A stretch of 64,000 nucleotides of DNA from an uncultured delta proteobacterium (GTDB taxonomy: Bacteria; Desulfobacterota; Zymogenia; Zymogenales; Zymogenaceae): contig CAWBYW010000011.1 in the NCBI GenBank assembly GCA_963792965.1, forward strand, positions 32,001-96,000, given 5' to 3'. The notes beneath the pieces are model-generated. The model searched no databases and was not told where the DNA came from. It saw only the letters and a program-made list of their open reading frames with translations. A program made the position numbers and the translations under genes. Below, in pieces: positions 1 through 64,000 of this stretch. How positions within the stretch are numbered: the stretch's first letter is position 1; every line of letters starts with the position of its first letter.

Positions 1-267
1 CTTCCGGGGATGGTGGACGAGTCAAAGGATGTCCTGTCGTGGATCGCGGATACGCTCGGGCCGGAGACCTCGATCAGCCTCATGTCCCAATATTATCCGA
101 CGCACAGGGCAGCCGAATTTCCGGAGATTGACAGACAGGTCTCGCAACAGGAATATGCCGAAGTCTGTGACTGGGCCCTCTCCCTCGGTTTTGGAAACGG
201 CTGGTTCCAGGAGGAGGGCGCCGAATGTGCGGAGTTCACGCCGGCGTTTGACCTGCGGGGACTGTAG
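1..267 (+). CDS. C-terminal part of PflX-like radical SAM protein (5' end outside window)
   Basis: LPG...ISLMSQYYP...EY.EV...A..LG..NGWFQE...F.P.F tail typical of PflX-like activating-enzyme family; frame open at window edge. Confidence 0.7.
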   Translation, partial: LPGMVDESKDVLSWIADTLGPETSISLMSQYYPTHRAAEFPEIDRQVSQQEYAEVCDWALSLGFGNGWFQEEGAECAEFTPAFDLRGL

Positions 268-381
268 CGGCATGGGGAAGCCCGCTATCGAAGGCGTTTC
301 TCCAAAACCGTTTAAAAGCCCGGTTACGCCGCCCGTCGCTATTGGTCTGTCCCGCAGCGGGAAGCCGTCGGCTGTTCGCGT

Positions 382-582
382 CTATCCCTTTACCTTCTCC
401 CAGACGGGGATGCCGTAGACCTTCTCGTACGCGCGGCAGTAGGGGCAAAAATAGCGCTCAAGCTTCATCAAGTGATAGAAGATCCCCTTGCCCCGCTGCC
501 TTCCCTTGGTACAACCCGGGCACTCATCCTTGCAGAATTGGGCCTTCTTTATCGTCTTCTCGTCGAACTTCTTCTTGGCCAT
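382..582 (-). CDS. small Cys-rich hypothetical protein (66 aa)
   Basis: GGAGG RBS before ATG; CKDECPGC and CPYC motifs. Confidence 0.7.
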   Translation of the reverse strand: MAKKKFDEKTIKKAQFCKDECPGCTKGRQRGKGIFYHLMKLERYFCPYCRAYEKVYGIPVWEKVKG

Positions 583-766
583 GTTATCCTCCGAATGAAT
601 GGGGAAATCCTAACATGATATATCGCTCTTTTCAAGGATAAAGCGGCGCCGATGATGCGCCGCGAGCGGGCGCTCATCCCTATTACTTCTGTATAGCAGG
701 ACGCGGAGCGGACAGAGAGGAAGGGGCCGGGGTTTCAGTGGAGACAGCAGTGGAGATAGGGAGGTG

Positions 767-886
767 AAAAAAGGAAACCCCCATCTTTCTCTCGACTCCG
801 TCTCATGAGTTCAGGCCAGGTCCGGTGTGAGACGTTTTTCTGATCCGTTGTCCGTAGTACCGATGGGGGTGAAGATTCTTAATTTT
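767..886 (-). ncRNA. candidate structured small RNA or leader
   Basis: Follows consensus sigma-70 promoter; 9-bp closing stem (777-785/862-870), inner 7-bp stem (799-805/828-834), 3' U-rich tract; no credible ORF. Confidence 0.4.
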
Positions 887-892
887 GTCGAC

Positions 893-920
893 ATTATACC
901 AATACAAGAAATGATGTCAA
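893..920 (-). promoter_or_regulatory. sigma-70 promoter
   Basis: Minus strand TTGACA-N16-TATAAT with extended -10 TG. Confidence 0.75.
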
Positions 921-1155
921 GAAAAAAATGAATGAGTACCCATTCATAACGTATTTTCTTTGCAAAGAACGTCCTAAATCATATCTTAAAGGAATAAACC
1001 GCCAAGAATAGTTACTGAATATGCCGCTCTCGTTTTCTGCTGTCGTTTCACCCCACACAACTCCCGAAACTCGCCGAGGAACGGACCCGCATCCATCCGC
1101 CTCCCGCTCGAATTGATGCATTAAATCCTTTAATCCATCCCGCGCACGATTTCAC

Positions 1156-1222
1156 TTGACATGATTTAGTAGATTACATAGAATAGACAAATTGTTATAA
1201 ATGTCCAATTATTATATGGACA
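1156..1222 (+). promoter_or_regulatory. sigma-70 promoter of tetR with putative autoregulatory operator
   Basis: TTGACA(1156)-N17-TAGAAT(1179); palindromes GACA-N12-TGTC (1186-1205) and TGTCCA-N9-TGGACA (1202-1222). Confidence 0.65.
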
Positions 1223-1237
1223 GCTATTGTAAGGTAT

Positions 1238-1876
1238 ATGAAAGACAGCACAAAGAATAGGATCCTCGACGTCTCGATGCGCCTGTTCGGCGCTCACGGT
1301 CTGGACAGGACGCGGGTCGAGGATATCGTCGAGCAGGCCCGGATATCAAGGGCAACGTTCTACAACTATTTCTGCAGTAAGGACGAGGTTTTTTTCTGTC
1401 TGATAGAAACCGAGCTTAATACGATACAGAGGAAAATCGATACGGCGCTGGAACAGGAGGAGGATCCCTTCGCGAAGATAAAGATCTATTTTTTTCAAAT
1501 GATCCTCGGCTCTCGGGAGATCATGCGGCTGTTGAACATCCGGCATGACGAAATCGAGTCATTGCCCCAAGTGCCCAGGAAACTGATGGAATCGGGTCTC
1601 AAAAGCGGTCTGAAAACGGTTAGCGAGATCCTCGATTACGGAGTAAGGCGCGGCGCCTTTACCGTATCGAACCCGGAGCTTACCGCCCACGTCATACTGA
1701 GCGCCCTGGATATATTTGTCAACCCTTTCAAGCTGGGTTCAATCGAATTGGAAACGGCCGAAGAACAGCTCGATCGAGTTCTCGACGTGATCCTTTTCGG
1801 CTTCGCCAAGCGCCGCGGCGCCTCGGCGGCCGCCGAGAGAAATGGAGACAGTCCCACCTTACTAAAACTAAACTGA
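1238..1876 (+). CDS. TetR/AcrR family transcriptional regulator
   Basis: N-terminal HTH: ILDVSMRLF..HG...T.VEDI...A.ISRATFYNYF.SKDE. Confidence 0.95.
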   Translation: MKDSTKNRILDVSMRLFGAHGLDRTRVEDIVEQARISRATFYNYFCSKDEVFFCLIETELNTIQRKIDTALEQEEDPFAKIKIYFFQMILGSREIMRLLNIRHDEIESLPQVPRKLMESGLKSGLKTVSEILDYGVRRGAFTVSNPELTAHVILSALDIFVNPFKLGSIELETAEEQLDRVLDVILFGFAKRRGASAAAERNGDSPTLLKLN

Positions 1877-2003
1877 TAATGCGGCTGCGATAAAGTGATC
1901 TGCTGGATCTCGGATGATCCCCAGGCACTCATGCATCGGTATGCTTTACGAAATACTCAATGTGATGCTCTCAGATGAGCGGCGAATTCAAAAGGGATAG
2001 GAT

Positions 2004-3134
2004 ATGAAGAAACTGCATGATGTCATTGGACGATTAAAGGATGTTCCGTGGCCCTTCACCAAACGGCAGACCATCCTCGGCGCATGTGTCGTGGTGGTGG
2101 TGGTTTTTTTCGGGATACGGATATACGGTTACATCGTTAAGGAGCCGACCCTCTCGCTGGAGGAGATCTACAAGATCGAGGGCGTCCCCGTGGAAGTGGC
2201 CGACGTTACCCGCGGGCAGATGGAGATCTGGAAGACTTTTCCCGGGGATCTTAAAGGGATCCGCCAGGCGGAGCTTACCTCCGATCTGAGCACCCGGGTA
2301 GTCAAACTCCTGCATAGCGTGGGTGATCAGGTCAAAAAGGGCGATATCATCATGAAGATCGATCCCAACGATGCATCGAGCATGACCGTCAAGTTCAATG
2401 AGGATCAACAACTTTATCTGAAATCCATTCGGGATTACGAGCGGATGAAGATCCTCTATGAGGCGGGGGCCGTCTCCAAACAGGACTACGAGAACGCCCG
2501 GACCGCGTACGATATCGCCCAGTCTAACTACGGAAAGTCCAAGGAATCGGTGGAGATCCCCGCTCCGTTCGACGGAACGCTGACAAACATTAACGTCAAC
2601 GAGGGCGACCGCATCTCCTCGGGGATGATACTCGGCACCGTAGCCGTCACCGACCAGATGCGGGTGGACCTCAGCCTCTCGGAGGAAAAGGCGAAAATGA
2701 TCGCCAAGGATCAACCTGCAAAGATCGTCGTACCCTTACCGTCCGGTCGGGACGTCACCGTGTCGGGCGTGGTGGATTTCGTATCGCTCTCGGCCGACCC
2801 CATCACCGGTCTCTTCGGCGTACGCGTCACGTTCGAAAATCCCGATGGGATTCTGGTGCCCGGCACCGTCACCCGGGTGCAGATCCTCGTTTTCTCGTCC
2901 CCGGACGCCCTGACTGTCCCCACCTCCGCCCTGTCGACGGAGGGCGATAACCGTTTCGTCTGGATCGTGGATAAAAAGAAGATCGCGACAAAGCGAATGA
3001 TTACCGTGGGCTGGCAGGGAGACGAATCCGTTGAGATTATCGCCGGCGTCAACGTGGGCGACCGGGTCGTCACCAAGGGACAGAACAAATTGACCGACAA
3101 GCCACTCGTCAAGATCCTCAATCCGGAGAAATAA
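2004..3134 (+). CDS. RND efflux periplasmic adaptor (MFP) 1
   Basis: N-terminal TM; GDQVKKGD lipoyl half, helical hairpin, IPAPFDG, LVPG, VP..AL; adjacent to RND permease. Confidence 0.93.
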   Translation: MKKLHDVIGRLKDVPWPFTKRQTILGACVVVVVVFFGIRIYGYIVKEPTLSLEEIYKIEGVPVEVADVTRGQMEIWKTFPGDLKGIRQAELTSDLSTRVVKLLHSVGDQVKKGDIIMKIDPNDASSMTVKFNEDQQLYLKSIRDYERMKILYEAGAVSKQDYENARTAYDIAQSNYGKSKESVEIPAPFDGTLTNINVNEGDRISSGMILGTVAVTDQMRVDLSLSEEKAKMIAKDQPAKIVVPLPSGRDVTVSGVVDFVSLSADPITGLFGVRVTFENPDGILVPGTVTRVQILVFSSPDALTVPTSALSTEGDNRFVWIVDKKKIATKRMITVGWQGDESVEIIAGVNVGDRVVTKGQNKLTDKPLVKILNPEK

Positions 3135-3135
3135 T

Positions 3136-6100
3136 ATGAAGCTCGTCGAGACCGCCGTCAGGCGGCCGGTCCTCACCGTCATGATGGTCACGGTCCTTAT
3201 TGTCCTGGGGCTCTTTTCCTTCAGGCGCCTGACCATAGATCTCTTCCCTAAGGTGGATATCCCCGTGGTCAGCATTACCACCATCTATAAGGGCGCCGGC
3301 CCCAAGGAGGTGGAGAGCCAGGTGACCGAGAAGATCGAAGATGAGGTTTCCACCGTCAGCAACGTCAAGACCGTCAATTCCACCTCGATGGAAAACGCCT
3401 CGATCATCACCGTCGAGTTCAACGTGGGCACCAACATCGATTTCGCGTCCATCGAGATCAAGGATAAGGTGGACTCCATCCTCAATACACTACCGGAGGA
3501 TGTCGAACGGCCCACGGTCGTCAAGTTCGACCTCAACGCCCTGCCGATCATGAACCTTTCGGTTTCATCCGACCGCCCCCTCAACGAGGTCTATGACATC
3601 GCGGATAACCAGATCAGGGACCGGCTCAACCAGATCAACGGCCTGGCCTCCGTCGAGATCGTCGGGGGACTCCAGCGTGAGATCCAGGTGAACGTCAGCA
3701 AGGAGGCGCTTCTCCGATACGGGCTCACCATCAACGATCTGGCGGCCGTTATCGGGGCCGAGAACAAAAATGTACCTGTGGGGCGCCTGACGCGGCCCGA
3801 GGGAGAATACACGCTGCGTGTTCAGGGCGAGTATACAACCATAGCCGACATTGCGGCCACTACCGTCGCCACGCCAAAGGGGGGGACGGTCACCATCGGG
3901 GATATCGCGACCGTTAAGGACTCCTTCAAGGAGCGGCGGGACTCGGCCACATACAACGGAAGGCCGTCGGTGGGCGTCATCATCTACAAGCGCTCCGACG
4001 CCAACACGGTTCAGGTGGCCACGGACGTATATCTCGCCATCAGGGACCTCAAGAAGATGATCCCCGAGGGTTATGAGATAGGCCTTGCCCAGGACAACTC
4101 GACTTTCATCACACGGTCGGTCAACGACGTGTTAATGAACATCGTCCTCGGCATTCTTATCACCGCGTTTTTCCTCTATGTCTTCCTGCACAATTTGCGT
4201 TTCACCTTCATCGTATCCATGACGATGCCCACGTGCATCATCTCCTCGTTTATCCTCATCTACGCCGCGGGTTTTACCCTCAACGTAATCAGCCTCATGG
4301 CGCTGGGTATCTCCGTCGGGATGCTTGTCAACGACTCGCTGCTGATACTGGAGAATATCGATCGCCATATCTCAATGGGCGAGCCTCCGGCGATGGCCGC
4401 CAACAACGGCGCCTCGGAGATCGCCCTTGCGGTATCGGCAACCACCATGACGCACATGGTGGTCTTCACCCCCATCGCGTTCATGAGCGGCATTATCGGC
4501 CAGTTCTTCAAGCAGTTCGGGATCACCGTGGTCTTCGTCACGGCCATATCGCTCTTGTGCGCCTTTACCTTGACGCCGATGCTTGCCTCAAAGCTCCTCG
4601 GACAGAGGAAGAAGACCGGGCGAGGGGAGGCTGGCGCGGATGAAATACGTCCATCGCGGACGGGAGATCATCAGGGCATTTTTTAGTAGATGGGACAAGC
4701 TTTACGAGAATATAAAATCGCGCTATGGGACCGGCCTCCTCTGGTGCCTCAACCACCCGAAACAGACGGTACTGACGGCGCTGGGCCTCTTTTTACTCTC
4801 CTTCGTCCTCCTCTTTCTGGTGGGCGGCGAGTTCACGCCTTACACCGATCAGGGCTACATGGTCGTGGAGGCAACGATGCCGTCCCAGACGACGCTTGAG
4901 GAGACCGAGCGCGTCATGACGGAGATAGCCGCAATCGTAAAGAAACACCCCGAGGTAGAGAGCACCTTCATCTCAATCGGGGGAACAAACATGGGCATCA
5001 ACGAAGGTCAGCTGATCGTCAAGCTCGTCCCCCTTTCCGACAGGGATCTGACAAGCAGGGAGTTCGTGAACGTCATCAGGCCGGAGCTCGCGTCCATCCC
5101 GTCTGCGGATATTACTCTCTCCGAGAACACCTCCATATCCGGACGGGCCGAAGCCGGCGTCACCGTCGATGTGACCGGCCCCGACCTGGACACTGTGAGA
5201 AAGCTCTCAAATGAAATGTTGACGTTCATGTCCGCCAACAAAGGGCTGACGGACGTGAAGACCTCAGAAAAGGATCCGAAGCCCGAGATCCGTTTCATCC
5301 CGGATCGGTACCGGATATCCTCTTTCGGCATCAACACCTCCGCGGTCTATTCCGCCCTCAGGACGTCGTTTGAGGGGGACGTGCCCTCGGTCTTCAGGGA
5401 CAAAGGCAAGGAATACGACATCCGGGTGAGGCTTGCGGAGGCGGACCGCACCGACGTCGATTCCTTTTCGGGCGTGATGATCGCCACTCCGAAGGGAGCG
5501 GTCCCCGTCAGCCGCCTGGGGGACGTGGCGAAAACGACCGGGGAATCGGAGATACTGCGCAAGAACCGCAACAAGCTCATCACGGTATCGGCAAACATCG
5601 GCTCGGGGACGCTCGGCGACTATGAGGCAAAGATCAAATCAAAGAGGGCCGACATGGACGTCCCTCAGGGGTACACCGTGGCGCTCGCCGGCGAGAGCGA
5701 GCGCAAGGCCGAGGCCTTCGGGGACCTCTTCGGGGCGCTCTTCTTGTCGATTATCCTCGTCTATATCCTCCTGGCGGCCATGCTCGAATCCTACGTCCAC
5801 CCGTTCACGATCATGCTCTCGCTCCCACTGGGTCTCATCGGCGTGGCCACGGCGCTGTTCATCGGGAGACAGACCATCAACATACTGTCGATGATGGCCG
5901 TCATCATGCTCGTCGGCGTCGTCGTCAATAACTCCATCCTGATACTCGAAAACGCCGGCCGGCTACGGGACGAGGGGATGCCCCGCCGGAAGGCCCTCGT
6001 TGAGTCCTGTAACCTCAAGTTCCGGCCGCTTGCCATGGCAAACCTCGCCATTGCGTGTTCCCTCATCCCGCAGCTCCTCGGCAACGCCGAGACCGGATTC

Positions 6101-6265
6101 CAGAAAGCGATGGGGACGGCCACGATCGGCGGAATCCTGACAGCGGGGGTCTTCACCCTCTTCCTGATCCCGGTTATTTACGAGTACCTCGACCGATTCA
6201 CCAAGAAGGGACGGCTGGAGTCGGAGAAATCACGACCGGCGCGACGGCCGGGAGACCGAAACTGA
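3136..6265 (+). CDS. RND efflux permease 1 (AcrB/AcrD/AcrF family), one frameshift near 4600-4690
   Basis: AVRRPV start, DLFPKVDIP, GAGPKEVE; ORFs 3136-4686 and 4583-6265 join into a full-length (about 1040 aa) RND permease. Confidence 0.92.
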
Positions 6266-6314
6266 TCGATAGAGGGTCCGGACCAGGTGACTCCTATTTT
6301 ATAGGAGATAAAAA

Positions 6315-6341
6315 AGAGGGGGGCAAACAGCCCTCCCTCTC
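6315..6341. terminator. putative intrinsic terminator hairpin after RND permease 1
   Basis: AGAGGGGGGC-AAACA-GCCCTCCCTCT preceded by an A-tract. Confidence 0.45.
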
Positions 6342-6640
6342 TGCATCTCCTGCGTGTCTTTCCGTAAGGCGCCTTCTGCGTTCCCCCTCGTGCGGCCGTC
6401 GAAAGACCTCTCCGCGAGACGATACCGATACGACGGACTATTGATGTAGCGTCGGGCGTGCGTACTCGGAAGGGGGTGGGCGAGGGAAGGGGATAGAGGG
6501 AGTTTTTTCCCGGTCTGATGATATTTGTCCGAAGGTTCCTATATCCCACGCGGTTTAATATAGAACACGCACGTTATTCGATGGGGAGAGCGCACCTCCT
6601 TTTCGCCTTCAGGATTGGGTTCAATAAAGGTCGCTATAAT

Positions 6641-6660
6641 CCGATAATATTGTCTATCGG
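6641..6660. promoter_or_regulatory. palindromic putative operator upstream of second RND module
   Basis: CCGATA-N8-TATCGG immediately after a TATAAT in an AT-rich stretch. Confidence 0.35.
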
Positions 6661-6752
6661 TATATACTTTCGGATAAAACTATAGTAAAATAGTTAGAGT
6701 TTATTAGGCGCCGCAGGTCGGCGGACGATAGTACGGACAAGGAGTTAGAGTC

Positions 6753-7677
6753 GTGGTAAATAAGAATAGACGTTTCGCGCTTATCATTCTTATCCCGGTT
6801 GCGCTCGCACTGATGGTTCTGATCGGGATCAGGTTCGGTGGTTCCAAATTGTTTGCAAAAGAAGGAGTGAACGAGACCACCGCAAGTCCCGTGTCGGCGG
6901 TTGTGGTGAACATCGGCACCATATCCGACACCCTTTCCTACACCGGAGACCTACACGCCGAGGAGGAAGCCCTCGTCTACAGCATGGTTAACGGAAGAGT
7001 CGTGAAGTATAACCATAAGGATGGCGATAAGGTATCCAAAGGCTCCCCACTGGTGACGCTGGAGAGGGAAGAAACCTGGGACGGATTCAAGCCGGTTATC
7101 GTCGAGTCGCCTATCTCGGGGACGGTCGCCACAAACTATCTGACTACCGGCGAACGGGCGACACCCGAGACGCCGCTGGCGCTCGTTGTCGGAGGAGGCG
7201 CAATCACAGTAAACATCAAGGTGCCCGACAAAGAGGTTGCCCGGATCGATAAAGGCATGAAGGCCGAGCTGACTGTTGCTACGGCGCCGGGCGTCGTGTA
7301 TGAGGGCACGGTAGAACGGGTGAGCCCGGTGATCGACCGGACGACCCGAACTTCGCAGGTGGAGATACGCATCAGCTGATGCGGACGGATCGCTCCGCGC
7401 GGGGATGTTCGGGAACGTCACCATCATCCTGGAAGAGAAGAGTGATGCGCTCCTGATTCCCGCGGGGTCCGTGATTTTCGAAAAGGAGGGAAATGAAGAC
7501 CCGTATTGCTTCGTCATCGAAAAGAATGTTGCGAAAAAAAGGGCCCTTACCGTTGGAATCACTCAGAAAGATGTGATAGAGGTAGTCTCGGGCCTGACAG
7601 CGGGAGATAAGGTGGCAACGCTCGGAAAAGAGAACCTGAGCGACGGCACGGCAGTTAGAATCGTCGAATCCTTTTAG
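6753..7677 (+). CDS. RND efflux periplasmic adaptor (MFP) 2, short hairpin; frameshift near 7375
   Basis: TM anchor, GDKVSKG, ESPISGTV, VSPVIDRTTRT; continues LRAGMFG..IP in another frame. Confidence 0.88.
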
Positions 7678-7688
7678 GGGTCTCTTTA

Positions 7689-10600
7689 ATGGCGCTGCTG
7701 AGATATTTCGTCAAGAACCACGTGCTCGTCAATATGATCACGCTGGGCGTGCTGCTGCTCGGCGTGGTCCTCACCTCCAGGCTCAACCGTGAGGTGATGC
7801 CCTCGATTTCCTACGGGACGATCAGCATTACGACGGCCTATCCGGGGGCGTCTCCGGAAGAGGTGGAGGGGGTCGTCACCACGCCCTTCGAGGAGGCGCT
7901 CGCCGGCACCCAGGGGATCAAGACCCTCGAGTCGCAATCAAGGGAGGGGGAATCCGATATAACCATCACGGCAGAGAGCGGCATCGAGGGACCGGCGCTC
8001 GACCAGCTGCTCAACGATGTAAAGAATAAGGTGGGCACCGTCCAGGATATTCCCACGGACGTCCAGCAGCCACAATACGAAAAGTTCTCCCCGAACTTCT
8101 CGGTCGTCACGGTGACGCTGTCCGGTGACGCTCCCGAGGAGACGCTCAGGGCCGCTTCCGAGCGGATCAAGACGGAAATAGAGGCAATCGACGGTATTGA
8201 CTCGGTCGAGCGGGACGGCTACCGCGACCGGGAGGTGTGGGTATCCGTGGACCCACGGCGGCTTGAAGCGGCCAATCTCTCGATGTCCGATGTTGTCACA
8301 GCCATCAGGAACCGGAACCTTAACATCCCCGGCGGCACCATCGACCTGGGGAGGAAAGAGCTGTTGGTCCGCACGATCGGCGAGGTCGAAGGTCCCGCGG
8401 ACGTGGGAAACGTCATCGTGCGGTCGCTCGGCAGCGGCGTCGACCAGGGTGGGCGACATCGCCGATGTGACGGAGACCTATAAGAAATGGGACGTGATCG
8501 GCCGCATCAACGGGAAACCCTCCATCAACCTTCAGGCCAACAAGACGGCCAGCGGCGATATAATCAAGATCGTCGGCGAGATAAGGAATCTGGTTCAGGA
8601 AGAGAAGTCCATCCTTCCCCCCGGGGTTAAGATCGACCTGGTCCGTGATAATTCTGTTGTGGTCCAGAAGAGGCAGAGGAAACTCTTCACGGACGGGATA
8701 GTGGGACTGATCCTCGTGCTGGTCATCATGTATCTGATTCTCGACGCGAAGATTGCGCTCTGGTCGGCCGCCTCGATCCCCTTTTCCTTCCTGTTGTCCC
8801 TTATTATCATGTACTACATGGGGATCACGCTCAACCTCCTGTCGATGTTCGGGCTCATCCTTGTCCTCGGGATGGTCGTCGACCAGGCCATCGTCGTGGC
8901 CGAGAACTCGTTCCGATACCGGGAGATGGGACTATCCATGGAAGAGTCCGTCCTCACGGGCACCCATGAGGTCATCATGCCGGTGGCCGCGGCCGTTACG
9001 GCCCACGTCGCATCGCTCTTACCGTTGATGTTCACCTCGGGCATCATGGGGAAATTTCTGAAGGTCATCCCCGAGGTGGGGATCATCTGCTTCCTTGCCT
9101 CCTGGTTCCAGGCCTTCTTCATCCTTCCCTCGAACCTGAACCAGTTCGTAAGGATCTCCGTGCACCAAAAGAAGCAGGACTTCCGCTCCTGGTTCAACAA
9201 GGTCAGGGATTTTTACGGCGAGCTTCTCACCTATGCGCTGAGGCGGCGCTACCTGATCTTTATCGGCCTTAATGTCGTGGCAGTCACGACGATAATTTTC
9301 GGCTTCCTGACCATGGAGTTCGTCTGGATGGGGATGGGGAAATCAACAGATGAGCAGTTCAACATCATGATAAGCAACCCGGTCAACAGCAACCTGAACG
9401 AGACCGACCGGGTGATGAAGCAGATGGAGAAAGTCGTGATGGACCTTCCCGCGGGTGAGGTGGCCTCCGTGGTGACCACCGTCGGAAGGTCCCGGGGTGA
9501 AAACGGCACCTACCTCGGCCGGATTTTAGTGGAGCTGACCGAGAAGGGATACAAGAAGGTAGGTACCGACCAAATTATCGATTCGCTCAGGAAGAAGTTC
9601 GGGCTTATCCCCGGCCCGACGTCGATCACACTGCAAAAGCAGACGGGAGGCCCCCCGACCGGTTCCCCGGTTTCCGTGGAAATCTCGGGAGAAGACTTTG
9701 GAATTCTGGACAAACTCGCGCATCAGGTCATGAATGAGTTGAAGACGGTAAGGGGGGTCACCGATATCGAAAGTAACTACCTCAAGGGAAAAGACGAATA
9801 CAGGATCGACATTGACGAGTATAAGGCCAGGACGCTCGGGCTCGATGTCGCAAAGGTGTCGACCGAGATCCGCGACGCCTTTTCCGGCGGCGACGGTGGA
9901 AACATCAGGCGTGGTGATGAGAAGATCAACATCGTCGTTAAGTATAATGACCTTTTCCAGAACCCGAACTACCTGATGAACTTCTCCGTCCCCAACTCAA
10001 CCGGGGATCGAATCCCGATCAGGAGCCTTGCCGACGTCGTCTACGGCAGCGGGATATTCAAGGTATATCACTCCGACCGAAAACGGACGATCACCGTCAC
10101 CGCCGACATCATCAGCGATGAAAATACGTCCGCCGGTGTCACTAAGGAGCTGATGAAGAAGTTCGGGACCGCAAGCACGGTGTATCCCGGGTACTTCTTC
10201 AGTTATACCGGCGAATACCAGGATACGCAGGAGTCGCTGAAATCGATGATCCAGGCGCTGTGGCTCGTGCTCGGGATCATCTACATCATCCTGGCGGTGC
10301 TGTTCCGCTCCTTCATCCAGCCCGTCATCATTATGTTCGCCATCCCCTTTGCCTTCATCGGGGTCTTCTTCGGGCTCTTCGTCATGGGCGAGCAGCTGTC
10401 GCTGTTTGCCTTCATCGGGGTGATCGCGCTTATGGGGATCGTCGTGAGCAACTCGATCCTGCTGCTTGATTTCATCAATCGCGCCAGAGCTGCGGGCAGG
10501 CCGCTGTTCGAGGCGGTCAAGGAATCGGGGATGATACGTCTGAGGCCCATACTGCTGACGAGCCTCACGATCCTGATGGGGCTTTTCCCGATGGCCTTTG

Positions 10601-10776
10601 CGATCGGCGGGCGCGAGCAGCTTCTCACGCCCATGGCGGTGTCAATGTTCTGGGGCATCCTCTTTTCAACGATGCTCACCCTCTTTGTGGTACCTTGCCT
10701 CTACGTCATCGTCGAAGACATCAAGGGACGTTACCCGAAGGTTTTCGGGCCGGGCGCTGAGCCCTCCCGCTCATGA
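7689..10776 (+). CDS. RND efflux permease 2, frameshift near 8440
   Basis: YPGASPEEVE, N.NIPGG, RLRPILLT; ORFs 7689-8483 and 8197-10776 join. Confidence 0.92.
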
Positions 10777-10851
10777 GTGGCGATGAGTGAAGCGACCGCC
10801 GAGGCCTTCGTGCCGGCTGTCCTTCCCTCGTATTATTCCTGCTTTCCGCGA

Positions 10852-10880
10852 TTGCATCAACCGGGTCAATACTGTATAAT
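10852..10880 (+). promoter_or_regulatory. sigma-70 promoter of MBL hydrolase
   Basis: TTGCAT-N17-TATAAT, GGAGGT RBS at 10891. Confidence 0.65.
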
Positions 10881-10905
10881 CTCCAAAACTGGAGGTGGTA
10901 TCGGG

Positions 10906-11853
10906 GTGAAGACAGATGACCTGTTAGTCGAGCCGGTTTGCGATGACCTCTTTTGTCTGCGACCCGCACACTCTATGTGGCCCGCGGCCGCGGCGGTCTA
11001 CGTCGTTGTCGATTCAGACGGCTTTTCGCTCATCGATGTCGGATGCGGCGGCCCGGGGGCGATTGAGCGGTTACGAGCGGGTCTAAAAAGTCTGGGGCTT
11101 GAGCTTGCGTCTCTTAAGACCGTGGTCCTCTCCCATGCCCATCCCGACCACATGGGCGCAGCCGAGATGCTCTTGAATGAATGCCGGCCCACCGTTCTTA
11201 TCCACCGTGACGATTTTGATCATGCACGAAACCCCGATGGGCTTATTGGCACCTTCGATATCGATCTTGCACGGCGGATGTACGGCAAGGCGGAGGGCCC
11301 GGTGAGCGACCTTTTTTCTTTCTTCGACGGATCGGGGTGATCGATGTCTCGTGCCGACCCGGGCGGGTCGCTCTCAGAAGGGGATGTCGTTACACTCGGC
11401 CACTACCGTTTTGAGGTGATACATACCCCCGGCCATTCGCCGGGCCACATCTCGCTCTTCGATCGAAAGACAAAAATCCTCTTCGGAGGTGACCTCGTGG
11501 GAGATATCGTGGCATGGTACACCCCGGCGTCGGGCGGGGTAACGGGCTATCTTAAGAGCCTCGAGAAGATTCAGGCATGCAAGGCGAGCCTCATCCTCCC
11601 CTCTCACGGAATGATCGTCCACGATCCGATCAAAAAAATCGACCAGGTAAGAGAAAAGCTCCTTTCCAGGGAGAGGAAGATGCTGAGCATCTTAAGTGAG
11701 GGGAGGGTTTCCTTTACAGGGCTGGTGAGGCGAATGTTTCCCAACGAGATGGTCCGATTTTTTCCCGGTACCGGCATCACGGAGAGTCACGCCCAAAAAC
11801 TGGAGGGAGAGGGTAAGGTGAGGCGCATCGGCGCAGAAATCGAGATCATATGA
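10906..11853 (+). CDS. MBL-fold metallo-hydrolase with C-terminal winged-helix-like tail; in-frame TGA at 11338-11340 (possible selenocysteine)
   Basis: HAHPDH, HTPGHSPGH, GD, PSHG motifs split between two same-frame ORFs separated only by TGA-TCG; GTG start after RBS. Confidence 0.85.
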
Positions 11854-11934
11854 GCGTGAGAATGGAGATCGCGCACCGGTAGCCCGTCAGGGTAACTCCA
11901 TAGTCAGGCGACCGCCGTTAGTTTTTTCACCACC

Positions 11935-12735
11935 ATGTCCATCGAACATAAATTCCTCTTTTTCCCCGAGCCGACGATTTACGAGACGCCGGCCGATTAC
12001 GGTCTTGCGTACGAGGACGTCTCCTATACGACCCAGGACGGCGTTACGATCAACGCCTGGTTTGTCCCGGCATCGGAGGACGCGCCGGTCATGCTCTGGT
12101 GCCACGGCAACGCCGGTAACATCTCTCACCGCACCGATAACATCGCGCGCCTCATCCCCTGGGGCATATCGGTCTTCATCTTCGACTACCGGGGATACGG
12201 AAGGAGCGGGGGCGGGATCACGGAACAGGGGCTCTATCTCGACGCCTGGGGGGCCTATCGGTATCTTGTCGACACGCGGGGCATCCCCACGTCAGCCGTC
12301 GCCCCCTTCGGGCGCTCGATGGGGGGACCCGTGGCGGTGGACCTGGCCACACGCGCCGAATTTCCCTGCCTCGTCCTCGAGTCGACCTTCCCGAGCCTGA
12401 AAGATGCCACCGCCTCGATCTACCCCGGGATGGGGCTGGAAAATCTCCTCACCATGCGGTTTGACGCGAGCGAAAAGATACGGCGCGTCCACTCCCCGGT
12501 CCTTTTCCTGCACGGAGACGCGGATGAGATCATCGACATCGAGCTGGGGCGCCGCCTCTTTGATAGCGCGCACGACCCCAAGACCTTCTATGTGATCACG
12601 GGAGCGATGCACAACGACACGTTTGATGTCGGGGGTGATGAATACTTCTCAACGCTGACAAGCTTCATTAAAAAAAATACGGGAGGCAAGGCCGCCCCGA
12701 AGCGCGGCCCTGCTCCCGCACAGGATAAGCGATAG
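11935..12735 (+). CDS. alpha/beta hydrolase (Bem46/ABHD13-like)
   Basis: HGNAGN, DYRGYG.S, GRSMGG nucleophile elbow, HG..DEII, HND. Confidence 0.92.
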   Translation: MSIEHKFLFFPEPTIYETPADYGLAYEDVSYTTQDGVTINAWFVPASEDAPVMLWCHGNAGNISHRTDNIARLIPWGISVFIFDYRGYGRSGGGITEQGLYLDAWGAYRYLVDTRGIPTSAVAPFGRSMGGPVAVDLATRAEFPCLVLESTFPSLKDATASIYPGMGLENLLTMRFDASEKIRRVHSPVLFLHGDADEIIDIELGRRLFDSAHDPKTFYVITGAMHNDTFDVGGDEYFSTLTSFIKKNTGGKAAPKRGPAPAQDKR

Positions 12736-12739
12736 CGGC

Positions 12740-12922
12740 CTATTTTGAGGCAGATCTCATGAGGCTGATCGCGATCACGAAAAAAAGCGACAGAAAAGTA
12801 ACGGCGTAAAAAGAGCTGGGTCCAAGCCCGAAGATCCCCTCGTGGAAAAAGAGCCTCACGACGATGCAGAGAAGAAAGCCAATCAGCGCAAGAAGAAGAA
12901 AAAGATACGAGAATATTCTCAT
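12740..12922 (-). CDS. small two-TM membrane protein (60 aa)
   Basis: AAGGAGGG RBS before ATG; MRIFSYLFLLLALIGFLLC...; two hydrophobic segments. Confidence 0.7.
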   Translation of the reverse strand: MRIFSYLFLLLALIGFLLCIVVRLFFHEGIFGLGPSSFYAVTFLSLFFVIAISLMRSASK

Positions 12923-13095
12923 CTCTCCCTCCTTTGGGATTCCGATGAACGTCAATCTCCAGGGGCCTTCCCGGTGAAAAATCCAACCGGGCAGCCGCGC
13001 GCATGAACAACCGCCCGGCACCTCCGCAAACGGCCGCCGGCGCGGAAGAAATGGATGAGTAGCCCTTCTCCGGGCGGCCTTCACCTCCGGGCGTG

Positions 13096-13296
13096 TTACT
13101 TCTTCTTCGCGCGGATCTTAACCAGGAGGAAGGTGATCGCGAAGAAGAGACAGGTATCGACGAAGCTCATGAGCGAGTGCGGGTAGAGGTCGAAGGCGAC
13201 AGGGTGTCCTCCCATCAATTTCAGGACGATGGCCGCAATGAAACCGAGCACTGCGGCGATGACAAGGATCCAGATAAGGATAGACAAGGCTTTCAT
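13096..13296 (-). CDS. small two-TM membrane protein (66 aa)
   Basis: AGGAGGT RBS; two hydrophobic segments, basic tail; resembles 12740-12922. Confidence 0.75.
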   Translation of the reverse strand: MKALSILIWILVIAAVLGFIAAIVLKLMGGHPVAFDLYPHSLMSFVDTCLFFAITFLLVKIRAKKK

Positions 13297-13396
13297 GATG
13301 ACCTCCTCTCAAAAGATTAAAGGTTCATCTCCATTGCTGTGCCCTCACCGATGAAAGACAAAAGAAATCGGTGGGAGTTGCCCATTCGCGTATGCC

Positions 13397-13939
13397 TCAT
13401 ACCCACCGGACGATCTCCTTTACGGTGCAGCCCATCTTTTCCACCGCGGTCATGAACTCGTGCCGCTTGGTATGATCGGCAATGGCATAGTCAAACCCCA
13501 TGCGCAGGCGGTGTTTCATCTGGGGGAAATCGATCTTAAGGGCCGTCGAGAGCTTCTTTGCCGCGACATCGAGCGCCTTTTCATCTCCGGGCGCCATGAC
13601 GCTCACGAAATATTTCTTCGTAAACTCGTGGGAACAGAAGGGACACGCCCCGTATGCCTCGTCGATCCTTTTTTTGCACTGGGGACATTCCTTGGTTTTT
13701 TCCAGGGCGCCCATTTGGGCGTCCAGGAGCGGCGTGACCTTCATTATCAGGCTTTCGACCGCCACCGCGAAGTTGGCAAACGATATCTGGAATTCTCTTT
13801 CCCTTCTCCTTTGCTCCAGCATGATAGAGAGGATAACGAGCAACACCACAAGCCCCGCCGCGGTGCCGAAAAAGAGGAAGTAGGGGAGATAGGTCCTAAC
13901 AATGCCTTCCACGGTACATCTCCGAAAGTCGTATCGCAC
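13397..13939 (-). CDS. membrane-anchored zinc-ribbon protein (start uncertain)
   Basis: N-terminal TM, CPQC...CPFC. Confidence 0.75.
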   Translation of the reverse strand: MRYDFRRCTVEGIVRTYLPYFLFFGTAAGLVVLLVILSIMLEQRRREREFQISFANFAVAVESLIMKVTPLLDAQMGALEKTKECPQCKKRIDEAYGACPFCSHEFTKKYFVSVMAPGDEKALDVAAKKLSTALKIDFPQMKHRLRMGFDYAIADHTKRHEFMTAVEKMGCTVKEIVRWV

Positions 13940-13994
13940 ATTTCATGATATCACGACTATTATACCCGGCCTGTGACGGTCATTGCAAGGGGAA

Positions 13995-14654
13995 TTATCG
14001 CTTGACGAACTCAATGCCGAACGGGCAGAAGGTGAGGAGGGGGCAATCGTCGCAGTGGGGGTTCTTAGGCTTGCAGATCGTCCTGCCCAACTGAATCAGG
14101 TTGATATGGGTCGGGTAATATTTTTCGCTCGGGACGAGATCGGCCAGGATTCGATGGGCCTTTGTCGCGTCGGCCTTTTCGGGAACAAGGCCCAAACGTT
14201 TTGTCACGCGCAGCACATGGGTGTCCACCGGAAAGGCCGGCTTTCCGAGTGAAAAAAGGAGGACGATGGCCGCGGTCTTCTCGCCGACGCCGACAAACGA
14301 GAGGAGCTCATTGCGCGCGTCCTGTGTCTCGAGATCACGGAGGTAATCCAGGGATAGCTCGCCGTGCTTTTGCCTGATCTGGGTCAGGATCGTTTTGATC
14401 CTCTTTGACTTCTGAGGACCAAGCCCGCCGACCCTGATCTGCTCCTCGATTTGGGCGGCGGAGGCGGACATCACGTCCTCCCAGTGATAGAAGCAGCGCT
14501 TCAGGTTGTCGTAGGCACGGTCGCGGTTTTTGTCGGTCGTGTTCTGGGAGAGTATGGTGAAGACAAGCTCCGAGAGGGGGTCCTTGATCCTTTCGGGACG
14601 GGGGACGCCGAAGTATGCCTCGAGGGCGGTAATGATCTGAAGTACAGTGGTCAC
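13995..14654 (-). CDS. nth: endonuclease III family DNA glycosylase (HhH-GPD, 4Fe-4S)
   Basis: ILSQNTTD, GVGEKTA, FPVDTHV.R, C.PKNP.C..CPL...C. Confidence 0.9.
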   Translation of the reverse strand: MTTVLQIITALEAYFGVPRPERIKDPLSELVFTILSQNTTDKNRDRAYDNLKRCFYHWEDVMSASAAQIEEQIRVGGLGPQKSKRIKTILTQIRQKHGELSLDYLRDLETQDARNELLSFVGVGEKTAAIVLLFSLGKPAFPVDTHVLRVTKRLGLVPEKADATKAHRILADLVPSEKYYPTHINLIQLGRTICKPKNPHCDDCPLLTFCPFGIEFVKR

Positions 14655-14776
14655 ACTCCAATTCTCTCACGGCACCGTTCTCGGGTGGCAACCTAAAATG
14701 TTTTTCCTCTTTACTTTTGCCGTCGGATTTATTATAAACATAAGATATTTCCCACAAAAAAACCCGAGGGGGGCTT

Positions 14777-15997
14777 ATGGATACGATTCGCTATCTGGTG
14801 GTGTCGTCCTACGGCAGCATCTTTGCTGAAGTACCCCATGTGTTCGCAAGCGCGCCGGGCAGGATCAATCTCATCGGGGAGCACACCGACTACAACGAGG
14901 GATTTGTCCTCCCGATGGCGATAGAGAAGAGGACGTACGTGGTGGCCAAGCCCATGTACGGGGACATGGTGCGGATAAAGTCCGTCGGCTTCAAAAAGAT
15001 CGAGGAGTTCTGCATGAGGCAGCGCCTCGAGAAGAACGACGGGTGGGCCGACTATGTGAAAGGAGTCGTCGATCAGTTCATCAAGAGCGGACGCGCCGTG
15101 GAGGGGTTCTGGGCGTACTATCTGGGCGAGGTCCCCATCGGCTCGGGGCTCTCTTCCTCGGCGGCGCTCGAGGTGGCCACGACGATGCTGCTGTCGGAGA
15201 TGTTCGGCCATCCGCTGAAGCCGGAGGAGGCCGCGCTGTTGGCTCGGTCGGCCGAAAACCAGTTTGTCGGCGTCAATTGCGGCGTGATGGACCAGATGGT
15301 GAGTATGCTGGGAAAAGAGGGGAACGCCCTGTTCATCGACTGCCGTGACCTGAGCTATAAATACGTTCCCCTTAAGCTCTCCGACGCCGAGTTTGTGGCG
15401 GTGGATACGAAGGTCACGCGCGAGCTCGGCTGCGCGGCCTATAACGACCGGCGCGCCGAGTGCGAGAAGGCGGCCTCGATCCTCAAGAAGACGAAGAAGG
15501 GCCTGGCCACGCTCCGGGACGCGACCCTGTCCGATATCGAGAAGAACAAGAAAGAGCTCGGGGATTCCGTCTTCAAACGCGCCCGGCACGTGGTCACCGA
15601 AAACGACCGGGTGCTGAAAGCCAGGGAACACTTGTCGGCCGGCAAGCTTGCCGATTTCGGCGCTCTCATGTACGAATCCCACGAGAGCCTCAAGAACGAC
15701 TATGAGGTGAGCTCTAAAGAGCTCGACGCGGTGGTGGATACCGCCCGGGCGACCAAGGGCGTATTAGGGGCCCGGATGACCGGCGGCGGGTTCGGCGGGA
15801 GCGCGGTGGTCCTCGTTAAAAAAGAAAGTCTCCCGACGTTTACGGAGGCGGTCACGGCTGCCTTTGCCGCAAAGGAGTGGACGGCTCCCGAGGTATTCGC
15901 GGTCAGCCCGTCGGCGGGGGCGAAAGTGGAGAGGCTCAATATCAAGTTTCCGGAGAAAGAGTCCGTAAAGGAAGAAAGGCCGAAGAAGGAGAAATAG
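14777..15997 (+). CDS. galK: galactokinase
   Basis: APGRINLIGEHTDYNEG, PIGSGLSSSAA, CGVMDQ, GARMTGGGFGG. Confidence 0.95.
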   Translation: MDTIRYLVVSSYGSIFAEVPHVFASAPGRINLIGEHTDYNEGFVLPMAIEKRTYVVAKPMYGDMVRIKSVGFKKIEEFCMRQRLEKNDGWADYVKGVVDQFIKSGRAVEGFWAYYLGEVPIGSGLSSSAALEVATTMLLSEMFGHPLKPEEAALLARSAENQFVGVNCGVMDQMVSMLGKEGNALFIDCRDLSYKYVPLKLSDAEFVAVDTKVTRELGCAAYNDRRAECEKAASILKKTKKGLATLRDATLSDIEKNKKELGDSVFKRARHVVTENDRVLKAREHLSAGKLADFGALMYESHESLKNDYEVSSKELDAVVDTARATKGVLGARMTGGGFGGSAVVLVKKESLPTFTEAVTAAFAAKEWTAPEVFAVSPSAGAKVERLNIKFPEKESVKEERPKKEK

Positions 15998-16138
15998 GGA
16001 CATAGATTACAGAATTACAGAGCGGTCCGAGTGGCGCGGACAACCGAAAGGCTGTCCGTGTTTTGTTAGAGATGCCCGGACAAGCTATCGCGATTATGCC
16101 GGCAAGCGGGCATTACCTGACGACGCGGTGACTAACCC

Positions 16139-16162
16139 GTAGGGGCGGCATATATGCCGCCC
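16139..16162. repeat. GTAG-type REP-like palindrome
   Basis: GTAG-GGGCGGCA-TATA-TGCCGCCC in intergenic space. Confidence 0.6.
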
Positions 16163-16279
16163 GCGGGCACGACATACCACGCCCTGCAACGCTCTCAATG
16201 ATCTCGTCTCTTCATACCTCCGCGAAAACCCCCCCACAAATCGCTTGACGAAACGCCCGATACGGTGGAATATATAATC

Positions 16280-17429
16280 ATGGACCGTCAACAGACAGAA
16301 GCCTGGGAGCTCAAGTACCTCAAGCCCTACGCCTCCTTTTCCGCGAAAAGCCACGGGAGGAAGCACAAGGAGCCGGAGGACGAGATCCGCACGGCCTTCC
16401 AGCGGGACCGGGACCGGATCATCCACTCCAGCGCCTTCCGCCGCCTCGAGTACAAGACCCAGGTTTTCGTCTATCACGAGGGGGACTACTTCCGCACCCG
16501 CCTCACCCACACCATCGAGGTCGCCCAGATCGCCCGGACGATCGCCCGGTCGCTCGGAGTCAACGAGGACCTAACTGAGGCGGTGGCGCTTGCCCACGAC
16601 ATGGGCCACCCCCCCTTCGGCCACAGCGGAGAAAAGACCCTCGACGAGCTCCTCAAGGACGACGGCGGCTTCAACCATAATCTCCAGAGCCTCAAGATCG
16701 TCGAAGAGCTCGAAAAGAAATACCCGAACTTCCCCGGGCTTAACCTCACCTACGAAGTCAGGGAAGGGCTGGCAAAACACAGCACGGAATACGACGTGCC
16801 GGGGGTGGGGGAATTCGCGGAGCATCCGGGCGCATCGCTCGAGGCCCAGGTGGTCGATATCGCCGACGAGATCGCCTACAACAGCCACGACATCGACGAC
16901 GGCCTTGCCTCGGGGATGATCGACGAGGCAGACATCGCGTCGCGTTCGCCTCTGGCACGAGACCTTCGACGCGGTCGTGAAAAGCTGGCCCGCCGAGGAC
17001 CAGAAGGTCTGGCGCCTTGTCTCCGTTTCGCGGCTCATCGGACGGCAGGTCAAGGACGTGATCGCCGAGGTGGAAAAGAACATCAAGACACGCAGGATAC
17101 ACACCGTCGAAGACGTGCGCGGGGCACCTGAGAGGATCGCGTCGTTCAGCGACGGGATGGGAGATCTCAACGAGGAGCTCAAAAGGTTCCTCATGAAGCG
17201 GCTCTACCGTCACTACCGGGTGGTGAGGATGAGTGGCAAGGCGGAGCGAATCGTAAAGGACCTCTTCAGCACGTACCTCTCCATCCCCGAGCAGCTTCCG
17301 CCGGCGATATATGAGGAGTATAACAGGACCAAGAGCAAGCGGGTGGTCACGGACTACATCGCCCAGATGACCGACAAGTTCGCCATCGACGAGCACGGTA
17401 AGCTCTTCTCGCCGTACGAAAAGGTGTGA
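16280..17429 (+). CDS. dgt: deoxyguanosinetriphosphate triphosphohydrolase (dGTPase-like HD protein), frameshift near 16940
   Basis: [58 protein letters not shown]. Confidence 0.92.
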
Positions 17430-17442
17430 GCGTATTTCGAGG

Positions 17443-17565
17443 CGTCACTGCGAGGGAGCGGGCGCGGCCGAGGCAGTCGCCGTCGGTCACGCGGAGAGGT
17501 GCGTGTCAGCCACGATCGGATAACATTTGGGCTCGCCACGGGCCCTTTGAGTCCTCGCGATAACG
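17443..17565. repeat. degenerate CGTC-type REP-like long palindromic element
   Basis: Imperfect terminal inverted repeat CGTCACTGCGAGG ... CCTCGCGATAACG just after dgt stop. Confidence 0.5.
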
Positions 17566-17582
17566 GTAATTACTGAATCTAA

Positions 17583-17981
17583 ATGGAAAACATCCTATCC
17601 GACATAATCCTTCTGGTCCATTTTGCCTGGATACTCTTTATCATTCTCGGCCTGCCCGTTGCGCTCGCGTTTGCGCTCCCCCGATTCAGGGTATTTCACT
17701 CGATCGCCCTTATCTTCACGGTCATCATGCAGGTCACGGGCACCATCTGTCCCCTCACGGACCTCGAAGAATACCTGAGACGCGCCGCTAACCCCCATTT
17801 CACCTACGGCGGCTCGTTCTTGATATCGTGGCTGAGAAAGCTGATATACATCGAGGACATCGGCGTCTCACTGTTGATCATCTATATTATTACGGGGATT
17901 TACCTTGCTTTTGTGATCCTCTCGTATTTCCTGTGGCCGCTGCCCAAGAGGTCCGCCCGTCCGCCGAAGGCACGAGCATAG
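17583..17981 (+). CDS. DUF2784-like membrane protein
   Basis: D.ILLVHFAWILF, ICPLT.LE..LR, FL..W...LIY. Confidence 0.8.
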   Translation: MENILSDIILLVHFAWILFIILGLPVALAFALPRFRVFHSIALIFTVIMQVTGTICPLTDLEEYLRRAANPHFTYGGSFLISWLRKLIYIEDIGVSLLIIYIITGIYLAFVILSYFLWPLPKRSARPPKARA

Positions 17982-18025
17982 GGCAACCGCCAAATCCCTT
18001 TACTTTACCAACGTGGGGAGTCGTT

Positions 18026-18302
18026 ATGAACCTTAAGCTCTTCTTTACCGTATTCGGCACGATCCTCCTTGCCGGAGCTGGGCGACAAGACTCAGCTTGC
18101 CGTCATGGCGATCGCGGCCGATCACAAGGAGGGGTTATTTTGGATCTTCCTCGGCTCCGCGCTGGCGCTGGCCCTCACGTCACTGGTGGGCGTCCTTCTG
18201 GGCGGGTTTATTGACCGCTTCGTCCCGGCGCACATCATCCACTATATCGCGGGAAGCGCTTTCATCGTCATCGGGATATTGATGATCCTCAACAAATTTT
18301 AG
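18026..18302 (+). CDS. TMEM165/GDT1 (UPF0016) family half-size cation transporter, frameshift near 18072
   Basis: MNLKLFFTVFGTILLA joins ELGDKTQLA signature after removing one base. Confidence 0.85.
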
Positions 18303-18313
18303 GGGGTATATCC

Positions 18314-18928
18314 ATGGGATTTCTTGATTTTCTCACCGGGGTCAAACGGCCGGCGGCGGGCGTCGCGCCCGTGGCAAAAGGCGAGCTGACAACCAAGATC
18401 GCCGCACTTTCCGGCGAAAAGACACCTTTTTCCGTGAAGCCGTCCGACGAGTCGGACCTGATCGTCGAGCTCAAGATAGCCGACGCCAAGTGGTACGAGA
18501 TCTTCGCGAAGGCGTCGCTCACGAAGACCTATCGGATCTATCTTCTCCTTGACGACGCCTCCAAGGAAGTGCGCGCGCTGGAGGAGACGGGCGAGGTGAC
18601 CTGGAAGGCGGGCGTGCCGAGCGTGAGTTTCTCGGCCGAGATGTTCCGCGGCAGGACCATCGCCCAGAAAGAGTTCGGGACGGCCTACGCCTTCAAGGAT
18701 AAGAGCCCCGGCTCTTTCGGTAAGGTCTATGAATATTCGTTTGACGCGAATGACGTAAAGAGGCCCCTGATCGAGGCGGTAACCGGATGCGGCTGGTCAT
18801 ACGTTCCGGTGACGAGCAAGGGGAAGGTCAAAAAGAGAATAGGCTCACTGGACAACTGTGGTTGTCCGGATAAACCTGCGTCCTCTTCCGTGGGGGGCCC
18901 CCAAGGAATCGAAGATTCTTCGGGGTAG
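18314..18928 (+). CDS. conserved hypothetical protein (true end may be near 18842)
   Basis: 204-aa ORF with RBS, host-like codon usage to about 18835; tail looks like read-through. Confidence 0.7.
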   Translation: MGFLDFLTGVKRPAAGVAPVAKGELTTKIAALSGEKTPFSVKPSDESDLIVELKIADAKWYEIFAKASLTKTYRIYLLLDDASKEVRALEETGEVTWKAGVPSVSFSAEMFRGRTIAQKEFGTAYAFKDKSPGSFGKVYEYSFDANDVKRPLIEAVTGCGWSYVPVTSKGKVKKRIGSLDNCGCPDKPASSSVGGPQGIEDSSG

Positions 18929-19225
18929 TCAGGGCACCGGGTCGAATCCCCCCGGGTTGAAGGGGTTGCAGCGCATGATGCGCCAGAGCCCCATGGCCCC
19001 TCCCTTGATAACCCCGTATTTTTCGATAGCCTCGTACGTGTATTGAGAACAGGTCGGATGAAACCGGCACACCCCCGAGCGGAGAAGCCGCGTCATCAGC
19101 GGGCTGTGGTCAGGCGAGATCGTGGCCTGGTAGAGGCGGATCAGGCCCATCGGAATCCGCCTGACGGGGCGGACCGCCCGTTTCAGAAAGCCGCCGGCCT
19201 GACCCCATACCGGTTTCTTTGTCAC
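18929..19225 (-). CDS. yidD: membrane protein insertion efficiency factor
   Basis: [28 protein letters not shown]...G.WRI.RCNPF..GG.DPVP. Confidence 0.93.
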
Positions 19226-19237
19226 CCACCGTTGTCA

Positions 19238-20389
19238 CTATATCCCCTTGCCCCGCAGGTAGTGGCAGATGATCATCCGCTGGACCTCGGAGGTGCCGGC
19301 GCCGATGGCAAAGACTTTCGCGTCGCGCATCATCCGCTCCACCCGGTATTCCTTGGTGTAGCCATAGCCGCCGTGCACCTGGACGGCGTCGGTGGTTACC
19401 CGCATGACCATGTCGCAGGCAAAGAGCTTCGCGTAGGACGCGGAGAGCCGCGCGTCCCCGCCCTGGTCGAGGATCGCGGCGGCATTGTAGATCAAGAGCC
19501 GCGCCGCCTCGATCTCGGTGGCCATGTCGGCCAAGAGCTTTTGTACCATCTGGAAGTTGAAGATGGCCGTGCCGAACTGCTCGCGCTGCTGGGAATATTT
19601 GAGCGCCTCCTCGAACGCGCCCTGGGCGAGCCCGAGCGCAAGCGCGCTCCAGCAGACCCGCTCCGTGTCCAGCCCGCCCATCATCTGTTTGACGCCGATC
19701 CCCTCGACTCCGCCGACGAGGTTCTCGGCGGGGACCCGGCAATCCTCGAAGACCAGCTCGCCGGTGGGAGACGAGCGCAGGCCCATCTTGTCAAATTCCT
19801 TTCCGACGGAAAAACCGGGAAAATCGCGCTCGACGACGAACGTAGAGACCCCCTTGGGGCCCCGGCTCTTATCGAGCGTCGCGTAGACGTAGGCAACGTC
19901 GGCGATGGGGGCGTTGGAGATAAAGGTTTTCGTCCCGTTGAGGATATACGAGTCTCCGTCCTTCGTCGCCCTGGTTGACACGCTGACGGCATCGGAGCCG
20001 GCGCCGGGCTCGGTGAGGCCCATGCAGCCGATAAACCGGCCCGAGGCGATCTCGGGGAGGTACTTCTTTTTCTGCGCGTCCGTTCCGTTCCGGGACAGGT
20101 TATTACCGAAGAGGAGCGATGAGGCTCCCATGACGGTGGCAAGCGACGGGGAGTAGCGGGAAAGCTCCTCCGAGACCATCGCGATCGTGAGGAAGTCTTT
20201 GAAGCTGCCGCCGTAGGCCTCGGGGATCCCGATGCCGAAGAGTCCGAGCTCTTTCATCTGCGTCAGGAGCCCTTGGGGACAGCCGCCCTTTTTGTCGTTT
20301 TCTTCCTCGACGGGCTTCACGTTCTTCTCGCAAAACTCCCGTACGGTGTTGAGCATGATCCTCTGTTCTTCCGTGATCTGGTACAGCAC
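19238..20389 (-). CDS. acyl-CoA dehydrogenase (isovaleryl/short-chain type)
   Basis: GLTEPGAGSD, LNGTKTFISN, KMGLRSSPT, R.QFG, VQVHGGYGY, IGAGTSEVQR. Confidence 0.95.
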   Translation of the reverse strand: MLYQITEEQRIMLNTVREFCEKNVKPVEEENDKKGGCPQGLLTQMKELGLFGIGIPEAYGGSFKDFLTIAMVSEELSRYSPSLATVMGASSLLFGNNLSRNGTDAQKKKYLPEIASGRFIGCMGLTEPGAGSDAVSVSTRATKDGDSYILNGTKTFISNAPIADVAYVYATLDKSRGPKGVSTFVVERDFPGFSVGKEFDKMGLRSSPTGELVFEDCRVPAENLVGGVEGIGVKQMMGGLDTERVCWSALALGLAQGAFEEALKYSQQREQFGTAIFNFQMVQKLLADMATEIEAARLLIYNAAAILDQGGDARLSASYAKLFACDMVMRVTTDAVQVHGGYGYTKEYRVERMMRDAKVFAIGAGTSEVQRMIICHYLRGKGI

Positions 20390-20579
20390 TATGCCTCCTT
20401 ATAGGCCCGCCATGAGGTAGAAATAGAACCGGGGGAAATCGGCGCGGGACTCGATGACCTTTCCCCCATCGTCGGAAATAAATTGTTGACTAAAATAAAT
20501 AGATACGTCTCATCATGGTCCGCCACTCGACGTCAGCCGGTCGGAGGGCGGAGCTGCGCGCGACAGCCACGTACGTTGC

Positions 20580-20867
20580 TTACTGTACCTTATTCGGAGA
20601 CGACGTCGTGTTCGCCGGGTTCGTGTCGTTATGGATGAGCTGGTCGATATCCTTATGCTTTGCCGGACACGATTCGGGAAGGACGATCCTGACCGCCTCC
20701 CATCCGATACCCGCGACGAGGAGGCCGAGCTCCCGACCCCATCCGAGCACCGAGCCGGGCGCGCCGGCCCCGGTTGCTGCCCCACCTGTCGGCGCCGTTG
20801 CCGTCACGCCGATCAACGGAAAGGCCAGCAGCAACACGAGAGCCAGAAAAAGGGCTTTAGTTTTCAT
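20580..20867 (-). CDS. small exported hypothetical protein
   Basis: GGGAG RBS; signal-peptide-like N-terminus, Gly/Ala/Thr linker. Confidence 0.55.
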   Translation of the reverse strand: MKTKALFLALVLLLAFPLIGVTATAPTGGAATGAGAPGSVLGWGRELGLLVAGIGWEAVRIVLPESCPAKHKDIDQLIHNDTNPANTTSSPNKVQ

Positions 20868-20975
20868 TTTCTCCCCCCGCGTTACCTACAATTCCATTAT
20901 AGCAGGATCGAGGAGGGCCGAAAAGCAAAATAATCAATCGCCGCCTTGACGACGGGTGTCTGTCGCCCTATACTG

Positions 20976-21638
20976 ATGAGCATGAAGGAAACTATCTATC
21001 GGGGGCTCGCGCTGGATGTCTGCGGTGTGCTCACGACGCACAGGAGCGTCTGGCAGTTCATCCACGAAGAGCTCGGCATCTGGGAGACGCGGGCCGTCCG
21101 CTTCCAGGAACAGTTCCTGGCCGGCACAATCACCTACCGGGAGTTCTGCGAAAAAGATGCGGCGCTCTGGGCGAACAGACCCGTCGGTGAGCTGACCGAG
21201 ATCGTGAAGCGGTTGCCCTACCGGGAGGGGATCGGGGAGCTCTTCGAGACGGCGGGCCGACTGGGCCTCAGGACCGGCCTCATCTCCACAGGTTTGACGC
21301 TCCTGACCGACCGGATCGCGGAAGACTTCAAGGTCGACTTTTCCGCCGCCAACCGGCTCGTGACGGCCGACGGCGTCTTTACGGGCGCGGTCGAAGTCCT
21401 CGTCCCCCACGACGGCAAGGGTAAGGAGCTGGTAAAGTTTGCCCGGACGTTTGGGATGAGGCCGGATGAGGTCATCGCCGTGGGCGATGGCGCGTCCGAT
21501 ATCCCGATGTTTCGAGAAGCCGGATACGCGGTGGGGTTTGGGAGGGTGACCGAGGAGGTACGACGTGCGGCCGACGCCACCACCGAGGAGGATATTCCAT
21601 CTCTGGTCGGATTACTCACCGGAATGCGGAGTCGCTGA
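20976..21638 (+). CDS. HAD-IB phosphatase, phosphoserine-phosphatase-like
   Basis: Motif I DVCGV, ISTG, K, AVGDG.SD.PMF..AG. Confidence 0.85.
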   Translation: MSMKETIYRGLALDVCGVLTTHRSVWQFIHEELGIWETRAVRFQEQFLAGTITYREFCEKDAALWANRPVGELTEIVKRLPYREGIGELFETAGRLGLRTGLISTGLTLLTDRIAEDFKVDFSAANRLVTADGVFTGAVEVLVPHDGKGKELVKFARTFGMRPDEVIAVGDGASDIPMFREAGYAVGFGRVTEEVRRAADATTEEDIPSLVGLLTGMRSR

Positions 21639-21686
21639 CAGACGGGTTCCCCCGGTCACTTCATGCGACCCCCTCGCCCTGTGCGC

Positions 21687-22388
21687 TTACCATACCCCCG
21701 GCACGAGGCGCCATTTTACTTCTCTGGCGTACTCGGCGTAGCCCGAGAGTTCCGCTATCAACATCCGGTCTTCCAGATACGTCCGGGCGATCAGGAGGAT
21801 CGCGATCAGCCCCGCCGGGACAAGGCCCCACAGCGAGCCGAGGACGACCGATGTGGCGAAGAACCCGACGATCCCGCCGAGGTAGCCCGGATGTCGGACG
21901 AAGCAGTAGGGGCCGTCCTTCACGACCTTCTGGCCCCGGTCGGCCTGGATGCGCACGACGCTCGAGAACCAGCGGTTAACCGCCATTGCCCAGGTGAGCA
22001 ACCCGTACGAGACCATAAACACCGCCCAGCCGACGACGTAGGCCCAGACGGGGAGCGATCCCGTCCAGCCGAAGCGCCCGGCGTCCAAGGCCGCAAAGAT
22101 TATGAGACCAAACGTGAGGGGGGCGTACATCGCCAGCAAGACCTTATCCCACCGCTTGATCCCGGGTCCCGGCCGCATCCGCTCACGGATGAGCCCGGGC
22201 ATCCTGCTGAGGAGAAAGAACGAGACGGCGACGTAAGCCCCGATAAAGCCGAATAAGGCCCATCCCTGCCAGTAAGAGAGCCTCCCCGCGCAGAGAAAGA
22301 CTGCCGCCATCATCACCAGAAGATATGCGACGCTCTTGACGATCAGGGTAAGATGTTCCTTTTTTGTCAGACGCTCATTATTGGACAC
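21687..22388 (-). CDS. isoprenylcysteine carboxylmethyltransferase-family membrane protein
   Basis: N.WFS..VRIQ..RGQ.VV..GPY..VRHPGY, RTYLED..L..EL.GY..Y. Confidence 0.9.
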   Translation of the reverse strand: MSNNERLTKKEHLTLIVKSVAYLLVMMAAVFLCAGRLSYWQGWALFGFIGAYVAVSFFLLSRMPGLIRERMRPGPGIKRWDKVLLAMYAPLTFGLIIFAALDAGRFGWTGSLPVWAYVVGWAVFMVSYGLLTWAMAVNRWFSSVVRIQADRGQKVVKDGPYCFVRHPGYLGGIVGFFATSVVLGSLWGLVPAGLIAILLIARTYLEDRMLIAELSGYAEYAREVKWRLVPGVW

Positions 22389-22393
22389 AATAG

Positions 22394-22822
22394 CTACCTC
22401 GCAGGAAGGGTCAGGTCGTCCCCCACCTTCACCCCGTTGGCCTTAAACCATCCGAGATTTACCTCTAGGGCGTACCGCGCCGGTTTCGGTGATTTGTAGT
22501 GCATCGACCCGTCGTCCGGGAACATATCGAGGATCACAATGATCTTTTCGTTGCCGTCGATAAACGCGATGGAAAGCGGGATGAGTGTGTTCTTCATCCA
22601 GAACGAGAGCGGACGCTCGTCGGGATAGACAAAGAGCATGCCCCGGTCCTGGGGTAAATAGTCCCGGTACATGAGGCCGGTGGCGCGCTCGTACATATCG
22701 TCGGCGATCTCGACGGTGAGGTGAACGCCGCCCACGGTGATGGTTTTGGTCTCCAAAGCGAGCGCGTCGGATGACACCAGGATAGTGAAGGCGAGCACCA
22801 AGCAAAGCGTCCTTAACTGCAT
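22394..22822 (-). CDS. DUF192 exported protein
   Basis: VEIAD...ER..GLMYR, GMLF, FWMKNT.IPLSIAF, YALEVN.G. Confidence 0.92.
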   Translation of the reverse strand: MQLRTLCLVLAFTILVSSDALALETKTITVGGVHLTVEIADDMYERATGLMYRDYLPQDRGMLFVYPDERPLSFWMKNTLIPLSIAFIDGNEKIIVILDMFPDDGSMHYKSPKPARYALEVNLGWFKANGVKVGDDLTLPAR

Positions 22823-22987
22823 GACGACAGCCTGTCCATGTATGATTTGTGAAAGAATGACGCCCCGGAAAGCGAGCGCTTGCTATTTATTCTAATCCCC
22901 CTCGCCTTTCCTGTCAACCGGGCTCATGACATCTCTCCCTTTACAAAGCGGACCAGGTGTGGTACCGTCTGCGGCGGAGGTGCCGCC

Positions 22988-24397
22988 ATGTTACCTACGG
23001 AGAAGGCTCAGCTTGACGATCTGATGGAGGCTGTCTTCAATCCCGCAAGCGTCGCCGTGGTCGGGGTGCCGGAGGGGATGAAGATGGGGAGGCTGTTTTT
23101 GATGGGCCTCCTCTCCGCGGGCTACCGGGGGAAGCTCTATCCCGTCAATCCGCGGCTTTCCACCATCGACGGCCTTGCGGTCTATCGGAGAACACGGGAT
23201 ATCCCCGGGCCCATAGACCTTGCCGTGATCCTTGTGCCGAAGGAGGAGATCTTCCCCGTAATCGAGGAGCTCGGGCAGATAGGGACAAAGGCAGCGGTCG
23301 TCTTCACGGCGGGATTCGGGGAGTTGGGCGCCGACGGGACCGAGGAAGAAAGGCGGCTCGTCGCCCACGCCCACAAAAACGGCGTCCGGCTCATCGGCCC
23401 CAACTGCATGGGGGTCTACTCGCCCGGCGCGCGCCTCTCGTTTTTTCCCTTCATGCCGATGAATGCTGGGGACACCGCGTTTGTCTCCGGCAGCGGATCA
23501 CTGACCTCGTTCGTGGTGCTCAGGGGCGTCGGGCGGGGGCTCGGGTTTTCCAAGGCCGTCAGCTTCGGCAACGGCGCGGACCTCGTACCGTCCGATTTCT
23601 TCTCACATCTCTCCCGGGACCCGGCGACGGCGGTGATCACCGCGTATATCGAGGGCATTCCCGAGGGGAGGCGGTTCTTCGACACGATCTCGGAGGTCGC
23701 GCGCGTAAAGCCGCTGGTCATCTGGAAGGCGGGGCTGACCGGATACGGGGGGAAGGCCGCCCACTCCCATACCGGGGCGCTGGCGGGGGACGCGGCGCTC
23801 TGGGAGGGGGCGCTTTCCCAGGCGGGGGCGGTGCAGGTCTCGGGGATGGACGAGCTGCTGGACGCCGTCATGGGTCTCAAATATATCCCGCCCAGTGTCG
23901 GGGACAGGGTGGCGATCCTGTCCGGGCCGGGCGGCTTTGCGGTCGCGGCGGCCGATGAGCTGGAGAGGTGCGGCCTGAGGCTTGCCGAGCTTTCCCTTGA
24001 GACACGGGAAGAGATCGCGGCCCTCCTGCCCAAGACCGGCGTCTCGGCCGCCAACCCGGTGGACGTGGGGCTCGGCGCCTCGGGTAACGCGGCGCTCTAC
24101 ACGGAGCCCGCGCGGCTTGTGCTCAAGGACGGAGGCGTGGACGCGCTGGTCATCATCGGGGGGACCTTCAGCGAAGAGATGAACCGCACGTACATGGACG
24201 CGCTGGTCGCCGCGCAAAGAGAGACAAGAAAGACGCTCATCGTCGTGGAGATACCCGAGTTCTACTTTGCCCTCAAAGAAAAGGACCTTGGCAGGCGCTT
24301 TGTTGAGGCCGGCATCCCGGTCTTCCCCTCGTCGGCGAGGGCGATGTGGGCGCTCAGGAAGGTGGTGGACTACAGAGAATTCGTGGGCGGGAGATAA
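22988..24397 (+). CDS. ADP-forming acyl-CoA synthetase alpha subunit (AcdA-like, CoA-binding)
   Basis: FNP.SVAVVG, YPVNP, AGFGE, GPNCMG, SHTGALAG phospho-His, NPVD. Confidence 0.9.
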   Translation: MLPTEKAQLDDLMEAVFNPASVAVVGVPEGMKMGRLFLMGLLSAGYRGKLYPVNPRLSTIDGLAVYRRTRDIPGPIDLAVILVPKEEIFPVIEELGQIGTKAAVVFTAGFGELGADGTEEERRLVAHAHKNGVRLIGPNCMGVYSPGARLSFFPFMPMNAGDTAFVSGSGSLTSFVVLRGVGRGLGFSKAVSFGNGADLVPSDFFSHLSRDPATAVITAYIEGIPEGRRFFDTISEVARVKPLVIWKAGLTGYGGKAAHSHTGALAGDAALWEGALSQAGAVQVSGMDELLDAVMGLKYIPPSVGDRVAILSGPGGFAVAAADELERCGLRLAELSLETREEIAALLPKTGVSAANPVDVGLGASGNAALYTEPARLVLKDGGVDALVIIGGTFSEEMNRTYMDALVAAQRETRKTLIVVEIPEFYFALKEKDLGRRFVEAGIPVFPSSARAMWALRKVVDYREFVGGR

Positions 24398-24440
24398 AGG
24401 AGACAGCGAAAAAGATCGTGCCGCTTACAACAGTGCGCGG

Positions 24441-25382
24441 CTACTTGCCGGGGAGAAGCTCTCTAAAATAGGCAATGGTCTGTTCCACACCCCGCTCGAA
24501 GGAAACGGTTGGCTCCCAGCCAAGCTCCTCTTTCGCCTTTGTGATGTCGGGGCACCTCACCTTCGGGTCATCGGCGGGAAGCTCCTTGAAGACGATGGAG
24601 GAAACGCTTCCCGTCAGCTCCTTTATGATGCGGGCGATCTCAAGGACGGCCTTCTCCTCGGGGTTACCGAGATTCATCGGGCCTGTATAGACGGGGGATG
24701 CCATGAGAGCAATGAGACCGTCGACCATGTCGGAGACATAGCAGAACGACCGGGTCTGACTACCGTCCCCGTACACCGTGATGGGTTGCCCCCCGAGGGC
24801 CTGAACGACGAAATTACTCACCGCCCTCCCATCGTCTTTATCCATCCTCGGTCCATACGTATTGAAGATCCGGGCGATCCGGATATTGACGCCGCGCTGC
24901 TCGTGATAAGATATCATGAGGCTTTCGGCCGTTCGTTTCCCCTCATCGTAGCAGCTTCGGATCCCGTTGGGATTTACGTTGCCCCAATATGATTCCGACT
25001 GGGGGCAAAAAGGCGGGTCACCGTACACTTCCGAGGTGGAGGTAAAAAGGATCCGCGCGCCCGTCTTTTCGGCAAGCCGCAGCGCCGTGTCGGTCCCGAT
25101 AACGCTCGTGAGTGTCGTCATGACGCGGTCCCGCTGGTAGTGCACGGGGGAGGCGGGGCAGGCCAGGTGGAAGATCTCGTCGATTCGAAGATCGATCGGA
25201 TCACACACGTCGCCCTCTATTAACGAAAACCGAGGGTTTTTCAGAAGCCGGCCGATATTCTCCCGGCTGCCCGTGTAGAAATTATCGAGGCAGACGACCT
25301 CGTTTTGCGCGTCAAGGAGTTGCTTTGACAGGTGGCAGCCGATGAACCCGGCGCCGCCGGTGACGAGAATCCGCCTGGTCAC
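24441..25382 (-). CDS. UDP-glucuronic acid decarboxylase (UDP-xylose synthase) family
   Basis: [51 protein letters not shown]. Confidence 0.93.
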
Positions 25383-26698
25383 TTCTTTGTTCTGTTCTCC
25401 GGCCTGCCGAAGCAGTGGTAGGTGAAGCCCAGTCGCTCCAACTCTTCGCGATGGTACTGGTTTCTCCCGTCGAAGATGATGGGCCGCTTCATCAGTCTCT
25501 TCATACGGTCAAAATCGGGGTTTCGAAACTCGTTCCACTCGGTGATGAGACAAAGGGCATCGGCGCCCTCCAAGGCCCCGTATGCGTCTGAGGCATAATC
25601 AATTCGATTCTTGAAATGCGCCCTGAACCGATCCATCGCCGCGGGATCGAAAACGACAACATGCGCTCCGAGGCCGAGCAGCCGCTCGACGATGAAGAGG
25701 GCCGGCGCCTCCCGGATGTCATCGGTGTTGGGCTTAAACGAGACTCCCCAGAGCGCGAGGGAGAGCTCCCCGATATTCCCCCCGAAATGCGTAACGATCT
25801 TCTCAACGAAAACATCCCGCTGGCGGTCGTTGACCGACTTAACCGCCCGGACGAAATCCACAGGGCATCTAATGCCGTCGGCCGTCCTTATGACGGCGGA
25901 GATATCTTTCGGCAGGCAAGACCCGCCGAACCCCAGGCCCGGGAAGAGGAACTTGGGCCCGATCCGCGAATCGGAGCCGATCGCCCGCCGAACCGAGTCG
26001 ATGTCCGCCCCAAGGCGGTCGCAGAGGTTCGCCATCTCGTTCATGAAGGAAATCTTGGCGCCCAAAAAGGAGTTGGCGGCGTACTTGGAAAGCTCGGCGG
26101 AGCGAATATCCATGATCAGGATGGGATTGCCCGTGCGGGTGTAGGGTGCGTAGAGCTCTTTCATGACCTCGGCCGCCCGGTCATTTTCCGTCCCGATGAC
26201 GACGCGCTCGGGTTTCATAAAGTCATCCACCGCGGTCCCTTCTTTCAGAAACTCGGGATTGGAGACGATGTCAAAGGGATGGCTTGTTTCCTTTCTGATG
26301 ATATCGGCAATCACCTCGGTCGTGCCTACGGGGACGGTGCTCTTGGTGATGATAATCTTGTAGTCGTTCATCGCCTCCCCGATTGAGCGCGCCGCCTGCT
26401 CAACCTGGGTGAGGTCCGCGTTTCCGTCACCGCCCGGAGGAGTCCCCACGGCGATGAATATCAACAGCGAGTTTTTGACACCGTGAGAAACCTCGGTCGT
26501 AAACGAGAGCCTTCCCCGGGAGGTGTTCCGATGAATCAGGTCGGAAAGCCCCGGCTCGAATATGCCGATTTCCCCATCGTTGAGAAGCTTGACCTTCTTT
26601 TCATCGCTGTCCACACAGATGACGTCGTTGCCCATATCGGCAAGACAGCTCCCGGAAACGAGGCCCACGTAACCTGCCCCGATCATACAGATCTTCAT
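25379..26698 (-). CDS. ugd: UDP-glucose 6-dehydrogenase
   Basis: [44 protein letters not shown]. Confidence 0.95.
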
Positions 26699-26937
26699 AA
26701 AACCCCCGAGAGAAAGAACAAGAGCCGAGATAACTCTTTCTTTATTCTAATCGGATCGCATCGGCAAAGTCAATAGAGAAAGCTCTCGATTTTGGAACGA
26801 CGGGCAGTCGATGCGCGGGCGGTTTCAATACGGAGCCATGCCTCGAGGTCCATGCTCGTTTCCATGTGCGGCCGATTCGGCCGTGAGACGTGTTACGAAT
26901 TGAATATTCATAACACACCGATATCATTACATTTTTC

Positions 26938-26965
26938 TTGACTCGGCCCTTCTCTTTGGTATAAT
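26938..26965 (+). promoter_or_regulatory. sigma-70 promoter of peptide/radical SAM operon
   Basis: TTGACT-N16-TATAAT with extended -10 TG (26957-26958). Confidence 0.75.
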
Positions 26966-27052
26966 TATATACAAGAGGTTTCTTCGGGGAGGATCGCCCC
27001 CCGGAGAGCTTACCGAACTAATCGTTTTGCCGTACCGGCAAAGGAGGAGGCC

Positions 27053-27115
27053 ATGAAGATCAAGAAGCTGGAAAAAACCGTCAAGGGACTGTGCAAGTGC
27101 GGTCGTTCCTGCTGA
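27053..27115 (+). CDS. putative RiPP precursor peptide MKIKKLEKTVKGLCKCGRSC (20 aa)
   Basis: AAGGAGGAGG RBS directly upstream; host-like codons; Lys-rich leader and CxCxxxC end; first gene before a radical SAM/SPASM enzyme; below ORF-track cutoff. Confidence 0.8.
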   Translation: MKIKKLEKTVKGLCKCGRSC

Positions 27116-27137
27116 ACATTCGCACATCACAAACCAT

Positions 27138-27170
27138 AACGGGCCGAAATCGCTTCGGCCCGTTGCTTTT
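27138..27170 (+). terminator. intrinsic terminator/stabilising hairpin after peptide gene
   Basis: AACGGGCCGAA-ATCGC-TTCGGCCCGTT then GCTTTT. Confidence 0.8.
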
Positions 27171-27232
27171 GGGCCGCCCGCCTCAGGTGGAGAGGGGTGG
27201 CCCGGCGTCATTCATTACGGGGAGGCCGGCCT

Positions 27233-27601
27233 TTGTCGATCGATAAGAAGACATTTTCGGACTACATTTGCAGGCCGTTTTGCGTCTTCTTCAAGGAAGG
27301 TCAGAAAGAAGAAATGGCCTGCGGCGCGGCCGTGACGGCCGCGCGGATAATAAGGTTGAGGAATATCCGGACGGGAGAGATCGTCTCGCCTGTCGGCGCA
27401 CAAGCCGCCACGGGAAAAGACGGTGACCTCCTCGACTCGCTGGTCTGCAGATATTGCCCCTTCGTTATCGATGGGTGCGACTTCCGTTCGCTAAAGCCCC
27501 CGCCTGATGCCGTTCCGTGTGGAGGATACATCCTGCTCGAGTTGCTCCTTTCGCGCGGCGTCATAACCCGCCAAGATATCGAGGACCTCGGCCGTGGGTG
27601 A
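27233..27601 (+). CDS. Cys-rich accessory protein (about 122 aa, 7 Cys)
   Basis: GGAGG RBS and TTG start; CRPFC..C and CRYC..C..CGG; overlaps radical SAM start. Confidence 0.8.
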   Translation: MSIDKKTFSDYICRPFCVFFKEGQKEEMACGAAVTAARIIRLRNIRTGEIVSPVGAQAATGKDGDLLDSLVCRYCPFVIDGCDFRSLKPPPDAVPCGGYILLELLLSRGVITRQDIEDLGRG

Positions 27602-28751
27602 TGCCGACTGGAAAAGGGGCTATCTCTTGCTATCCCGGAAAGCCGCCCTCAAACGGCTGGAGGAGCCCACGGTCTATATCACAGATCAGGACGAGCTCTA
27701 TGAGGTGAACGACGAGGCGTTTGCGTTCCTGTCCCGTTGCGACGGGACTATGCGTGGGGGCGACCTGACTGACGACGATGGATTTGTGACGTTCTGCCTT
27801 GCCGAGGGGATCCTCCTGACCCGTCCGAAACCCGCCGGGCGACGGGTCGTATTTGCGGCGTCGCCCGTGCCGTCTCTTCGCTACCTTGAGCTCCAGCTTA
27901 CCTCCCGCTGTAATCTTGCCTGCCTGCACTGCTATCAGGGTGATCGGACGGCGATTGACCTTCCGCTGGACACTGCCCTGAGGATTGCTCGAGAGTTTGA
28001 GGCAATGGCCGGGCTCCGACTCCTCATATCGGGCGGGGAGCCGTTGCTCTATCCCGGTCTCTTCGACTTCCTGGACGAGACGGAGGACCTCGCGTTGCGG
28101 AAGATCCTCATCACCAACGGGACGCTGATTAATGTGAGGAACGTCCGAAGACTCAAAGCGGACGAGATCCAGTTTTCCCTCGATGGATGGGAACGGGGAC
28201 ACGAACGGATCAGGGGGAGGGGAAGCTTTTCGAAGGTTATGCGGGGAATCGAGGCGGCGCTGAGCGCGGGAATCGCCGTCTCGGCGGCGACAATGGTCCA
28301 TCGGGGTAATCTCGATGAATTTGATCGAATGAACGCCTTCATCGAAAAGATCGGCGCCGTGGGATGGGGGATCGATCTTCCGTGCCCTACGGGGAGGTTT
28401 GATGCACACTCCGGGATTGTAGTATCACCGCAGATCGCGGGCCCCCTCATGCGGTACGCCTTCGGGGGGGGAAACCATGCCACGCCCGGCTTTGCCTGCG
28501 GGCACCATCTGATGACGGTGCTTCCGACGGGTGGCGGTGTAAAGTGTGGATTCTACGCCGACGATATCCTTGGGGACGCCGCCAAGTCGCTGGGCGGGTG
28601 CTGGCGCTCCATGAAGCATGTCCGGATCGATGAGCTCGAATGCCGTGGATGTCCTCATCTGGAAGAGTGCGGGGGCGGGTGCCGTTTCCGGGCTCCTGGA
28701 CCGCTGGCTCCCGATCCAGTTATGTGCGCGGCCTTTGGGGTGTATAGGTAG
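27594..28751 (+). CDS. radical SAM/SPASM maturase with N-terminal RRE/PqqD-like domain
   Basis: CNLACLHC, SGGEPL, TNGTL, SLDG; C-terminal C..C..CxxCxxxxxCxGGC..C; N-terminal ELYEVNDEAFAFLSRCDG. Confidence 0.92.
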   Translation: MGDADWKRGYLLLSRKAALKRLEEPTVYITDQDELYEVNDEAFAFLSRCDGTMRGGDLTDDDGFVTFCLAEGILLTRPKPAGRRVVFAASPVPSLRYLELQLTSRCNLACLHCYQGDRTAIDLPLDTALRIAREFEAMAGLRLLISGGEPLLYPGLFDFLDETEDLALRKILITNGTLINVRNVRRLKADEIQFSLDGWERGHERIRGRGSFSKVMRGIEAALSAGIAVSAATMVHRGNLDEFDRMNAFIEKIGAVGWGIDLPCPTGRFDAHSGIVVSPQIAGPLMRYAFGGGNHATPGFACGHHLMTVLPTGGGVKCGFYADDILGDAAKSLGGCWRSMKHVRIDELECRGCPHLEECGGGCRFRAPGPLAPDPVMCAAFGVYR

Positions 28752-28893
28752 GCACCGAAACGTCGGGAGGGACGCTCTTGCCCTCGGGCGGTGGTCCGTC
28801 TCTCGGGCCTTGCCGGGCGTGGAGCGAGGGGGAAGAATAGAAGGCTTCAATGTGTGGGCCGGTCGGGGCCGCGCGATGAAGAGAAAAGTAAAA

Positions 28894-28922
28894 CCCCCTT
28901 TCCGTAACGACGGAAAAGGGGG
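28894..28922 (-). terminator. intrinsic terminator downstream of pilin gene
   Basis: CCCCCTTTCCGT-AACG-ACGGAAAAGGGGG with an A-tract on its left. Confidence 0.7.
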
Positions 28923-28962
28923 CTTGTTCGGGTATCCACTGCGCAGTGGCAGGTATCGTCAC

Positions 28963-29412
28963 CTAGTTCTCTACATCGTTGAAGGTATTGAGGATTTTAT
29001 TCCCGCCCATCCCCGGAAGCGAGGGATCGGAAACCACTTTCCACGTGTCCCTAAACGCATCCATATCGAGATTTGCGGAGCACGTCGCGAAGAAATTCTG
29101 AGGATTCGCCGGCGGATAGGGAACCAGCTCCCAGCTCTTGTAGAATTTCGCCTCGGCGGGCGGATCGATCCCGAGGATGCGATAGTCGGCGGTGTAGACG
29201 CTCTTGTCGGCATAATAGGACATTTCGTTGGTCCAGATGCCGCCCAAGAGCACCCGTGCCTCCGACTGCATGGCGCCGGCCTTGTAATGGACGTAGAGCG
29301 GGATCGCAAAGGACGCGAGGATCGCCAGGATCATGACGACGATCATCAACTCGATGAGGGTAAACCCTCTCCGTGATCTGATTATTGTCTTGATTTTATC
29401 GTTCGTATTCAT
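28963..29412 (-). CDS. type IVa pilin (PilA-like)
   Basis: Class III signal RRG|FTLIELMIVV, E5, P22; 133-aa mature protein. Confidence 0.93.
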   Translation of the reverse strand: MNTNDKIKTIIRSRRGFTLIELMIVVMILAILASFAIPLYVHYKAGAMQSEARVLLGGIWTNEMSYYADKSVYTADYRILGIDPPAEAKFYKSWELVPYPPANPQNFFATCSANLDMDAFRDTWKVVSDPSLPGMGGNKILNTFNDVEN

Positions 29413-29437
29413 AGATCATTGTCTCCGATTAACTTAC

Positions 29438-29453
29438 TGCAAAGTTCATGCCA
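29438..29453 (-). promoter_or_regulatory. sigma-54 (-24/-12) promoter of pilin gene
   Basis: Minus strand TGGCATGAACTTTGCA (GG-N10-GC) 25 nt upstream of ATG. Confidence 0.8.
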
Positions 29454-29801
29454 CATGGCGGCCCCAAACTATTCATTACGTTCTCTATAACTAAATGATA
29501 TTATTGTCATTATTCGCAAACACGACACGGCTTTGATGATGTTTGCGTCGCTTGTGATAGTGAATTGTGTATCTGCAACTCTCCGTGCGAATTTACAAAT
29601 CTTCCGGCGAGCTTCCCTTGCCCTCATAAGAGACATTTTCAGGCACTTTTTCAGCTCTATAAAATATATATTTGACCTTGGGCTATAAAGAAACTATAAT
29701 CATTATACCACAAAATCGACTTTCGACACGGGATTTCGCAAGAAATATCCTGCATCAGTGTAAGATGTGAAACATACACCTCTTCCATGAAGGATTGAGA
29801 A

Positions 29802-30815
29802 ATGGCAAAAAAAGATGACAAGAAGAAGGTACGGCTCTTGGTAATTCTCACCGCCGTCGCGATAGCCTCAGTGTCGTTCTTCCTCTATATCAGTTATGCC
29901 CCTTCGGGAAAGGCCAAATCCTTTGAGGAGTGCAAGTTTCTCTTTGACAATAAGAACTATGACGCATGCATAAGCTGCTTCAATGAATATATAAAGACCA
30001 ACCCCGATTCCGAGGCCATCAGGATGAGGGGGATGTCTTACTATAGCACTAAGCAGTATGAGGGGTCCATCAAAGATTTTACCTCCTACCTGGAGAAAGA
30101 CTCGACGAACCGGAACATCTATTATCAGCGCGGGCTGGCCTACGAAAATCTCGGGAAGGTGAAGGAGGCCGAAGGTGATTTCAAGAAGGCATGCGAATTC
30201 GGGTACGACAAGGCGTGCAATCACATCACCGGATCGGTCGGGGGAGGGCTCTTGACGGAGGACACCCAGAATCGGAGCGCGGCGGATTGGTTCAAGATCG
30301 CATCCGATTTCCTCGATAAGGGAGATTACGAGAACGCCGTCAGCTTTTTTGGTCGGGTCATCGAGCTGGACCCCAAGATGACCAATGCCTATCTCCTCCG
30401 TGGGCTCGCTTACCGAAACCTGGAAGATTATAAAGAGGCCATGGACGATTATAATAAGATCCTCTCCATTGACCCAAATTCGGCGGCTGCATACAATAAC
30501 AGGGGCGTCGCCTACTGGAGGCAGGGGAAATTCAAGGAGGCGCTGTCCGATTATAATAAAACGATATCCCTTGCTCCGAACGACTATATCGTCTATAACA
30601 ATCGGGGCGTCGTCAACTTCGAGATGAAAAACTATACCGATGCACTGGCCGATTATAACAAAGCCATCGGCCTCAATCCGAAATTCGCCCAATCGTATTG
30701 GAATCGGGCCGTTAATTACTTGAAGCTGAACAAAAAAGATGAGGCAAAAAAAGATTTCAAGTCTGCGTGCGACCTGAAGATCGATGACGCCTGCAAGGCG
30801 ATGGGAAGTCTGTAG
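29802..30815 (+). CDS. membrane-anchored TPR protein
   Basis: N-terminal TM; repeated AY.NRG..Y...G.Y.EA..DYNKAI...P units. Confidence 0.92.
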   Translation: MAKKDDKKKVRLLVILTAVAIASVSFFLYISYAPSGKAKSFEECKFLFDNKNYDACISCFNEYIKTNPDSEAIRMRGMSYYSTKQYEGSIKDFTSYLEKDSTNRNIYYQRGLAYENLGKVKEAEGDFKKACEFGYDKACNHITGSVGGGLLTEDTQNRSAADWFKIASDFLDKGDYENAVSFFGRVIELDPKMTNAYLLRGLAYRNLEDYKEAMDDYNKILSIDPNSAAAYNNRGVAYWRQGKFKEALSDYNKTISLAPNDYIVYNNRGVVNFEMKNYTDALADYNKAIGLNPKFAQSYWNRAVNYLKLNKKDEAKKDFKSACDLKIDDACKAMGSL

Positions 30816-31184
30816 TGCGGGTAACCCATCAAAGACTCCACGAGGTATAACCAGGCTTCTTCCCCTTAAGAATCTGAGACGTTACCGCCGTTGGGGAATC
30901 AGCCTCCGCTCACGCAGTACGATAACGGTTACAGGCCTCCTTGGAAATGCCCCGACAGAGCACGGGCCGCCGAAAGCGCCGCGGCCGCACGAACCCCCTC
31001 TTCCCGGTACCATGCCCGCAGTCCGCTCCGAGACGTCCGTAATGAGGCGTCCTTCTTGTAACTCGCCAATCTTTAAACGCTCGTAAAAGGCACAGTATCC
31101 CTTCCCAAGAACGCGACTTTTTGATTTGATTTATCGTCCCCATCGTGCTAAAAGAAGGCATCGCACCTTCTGGGAGGAATTGCC

Positions 31185-32408
31185 GTGGACGAGATCACCC
31201 GTCTGAAAGAAGAGCCTCCGTCGCCCCCGAAAGAAGAACCCCCTTCGGGCCAATCCCCTCTATTATCCGCCGAAGAGAGCCAGCCGGAGCTTTTCTCGAC
31301 GATCTCACAGAATTCACTTACAAACGGAAACGGTTTCACCTTCATCGAGGGCGCCGACGGCGCAACGTCTCAGGCGCCGATCATCGCCCCGGAGCTGTTG
31401 AGTCGCCAGAGGATCGCCGCGGACCGGAGCTATCCCCTCCATGAACGCATCGAGGCCTTCGAGGATATCATCGATTCCGAGGTAGGCGATACGACACTGT
31501 CCCGAGCGCGTAATCTCGAGCGGGAGGTGGGGCTTCGGCAGATCTATTTCAAATTCGAGGGAGGAAACCCCACCGGCACCCAGAAGGATCGCATCGCCTT
31601 TGCCCAGGCGATGGACGCCATGCGCCGGGGATTTGACGCCATCACCGTGGCGACGTGTGGTAACTACGGCGTGGCGGTGGCGCTTGCCGCCTCCATGGCG
31701 GGGCTTAAGTGCTACGTCTACATTCCCGAGGGATACAAGGCAAAGCGCGTCCGGGAGATGCAGGACTACAAGGCCGAGATCATCCGGGTCCGGGGAGACT
31801 ACGAGACCTCCGTGGAGGTATCCCGAGAGCGCGCCATGAAAGACGAGATTTACGACGCCAACCCCGGGGGAGAGAACACCCCTCTCCAGCTTTCCGCCTA
31901 TGGCTCGATCGCTTACGAAATCTACGACGAGCTCCGGGACGCCCCCGCCGTCGTGGCGGCGCCGGTATCCAACGGGTCGACACTTGCAGGAATCTATAAA
32001 GGCTTCCTGAGCCTCTACCGCAGGGGCAAGACCTCGCGGATACCCCGTATGGTAGCGGGCTCATCTCATGGCAAGAACCCGATCATCAGGGCCTTCATCA
32101 AGAACGTCCCTCACTGTGAGGACATCGAGCCCAAAAGGATTCGGGAGACCGCCGTCAACGAGCCGCTCATCAACTGGCACTCGATCGACGGAGACCTGGC
32201 GCTGGACGCCATCAGGGTAACCTCCGGCTGGGCCCAGTATGCGAGTGACAAGAGCATGATCTCCTACGCGAGGCTCATGAAAGATCGGGAGGGGCTCAAC
32301 ATCCTGCCGGCTTCGACGGCGGGGCTTGTGGTGCTCCTGGAGCAGCATAAGAGGGAGCCGATGCCGGGGGACCGATACGTGGTCATCCTCACCGGGAGGA
32401 GATCATGA
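31185..32408 (+). CDS. PLP-dependent fold-type II enzyme, threonine synthase-like (start uncertain)
   Basis: KFEGGNPTGTQKDR, TCGNYG, PVSNGST. Confidence 0.88.
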   Translation: MDEITRLKEEPPSPPKEEPPSGQSPLLSAEESQPELFSTISQNSLTNGNGFTFIEGADGATSQAPIIAPELLSRQRIAADRSYPLHERIEAFEDIIDSEVGDTTLSRARNLEREVGLRQIYFKFEGGNPTGTQKDRIAFAQAMDAMRRGFDAITVATCGNYGVAVALAASMAGLKCYVYIPEGYKAKRVREMQDYKAEIIRVRGDYETSVEVSRERAMKDEIYDANPGGENTPLQLSAYGSIAYEIYDELRDAPAVVAAPVSNGSTLAGIYKGFLSLYRRGKTSRIPRMVAGSSHGKNPIIRAFIKNVPHCEDIEPKRIRETAVNEPLINWHSIDGDLALDAIRVTSGWAQYASDKSMISYARLMKDREGLNILPASTAGLVVLLEQHKREPMPGDRYVVILTGRRS

Positions 32409-33499
32409 CGGGGCTGCCCGAGGGGAACGCGATCGTCTATTGCGAGGGGGCCTTCGGGACGACATACGGAAAGACGGCGCACGGTCTGGTCCGTCGCACT
32501 CTCCGGTATCACGTCATCTCGGTGGTGGACAGCACGCTTTCCGGAAGGGACGCGGGGCGACTTATCGACGGGAAAAGCGCGGGTATCCCGATCTTTGCCG
32601 ATATACCCGAGGCCGTGGCGGCATCCCGAAACACCGCCGATCCCGCCACCCACCTCGTCATCGGCCTTGCCACCGACGGCGGTTACATCCCCAACAACGT
32701 CAGAGTGGACATAGCCCATGCGATAACCCTCGGGCTTTCCGTCGATTCGGGACTGCACGAATTTATGACCGAGGACGATACTCTCGTGGGCCTGGCGCGG
32801 CAGTATGGCGTCACGCTGAGGGACATCCGAAAACCGCCGCCGCGAAAGGAGCTCCACTTTTTTTCGGGCAAGATCTCAGATGTGACCTCTCTGATCGTCG
32901 CCGTCCTCGGCACCGATTCGGCCGTCGGGAAGCGGACGACGGCCTGGCTGGTGACCGATGCCCTGAGGGAGCGGGGGTATAGCGCCGAGCTTATCGGCAC
33001 GGGGCAGACCGCGTGGATGCAGGGGGTCGCGTACGGGATCATGCTGGACTCGCTGGTCAACGACTTCGTTGCCGGGGAGATCGAGCATGCCGTCTGGAGG
33101 GCCTGGAGCGAGAAACGGCCGGACGTCATCATTATCGAGGGACAGGGAAGCCTCATGAATCCGGCATACCCCGGCGGGTTCGAGATCCTGGCCGCGGCAA
33201 GGCCGGACGCGGTCATCCTCCAGCACGCCCCGGCCCGCGCCGAATACGACGGCTTCCCCGGCTATCCGCTGCACCCTATAGAAAAGCAGGTCAAGGCCGT
33301 CGAATTCCTCTCCGGGCGGAAGGTTATCTGTGTGACGGTTAACCACGAAGGGATGAGACCGGCGGACGTGCCGGCCGCCTGCGCCGAGATCACGAAAAAG
33401 ACGGGTCTTGGCGCTTCCGACGTCCTGATTTCCGGCGCCGGGTCGGTGGCCGACGCCCTTGTGCCCTACCTCCAGCGGAAAAAGGCGGGCGCGAGATGA
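32405..33499 (+). CDS. DUF1611 family protein (DgcN-like)
   Basis: GKTAHGL.R, SGLHEF, GTD.AVGKRTT, GTGQT, DFVAG.IE, EGQGS; ATGA overlaps at both ends. Confidence 0.9.
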   Translation: MTGLPEGNAIVYCEGAFGTTYGKTAHGLVRRTLRYHVISVVDSTLSGRDAGRLIDGKSAGIPIFADIPEAVAASRNTADPATHLVIGLATDGGYIPNNVRVDIAHAITLGLSVDSGLHEFMTEDDTLVGLARQYGVTLRDIRKPPPRKELHFFSGKISDVTSLIVAVLGTDSAVGKRTTAWLVTDALRERGYSAELIGTGQTAWMQGVAYGIMLDSLVNDFVAGEIEHAVWRAWSEKRPDVIIIEGQGSLMNPAYPGGFEILAAARPDAVILQHAPARAEYDGFPGYPLHPIEKQVKAVEFLSGRKVICVTVNHEGMRPADVPAACAEITKKTGLGASDVLISGAGSVADALVPYLQRKKAGAR

Positions 33500-35077
33500 G
33501 GCCCGAGATCGTCTCTACCGGGCAGACCGCGCGGCGGGAAGACCCAATGAACGGTGATTCCCATCCCGATACCGACCCCTTCCGTTGTCTTTCGGTCATC
33601 GACCGCCTCGAGGTGGGGCCCGTCAGGGTCGAGAAGCGCCGCCTCATCTGCCCGTATACCGTTTTCCAGGGAGAGTCGACCGATACCTTCCGGCTCATCT
33701 ACCGGTGGGGAGAGGACGTCTTCGATCCCTCGGAGACTGCCGACCGGAACCTCGCCGGAATGATCGCGGCCCAGGTCGCGCTTAACTACGGACTCTTCTG
33801 CGATGAGATTCGGTTTTGCGGTCCCTTTGACGAGCACGACCGCCGCTTCCTCGCCGAGATGGCCGAGAACACCTCGTGCGAGATCTATGTCAAGAAGTTC
33901 CTCCAGCCCAATCCCTTCCTCTTCGGGGCGGCGGCGTCGCTTCCCGTGATAAGGCGGCCGAGCTACCTCCGTGCCCGCCTTTCGTTTGAGGACATGTCGC
34001 CACGCAACATCCGAACGACCCGCAAAACCAGCGGATGGAGGACGGACCCAAGAAAACACGCCGTCCTCTCCAGCGGCGGGAAGGATAGCCTCCTCACCTT
34101 CGGGATCCTTGACGAACTGGGACAGGAGGTATCCCCGATCTTCATCAACGAATCGGGGCGGCACTGGTTTACCGCCCTCAACGCATACCGGTCTTTTACA
34201 GAGCGCGTCCCTCGCGCCGCCCGGGTCTGGACAAACGCGGACCGGCTCTTCTGCTGGATGACACGGCGCCTCCCCTTCGTCCGCCCCGATTTTGGCCGGT
34301 TGCGGTCGGACGAATACCCAATCCGCCTCTGGACGGTGGCGGTCTTCCTCTTCGGGGCGCTCCCCTTGATCAGGAAGAGGGGTATCGGAAGGCTTTCGCT
34401 CGGCGACGAGTTTGATACGACACGCTTTGCCCTCCATCACGGGATCCCCCACTTCGACGGCCTCTTTGACCAGAGCCTCGTCTTCGACCGCGCCCTGACT
34501 GCCTATTATAGGAGCAAGGGGTGGGGGATCGACCAGTTCTCGCTGCTGCGGCCGCTTTCCGAGCTCCTCATCCAGAAGATCCTCTCCCTGCGGTATCCCG
34601 AGCTCCTTTCCGTACAGGTCTCATGCCACGCGGCCCACATCAGGGGGGGGCGCGTCTACCCGTGCGGGAGGTGCGAGAAGTGCCGGCAGAATCGTCGGCA
34701 TGATGACGACGTTCGGAGCCGACCCGTCCGTTCTCGGCTATTCGGGGACACAGGTTGAGCAGTGCCTGAGGAAGATCGACAAGATGGGGGTGGACCAGGA
34801 GGGTGAAGGAGCCGAGCATCTCTATTTCCTCCTGAAGGGGCTCGGGAAGACTTCGGGGGGCTCGCGTACGGTGCGGCCGCACCCTGAGGTGGAAAAGCTC
34901 AGGTTCGATGCGCGGGTATCCCCGGTCGACGCGATACCCTCCGATCTCTCGGACCGGGTCTATGACATCTTGGGCCGTTATGCCCGGGGGACGGTTATGT
35001 GGGACGGCTCGGCGTGGGTCGATCAGGGACCTTCGCACACGGTCGCGTCGGCCGGCGGCCACTTAAAAAAGGGTTAG
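33496..35077 (+). CDS. PP-loop ATP-pyrophosphatase-like protein (MurL/QueC-like), frameshift near 34690
   Basis: LSSGGKDSL PP-loop, SCH and CGRCEKC; continues in ORF 34700-35077. Confidence 0.7.
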
Positions 35078-35081
35078 CGGG

Positions 35082-36148
35082 ATGAAGATCACCGGTCTTG
35101 AGGCATGGTCGGCTACCATGAGGCTCTCCGAGCCCTATACCATCGCCTATGAATCGATTGAGGCGGCAACCAATATCTTTTTGCGGGTCAAGACGAACGG
35201 CGGGATCGTCGGGTACGGATGCGCCGCCCCGGACCTCGAGGTGACGGGAGAAACCCCGGATTCGGCCTCAGATACATCGACGATGCCATTCGTCCGGCGG
35301 TGGTTGGATCCGATCCGCTGCGCATTCGGCTCGCGCTGGAGGCGGTAAGGCGCGCCGGCCCGGTCTCCCCCGAGGCCCTGGCGGCCCTCGATATGGCGCT
35401 GTTAGACATCCTCGGAAAGGTTGCCGGACTCCCTCTCTTTGTGCTCCTCGGCGGGATGAGAGATCAGATCCGGACGAGCGCAACCGTCGGGATCCTTCCC
35501 CCCGATCAGACCGTAAAGAAGGCCCGAGACCTGATCGGACAGGGGTTCACGTCGCTCAAGCTCAAGGGGGGAGTCGATGTCGAGTCCGATATCGAGCGGT
35601 TTCTTAAGGTACGAGAGGCGGTCGGGGACGGCGTCGAGCTTTCCCTTGACGCAAACCAGGGGTACGCGGCGGAAGAAAGCCTGAGATTCATACGGGGAAC
35701 AAAGGCCGCACGCCTTGTCTTTCTGGAACAGCCCACCCCCCGGCGTGACCTGGAGCTTCTCGGATACGTAAGCTCGATGACGGACCTTCCAGTGATGGCC
35801 GATGAGTCTCTCCTCACCCTTGATGACGCCGTAACCCTCGCCCGGCGGGGGGTCGTGGACCTCTTCAACGTCAAGGTCATGAAGGTCGGCGGCATCATCG
35901 AGGCGCAGCAGATCGCGGCGGTGGCGCGTGCGTTCGGGATCGGTGTCATGGTGGGGTCTACGGACGAGGCGGCCCTCGGGATCGCGGCGGGGCTTGCCGT
36001 CGCGTTGGCCGATCCCGCCGTCCAGCGTGCAGATCTCGACGGCAATCTTCCGCTCGAGGGGGACCCGTCGTCCGGCGCGGTAATCCTGAGCTCCGGCTCC
36101 CTGTCTCCCACAGGCAGGCCCGGCCTCGGACTGGACCTCGACGCCTGA
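35082..36148 (+). CDS. enolase-superfamily dipeptide epimerase/N-acyl amino acid racemase, frameshift near 35265
   Basis: L.EPYTIAY, G.G.AAP, KLK, DANQ, EQP, ADES, NVKVMK.GG, DLDG. Confidence 0.9.
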
Positions 36149-36423
36149 TACACAAAAGCCTTGACTCGAACCGGTAACTGCGCTATCTTTCTTGCGGCGG
36201 GGTGGGAGGTCGAGGGTCTTAGTCTCATATGGGCTTCATCTGTTCTTACCTCCTGCTGTCTTCCCTTCCCCTTTCCATGCCTGCCGCCCGACGGCCCTTC
36301 TGTGAGCAGCCAGACGGGAGCCCCGTGGTGCCCAGACGCGTCATCGTTACGTCCGGTCCTACTAATAACAACTCGTTTTATAAAGGGTAATAAACCAACA
36401 TCTTTCGTATCGTGAGGTAGCCA

Positions 36424-38118
36424 ATGGCCAAAAATGAACAGATCTGGAGGAAATCATGGGACCCGGGGCTTACGGACCTGGATCCAAGGTCGTGGGAAGT
36501 CAATTTCGTCGATGCCGTAAAGCCGGCCTTCGAGCGCTTCTCCGACAGGGCGGCCCTCGCCTTCATGGGGACGGAGATCACGTTCAGAGAACTCGATAAG
36601 CTGTCCAACCGGTTTGCCGACATGCTGATCAAGAACGGGTTCAAGAAAGGAGACCTCGTCGGCATTAACCTCCCGAATATCCCCGAATATGTCATCGCGT
36701 GGCTGGGAACCCTCAAGGCGGGGTGCGTCGTCTCCGGGGTGTCACCCCTCCTCTCGACTGAGGAGATGGAATACCAGCTTATGGACGCGGACGCAAAGGG
36801 CCTGGTGACGCTCGATGCGATCTTCGCCGCCCGGGTTACCAAAATCGCGGCAAACCTGCCAAAGCTCAAGGTCGTGGTTGCGGCGAGCGTCGGCGGGTTT
36901 TTGCCTCCCGTTAAGCGGGTGTTGGCAAAACTCCTTAAGAAGATCCCGATGGGGGAGGTGACGCCGCTTCCCGGAAAGACCGTCTATCGGATGGAAGAGG
37001 TCATCAAGACCGCGAAGTTTTCGGATAAGGCGTCCGGCGTCAAGATCACACCCGACGATATTGCCCTCGTCCAGTACACCGGCGGCACGACCGGCGCGCC
37101 CAAGGGAGCGATGCTCTCGCACCGCAACGTCGTCTCCGACCTTCTGATTGTCCAGAGGTGGCTGGCCTGGGAGCCGGGTAAGGGGCCGGCGCTCTCGGGA
37201 TTTCCCTTCTTTCACATCGCGGGACTCTTCTTCAATGAAAACTGTATATACCTCGGCTGGACCCAGGTGCTGATCCCCAACCCGCGGGACACGAAGCATA
37301 TCACGAGCGAGCTTGCCAAATACCGGCCGACGACCCTCGTCAACGTGCCGTCGCTCTTCCAGCTTCTCATCGCCGAGCCGAAGTTCAAGACGCTGGATCA
37401 CTCGAACCTCGAGGTCTGTATTTCGGCGGCTTCTCCGTTCCCCGAGGAATCCCAGAAGGAGTTGGAGGCGATCGTCGGCAAGGAGAAGTTGTTGGAGGTC
37501 TACGGGATGTCGGAGACCTCTCCGCTCACGGTCATGAACCCCTCCAAAGGAAAGAAAAAACTGGGCACTATCGGGCTTCCGATTCTCAACACGGACATCA
37601 AACTGGTGGATCACGCCACGGGCAAAGAGGTCGGATCGGGGCAGCCGGGCGAGATGTGGATCAAGGGGCCCCATGTCATGATCGGCTACTACAGGAAGCC
37701 CGAGGAGACGAAAAACGCCGTCGACAAGGAAGGATATATGCACACCGGTGACGTGGCCGTCATGGACAACGAAGGGTACCTGAGGATCGTGGATCGTACC
37801 AAGGACATGATCATCGTCGGAGGGTTCAAGGTCTTCTCGGTGAAGGTGGAGGATGTCCTGTCCAGACATCCGGCCGTAGACATAAGCGCGATGGTGGGCG
37901 TGCCCAACCCCGAGCGGCCCGGCTCGGAGGTCGTCAAGGCGTTTATCCAGCTCAAGCCGGAATATGCCGCGGGCGACAAAGATGCGCTCAAGAAGGAGAT
38001 CTTCAGCTACGCCAAGGAGAAGCTTTCACCCTACGAGGTGCCGAAGGTCATCGAGTTCATGGACGCACTGCCGCTGACGGCCGTGGGGAAGCTCGACAAG
38101 AAGAAACTGAGAAAATAG
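36424..38118 (+). CDS. long-chain fatty acid--CoA ligase (AMP-binding), copy 1
   Basis: YTGGTTG.PKG, YGMSETSP, TGD, DR.KDMI, T.VGKLDKK; 564 aa. Confidence 0.95.
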   Translation: MAKNEQIWRKSWDPGLTDLDPRSWEVNFVDAVKPAFERFSDRAALAFMGTEITFRELDKLSNRFADMLIKNGFKKGDLVGINLPNIPEYVIAWLGTLKAGCVVSGVSPLLSTEEMEYQLMDADAKGLVTLDAIFAARVTKIAANLPKLKVVVAASVGGFLPPVKRVLAKLLKKIPMGEVTPLPGKTVYRMEEVIKTAKFSDKASGVKITPDDIALVQYTGGTTGAPKGAMLSHRNVVSDLLIVQRWLAWEPGKGPALSGFPFFHIAGLFFNENCIYLGWTQVLIPNPRDTKHITSELAKYRPTTLVNVPSLFQLLIAEPKFKTLDHSNLEVCISAASPFPEESQKELEAIVGKEKLLEVYGMSETSPLTVMNPSKGKKKLGTIGLPILNTDIKLVDHATGKEVGSGQPGEMWIKGPHVMIGYYRKPEETKNAVDKEGYMHTGDVAVMDNEGYLRIVDRTKDMIIVGGFKVFSVKVEDVLSRHPAVDISAMVGVPNPERPGSEVVKAFIQLKPEYAAGDKDALKKEIFSYAKEKLSPYEVPKVIEFMDALPLTAVGKLDKKKLRK

Positions 38119-38286
38119 ACGGACTATCGGTAATCAGGGTGGACGTATTGTCCCCGATGCACGATCGGATTCATCGATACAGGAGACCAACCCCGCAGCG
38201 CTTTCTGCTCACCCCCCGAGAAGGGGTCGGCCTGTCTGCGGGGACTTCACATGCATATTGGTTTTTTAACTCGAGGGAGGCATCGT

Positions 38287-39981
38287 ATGTCGAAAAGGGA
38301 GCAAATCTGGAAGAAATCATGGGATCCAGGGCTGTCGGACCTGGATCCAAAAATATGGGAAACGAGCCTGGTGGAGGCGTTTGCGCCGACCTTCAGGGAC
38401 TTCCCGGATAAGGCGGCACTTGCATTCATGGGGACGGAGATTACCTTCCATGAGCTCGACGTTATGGCCAATCGGTTTGCGAATATGCTTATCGAAAGCG
38501 GGTTCAAGAAAGGTGACCTCGTCGGGATCAACCTCCCGAACATCCCCGAGTATGTCATCGCGTGGCTCGGGGCGCTCCGGGTCGGGTGCGCCGTTTCCGG
38601 TGTCTCCCCGCTCCTCTCGACGGAAGAGACGGCCTATCAGCTCAGAGACTCCGACGCAAAGGGACTGGTGACGCTGGACGCGATCTTTGCCGGCCGGCTT
38701 ACAAAGATCGCGCAGGACCTCCCCAAGCTCAAGCTCGTGGTGGTGGCAAGCATCGGTGGATTCTTGCCTCCCGTTAAGCGAGTCCTGGCAAAGCTCCTCA
38801 AGAAGATCCCAACGGGCAAGGTGACGCCACTTCCCGGTAAGACCGTTTACCTGATCGAGGAAGTCATCAAGACCAAGAAATATTCGGACAAGAACCCCGG
38901 CGTGAAAATCTCGCCCGACGACATCGCCTATATCCAGTATACCGGCGGCACCACCGGCGCCCCAAAGGGGGCGATGCTCTCCCACCGAAACGCGGTGTCA
39001 AACCTGATAGTCGTCTATAAATGGCTCGGCTGGGAGAGAGGCAAGGGCCCGGCGCTTTCGGGTTATCCCTTCTTTCATATCGCGGGACTTTTCATTAACG
39101 AGATGGGTAACTACCTCGGCTGGACGCAGGTATTGATCCCCAACCCGCGGGACACCAAGCATATCACGGACGAGATCGTTAAGTACCGGCCGACCGCCCT
39201 CATCAATGTTCCCTCTCTTTACCAGCTCCTCATGGCGGAGCCGAAGTTCAAGGCGCTGGATCACTCGAAACTGGCCGCCTGCGTTTCGTCGGCCTCACCG
39301 TTTCCGAAGGAATCCCAAAAGGAGCTGGAGGAGATCGTGGGAAAGGGGAAACTCATAGAGAACTACGGGATGTCGGAGACCTCACCGCTGATCGCCAGCA
39401 ATCCCTCCAAGGGTAAGAAGAAGCTCGGCTCAATCGGTGTCCCGATCCTCAATACCGACGTTAGGCTGGTGGACCCCCAAACGGGCAAGGAGGCCGAGCT
39501 CGGCCAACCAGGTGAGATCTGCGTCAAAGGTCCTCAGGTGATGGTGGGGTACTACAAGAAGCCCGACGAGACGAAAAACGCCATCGACAAGGACGGCTAC
39601 ATGCACACCGGCGACGTGGCGATCATGGACGACGAGGGATATCTGAAGATCGTGGACCGCACGAAAGACATGATCATCGTTTCCGGGTTCAAGGTCTTCT
39701 CGGTGAAGGTCGAGGATGTGCTGACCAAGCACCCCGCCATCGACATGATCGCGACAATCGGCGTGCCCAATCCCGAGCGGCCCGGCTCCGAGATCGTCAA
39801 GGCGTTCGTCCAGCTGAAACCGGAGTACGCCCAGAAGGATAAAGAGGAGCTTAAGAAAGACATCACGAGCTTCGCCAAGGCGAAGCTCACTCCGTATGAG
39901 GTGCCCAAGGTCATCGAGTTCATGGATGCGCTGCCGCTGACAGCCGTGGGCAAGCTCGATAAAAAGAAGCTGCGCAAGTAA
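38287..39981 (+). CDS. long-chain fatty acid--CoA ligase, copy 2
   Basis: Same motifs; GGGAGG RBS; 564 aa from ATG 38287. Confidence 0.95.
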   Translation: MSKREQIWKKSWDPGLSDLDPKIWETSLVEAFAPTFRDFPDKAALAFMGTEITFHELDVMANRFANMLIESGFKKGDLVGINLPNIPEYVIAWLGALRVGCAVSGVSPLLSTEETAYQLRDSDAKGLVTLDAIFAGRLTKIAQDLPKLKLVVVASIGGFLPPVKRVLAKLLKKIPTGKVTPLPGKTVYLIEEVIKTKKYSDKNPGVKISPDDIAYIQYTGGTTGAPKGAMLSHRNAVSNLIVVYKWLGWERGKGPALSGYPFFHIAGLFINEMGNYLGWTQVLIPNPRDTKHITDEIVKYRPTALINVPSLYQLLMAEPKFKALDHSKLAACVSSASPFPKESQKELEEIVGKGKLIENYGMSETSPLIASNPSKGKKKLGSIGVPILNTDVRLVDPQTGKEAELGQPGEICVKGPQVMVGYYKKPDETKNAIDKDGYMHTGDVAIMDDEGYLKIVDRTKDMIIVSGFKVFSVKVEDVLTKHPAIDMIATIGVPNPERPGSEIVKAFVQLKPEYAQKDKEELKKDITSFAKAKLTPYEVPKVIEFMDALPLTAVGKLDKKKLRK

Positions 39982-40151
39982 ACACAGACAAAAAGAAACG
40001 GGGTGGAGATATCCACCCTGTCCTTTACAGGGTTTCGGACCCATGGAACCGACCCTTATTTCCGCTTATCTCTATCTCCCGTTCAGAGAGCCGGCTTACC
40101 CATGGCGATTTCACGCTCACGTTTATCGTTTGACCTAAAGGGAGGCATCGC

Positions 40152-41846
40152 ATGTCAAAAAGGGAGCAGATCTGGAGGAAATCATGGGACAAGGGGCTGA
40201 CCGATCTTGACCCACAGCTGTTCGAGAAGAGCATCGTCGACGCCGTAAGGCCGTCCTTCGAGCGGCTCCCTAACAGGGCCGCCCTTGCCTACATGGGGAC
40301 CGAGATTTCCTTCCGGGACCTCGACCGCTACGCCAACCGATTCGCGGACATGCTCATCAAGAACGGGCTTAAAAAGGGCGACGTGGTGGGGATCAACCTC
40401 CCCAATATCCCCGCGTATGTCATCGCGTGGCTCGGGATACTCAAGGCCGGGTGCGTCGTCTCCGGCGTCTCGCCCCTTCTCTCGACTGAGGAAATGGAGT
40501 ACCAGCTTTTAGATTCCGATGCAAAGGGGTTGGTCACGCTGGACGCGATCTTCGCCGCCAGGGTAACCAAGATCGCCGACAGGCTGCCAAGACTGAAGGT
40601 CGTCGTGGCAGTGAGCATCGGCGACTTCCTACCATCGGTCAAGCGCGTGCTCGGTAAGCTCCTCAAGAAGTTCCCAACCGGTGAGGTCACGCCCCTTTCA
40701 GGAAAGCAAGTCTACCGGATGGAGGAGGTCGTCAACAACGACGCATTCTCCGAAAAGGATCCCGGCGTAAAGCTCGCACCCGGCGACCTCGCCTACGTTC
40801 AGTATACCGGCGGTACCACCGGGATCCCCAAGGGGGCGATGCTCTCTCACCGCAACATCGTCTCTGACATCCTGTGTGTGTCCAAATGGTTCGGATGGGA
40901 GCCGGGAGCCGGGGTGGCGGTTAACGGGTTTCCATTCTTTCACATTGCCGGGATCTTTGTCAATGCAATTTGTCTCCAACTCGGGCTTACACAACCCTTG
41001 ATCCCAAACCCTCGAAATACCGGCCACATCGCGCAGGAGATCGCCAAGTACCGGCCAAGGCTGATGCTTAACGTGCCCGCCCTCTACCAGCTCCTCATGG
41101 CGGACCCGAAATTCAAGAAGCTCGATCATTCGAGCCTCGAAGTCTGCATATCGGGCGCGTCCCCCTTCCCCGAGGAGTCACAGAAGGAGCTGGAGGCCAT
41201 TGTCGGCAAGGGAAAGCTGATCGAGACCTTCGGGATGTCCGAGACCTCCCCGCTGCTCTTCCTTAATCCCTACAAGGGGAAGAAAAAGCTCGGCTCGATT
41301 GGGCTCCCGCTCCTGAACACCGACGTCAAGCTCGTCGAGCCTGCAACCGGTGCCGAGGTGGGCATCGGGAAGCCGGGAGAGATGTGGGTGAAGGGACCCG
41401 AGGTGATGTCCGGATACTACAAGAAGCCCGAGGAGAATAAGATCGCGTTTGACAAGGACGGCTACTTTCGCACGGGCGACGTCGCGGTCATGGACGACGA
41501 GGGATATCTGAGGGTCGTGGACCGTACCAAGGATATGATCATCGTATCCGGATACAAGGTCTTCTCCGTGAAGGTGGAGGGTGCGCTCACCGAGCATCCG
41601 GCAATCGATATGATCGCCACTGTCGGCGTGCCTAACCCCGAGCGGCCCGGCTCCGAGATCGTCAAGGCGTTCGTACAGCTCAAGCCGGAGTATGCGCAAG
41701 CGGACAAGGAAGCCCTCAAGAAGGACATCACGGCCTTCGCAAAAGAAAAGCTCACGCCCTACGAGGTGCCCAAGGTCATTGAGTTCATGGACGCGCTGCC
41801 GCTCACTCCCGTTGGCAAGCTCGACAAGAAGAAGCTGAGAAAGTAA
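40152..41846 (+). CDS. long-chain fatty acid--CoA ligase, copy 3
   Basis: Same motifs (FGMSETSP); 564 aa. Confidence 0.95.
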   Translation: MSKREQIWRKSWDKGLTDLDPQLFEKSIVDAVRPSFERLPNRAALAYMGTEISFRDLDRYANRFADMLIKNGLKKGDVVGINLPNIPAYVIAWLGILKAGCVVSGVSPLLSTEEMEYQLLDSDAKGLVTLDAIFAARVTKIADRLPRLKVVVAVSIGDFLPSVKRVLGKLLKKFPTGEVTPLSGKQVYRMEEVVNNDAFSEKDPGVKLAPGDLAYVQYTGGTTGIPKGAMLSHRNIVSDILCVSKWFGWEPGAGVAVNGFPFFHIAGIFVNAICLQLGLTQPLIPNPRNTGHIAQEIAKYRPRLMLNVPALYQLLMADPKFKKLDHSSLEVCISGASPFPEESQKELEAIVGKGKLIETFGMSETSPLLFLNPYKGKKKLGSIGLPLLNTDVKLVEPATGAEVGIGKPGEMWVKGPEVMSGYYKKPEENKIAFDKDGYFRTGDVAVMDDEGYLRVVDRTKDMIIVSGYKVFSVKVEGALTEHPAIDMIATVGVPNPERPGSEIVKAFVQLKPEYAQADKEALKKDITAFAKEKLTPYEVPKVIEFMDALPLTPVGKLDKKKLRK

Positions 41847-41863
41847 TAGAAATATCGGAATGG

Positions 41864-41894
41864 AAACGGGGTGGAGAAATCCACCCCGTTTTTT
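41864..41894 (+). terminator. intrinsic terminator after ligase copy 3
   Basis: AAACGGGGTGGA-GAAA-TCCACCCCGTTTTTT; a degenerate copy lies at 39996-40020. Confidence 0.85.
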
Positions 41895-41950
41895 ACTCTT
41901 GTCTGAAAACGCCGGACATAGATCTCAGGGAGCGGAAATTCACCTCTCGC

Positions 41951-42442
41951 CTACCCCGTGGGGTCCTTCTCAGGCTCCGCCTCTCCGGAAATTATATCGA
42001 CAAGCCGGTCGATGAATACCATCTGTCCCTTGAGGAGCTTCTCTCTGGCCGCGGGTATCCCAAACCACGCGGCCCTGTCTACCTCGGGGAACTCCTGCTC
42101 CTTGCCCGATCCGGGCGGCCATTCGAGTACGAAGGTGTTGCTCTTGATCGTGGAAGGGTCGCAGTCTCGCTGGTGCGCCCATACGTGTACTACCTTACCG
42201 CCGGGCTGCTTGACGCTGCCGAGCGGGGTGAATGTCCCGTCGACGTGAACTCCTGTCTCCTCGAAGAACTCGCGCTTTGCCGCGCTCAATGCGTCTTCGT
42301 CCTCCGTGAATTCGCCCTTGGGGATCGACCATGCGCCGTCGTCTTTCTTCGCCCAAAAAGGCCCTCCCGGGTGAACCAGAAACAGCTCGAGGATCGCTCC
42401 GTTGAAGCGAAACAGCAGGATCCCGGCGCTCTGCCTCGGCAT
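41951..42442 (-). CDS. NUDIX hydrolase
   Basis: SAGILL, LVHPGGPFW, WSIPKGE...ED...AAKREF.EETG, FPEVDRA.WF. Confidence 0.92.
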   Translation of the reverse strand: MPRQSAGILLFRFNGAILELFLVHPGGPFWAKKDDGAWSIPKGEFTEDEDALSAAKREFFEETGVHVDGTFTPLGSVKQPGGKVVHVWAHQRDCDPSTIKSNTFVLEWPPGSGKEQEFPEVDRAAWFGIPAAREKLLKGQMVFIDRLVDIISGEAEPEKDPTG

Positions 42443-42603
42443 TCTATCTTCTCCCGTGTATTGACTGACGCACAGTGGGAACGGCAAGGTGAGAATCAAA
42501 TCAGAGAGGGAGGTCTCCTCTCGTCTCTCTCCGCACGAGTCGGAAGGCTGGACAGAGCCAAGAGGAGACCTCAAAATAGGGGGTCGTGTCTCATCGATCC
42601 CCT

Positions 42604-43705
42604 CTACTCGAAATACGCCATCTCCACCCCGCGATCGCGCAGCCCCTTCAGGAAGGGCTCCGGGTCCTTGAGGAGACGCTCGGGGGCGTAGACGCCGCCG
42701 GGCAGGTCCTTGAACTTCCCTTTCGTGAGCCACACGGCCGCCTGTAGGCACGGCGCCGAGGTGATGTGCGCGATGTGGCCGACGTAGGTGTAGTGGACCC
42801 GCTTCTCCTTCCCCTTGTGCGTTCCCCACACCTCGACATACCCCACGGATTTGTCCGGCGCGCTGTCGCTCTGGAACAGCGGGAGGATCGGCTTGACGAC
42901 GGCAAAGAGGCGCCGCCGGCGTACGTCGGTCTGGGTGAGGCGCAGCGCCGCCAGGAAGCGGACGGTCATGACGTCGAAGACCGGCCTTACCCCGCCGTGG
43001 ACGCTGACGTATTTCAGACCCTTGAGGTTTTTCGGCAGGCTCACCGACTCGGCGTGGCCGGTGTAAAAAACGGGGAGCCTCCCGATAGGCGGCGGAAAGT
43101 CAACGATCTTCTTGCCCTTGCCGCACGGGACATATTGTTCGTGCCCGTCGCGCCACTGGAGCGTCTTCCCCGATAGGAGGTGAAACAGGTGCAGGATGTT
43201 GGCAGGCCCCACCGGCTCGTTTGACCCGGCCGCCCAGTTGACCGATATCCCCTCGGGGGCGTCCATCGTCAGGTAACCCTTCTTCGACAGGATCTGGGTG
43301 AGGCCCGGGGAGTTGCCGAAGCCGCTGAGTATCTTGACGCCCTTCTTCTTCGCCCTTCCGTCGAGCTTCTCGACGGCAAGGTAGGCGTCGTAATCGTCGG
43401 CGATCGAGATGTAGTCTACGCCGGCGTCGATGGCGGCGTCGGCCACGGGCGCCTCGAACCGGTAGAAAGGGCCGACGTAGCTGATAACGACGTCGTTTCC
43501 CTTCATAAGCTTCACCAGACCCTCACGGTCCGTGACGTCGGCTTTAGCGGCCGAGAACTTCTTGCCGTGGGCCGCCGCCTTTCTCTTTTGCCTTTTGCTC
43601 GTCGAGGTCGGCAACGACGACCGACGTGACGTCGGCATCCTTTTCCATCAACTCGAGCATGGTCGCGGCCATGTCCCCAGCACCGCCCAAGAACAGAATT
43701 TTCAC
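42604..43705 (-). CDS. saccharopine dehydrogenase-like oxidoreductase, frameshift near 43590
   Basis: GTG start after GGAGG; KILFLGGAGDM Rossmann motif; VGPFYRF, DYISIADD, GFGNSPG, GGVYAPE. Confidence 0.85.
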
Positions 43706-43752
43706 GATAATACCTCCTATTAATCAGGTGAACGAAATCGACTATATGTGCC

Positions 43753-44154
43753 TTACTTCTTCTTCTGTGAGAAGTAGGCCTTCATCGGGGTGAAGTAGAA
43801 ATCGATCCACCCCTGCTTGTAGTTCTCACCCTGGCCGTCCGGGATGTTCGTATGGACGAGGGTGATTTTCGTGCCCTCCTTGACTTCTTCAAGGATCACC
43901 TCTATCTCCGAGTCGGGGGCATCGTCCGGGAACTCGGTGGTGCGCCACGCCTGGACGATACGCGTGAACGGCTCAACAAGGATCGTCGTCCCCGAGATAT
44001 AGTCGTCCCAGGCGGTGAACTTTCCGCCGACCCGACCGTCGACGACGGCCTTTGACCCCGTGAAGGCGCTGTGTTTTTCGCTGTCGAGCCAGGCCTCATA
44101 GATCACTTTCGGCTTTGCCGGCAGCACATCAGAGACTTTTATTCGGTCCGCCAT
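43753..44154 (-). CDS. SRPBCC/AHSA1-like protein
   Basis: IYEAWLD...H.AFTG, GGKF.AWD.YI.G, IVQ.WR, GW..FYF.PMK.YF. Confidence 0.9.
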   Translation of the reverse strand: MADRIKVSDVLPAKPKVIYEAWLDSEKHSAFTGSKAVVDGRVGGKFTAWDDYISGTTILVEPFTRIVQAWRTTEFPDDAPDSEIEVILEEVKEGTKITLVHTNIPDGQGENYKQGWIDFYFTPMKAYFSQKKK

Positions 44155-44340
44155 GGTCGTTCCCTCCTGTGTGAATTCCGATATTAAAATAATACGCCGT
44201 TTTTGTGGCGGGGTCAATGAAGCAAGATAGGGGAGACGAAAAAAGGGGGAAGCGGCTGAAATCGGCAAGGACTCGGGTTGCATATTCCAGCGTCCCGTGC
44301 TATACAGAAATGAACAGATTTTTCATTCATGAGGTGTGCC

Positions 44341-46025
44341 ATGAATCGCAAGAGGTTTATAGCGTTAGTTCCCTTGCTGCTCGTCGTTGCATTCTTCGCG
44401 GCGTCCTGTGCAATCATCACGCCCGTACCGGTCGGGGCAAAGCACCTGGCCATCGTCGATACGTCCGACATCCACAGCTTCGTGCTCCCCTATGAGGCGA
44501 CCGTTATCAAGGACGACGGTACCCAGGTGAAAATGCTCATCGGCGGGATGGACCATATCGCCGCCGTCGCAAAGCGGGAACGGGAAGTAACAGACGGGAC
44601 GCTTCTGGTCGCCTCCGGCGACATTCTCATGGGTAATTTCTACCGGATATTCGGCGGCGTTCCCGAGATCACCTCCATGAACCTGTCCGGCTACGACGTG
44701 GTGACGCCCGGCAACCACGACTTCGACTTCGGGGTCGACTTCTACAAAAAGGCCATGAAGAACGCCGCGTTTCCCATAGTCTGCTCGAACATTACTTTTG
44801 AGGACAAGGAGCTTTCCTCCCGAGTGGTCCCCTACATCATTAAGGAGGTTGGAGGGATAAAAGTCGGCATCTTCGGGCTCATGACGCCGGACCTTGTCCG
44901 GGTGTCGTCCGTGGGACCGACCGTCACCGTCGATCCCGACCTGACGTCGGTCTCGATCGAGATGGTCAGGACGCTCAGGGAGAAGGGCGCCGATATCGTC
45001 GTCGCGCTTACCCACACGGGCAAGCTCCTGGACGAAGACCTCGCGCGGGAGGTCGCGGGCATAGACATCATTGTCGGTGGCCACAGCCATGACACCTTTT
45101 ACGAGAAGATCAAGGGCCCCAACGGCTGGAAGACGGTCATCGTCCAGGCGGGGGTATACGGCAGGGAGGCGGGGGTCCTCTCGTTTGACGTCGCCGGCGG
45201 ACGGGTGACCAGGTCCCGCTGGGAGTTGGTTCTCATGGATGCGGAGGCGGGCAGTGATCCGACCGTGGCCGCGTACCTGTCACCCTATAAAGCCAAGATG
45301 GAGGAGAGCCTGAAACGGCCCGTCGGCGAGACGCTTGTGGACCTCGACGCCATGTCCGCCGACGTTCGATCGAAGGAAAACAACCTCGGCGATCTCGTCG
45401 CTGATGCGTGGGCGGACCGGTTCGCAAGAAAGGGCAACCACATCCCATCGTCCTGATCAACGGGGGCGCGATCCGAGGCGACACGACCTTCAAGAAGGGG
45501 CCCATAACCTACGGGGACCTTCTAACGATCCATTCCATCGCCAATACGATCTATGAGGTCAGCCTCACGGGCAAGACCCTCCTTTCCGTGCTCGAGATGA
45601 GCGCATCGGCAATCCGCGTTGCGGGCGACGGCTGCCTCGAGGGGGAGCGTGTCCCCACGGGCGGTTTTCTGCAGGTGAGCGGCCTCAGGATGGTGATCAA
45701 TTCGGTGGGTCGGCCGTTCTGCGCCGAGTTCGAGGGGAAAGACCTGAAGCAGATCATCTTCCCGGGAGAGCGGCTCGTCCGGGCCGAGGTCATGGAGAAC
45801 GGGAAGTGGGTGCCGGTCAGGGGAGACAGGACCTATACGGTCCTGGTCACCTCATGGACCGCGGGGGGTGGCGATGGGTACTTTCCCTTCATGACCGCCA
45901 AGAAAAAGGACACGAAGGTAGATATCGTCGATGTCCTGTCCGCGTACATCAAAAAGAGGAGTCCCGTCAACCCGGTGACGGACGGGAGGATCGTGATCGA
46001 GGGGATGCCCGGAGGGGAGAAATAG
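44341..46025 (+). CDS. 5'-nucleotidase/UDP-sugar hydrolase lipoprotein, frameshift near 45430
   Basis: Lipobox AASC; SDIH, GD, GNHDFD, THTG, GGHSH; C-terminal NGGAIR, LQVSGL, GGDGY. Confidence 0.9.
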
Positions 46026-46048
46026 GACTCGATAAGGGGAAAAAAGAA

Positions 46049-46072
46049 GGCCGGGACGATTTCGTCCCGGCC
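46049..46072. terminator. terminator hairpin between convergent genes
   Basis: GGCCGGGACG-ATTT-CGTCCCGGCC preceded by an A-tract. Confidence 0.7.
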
Positions 46073-46215
46073 TCTCCGTTTAGTCTCGCTTCATTCGTTG
46101 TGCAACCGGCATTCAGGGATATCTTACCATCCCATACGCATCGCAGTCAGCCGTTCGTGCTCGGTTTAATATTTACTGTGCCGCATGTCCCGATCGAAAG
46201 GCATACGAAAAGGAG

Positions 46216-46506
46216 TCACCGTGACAGCAGCTCTTTTACCTCCTGTTTCCCTTCGTCGAGCTCTCTTTGTTGCTCCTTATCCGATTCCAAGAGGAGGGTA
46301 AGAAATTCGCCGACGTGCTCCTTTTCTTCCTTGGCGACGTCAAGGAGGACGCGCCTGATCCGCTTGTCGCCCGAAAGCGCCGCCATCTGCTCGTAGAGGT
46401 TTATCGCGTCAAGCTCGGCGATAATCCCGGCTCGGAGGATCTCGTTATCGATATCCTCTCTCTTTATTTTTTCCAGATCAATAGGTACCTTGGATAGCAT
46501 CTTCAC
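46216..46506 (-). CDS. small ferritin-like (rubrerythrin-type) protein
   Basis: AELDAINLYEQ.A...D.AKEEKEH.GEF di-iron ligands. Confidence 0.88.
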   Translation of the reverse strand: MKMLSKVPIDLEKIKREDIDNEILRAGIIAELDAINLYEQMAALSGDKRIRRVLLDVAKEEKEHVGEFLTLLLESDKEQQRELDEGKQEVKELLSR

Positions 46507-46576
46507 CCCCGATATGAAATTGTGTATATAAGAAAAGATACGTTACAGGCGGCGTGCGCGTCGGCACAGGGTCATC

Positions 46577-48244
46577 TCAGGTCGATTCCCATTTCTTCAA
46601 TATCTCCATCACCTCCTGCGGTGTCTCGGCGGTCCTGAGGAGATCGACAAGGTAGCGCTGCCGTGCGGCGCCGCTGGCCACGCTCAGGACCCTCACCTGC
46701 AAGTCCGGCATGTGGGCCGGGGTCAGGATCAGGAAAATGAGCTCGATCGGCTTTTCGACCTCGACCCCTTCCACCCCCCACTGGGCGATCCCGAGGGCGA
46801 GGACGGCACGGTCAAGCCCGCTCAGCCGCACGTGGGGGAAGGCGGTACCCTCGTTGAAGAAGGTCGACCCCTGTTGCTCCCGGACGAGAAGTGCATCGAG
46901 CACGTTCTTCCATTCTTCCTTTAGTCCGGCATCTTCGCATGATTTCTTGACCAGCTCGCGCAATGCGTCGTCCTTCTTTACGGGCTTTTTCCAGATGACG
47001 ATCCGCCCGGTCGTCAAGAGGGCGCTGAGCGACGTCCCCGTATCTCTTTGTTCGGGGACGAGTGGCGGCTTCTTGCTGAAGATGCTCAACACTCTTTTCG
47101 TCCCGGACGGCAGATTCTCGTCGTGAGTATCAAGCACGATGATCGTGATGTCCTGAGCATTTTGGATGAGCCTTCCCACGACGGACTCTTTTCCCATGAG
47201 CCTCTCATAGAAGGGGAGTACGGTGGGTGTGCCCACAACAATATGTCCCACCCGATACTCCCTGGCGAACTGGAGGATCGTCCCGGAGATATCGGTACCT
47301 TTGAAGGTGAAAACGATCGCCCCAAGCTGCTTTGCCAGCGTGAGTGTATCGGAGAGCACTCGCTGAGTATGGGCGTCAATCGCGGTCGGTTCCTCATGCG
47401 GGGCCTGGACGTAGAGGGCATACCAGTTGCGGTTGAGTCTTCCCGCCAGGCGCGACGCGTAGCGGAGGAGCTTCTCACTCTTGGGGCTTCGAGAGCTCAG
47501 GCATACCATGACCTGATCCGGCGCGGCGGGCGCCTCCTCCTCGAAGGGCTCGCGCTGTCTAATGTCGATCTGGGAGGCAAGCTCCCTGAGGGTCAGCTCT
47601 CTGAGCTGGTCGAGGTTGGGCCGAGTAAAGAAGTTTTCAGAGGCCGTCTGGATTCGATCCTTCGGATAGATTTTCCCCTCCCTCAGACGCTTGATCAAAT
47701 CTTCCGCGGTCAGGTCGATATTGACAATCTGGTCGGCTTCGGCAAGTACGGTGTCGGGGATTCGCTCGCGCACCTTCACGCCCACGAGCCGCTCGACAGT
47801 ATCGTAGAGGCTTTCGATATGCTGGACGTTGAGGGTGCTGACGACATGGATCCCGGAGGCGAGGATGTCCTGAACATCCTGATATCGTTTCGTGTTTCTG
47901 CTCCCCGGAACGTTGGTATGGGCAATCTCGTCGATGAGCGCAATCTCGGGCTTCCGCGCGATGACTGCGTCACAGTCCATCTCCTCGACTCTTATTCCCC
48001 GGTATTCTATGGCGCGCCGTGGAACTACCTCCAGTCCTTCGACGAGCCGGGCCGTTTCCGGCCGCCCATGGCTTTCCACGAGGCCCACGACCACGTCCAG
48101 CCCCTCCTTGAGGAGCTGGTGGCCTTCCTGGAGCATCTGGTACGTCTTTCCCACCCCGGCGCAGTAGCCCAGATAGATCTTGAGCCTTCCGCGCTGCGAG
48201 CGCCTGATCATCCGCAGGAAATTATCCGCTCTGCTTTCAAACAT
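46577..48244 (-). CDS. kdpD: KdpD N-terminal sensor + Usp + PTS EIIA domain fusion (no TM or kinase domain)
   Basis: GRLKIYLG..AGVGKTY.ML, DE.AHTN.PGS, TLNVQH.ESL; Usp segment; C-terminal RE...ST....G.AFPH.R. Confidence 0.88.
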   Translation of the reverse strand: MFESRADNFLRMIRRSQRGRLKIYLGYCAGVGKTYQMLQEGHQLLKEGLDVVVGLVESHGRPETARLVEGLEVVPRRAIEYRGIRVEEMDCDAVIARKPEIALIDEIAHTNVPGSRNTKRYQDVQDILASGIHVVSTLNVQHIESLYDTVERLVGVKVRERIPDTVLAEADQIVNIDLTAEDLIKRLREGKIYPKDRIQTASENFFTRPNLDQLRELTLRELASQIDIRQREPFEEEAPAAPDQVMVCLSSRSPKSEKLLRYASRLAGRLNRNWYALYVQAPHEEPTAIDAHTQRVLSDTLTLAKQLGAIVFTFKGTDISGTILQFAREYRVGHIVVGTPTVLPFYERLMGKESVVGRLIQNAQDITIIVLDTHDENLPSGTKRVLSIFSKKPPLVPEQRDTGTSLSALLTTGRIVIWKKPVKKDDALRELVKKSCEDAGLKEEWKNVLDALLVREQQGSTFFNEGTAFPHVRLSGLDRAVLALGIAQWGVEGVEVEKPIELIFLILTPAHMPDLQVRVLSVASGAARQRYLVDLLRTAETPQEVMEILKKWEST

Positions 48245-48250
48245 ATTTCT

Positions 48251-48826
48251 TTAGTTAAGCTCGTCAAGAGCCAGATTGAGTTTTACGATATTGACGCGCG
48301 GCCGTCCGAGTATCCAAAGGCCGCGACCTTCGATATGGGCCGTGATCATCTCACGGACGAAGAGCTCGGTGAGCCCGCGCGCCTTGGCGACCCTCTTTGC
48401 CTGAAGCAGGGCGTTTTCGACGCTGATATGCGGATCAAGGCCGCTGCCCGAGGCGGTGACGGCATCGACAGGTATCGGACTGTCGGGGGCGAGTCCGTTT
48501 TCCTGCCGGTAGAGTGACGCGCGCTCGCCGATCGAATCGATGAGTTTTTTCGACAACGGGCCGAGATTACTTCCCCCCGAGCCGGATGGGTTATACTCCA
48601 CGGCGGAGGGGCGGGGATGGAAGTAGTTCTCTCCCTTAAAAGGCTGGGCGAGCAACTCGCTGGCGATGGTCTTACCTCCAGCGGTAATCAACGATCCCTC
48701 CGCCTTGGCGGGGAACAAGACGTGGGCAACCCCCCACACGACGAGCGGGTAGACCCCACACGTCACTACAGCGATAATGGCCGTGATGATACAGGCCCTC
48801 TTAATCTCCACAAGCAGGCTCTTCAT
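48251..48826 (-). CDS. kdpC: K+-transporting ATPase subunit C
   Basis: YF.PRPSA, SGGSNLGP, TASGSGLDPHIS. Confidence 0.96.
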   Translation of the reverse strand: MKSLLVEIKRACIITAIIAVVTCGVYPLVVWGVAHVLFPAKAEGSLITAGGKTIASELLAQPFKGENYFHPRPSAVEYNPSGSGGSNLGPLSKKLIDSIGERASLYRQENGLAPDSPIPVDAVTASGSGLDPHISVENALLQAKRVAKARGLTELFVREMITAHIEGRGLWILGRPRVNIVKLNLALDELN

Positions 48827-48841
48827 TGCCGTCTTTCTCCC

Positions 48842-50863
48842 TTACAGATGAGAAAGAAAAGTGATACAGAGATCGATCAACTTGATCCCCACGAATGGGG
48901 CGACGATGCCGCCCATTCCGTATATGAGAAGGTTGCGCCGGAGGAGACTCTCGGCGCTCAACGGCCGAAACCTAACCCCTTTGAGCGCGAGGGGTATCAG
49001 GGCGACGATGATCAGGGCGTTGAAGATGACCGCGCTCAGCACAGCGCTTTGAGGCGAGGTGAGACCCATGATGTTAAAAGGGGCGATCACCGGGAACGAT
49101 CCGACGAGCATTGCCGGGATGATGGCGAAATATTTTGCCACGTCGTTGGCGACCGAAAAAGTAGTCAGCGCCCCGCGCGTCATCAACATCTGTTTGCCGG
49201 TCTCGATAATCTCGATGAGCTTGGTCGGGTTTGAATCGAGGTCCACCATGTTCCCCGCTTCCTTGGCGGCCTGCGTGCCCGTATTCATGGCAACACCCAC
49301 GTCGGCCTGGGCCAAGGCGGGCGCATCGTTGGTGCCGTCTCCGGTCATGGCGACGAGATGCCCGACGCCCTGCTCGTTGCGGATAAGAGAGAGCTTATCC
49401 TCGGGCCTTGCCTCCGCAAGAAATTCATCCACGCCCGATTCTTTCGCGATGGCCTGTGCGGTAAGCCGGTTGTCTCCGGTAATCATTACGGTCTTTATCC
49501 CCATGGCGCGAAGGCGCATGAACCGGTCGCTGATTCCCCCCTTGACGATGTCCTTGAGGTGAATGACGCCGAGGCATTCATTGTTTCGTGCCACGACGAG
49601 GGGTGTCCCGCCGGAGCCGGCGATTGCGGCCACGCACCGCTCGGTCTCGGGAGGGAAGTCGGCGCCAATAAAAGTGCGAACAGCGTCGGCCGCTCCCTTT
49701 CGGATGATTTCCCCGCCCATGTCCACACCGCTCATCCTGGTCTGCGCCGAGAACCCGATGAAAACGGCGCCCGGCAGCTCCGCGATCGATCTGCCCCTGA
49801 GGCCGTATTGCTTGGCCAAAACGACAATGCTCCTCCCCTCGGGCGTTTCGTCGGCCAGGGAGGCAAGCTGCGCCGCCTCCGCGAGCCGTTCAATGGAGAC
49901 ACCCGGGGCCGGAGTGAGCTCGACGGCCTGCCGGTTGCCGAGCGTGATGGTCCCGGTTTTGTCCAGGAGCAATACGTCCACATCTCCTGCCGCCTCCACC
50001 GCTCGTCCGCTCATGGCCAACACGTTTTTTTGGAATAACCGGTCTATGCCGGCGATCCCGATCGCCGAGAGGAGCCCGCCGATCGTGGTGGGAATGAGGC
50101 AGACGAGGAGCGACACGAGGATCGTCACCGAGAGTGGAACGGCCAGATAGACCCCGAAGAATTTCAGCGTGATCACCGCGATCAAAAATATTATCGTCAG
50201 GGCCGCAAGGAGGATCGTCAGGGCGATTTCGTTGGGAGTCTTCTGGCGCTGGGCGGCCTCGACCAGGAGAATCATCCGATCCAGGAAGCTCTCCCCGGGG
50301 TTTGACGTCACGCTAACCTTAATCATGTCCGACAGCACCCGTGTCCCCCCGGTGACGGCGCTCCTATCCCCGCCCGCCTCCCGGATGACCGGGGCCGATT
50401 CCCCCGTAATCGCGGATTCGTCGACCGTTGCGGCACCCTCGATGACGTCGCCGTCGGCCGGGATGATCCCGCCCGCGGAAACGATCACGAGGTCGCCCTT
50501 CCGTAGCTTCTCGGCGGGGATCTCCTCGGTGGCGCCGTCGGACCGCACACAGGTCGCCGTCGTTCTCGATCGTGTTTTTCTCAGCGCGCTGGCCTGCGCC
50601 TTTCCTCGGCCCTCGGCCATCGCCTCGGCGAAGTTGGCAAAGAGCACCGTAAACCAGAGCCAGAGCGCAATCTGGAGTACGAACGAAAATGACTCCCTAC
50701 CGCCGGGGATAAAGAGACCGATGGTGACGATCAGCGCGCCTATCTCGGTGACGAACATGACCGGGTTTTTCGCCATGTGCCGGGGGTTGAGCTTGGCGAC
50801 GGCATCGACGGTCGCCCGCCCCAGAATCGCCCGGTCGAAGATGGAGAACTCAATCTTGGCCAC
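48842..50863 (-). CDS. kdpB: K+-transporting ATPase subunit B
   Basis: [39 protein letters not shown]. Confidence 0.97.
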
Positions 50864-50875
50864 TGCCCCAATCCT

Positions 50876-52599
50876 CTAAAAGAGTATAGTGGAGAACTTC
50901 ATCAAAAAGTGCTCAAGTATCGGTCCCAGAGAGAGCGCCGGCAGGAACGTGAGGGCGCCGACTATCAGCACCACGCCCGTCAGGAGACAGACAAAGGTGA
51001 TGCCCCAGACGGGGAAACTACCGCTGCTGGGTGGGATCAGCCGCTTCTTCGCGAGATTTCCCGCAAGCGCCAGGACCGGAATAATAAACAGAATCCGCCC
51101 GGAGAGCATGGCAAGCCCGAGGGTGATGTTATACCAGGGGGTATCGCCGTTGATACCGGCAAAGGCGCTCCCGTTGTTTCCCGTGCACGAGGAAAAGGCG
51201 TAGAGTATCTCCGAAAAGCCGTGGGGGCCGGCATTACTCACGCCGCTCTTGCCCCAGTCGGTTACGACGGCCCATGCGGAAAACCCAAGTATCGACAACG
51301 TCAGGATCAGAATCGCGATAACGGCGGCCTTGACGTCGTAGGCCTCGATCTTTTTGCCGAGATATTCGGGTGTCCGGCCGACCATCAGGCCGGCGAGGAA
51401 CACGGTCAGGACGACGAAGACGAGCATCCCGTAAAGCCCCGAGCCCACGCCGCCGAAAATCACTTCGCCCAGCTCAATGTTGAGCAGCGGGACGAGGCCG
51501 CCGAGGGGAGTGAAGGAATCGTGCATGGCATTAACCGCGCCGCAGGAAGCGTCCGTCGTGACGGTCGCAAACAGGGCGGAATCGAAGATCCCGAACCTGA
51601 CCTCTTTCCCCTCCATGTTTCCGCCCGCGGGATCGACCCCTAAGGCGGTGATGCGTGGGTTGCCGGCGGACTCCGCCCACCAGCAGATGGAGAGGCCCAA
51701 CAGGAACAGGATCAGCATGGACTTCCAGACGGCCCATCCGTGTCTCTTGCTATTTACCATAAGACCGAAATAGTAGGTCAGGCCGCTCGGTATGAGGAAA
51801 ATGGCCAACATCATGACGAAATTCGACAGGGGGGTCGGGTTTTCGAGGGGGTGGGCGGCATTGGCGTTCATGAACCCCCCGCCGTTGGTGCCGAGCATCT
51901 TGATGGCGTCCTGAGACGCGAGCGGGCCCTCGGCGATTGCGTAGGTCGTTGACGGGTCCCCAACGGCCGTTATCTTAATATATGAGCTGAAATTCTGAAT
52001 CACCCCCTGGGAGACGAGAAAAACGGCCAGGATGAGCGAGAGGGGGAGCAACAGGAACAGGGTGCTCCGCACGAGATCGATCCAGAAGTTGCCGATCATC
52101 TGTGTGGTCTGACGGCTTATGCCCCTGGCCAGCGCGGCGGCAACCCCGAGACCTACCGCCGCCGACGTGAAATTATGGAGGACCAGCCCCACCATCTGGG
52201 AAAAATAGGAGAGGGTCGATTCCCCGGAATAGTTCTGCCAATTCGTATTGGTCGTGAAGCTCGCTGCGGTGTTGAAGGCAAGGCCCGGCTCAACCGGACC
52301 AAACCCCTCGGGGTTCAGGGGCAGAATATGCTGAAGGCGGAGGATCGCGTAGGTAAACAAAAGGGATACGAGGCTGAAGGCGATCAGCGAAAAGGCGTAC
52401 TGCTTCCAGTCCTGTTCCTTTCCGGGATCTATCCCCACCACCCGATAAATCGCCCGCTCGATGGGTCCGCAAAAGAAAATCGAGGAACGTCTTCGCCCGA
52501 CGGATCCAGGACACGTCGGAGATAGGCTCCCATCGGTTTGGTGAGGACAATAAGCAGGATCACAAAGAGCGCCAGCTCGCACAAACTATAGATATCCAT
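50876..52599 (-). CDS. kdpA: K+-transporting ATPase subunit A, frameshift(s) near 52490
   Basis: FNTAASF.TNTNWQ.Y, LGTNGGG, GGVGSG, GLMVGRTPEYLGKK, NNGSAF; N-terminus MDIYSL..KPMG.Y in another frame. Confidence 0.95.
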
Positions 52600-52615
52600 G
52601 CCTGTCTCCCTGCCC

Positions 52616-52699
52616 TTAGAATCGCTCGGGGCGCGCGATGACGAAAAGTAAGAAGATGATGAGCCCGACCCCGATGATGCCGACAATCGTGTCAAACAT
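52616..52699 (-). CDS. kdpF: K+-transporting ATPase subunit F (MFDTIVGIIGVGLIIFLLFVIARPERF)
   Basis: 27-aa single TM ending RPERF directly upstream of kdpA. Confidence 0.9.
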   Translation of the reverse strand: MFDTIVGIIGVGLIIFLLFVIARPERF

Positions 52700-52702
52700 G
52701 AT

Positions 52703-52786
52703 CTATAACCTCTCGAACATGCGAATGAATAGTACGCAGAAAGAGAAGAAAAGAAGGATCAGGCAGATATAGATAATATCGATCAT
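52703..52786 (-). CDS. second small hydrophobic kdp-associated peptide (MIDIIYICLILLFFSFCVLFIRMFERL)
   Basis: 27-aa single TM upstream of kdpF; in frame with the kinase tail as assembled. Confidence 0.65.
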   Translation of the reverse strand: MIDIIYICLILLFFSFCVLFIRMFERL

Positions 52787-54630
52787 TCGGCGTGAGTCCC
52801 CCTTTTTGCTGTCCGCGCGTCTGAGGCTGAAGGTAAAGGCGCTTCCCCGGCCCGGCCGGCTTTTCGCCTCGATCGTACCTCCGTGGGCCTCGACGATCTC
52901 CTTTGCGATATAGAGGCCGAGACCGGCGCCCTTCGTCTTTTCCTTCCCCCCCGACGCGGTGAAAAACTGGTCGAAGACATGGACCAGTGACTCGGGGGTG
53001 ATCCCTGTCCCTGTATCGGAAACCGTGATGTAGACAAAGCTTTCATCCGACCTTGCCGAAATTGTGACGGTCCCGCCGGCGGGCGTAAACTTGAGGGCGT
53101 TTGACAGGAGGTTATTGAGCACGTGCCTGATTTGCGGAAGATCGGCAAAGGCGTCGGGCAGGTCCTCGGGGAGCTCGGTCTGGACAAGAACGCCGGAGTC
53201 AACTGCGGCCGTGCGAAATTCTTCGGCAGATTCCATGACGACGTCTCGGGGAGAGACCGCCGTGAATTCCATCTGCACCCTCCCCGACTGAATTCTGCCA
53301 ACGTTCAGGAGGTCCTCGATGATGTTATTGAGGCGGTCGCTGTCTTCCCGGGCGGCGATGATGAGCTCTTCCTGTTTCGGCGTGAGGGGCCCGATTTTTT
53401 CGTCCAGCAACAGGTGAATCGCCATGCGTATGGAGGTCAGAGGAGTCTTCAGCTGGTGGGACACGGTGGAGATCACTCCCCGTTTCATCTCGTCGTTGTA
53501 GCGGAGCTTCGTAACATCCTCGATGATGAAGATCGCGCCGGTCATTTCGTTATCAAGGGTCGTGATCGGGAACGCGCCCGGGGACGATAATAGCGTTCCT
53601 CGTTGTTCACGAAGTGCTGAATGACCGCCCGATCCTCGGGCAGGTCCACGGCCCGTCCCTGCTTTGTCACCTCTTCAAAGAGATCGATCAGCCAGGGGAA
53701 GTGGAGATCGCGTATGGAGACGTTCGGCCTGAGTCCGAAGGTCTCCTGCGCCACAATGGTTGACAGCTCCACGATGCCCTGAGGGTTCAGGATGCACACC
53801 GCCTCGGTGAGGTTGTTGAAGGCCTCCTGGACGCTGCGCTGTGTGCGCATCAGCTTTGCCCGATTGGTCCGCCGGAATTCACGGAGGCCCACGGCCATGC
53901 TGTTAAAGGCGTCGGAGAGACGCCCGATCTCGTCTCTCGAATCGCTCTTGACGACGAGATCGAGGTTGCCCCTGCGGATCTCGTCGGTAACGGCGATGAG
54001 CTGATTGATCGGCTGGAGGATCCATTTTCGGGTGAAGAAAATGAGCAGACAGGCGACCAACGCGCCGACGAAGAGATATGTGTACATTTGCTGCTCGGCC
54101 TCTTCGGCCCGATGCTGCGCCAGCGTCTTTTCGTAGATCATGTTCTCCTGGTTCATCTTTATGATTTCGTCGGCAGACTCGTTGATCTCCTTAAAGATCG
54201 GGGAGAGCTCCCTGAAATAGACGTTGCGTCTCTCATTTGCCGAAATCCGCGAATCGCCGACGATTTTCAGGGTCGTCATATATCGCTCGAAGAGCTGTTC
54301 GACCTCGCCCACCTTTTCGCCCTCGCCGGGGATGGTGATGTTGCCCTTTTCGGCAGAAAGCTCCTCGCGGAAAAGGGCGATGCTGTTGTCGATCTCAATG
54401 TCCCCCTCGTGTCTATATCCCAACAACGTCAGGAGGACACCGCTGTCGATTCGCTCGAGGGCCTTTTTCATCTGCTGGCACGCGGTCACGCTGCGATAGT
54501 TTTCCTTCAGAATGACGTCGATCCCCTTTCCAAGCTCGTCAATCTGCTGCACACTCTTAAGGCCGATGGCAACCATGATCAGCAAGAGGCCGATGAACCC
54601 GAGCGATAATTTACGGCGAAGTCCAAACAT
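52783..54630 (-). CDS. HAMP/PAS sensor histidine kinase (KinB-like), frameshift near 53560
   Basis: TM-periplasmic helical domain-TM-HAMP (DEIGRL..AFN.M); SHQLKTPLT H-box, NLLSNALKFT, DTGTG, GLGL. Confidence 0.9.
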
Positions 54631-54665
54631 GAATCGCAGATCCTTATCCGGTTACCGTTCCTGTC

Positions 54666-54681
54666 AGCAAGATGCGTACCA
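54666..54681 (-). promoter_or_regulatory. sigma-54 promoter upstream of kinase-kdp operon
   Basis: Minus strand TGGTACGCATCTTGCT (GG-N10-GC). Confidence 0.75.
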
Positions 54682-54733
54682 GACTCCCCATACAAGAATT
54701 CCAATGACTTGCCGACGGCAACGCTCGGCGGAA

Positions 54734-54779
54734 TTGCATTTTGCAATATATGGAGGCCATATTTCCGTGCACTTTGCGC
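54734..54779. promoter_or_regulatory. putative enhancer (UAS) pair
   Basis: TTGCATTTTGCAA (54734) and GTGCACTTTGCGC (54767), 33 bp apart, upstream of the sigma-54 site. Confidence 0.55.
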
Positions 54780-54818
54780 GAAACGCCGTTTCTTAGACGG
54801 ATGATCTTGTGCGTCGTG

Positions 54819-56177
54819 TCAGATATCATAGCGCTTTCGGCGGCGCCAGAGGGTCGCCTGATCCACGCCGAGGATATCGGCCGCTTCGCGGAGTGTTTTT
54901 GTCGTTTCGAGTATGCGGCGGATGTGGAGCTCACTCATCCGCTGAAGCGTGACTGGATCACCGACTGCGGGGAGCGATCGGTCTATGGGCGATGAGGTAG
55001 GGAGATACCGGGCGCCGACCAACTCGGACGTGCAGAGGATAGAGGCCCGTTCGATGACGTTTCTGAGCTCGCGGACGTTCCCGGGCCATGGGTGAGACCG
55101 TAAGGCCTCGAGGGCCTCATCTGTGAATCCCTTGAACAGGCGGTGGTTGCTTCTTCCGAAGAACTCTAAGAAATTCCCGGCAAGCGCCACGATGTCTTCC
55201 GTTCTCTTGCGAAGAGGAGGTATCTCAATCTGGATTACGTTGAGGCGATAGTAGAGATCATCTCTGAACAGGCCTTCCTGGACCGCCCTCTCGAGATCGA
55301 TGTTCGTGGCGGATATGAAGCGGACGTCGGATTTGAACGTCATCTGGTCTCCCACCCTCTCGTACTCACGATCCTGCATGACGCGCAGGAGCTTCGGCTG
55401 GATGGACGGGGGGAGATCTCCGATCTCATCGAGGAAGAGGGTCCCCCCCTCGCACGCGGCTATCCGCCCGCGCCTTTCGCTGACCGCACCGGTAAAGGCC
55501 CCTTTTACATGTCCGAAGAGCTCGCTCTGGAGGAGCTCGGGTGAGAGGGCGGGACACGAAATAGTCCCGAGGGGCTTATCTGCGCGTCTGCTCCACGAAT
55601 GTATGGAGCGCGCAAGCAAGCCTTTCCCCGTCCCGCTTTCACCGAGAAGGAGTATGCTCGCGTCGGATACGGCCACCTTTCGTGCCATGGCTATCGCGCC
55701 CCGCATGGCGGAATTCGTGCTGGAAAAGTCGACGGCGGGATTGAATTTATCGAGGTCTTCGGTGAGCTCTTCCACGCGGCGCTCCAGGCAGCGGATTTCA
55801 GAGATCTTTCTGATGACAATATTCAGCTGGGCCGGCGTGAAGGGCTTAGGGATATAATCGTCGGCCCCCCGACGCATCGCCTCGACGGCGGAGTCGATGG
55901 AAGCATACGCGGTAATGACGATGATCTTGAGCCACGGACACTTCGTGTGGAACAGCGGGATGAGATCCAGGCCATCGGTGGTGCCGAGCCGGAGGTCCAC
56001 AAAGGCGAGATCGAAATAGCCTCTCGAGACCTCGGCCACGGCGTCGTCGAAACTGCCGACGGCAACAACGGAGTGTCCCTCGGTTTCAAGGCAGAGGGAC
56101 ATGGTCCTGCGGATATTGGCCTCGTCATCAATGATAAGGATCTTGAGAGATGTTGGTGGGCTCTGGTTATCGGTCAT
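54819..56177 (-). CDS. sigma-54-dependent response regulator (NtrC/AlgB-like)
   Basis: REC domain (DD, DLRLG, TAY, KPF); GESGTGK, GAFTGA, LFLDEIG, WPGNVREL; Fis-type HTH. Confidence 0.95.
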   Translation of the reverse strand: MTDNQSPPTSLKILIIDDEANIRRTMSLCLETEGHSVVAVGSFDDAVAEVSRGYFDLAFVDLRLGTTDGLDLIPLFHTKCPWLKIIVITAYASIDSAVEAMRRGADDYIPKPFTPAQLNIVIRKISEIRCLERRVEELTEDLDKFNPAVDFSSTNSAMRGAIAMARKVAVSDASILLLGESGTGKGLLARSIHSWSRRADKPLGTISCPALSPELLQSELFGHVKGAFTGAVSERRGRIAACEGGTLFLDEIGDLPPSIQPKLLRVMQDREYERVGDQMTFKSDVRFISATNIDLERAVQEGLFRDDLYYRLNVIQIEIPPLRKRTEDIVALAGNFLEFFGRSNHRLFKGFTDEALEALRSHPWPGNVRELRNVIERASILCTSELVGARYLPTSSPIDRSLPAVGDPVTLQRMSELHIRRILETTKTLREAADILGVDQATLWRRRKRYDI

Positions 56178-56763
56178 TTTTCTATTATTGGGTATAATAG
56201 AATTTCATCGTGAGTTATCGACGATGCGGCTTGGCTCCCATGAGATCATTGTGCCGAAGTCCCTCGGGACTATTTGCTGTTTATTCGATATCTGTTGCCA
56301 ACTATTATGATAGCACACATTGAGGAGGGTCAATGCAAAAATAGAAAAGCGCGAAGAGTCGTGAGCGCGATCTATTATGGAGACCCGTCGAAATATTCTT
56401 CCCGCATCCGGCGTATGGCATGTTTCATCGAAGACCCGGGTGTCAGGCGGGAGAATGAGTTACTAACTATATAGGATTTGGGATGAAATGGGTGCCGCAG
56501 CCAAAAAAGGTGAAGAGGATCGGCTCGGAATAGGGAGATGACCTCTGAGACGAGAACTCGTATATGGTATGCATGCGGGGCCGAGCTCAGGCTAATTTTG
56601 ACACCTAATGATTCCCGGCAGTATGCCGAAATGTTCGAATCCCTCGGCCTACGCGATATTCCCCGATATGGTATTGGCCACCTTGTGGGGCTACCTTCTG
56701 CACGTCCAGGGACGGCGAGCGGCTTACGACCGGGCACTGCTGCCCGCCATGCCAACGTTACGG

Positions 56764-57895
56764 TTACACCAAGACGTCCTCCACCGGCCGACGGAGAGAG
56801 TGGGCATAAACTCGGAATAGCCGAACCGGGCCAACAGCTGGGGCCGGGACGAGCCGAGGCTTAGATGGCTCTCTGGAGCTGGGGCACGAGGCTGCCAATC
56901 TCCGCCGGCTGGTTAAGGAATGCCGACTTAACCGTGAGAGCCGTCGAGATGAGCGCATACCGCTCCCAGGTACGGCCGACGGCGACCCACGCCCTCTTGT
57001 CATTTTTCTCCGACACGAACAGGATCATCCCCGAGGAGCTCAGGGCCATCTTCTGGTCCTTGTCCCCCTGGCTCTTGCCTCCGGCAAAGAAATCCATCAG
57101 GATATTTCCGAGCCATTGCGGCACCACGGGATTTCCGCCCGCGCGGGACGAAAGGCCGTCGCGCGTCTTCAACGCCTCTTTATCGCTGAATCGAATCCAC
57201 GACTTGAGCTCCTTGACGAAGGCCTTGTCGTTCATCTGGATGTTGTCGCCTTCCTTCACGATCTCGATCAGTTTTTCGATCTCTTTTCGATCGGTAAAGA
57301 TCATCGTGCCGACCCCCGCCTCTTTTTGAAGTGCTTCAATCTTCTTCATATCTTCAGAGGGAAGGGGCCGTCCGTTGTATTCATTTCGGGTGCACTGACG
57401 GACGGGAATTGCCCTGAAAAGGGTCTCGTTGGGTCTTGCGGACGATGCCTTCAGTCGAATGACAATAGATTCCTCGTCGGCCGTGGGAAAATAGTCTATC
57501 TCGGGGTCAAATCCCGCGTATCGAGCGGAGACAACAAGGTTTTCCAGCGCGCAGCCGAGGCTGATGAAGAGCTCGCGATCATCGGGGTCGACGGCCGGAA
57601 GCCGCCGTGAATAGTCGGGGAAGATGCGGACGATGTTTCCATTGATGGAAAACTTCCACGGCTGGGTATTGTGACCGCTGGGTGCGAGGATCGTATAACG
57701 GATCAGCTCCCGCGACTGCACCGAGATCGTCGGCTCCTTCGTAAACGGCACGGCCCTGATCGCGGTTGCCTCATCTACGTAGTCGGCCGAAGAGCAGGAA
57801 ACCAGGGCGGGTGAGAGTGCCGTGGTCGCCCCGACCACCGCCAAAAGCTCAAGGAACTCTCTTCTGCCCAGATTCCCGGTCGTTCCCTTTCTCAT
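56764..57895 (-). CDS. Tat-exported Acg/nitroreductase-like FMN-binding oxidoreductase, frameshifts near 3' end
   Basis: RREFL twin-arginine and LVSC lipobox; LAPSGHNTQPW, D.DDREL.ISLGCALENL; tail PQLLARFGY..SLRRPVEDVL in shifted frames. Confidence 0.85.
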
Positions 57896-58025
57896 CGGAA
57901 ACCTCCTTTACATCTGCACCAGATATCAAACAATATTTTCGTATGGTAACAGCAGACGGACAAAGAGTCAAGCCCAAGGTGACCGCCTTGGATTCACGAG
58001 CCCGTAAGGTACACGCTGCAAAAAG

Positions 58026-58056
58026 AAAGGAGTTGAGATATATCCCGACTCCTTTC
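58026..58056 (-). terminator. terminator after GPH transporter
   Basis: AAAGGAGTTG...CGACTCCTTT hairpin with an A-tract on its left. Confidence 0.55.
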
Positions 58057-58108
58057 CTGGATTCGTGTTTTACGTGCTCCTAACGGGTCCATACCCCCGT
58101 CTAACGTC

Positions 58109-59473
58109 CTACGACGTTTTCGCTCTCTCTATCTTCTTTTGAATCTTGCCCACGATTTCGTGGTGCATGCTCTCGCTGATCGGGTAGAAACTGATAACGA
58201 TAATCCCCGCCACGATAAGGACAATAGGCACAAAGATCATCAATGACCGAATGCCGTCCAGTGTCCCGGGGCTCTGAACCTTGTTCGCCTCAAAGCCGAT
58301 GAGCCCCAGTCCGTGCCCGGCTATGAAACCCGCCAAGGCGGAGGCCAGCTTCTGCCCGAAGAAGAAGATGCCGTAGAGGACACCCTCCCTCCGTAGGCCG
58401 GTAGAAAGCTCGCCGTATTCGACGGTGTCCGGGATCATCGCCCAGGGGCTCAAGAAACTGGTCGAGATGCCTATGCCCCCCAGGCAGAATGCCGCGACTA
58501 ACAGCGGCACGTTGAAATCCCTGATAAAATAGATGATACACAGCGCCCGGCTAAAAGCCCCATGCCCATATTGAAGGTCGCTTTCTTGCTCACCTTTTTG
58601 GAGACCATCACCCAGAGCGGCAGGGCAAGGGCGGCGGGCACGAAGATGCATAAAAACGCCACCGTTGCAAAGGAATCGTGGCCCATGGTGTATTTGAAAT
58701 AGTAATTGACCATGGCGGCCAGCATCCCCAGGGCGGTCAGATGCATGATCGTCCCCAGCGACAAGATCAGAAACGGCCCGTTGCCGAAGATGGTTGTCAG
58801 GATATCCTTGATGTTGTAATGCTCGCCGTCCGTCTCCTGCACCGTCTCCCTCACCGAGAAGAAGGTCACGTACGTGACCGCCACGGCGATTACCCCAAAG
58901 ATGGCGGCGGTCATCCTGAAACCGATGACCTGGTTCGGGAACAGGGCCACCAGCGGCTTCATCGAGCCTGCGACAACCAGCGCCCCCATCAACGCGAAGA
59001 ACGTCCGAACGCCCGAGAGCTTGGACCGCTCGTGAAATCGAGGGTCATGCTGGCGGCCAGCGCTCCGTAGGGGACGTTAACGATGGCGTAAAAGCTGCAT
59101 ACCAAGAGGAAAAAGACCAGTCCATAGGCGACCTTGAATTCCTGGGGTATGGGCGGCGACGCGAACAGGAGGAAGAAAAGACGCCGAGGGGGATGGCCCC
59201 GAACAGCAGGTACGGCCGTTTCTTCCCCCACCGGGTGCGGGTGCGGTCGGAGAGATACCCCACGATAGGGTCGCTGACGCCGTCCCACGCCTTGGCGATC
59301 AGGAAGATCGTCCCGGCTACGGGGGCGGCGATCCCGAAAACGTCGGTAAAAAAGAAGATCAGGAAAATGAAGGTAGATTGAAATATCAGGTTGGCGCCGA
59401 AATCACCGACGCCGAAACCGATCCTCGTCCCCGTCGAAAGCCCCCCACCCGCAGAGATTTCCGTTTTTTTCAT
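58109..59473 (-). CDS. MFS glycoside-pentoside-hexuronide:cation symporter (MelB/UidB family), several frameshifts
   Basis: GFG.GDFG.N, WD.VSDP..G.LSDRTRTRWG..RPYLL, NVPYGAL, M.PDTVEY.E..TG.RREG. Confidence 0.9.
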
Positions 59474-59495
59474 AGCATGTCTCCTCGAAACAGGA

Positions 59496-60199
59496 CTACT
59501 TCATCGCCTTGTTGGTATCCTTGTTCTCTCTGATCTTCTCTATCATCCCGACGGTCTCCCCAATTTTCTTGGTCAGCCCGTCAAAATCGCCTTTCTTCAC
59601 GAGGTCCGCGGTGATGAGCGCCGAGCCCATCCCCACACAGGCCACGCCTGAGTCAAACCAGGCGGTGAGCGACGCCTCCGTCGGCTCCACGCCGCCAGTC
59701 GGCATGATCTCGGCGAACGGCATGGGGCCCCGCACCGCACTGCGCGAAGGCGGGGCCGCCGACCTCGCCCCCCGGGAATATCTTGCAGATCTCCACGCCG
59801 AGCCGGTGGGCCATATGAATCTCAGTCGCGCTCCCGCACCCAGGGCAGTACGGGATCTTCCGGGCGTTGCAGAGGTACGCCGTCTCCGTCGTCGAGCACG
59901 GGCCCCACGACGAAATTTGCCCCCGCGCTGATATAGAGCGCCGCCGTCGGGGCATCGACGATCGACCCCACCCCGAGGATCAGTTCCGGCAGCTCTTCTC
60001 TGCAATATGCCTCAAGCTCCGCGAAGACGGAGACGGCCCCGTCGCCCCGGTTGGTGAACTCAACGACGGTGGCCCCGCCCTCGGCGCAGGCCGCGATGAT
60101 CTTCTTCCCGATCTCAACGTCGGGATGATAGAAGACCGCCACCATGCCGACCCGCCTCATCGCGGATAGGGTCTCGTGTCTGAAAAAACGCGCCATCAT
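59496..60199 (-). CDS. eda: KDPG/KHG aldolase family, frameshifted
   Basis: VEFTNR, G.GSI.D, GANF.VGP, PGC.S.TEI, K.FPG, MPTGGV, CVGMGS.L spread over frames. Confidence 0.85.
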
Positions 60200-60310
60200 A
60201 GGCCTTCCGCCCGTCTCGGAGCCGACAGTAACTGCGTCGGGTCCATTCGTTTCCTCGTTTTTTGCCGCGGTACGGTGAGGGCGGTGCTGCCGCCGCATCC
60301 ACATCTGATC

Positions 60311-61315
60311 TCACCGGGCTGACGCCGCCGGCCCGATGTCACCGGGGTCGGTCCGTTCCGGGGTGATACGCCCATCCAGCAGGGCCTTCTTAAAGATACG
60401 GATCGTCTCCCTCACGCCCTCGCGCAAGGGCGTGACCTTGAGATGCCCGAGCACGGCGACGAGCGGGGCATTATCGATCTCTTCGGGAAAGGGGAGGGGG
60501 TTCTCGTCGTGAGTGATCGTTCCCCGGCAGACGGTTCGGCGGCCTCGATCTCGGCGATGATGTCCTCTGTGGAGACGGTACGGCCGCCGAGGTTGAAGAC
60601 CTCGGCTCCCTTAAAGCTCACCCGAGAAGCATTGATGAAGGCCCCGGCCGCATCGTCGGCGTACTGGAAGCCGAAGCGTCCCCCGAACGTGATGTGATAC
60701 GGTACGCGGCCGCCGCCGCAAGCATCGCCTTGGTAGGCGTGGAGGTGAGCCCCTGGTCCCTGCCGGGGCCGTAGACGACGTAGGGCCTGATGCCGATGCT
60801 CGAGATGCCGTCCTCCATCCAGTAGACGCGCGCCGTCCCTTCGTTGGCCTGCTTAAAGACGCCGTAGTGCGAGCGGGGCCGGAGAACGGCGTCATGCGCC
60901 AGCGGCCCGGGGGATACTCCTGGCGGGGCCCATAGACGGCGGTGCTGCTTGCATAGACCACGTGCCGAATCCCACATGTCTTTGCCGCCTCAAATATGTT
61001 CACCGTGCCACCCACGTTCACCGCGGCGCCGAGCGGCGGATCGGCCTTACAGAATGGCAGCTGCATGGCAGCAAGATGGATGATATGCGTGATGCCGTGC
61101 TCGACGAGGGCATCGCGTATCATCGCGATATCGGTAATGTCGCCCGTGACGAACCGAACACGCTTGATCTCGTCATCCTCCATGATGAGCCGGAGGCGAT
61201 GGATGGATCCTCCCCTTACAAGCACACTGGTAAAAACTCCCTCCCGGACGAGGTTTTTCACCGTCCACGCCCCGATACACCCCGTCGCCCCTGTGACAAG
61301 AAATCTCTCTTCCAT
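60311..61315 (-). CDS. NAD-dependent epimerase/dehydratase, frameshifted
   Basis: TGATGCIG, HLAA, NV.GT.N.FEAA, YGVFK, RP.VVYGPGRD. Confidence 0.85.
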
Positions 61316-61329
61316 ATCTACGACTCCCT

Positions 61330-62058
61330 TCAGTCGCCTTTCATCTGCTTAATCTGTTTCATCCGCACCTCTACATGCGAGAGGTGGTCCAGCATCGCCT
61401 GCCGGGCCGCCATCGGGTCACGCGACTTCAACGCCTGGACGATGGCGCGGTGGTCATCGATGGTCTGGCGCCGTACATCGAAGTGCTCGGCGGTGCGTCG
61501 GCGGCTGAAGATACTGAGCTGACTTATCGACCTCATGAAAAGGCTCAGGATCGTATTCCCTGTGGCCTCCAGGATGCTCCTGTGGAGCTCAAGGTCGATT
61601 TCGAGGAAGGCCTCGGGATCATTCAGCGCCTCCTGGGCCCTCTCGAGGCAGGTCTCCAGCCCGGCTATCTCGTCGGCCGTGATGGTGTGCGCGGCGAGCT
61701 CCGCGATCCCCACCTCCAATATCTTTCTTGCCTCGAAGAGCTCGATATAGGTTGAATCGTTGAGTGTGAAGATAATGTCGAGGTGCTCGACGAGACGCTC
61801 GGGTTCAAGCGAGGCGACGTACGTGCCGGATCCCTGGCGGTTGTCGATGATATTCATGATCTGGAGTGCCCTAAGCGCCTCGCGCAACGACGGCCGGCTC
61901 ACGTTCATCATCGCCGCCAGCTCCCGCTCGGGTGGGAGCCGATCACCCGGACGCAGCTGCTTTTCCTTGATAAGGTTCAGCAATGCGTGCGCGATCTTCT
62001 CGGACAGGACGTCCCGCTTCAATGTCTCGAAGGGTATCTCGGCCGTCTTCTTGCTCAT
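61330..62058 (-). CDS. FadR/GntR family regulator
   Basis: PGDRLPPERELA....VSRPSLREAL, GSGTYV; FCD domain. Confidence 0.93.
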   Translation of the reverse strand: MSKKTAEIPFETLKRDVLSEKIAHALLNLIKEKQLRPGDRLPPERELAAMMNVSRPSLREALRALQIMNIIDNRQGSGTYVASLEPERLVEHLDIIFTLNDSTYIELFEARKILEVGIAELAAHTITADEIAGLETCLERAQEALNDPEAFLEIDLELHRSILEATGNTILSLFMRSISQLSIFSRRRTAEHFDVRRQTIDDHRAIVQALKSRDPMAARQAMLDHLSHVEVRMKQIKQMKGD

Positions 62059-62828
62059 TTGGCCACCCATCCGCAGTCGACCAAAAGGTCGGTGCCGGTG
62101 ATGAAGGATGCCGTGTCGCCCGCCAGGAAATAGATCGACTCGGCGATCTCGGCGGGATCGGCCCAGCGCCTGAACGCCTGCTCGGCCTCCCTGATCTTCT
62201 TTACTTCGTCGTAGGGCTTCCCGGTCTTTTCCGATTCGATCTGAATATCGCCCCGCAGCATCGGCGTGTCGACGGAGCCGGGGCTTACGGAATTGACGCG
62301 GATGTTGTGCGGGGCCAGCTCCCACGCAAGGGCCCTGGTGAGGGCGATGATGGCGCCCTTCGTTGCGCCGTAGAGCGAGTGATCGATCTGCCCGACGTGG
62401 CCCGAGACCGAGCCCATGTTCACGATGGAGCCCGCCCTTTTGGTCTTTCATGACGGGAATGACGTGTTTGCAGAAGAGGAAAATGCCGCCGAGGTTCACG
62501 TCCACAACCCTTCGGTATTCGTCCCAGGCGATCTTATCCAGAGGGCGGACCAACACAATTCCCGCGTCGTTGATCAGCACGTCGATACGGCCATACATCC
62601 GCATTGTCCCTTCGACGGCCGACGCGACCTCGGTTTCGCGGCGACATCGCATTCGGTGAAGGAAGAGACGCCGCCCGCCTGACTCTATCTCGTCTCTGAC
62701 CTGCCGTGCCCCTCTGAGCGATATCGACCATGGAGACGGCATACCCCCGATGCGCGAACAGGCGCGCGGTTGCCTCCCCTATGCCGTTGCCGCCCCGGTG
62801 ATAAGCGCGACCTTTCTTGAGCGTTCAT
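62055..62828 (-). CDS. SDR family oxidoreductase, frameshifted
   Basis: KVALITG, IDVLINDAG, YGATKG, IRVNSVSPG.VDTPM, FITG..L.VD.G. Confidence 0.88.
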
Positions 62829-63620
62829 CATTTCACTCCCGTAAGTCCCAAGATTTCGCGCGCCTGGCGCACGGTCGCGACGGGCCTTCCGAGCGACCGC
62901 GAGATCGACGCGATTTCCTCAACCAGCTCGTGCGTCTGGGCCTGCTTGCCCGATCGGGTATACGGGTAATCCTCGGTGCCCACGCGCACGTGATCTCCCT
63001 GCAGGACGGCGGCCGCCAGTATCTTCATCTGGTCCTCATGCATGATGCTCACCACAGCCGCGCAGCCCTCGGGGAGGAGCCTTCTCCGGTAGAGGTATTC
63101 CTCCACGGTGGGAGGCGACCAGGTGCCCCCCGGCCAGCCGAAAAAGAGCGTGGTGATATAGGGCGGCCGAAGCAGCTTCTTGTTGATGAGATAGTTCAGG
63201 TTCCATACGGACCCCGCGTGCCATACCTCGAACTCGGGCGCGACGCCGTATTTCGCGCAGAGCTTCGCATATTTCTCGAGCTCCTGCCGCGAGTGGAGCT
63301 TGAGGCAGTCAAGCTCGGCGAAGGCCTCGTCGTGGTGGTTCAGGATGATGGAGATCATGTCCGATTTTTCCCTGAAGACGTCCATGCGCTCTTCAATCTC
63401 GAGGCTGGACATCCCGCTCTGGACGATGATCTCGCACGATGCGCGAACCGCGCGGATCACCTCGATCCACTGCCCCTCGGCGTGGGTGTGGAGCACCGCG
63501 GCGCCGTGCTCCATGCAGCGTCTGGCCTCCATGGCGATCGCTGTCCGGCGTGGTTGGATAGTCGATTTGGGGGTGCAGCCAGCATGTGTTGGGCGTGGCG
63601 ACGATGATGAGAGGGTCCAT
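62828..63620 (-). CDS. beta-keto acid cleavage enzyme (DUF849/Kce family), frameshift near 63540
   Basis: PLII.ATPN, GAAVLH.H, PEFEV, HVRVG.ED, GRPVAT..QARE.L. Confidence 0.88.
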
Positions 63621-63624
63621 TGAT

Positions 63625-64000
63625 CTATCTCCCTGTAGCGTGTTTCAGCAGCCGTGGCATCAGAGGCTCGATTATATGCTTATCGAGCGTCGTGATCTTG
63701 CGGCACCCCGACTCGCGTGACTACATAGCAGTCCTCCACGCCGATAAGCATCTTGCCGAAAGACTCCCACGCCTCGATTTCGAATACCATGTTTTGTTCA
63801 AAGGGGCGGTCCATCACCTGCAGGGGGCCGAAAAGGTGCTGCTCCTCGCATTCCAGCCCGATGCTGTGCCCGATGGCAAAGGTCATTCCGTCCGGCTTCT
63901 TCGTTTTATAGAAAGCGGTGGCCTCCGCGTTGAGCTGCTTGATATTCACCCCGGGCTTGACGCGCTTTTCGTAATATTCCTGCAGCAGGATAAGCCGGTC
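63625..64000 (-). CDS. M24 family (Xaa-Pro peptidase/creatinase-like) C-terminal part; 5' end outside window
   Basis: KPG, GHSIGLE, NMVF.IE, GVED..VVT; probable frameshift near 63710. Confidence 0.75.

Follow-up and report, generated by a model that had tools for sequence, protein, structure and literature searches.

Organization of the locus

The locus lies within the window, that is, the whole stretch of 64,000 nucleotides that was analysed, and combines a promoter, a short open reading frame (ORF), a hairpin and two overlapping genes, all on the forward strand. Its features are the following.

26938..26965, + strand: sigma-70-type promoter, TTGACT-16 nt-TG-TATAAT, with 11 of 12 consensus positions and an extended -10 TG
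27041..27050, + strand: strong Shine-Dalgarno sequence AAGGAGGAGG of the peptide gene, 2 nt 5' of the ATG, read directly from the sequence
27053..27115, + strand: candidate precursor peptide gene, 20 aa, MKIKKLEKTVKGLCKCGRSC, an ORF absent from the annotation with conserved copies elsewhere
27053-27091, + strand: proposed leader, residues 1-13
27092-27112, + strand: proposed core, residues 14-20, of the LCKCxxSC type
27138..27172, + strand: 12-bp GC-rich hairpin (27138-27164) followed by GCTTTTGG, between the peptide gene and the enzyme genes
27233..27601, + strand: gene for the Cys-rich partner, 122 aa, TTG start in agreement with homologues, GGGGAGG 7 nt 5'
27594..28751, + strand: gene for the putative radical SAM/SPASM maturase, 385 aa, GTG start, overlapping the partner stop codon by 8 nt
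27621..27824, + strand: N-terminal RRE-like domain, residues ~10-77, from the fold model, the SuiB superposition and predicted peptide contacts
27909..27932, + strand: CxxxCxxC motif for the SAM-binding [4Fe-4S] cluster (C106, C110, C113), from the PF04055 match and invariance
28497..28727, + strand: SPASM region (C302, C318, C350, C353, C359, C363, C378) for two auxiliary clusters, from invariance, the PqqE alignment and predicted peptide contacts

The promoter, the ribosome binding site, the 20-aa ORF and the Cys-rich ORF overlapping the enzyme gene had all been noted in a preliminary description of this DNA, and direct reading of the sequence bore them out. The hairpin reported there was also present 3' of the peptide ORF, with a stem of 12 pairs instead of 11. 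A promoter scan of the region returned three promoter-like sites, whereas shuffled sequences gave an expectation of 0.7. With a T-run of only four T, the hairpin could function as a weak terminator or attenuator. Folds inspected by eye revealed a strong hairpin, accompanied in most cases by a T run, at most ~40 nt 3' of approximately 16 of the 18 peptide genes in other loci. An Rfam search over positions 26600-29000 (E<=1) yielded zero matches, indicating that this interval is without known riboswitch or leader.

A short peptide gene conserved across phyla

Comparative analysis showed that the 20-aa peptide is the product of a real, conserved gene, and more than a chance ORF. The peptide profile matched the 3.36-Mb genome only once (E 2.7e-8, and E 2e-8 in a separate search), and an alignment of 16 peptides presented residues M1, K5, C14, C16 and C20 as invariant. 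Throughout the system the peptide measures 20-21 aa, with a core fixed as C-K-C-x-x-S/T-C, and variants with an extra Gly or Ser past the last Cys exist. Conservation extends over the whole 20-mer between phyla and to an archaeon, with 45-80% identity to the window's peptide. In the peptide genes from other loci, a GGAGG-like Shine-Dalgarno sequence was found 5-10 nt before the start codon in 18 out of 18 cases, and the codons for invariant residues displayed synonymous changes, including those between the TCN and AGY codons for Ser. The peptide gene is present in a single copy in most carrier genomes.

None of the reference families searched encompassed this peptide. The 20-aa peptides of the window and of a further locus (L004), together with the 33-aa extended form of the latter, returned 0 NCBIfam families at E<=10. 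No match was obtained to SCIFF or to any other NCBIfam radical SAM target-peptide family HMM, and neither Pfam nor NCBIfam has a family that covers the peptide. Of 10 extended forms of the peptide ORF, 0 were present in a collection of 15 billion proteins searched by exact look-up. The peptide gene is left uncalled in the annotation.

Linkage and distribution of the peptide and the enzyme

It had been anticipated that homologues of the enzyme would be accompanied by a short Cys-rich peptide, and an ORF of the form MK[IV][KR]K...CKCxxSC was indeed found to accompany them. A copy of the peptide, intact or cut by a contig edge, adjoins the orthologous enzyme in 41 of the 45 loci examined. Among 41 related genomes, the peptide ORF was present in all 7 of the 7 orthologous loci. 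Fourteen orthologous loci were retained from 80 in named assemblies, the other 66 (<=38% identity, partial coverage) being set aside as generic radical SAM relatives; 11 of the 14 contain a complete adjacent peptide ORF, one an ORF cut by the contig end, one a degenerate ORF and one none, and the genomes of the last two hold intact, unlinked copies of the peptide. Further loci presented the peptide in 22 of 24 instances.

Co-occurrence was also evident at the genome level, although related genomes are not independent and the statistics therefore overstate the association. In the window's phylum (401 genomes), the enzyme was detected in 44 genomes and the peptide profile in 42, all of them within the 44, and the profile matched 0 of the 357 enzyme-negative genomes; one of the two enzyme-positive genomes missed by the profile has the peptide by eye. 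In a second phylum (201 genomes), 84 genomes encode the enzyme, 68 the peptide and 66 both, with two peptide-positive genomes lacking the enzyme. The peptide was not detected at E<=1e-4 in 18 of these 84 enzyme-positive genomes, and inspection of five of the 18 located it in one and found none within ~2 kb in four.

The system spans Desulfobacterota-type, Nitrospirota, Dehalococcoidia and Actinomycetota MAGs and one archaeal MAG, and the peptide and the enzyme, usually with the Cys-rich partner, occur jointly in several phyla. The peptide gene follows the enzyme gene, or faces it in convergent orientation, in the loci from Nitrospirota, Actinomycetota, Dehalococcoidia and the archaeon, and in some genomes the two are unlinked. 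The enzyme is single-copy in most carriers, and the scoring of 8000 candidates placed 1274 clusters in its family at E<=1e-30.

The enzyme combines radical SAM and SPASM domains

The 385-aa protein is a member of the radical SAM superfamily, whose hallmark is a partial TIM barrel carrying a CxxxCxxC motif, and it matches PF04055 with an E-value of 1.6e-21 and 77.6 bits (cut-off 29.5). Its radical SAM motif, C106-x3-C110-x2-C113, is invariant in 54 aligned sequences, and so are C302-x15-C318, C350-x2-C353-x5-C359-x3-C363 and C378 towards the C-terminus. The SPASM motif is defined by seven Cys (Cx9-15Gx4C ... Cx2Cx5Cx3C ... C) and two auxiliary [4Fe-4S] clusters, and the seven-Cys pattern places the enzyme in the SPASM subfamily. 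The SPASM region of PqqE aligns to the enzyme over residues 100-369, and JGI names its homologues '4Fe4S-binding SPASM domain'. A Pfam search with the whole enzyme at E<=0.01 identified Radical_SAM only, the SPASM model not being listed.

The structural model of the enzyme (pLDDT 92) gave fold matches with Z 20-26, the best of which were SkfB (Z 26.1, model residues 15-372), SuiB (Z 25) and CteB (Z 22.8), at only 16-17% sequence identity. The superposition on SuiB places model residues 10-385 on chain residues 1-439, encompassing 353-356 residues and including the N-terminal domains of both proteins. The N-terminal region is modelled as four strands (10-13, 17-21, 25-29 and 34-37) followed by three helices (40-48, 55-58 and 62-70). 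RREs are PqqD-like, winged-helix-like domains that bind the leader through their beta3 strand and alpha3 helix, and the N-terminus of the enzyme had been proposed to be one of them. Searches with the N-terminal 95 aa of six orthologues returned zero Pfam matches at E<=10, and the N-domain alignment, run as a profile against the PDB, gave only a chance-level match (E 0.51). On the structural side, ~80 residues are predicted to fold as a beta-sheet with helices and to superpose on the RRE-containing part of SuiB, and the region is a candidate RRE.

The assignment of the enzyme to a cofactor family such as NirJ/Ahb or PqqE, which would have been at odds with the preliminary description, did not materialize, and the enzyme reached no NCBIfam family cut-off at all. 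The heme and heme d1 biosynthesis enzymes scored 94.6 of 500 bits (AhbD), 82.3 of 500 (NirJ2), 75.5 of 650 (NirJ1) and 69.2 of 515 (NirJ), with alignments confined to the radical SAM core (residues ~101-280). These scores lie far under the NCBIfam equivalog cut-offs, and an AhbD/NirJ identity was rejected. PqqE (54.3 of 381) and MftC (75.2 of 265) were likewise rejected with scores far under their equivalog cut-offs, and so were GeoRSP, ScmE and ScmF (SynChlorMet), with 53.7, 71.7 and 58 bits, respectively, of 400 each. StsB and WgkB scored 73.8 of 625 and 77 of 650 bits.

The peptide is predicted to span the RRE-like and SPASM regions

Prediction of the peptide-enzyme complex yielded a score of 0.84, against 0.02 for the best control. 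In the calibration of the tool, which contained no protein of fewer than 30 residues, 58 of 80 solved complexes attained the corresponding mark, as did 2 of 110 mismatched pairs. Separate runs agreed in at least 71% of contacts, with a binding-partner pLDDT of at least 58. Peptide residues 1-11 are predicted to contact enzyme residues 26-27, 33-39, 41-42, 45 and 59-71, corresponding to a strand and a helix of the RRE-like domain, where the basic N-terminal half of the peptide would lie against the helix and extend the sheet by one strand. Cys14 and Lys15 are predicted to contact enzyme residues 289-296, 302, 318 and 358-365, which include SPASM cysteines. This arrangement agrees with the division of the peptide into a Lys-rich leader and a Cys core put forward earlier, as it puts the former on the N-domain and the first residues of the latter at the cluster cysteines. 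The pass may reflect the model's memory of structures like SuiB-SuiA or CteB-CteA. The enzyme very probably modifies the adjacent 20-aa peptide.

A Cys-rich partner with features of an enzyme domain

Homologues of the 122-aa protein comprise 257 representatives. In an alignment of the protein, Cys 13, 17, 30, 72, 75 and 82 are invariant and Cys96 nearly so. Its structural model (pLDDT 82.5) returned zero Foldseek matches against the PDB at E<=0.001 and a best Z of 3.6 in VIA-align comparisons with 48,161 chains. ESM Atlas gave only 'hypothetical protein' clusters, and zero Pfam or NCBIfam families matched the sequence. The C-terminal half of the partner aligned to the SPASM Fe-S motif (hhalign E 1.9e-4, probability 48%), and in 6 of 24 loci, as well as in three representatives (P0224, P0239 and P0310), the protein forms an N-terminal fusion with the enzyme. 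Many loci encode a shortened form of 54-100 aa. The partner is missing from 6 of the 14 named loci, with the peptide kept in those loci or genomes, and its absence from Nitrospirota-type loci and from locus L026 indicates that it is not essential everywhere. These features are consistent with the partner being an Fe-S accessory domain of the enzyme, supplying electrons or an extra cluster, and not a substrate.

Genomic neighbourhood

Pfam analysis of 116 flanking ORFs from about 16-17 loci revealed no recurrent protease and no recurrent transporter or exporter, extending to other loci the lack of both that had been remarked beside the genes of the window. No further tailoring enzymes were conserved among these ORFs. 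A loose recurrence was seen only for TPR proteins, PAS kinases and amine oxidases.

Interpretation and alternative explanations

Because the pair recurs in an archaeon as well as in numerous anaerobic bacteria, it looks like an undescribed maturation system with a conserved cellular role. Our preferred interpretation, to which we assign a probability of approximately 0.72, is that the locus encodes an undescribed and compact RiPP-type peptide-maturation module, in which the peptide is modified by a radical SAM enzyme. The strong promoter would drive expression of the 20-aa precursor, and the hairpin past its stop codon would probably pass only part of the transcripts into the two translationally coupled genes. 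These would provide a Cys-rich accessory protein and a three-domain enzyme with an RRE-like domain, a radical SAM barrel and a SPASM domain holding two auxiliary Fe-S clusters. The enzyme would cleave SAM reductively, and the resulting 5'-deoxyadenosyl radical would take hydrogen from a core residue, with the conserved Lys15 and Ser/Thr19 as candidates. One of the core cysteines, positioned at auxiliary cluster I, could then close at least one intramolecular thioether ring, as in sacti- and ranthipeptides. Judging only by likeness to the nearest solved maturases, the chemistry is probably thioether formation. The absence of a conserved protease or exporter nearby and the conservation of the whole peptide across phyla, as in PqqA or MftA, suggest that the product probably stays in the cell, with a conserved redox or metal-related function in anaerobes.

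A possible, yet clearly less favoured, alternative is that the peptide gives rise to a cofactor or to a metal or redox ligand through chemistry other than simple thioether rings, such as mycofactocin-like C-terminal processing, the formation of a heterocycle or thio-ligand, or a mini-peptide binding a cluster or metal. The radical SAM enzyme would then catalyse the first committed step, with housekeeping enzymes completing the product. Antimicrobial RiPP cores are usually variable, and the 45-80% identity of the whole 20-mer between phyla and in an archaeon, the single-copy status of enzyme and peptide gene in most carriers and the lack of a conserved exporter or protease nearby all fit a cofactor or ligand. 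The CKC/CxC spacing recalls metallothionein motifs, and MftC and PqqE rank among the enzyme's better matches in NCBIfam and the PDB. Their scores, however, lie far under the family cut-offs, no conserved tailoring enzymes are found nearby, and the extra Gly or Ser past the last Cys speaks against any chemistry that needs a C-terminal Cys.

It is improbable that the Cys-rich 122-aa protein is the true substrate, in the manner of CrpC/CrpA, and the peptide an accessory or regulatory element. Its seven conserved Cys, the translational coupling of its gene to that of the enzyme and the precedent of radical SAM thioether installation on Cys-rich proteins, as given in the accessible part of PMC13692751, would agree with such a role. 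It is nonetheless difficult to reconcile with the N-terminal fusions to the enzyme (6 of 24 loci and three representatives), the shortened 54-100 aa forms in many loci, the absence from 6 of 14 named loci with the peptide persisting in those loci or genomes, and a conserved motif resembling the Fe-S-binding SPASM motif; furthermore, it is the peptide that the predicted complex seats in the groove of the RRE-like domain and against the SPASM cysteines, rather than the partner. Even less probable is a scenario in which the ORF is a cysteine-sensing leader peptide that attenuates the downstream genes through the hairpin, its product having no function. Three Cys codons near the end of a short ORF and a terminator-like hairpin upstream of the enzyme genes are what attenuation would involve, but the peptide gene is downstream or convergent in Nitrospirota, Actinomycetota, Dehalococcoidia and archaeal loci and unlinked in some genomes, and its amino-acid sequence is kept through synonymous changes, including the Cys-free N-terminal MKIKKV.

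Novelty and significance

RRE-bearing radical SAM/SPASM enzymes acting on neighbouring peptides are an already known kind of system. Searches of the literature on radical SAM/SPASM/RiPP systems found no account of the family reported here, although supplementary tables of genome-mining atlases may list it unnamed. The accessible portions of PMC10288494 and PMC10114670 mention nothing resembling it, and searches for the peptide sequence strings in the full text of the literature returned only unrelated papers. No named family had been recognised for the system in the preliminary description, and both the peptide and the partner fall outside all Pfam and NCBIfam families. What sets the system apart is an uncalled precursor of 20 aa, full-length conservation across distant lineages, the lack of export and cleavage genes, and the Cys-rich partner.

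One may speculate that the 20-mer is the scaffold of a widely conserved, previously unrecognised intracellular molecule of anaerobes, either a peptide-derived redox cofactor or a metal or iron-sulfur ligand, with a status like that of PQQ or mycofactocin. It would be made by an RRE-radical SAM-SPASM enzyme together with a partner domain of a new Fe-S type, and would occur in an archaeon and in no fewer than four bacterial phyla. Such a molecule would be invisible to annotation because the peptide gene falls under gene-caller length limits. A cofactor-like or metal-binding product would represent a new physiological component of sulfate reducers, syntrophs, Nitrospirota and related anaerobes, and a new thioether topology would give peptide engineering a minimal scaffold. 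With only three small genes, the system lends itself to direct testing.

Relation to characterized systems

The closest likeness is to SuiB (streptide), SkfB and CteB (sacti-/ranthipeptide, SCIFF), in which an N-terminal recognition domain, for which the RRE-like domain is the candidate counterpart here, is combined with a radical SAM barrel and a two-cluster SPASM domain, and a Cys-rich precursor is encoded beside the enzyme. The predicted placement of the leader on the RRE-like domain is a further likeness. Sactipeptide linkages join the Cys sulfur to the alpha carbon of the acceptor, and ranthipeptide linkages to its beta or gamma carbon. In contrast with these systems, the enzyme is only 16-17% identical and under every NCBIfam cut-off, the core is fixed as C-K-C-x-x-S/T-C, an extra Cys-rich partner without known fold is present, and no conserved protease or ABC exporter lies nearby. 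The SCIFF, SkfA and SuiA precursors are longer than 20-21 aa.

With mycofactocin (MftA/MftB/MftC) and PQQ (PqqA/PqqD/PqqE) the system shares a short, highly conserved precursor, a radical SAM/SPASM enzyme, putative RRE-type recognition and the lack of an exporter. It differs in that the RRE-like domain is fused to the enzyme instead of separate, that the follow-up peptidase and oxidases of those pathways were not seen near the loci, and that the core is Cys-based, whereas mycofactocin and PQQ cores are Val-Tyr or Glu/Tyr.

The accessible part of PMC13692751 describes a methanogen system, CrpC/CrpA, in which the Cys-rich product of a neighbouring gene is the target of a SPASM radical SAM enzyme with a predicted RRE, with a possible role in iron-sulfur physiology. 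As far as that part goes, CrpC corresponds to TIGR04463 and modifies a large repeat protein, whereas the likely substrate here is the 20-mer, and the Cys-rich protein behaves, as its fusions indicate, as a domain of the enzyme.

Organization of the module

The module comprises genes for a 20-aa Cys-rich precursor (hereafter, the peptide), a 122-aa Cys-rich protein (the partner) and a 385-aa radical SAM/SPASM enzyme, located in the window as follows.

Elements and flanking genes of the module
25379-26698, minus strand: UDP-glucose 6-dehydrogenase (family searches)
26938-26965, plus strand: promoter TTGACT-16 nt-TG-TATAAT, 11 of 12 positions matched
27041-27050, plus strand: Shine-Dalgarno sequence AAGGAGGAGG, read from the sequence
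27053-27115, plus strand: peptide ORF of 20 codons, MKIKKLEKTVKGLCKCGRSC (ORF listing)
27138-27164, plus strand: GC-rich hairpin of 12 bp, then GCTTTTGG (hairpin scan and fold)
27233-27601, plus strand: partner ORF, 122 aa, TTG start, GGGGAGG 7 nt upstream (ORF listing)
27594-28751, plus strand: radical SAM enzyme ORF, 385 aa, GTG start, 8-nt overlap with the partner gene at its stop codon (ORF listing)
28963-29412, minus strand: type IV pilin (family searches)
29802-30815: TPR protein (family searches)

All the module elements named in the preliminary description were found where it had placed them, although the hairpin contains 12 pairs instead of 11. Pfam and NCBIfam searches identified no peptide export or cleavage function among the genes flanking the module in the window. 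On the minus strand, a strong terminator-like hairpin (28894-28921; 12 pairs followed by TTTTACTTTT) lies behind the pilin gene and closes the convergent gap between the pilin and radical SAM genes. The window also contains three plus-strand genes at 31185-34758, the first two overlapping, which encode a threonine-synthase-like PLP enzyme with an N-terminal extension of ~90 aa (NF004996, 431.8 bits, cut-off 266), a DUF1611/DgcN-like protein (151.9/480 bits) and a 420-aa protein whose sole match, a MurL-like one, is faint; these three genes may constitute an amino-acid-modifying cassette.

Conservation of the peptide gene

The expectation that enzyme homologues would be accompanied by a conserved short ORF was borne out in the three sets of orthologous enzyme loci inspected (A, B and C). 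In set A, enzyme orthologues (41-100% identity) were present in 7 of 41 related genomes, and all seven loci carry a 20-aa ORF matching MKI[KR]K[VIL]...[LM]CKCxxSC, downstream of the enzyme gene in one case. Set B derives from 80 loci retrieved by scanning named assemblies, from which 66 generic radical SAM relatives were left out and 14 true orthologues (L022-L035) retained. Their sources are MAGs labelled as Desulfobacterales, Geobacteraceae, Nitrospirota/Nitrospirae, Dehalococcoidia and Actinomycetota (including Candidatus Solincola), together with one Methanobacteriota archaeon MAG and one labelled 'uncultured bacterium'. The adjacent peptide ORF is complete in 11 of these 14 loci; in the remaining three, it is cut by the contig end after its first 14 residues (L023), degenerate (L032), or not found nearby (L025), and intact unlinked copies occur in the genomes of the latter two. 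Set C adds another 24 loci from the phylum of the window. The peptide ORF is present in 22 of them, cut by the locus edge in one; of the other two, L108 lies on a contig that begins at the enzyme gene, leaving no upstream DNA, and the copy corresponding to L124 is unlinked, elsewhere in the genome.

An alignment of 16 peptides revealed invariant M1, K5, C14, C16 and C20 and near-invariant I3, K15 and S19, with the Actinomycetota and archaeal peptides presenting one added residue (Gly or Ser) beyond the last Cys. The invariant residues survive synonymous changes (TGC/TGT for Cys, AAG/AAA for Lys, TCN/AGY for Ser), and a GGAGG-like site precedes all 18 extracted peptide copies. This residue conservation, the synonymous changes and the GGAGG-like sites show that the ORF is translated; it is a genuine and conserved gene.

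Some genomes contain two peptide genes. They are arranged in tandem immediately upstream of the enzyme gene in genome G223 (C80:20614-20673 and 20780-20839), and lie on separate contigs in genomes G127, G130, G213 and G070. Two unlinked copies were also found in the Nitrospirae-labelled genome that harbors enzyme locus L025. One copy maps to about position 1498-1560, minus strand, of peptide locus L135 (G401:C1:75246-78302) in this genome; one unlinked copy, VRIRKVTKNDSSICKCHSSC, immediately precedes a 332-aa ORF starting MADRILIGHGSGGK, which we take to resemble a HypE/PurM-type protein.

Co-occurrence of peptide and enzyme and transcriptional arrangement

Of 401 sampled genomes from the phylum of the window, 44 encode the enzyme (E<=1e-60) and 42 match the peptide profile (E<=1e-4); all 42 also encode the enzyme, with no matches in the 357 enzyme-negative genomes. 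Inspection of the two misses revealed that one (G167) does contain the peptide, MTIKKATKKASITCKCKASC, and that flanking DNA is absent in the other (G225). A second phylum, that of the Nitrospiraceae-labelled locus L033, was represented by 201 genomes: 84 encode the enzyme and 68 the peptide, with both present in 66, the peptide alone in 2 and the enzyme alone in 18. Five of the enzyme-only genomes were inspected: one contains a peptide identifiable by eye, and the other four have none within ~2 kb. This co-occurrence is a much stronger pattern than adjacency alone, though related genomes are not independent.

Our reading of the predicted folds places a strong hairpin, usually followed by a T run, within ~40 nt 3' of about 16 of 18 peptide genes, both upstream and downstream of the enzyme gene. 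Where the peptide gene precedes the enzyme gene, such a hairpin would make short precursor transcripts abundant and those of the enzyme scarcer, which is the usual arrangement in RiPP systems. A short ORF followed by a hairpin could also be construed as an attenuation leader, but a pure leader-peptide role is ruled out by peptide genes located downstream of the enzyme gene, convergent to it or unlinked.

The enzyme resembles RiPP maturases

Pfam identified only a Radical_SAM domain in the enzyme (E 1.6e-21), and no NCBIfam cut-off was approached: the best match, AhbD (94.6/500 bits), covers only the radical SAM core, and scores for StsB, WgkB, MftC, PqqE, NirJ, ScmE and GeoRSP all fall far under their thresholds. 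Assignment to a cofactor family such as NirJ/Ahb or PqqE hence finds no backing in NCBIfam. The CxxxCxxC motif and the SPASM cysteines are invariant in 54 sequences. The family encompasses 1274 clusters at E<=1e-30 among 8000 candidates scored, with members named merely 'radical SAM protein' or 'radical SAM protein with 4Fe4S-binding SPASM domain'.

The closest structural matches of the AlphaFold2 model (pLDDT 92) are RiPP maturases. SkfB matches residues 15-372 (Z 26.1) and SuiB (Z 25) aligns 353-356 residues, spanning model residues 10-385 and chain residues 1-439, so that the N-terminal domain lies within the superposition; matches to CteB and anSME start only at residue ~91. The modelled N-terminal domain presents strands at 17-21, 25-29 and 34-37 followed by helices, the make-up of a PqqD-like RiPP recognition element (RRE). 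The proposal of an N-terminal RRE is supported by the model and the SuiB superposition, but neither Pfam nor PDB profile searches recognise the domain as such, and RRE membership is therefore a prediction from structure only.

The preliminary description had also suggested modelling the peptide-enzyme complex. Alignments of enzyme, partner and peptide were co-folded, and the peptide chain was the one scored. The complex scored 0.84 and the best of three controls 0.02. In a calibration covering chains of at least 30 residues, 58 of 80 solved complexes attained this mark, as did 2 of 110 mismatched pairs; at least 71% of contacts agree across runs, and partner pLDDT is at least 58. Peptide residues 1-11 are predicted to contact enzyme residues 26-27, 33-39, 41-42, 45, 59, 61, 64, 67-68 and 71, in strand three and the final helix of the N-terminal domain, and peptide residues 14-15 to contact 289-296, 302, 318, 358-360 and 362-365, which include SPASM cysteines. 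The predicted arrangement is the canonical one, with the leader on the RRE and the core at the auxiliary cluster. Because structures of comparable complexes have been solved, this result may reflect likeness and not independent evidence.

In two close relatives with few-contig assemblies (L005, G007:C6; L003, G009:C5), the enzyme gene is broken into two or three overlapping frames, with peptide and partner intact, reflecting either assembly indel errors or recent pseudogenes.

The Cys-rich partner

The partner has 257 representatives in a library of 1.84 billion proteins, with homologues named only 'hypothetical protein'. Its helical model (pLDDT 82.5) returned no fold match in structure searches. 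Judging from the alignment, its sequence seems to be a tandem of two similar modules, each consisting of a Cx2-3C pair, one or two more Cys and an amphipathic helix; a single module of 54-100 aa is kept in many genomes. The partner is fused in frame to the enzyme N-terminus in 6 of 24 set C loci and in library representatives P0224, P0239 and P0310. Its C-terminal half aligns with the SPASM stretch Cx2Cx5Cx3C...C of the enzyme (hhalign E 1.9e-4, probability 48%, 37% identity over 41 columns). A role as substrate of the enzyme was set aside in view of these fusions and of the SPASM-like half, which point to a putative Fe-S accessory domain of the enzyme.

The five Nitrospirota-type loci and L026 lack the partner. 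In Nitrospirota-type loci (L031, L032, L033 and L025), the enzyme N-terminal domain carries extra cysteines in a loop after the conserved FLxxC (e.g. CADEEGCSSEGCD and CSSAEGCDASEADC), which may replace the putative metal site of the partner.

Elsewhere, a 114-aa ORF with no known family overlaps the enzyme gene at its end (L105:5456-5800, genome G017), and library protein P0319 (233 aa) combines the Cys-rich module with a region weakly matching Cupin_2 (E 2.6e-4); either could possibly be a lineage-specific extra component.

Proposed maturation and relation to known systems

The peptide, partner and enzyme genes travel together, and the enzyme has a maturase fold. We estimate a probability of roughly 0.7 that they form a RiPP-type maturation module in which the enzyme acts on the peptide. 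Reductive cleavage of SAM would generate a 5'-deoxyadenosyl radical that takes a hydrogen from a core residue, with the conserved Lys15 and Ser/Thr19 as candidates, and a core cysteine at auxiliary cluster I would then attack, closing one or more thioether rings. Thioether formation as the specific chemistry, proposed by analogy, is more tentative, at slightly under even odds. The product would stay inside the cell. As noted initially for the window, no protease or exporter is adjacent, and none is conserved among 116 flanking ORFs from 16 loci; this, and the conservation of the whole peptide across phyla, favor a conserved role in physiology, be it cofactor-like, redox or in metal handling, over an antibiotic one.

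Neither the peptide nor the partner falls within a Pfam or NCBIfam family, the enzyme lies under every NCBIfam family cut-off, and no named family in these databases covers the trio. The peptide gene is uncalled in public protein sets, where none of 10 extended forms was found. Full-text literature searches with sequence strings and related keywords returned no description, though genome-mining atlas tables may list the family unnamed. Peptide maturation by RRE-radical SAM-SPASM enzymes is of a known kind; the minimal precursor family and the partner domain are new here. The system is unusual in being strongly conserved, in bacteria and an archaeon, without a linked exporter. The closest recent work concerns CrpC/CrpA of methanogens, which is another family: CrpC belongs to TIGR04463 and has a large protein substrate (PMC13692751).
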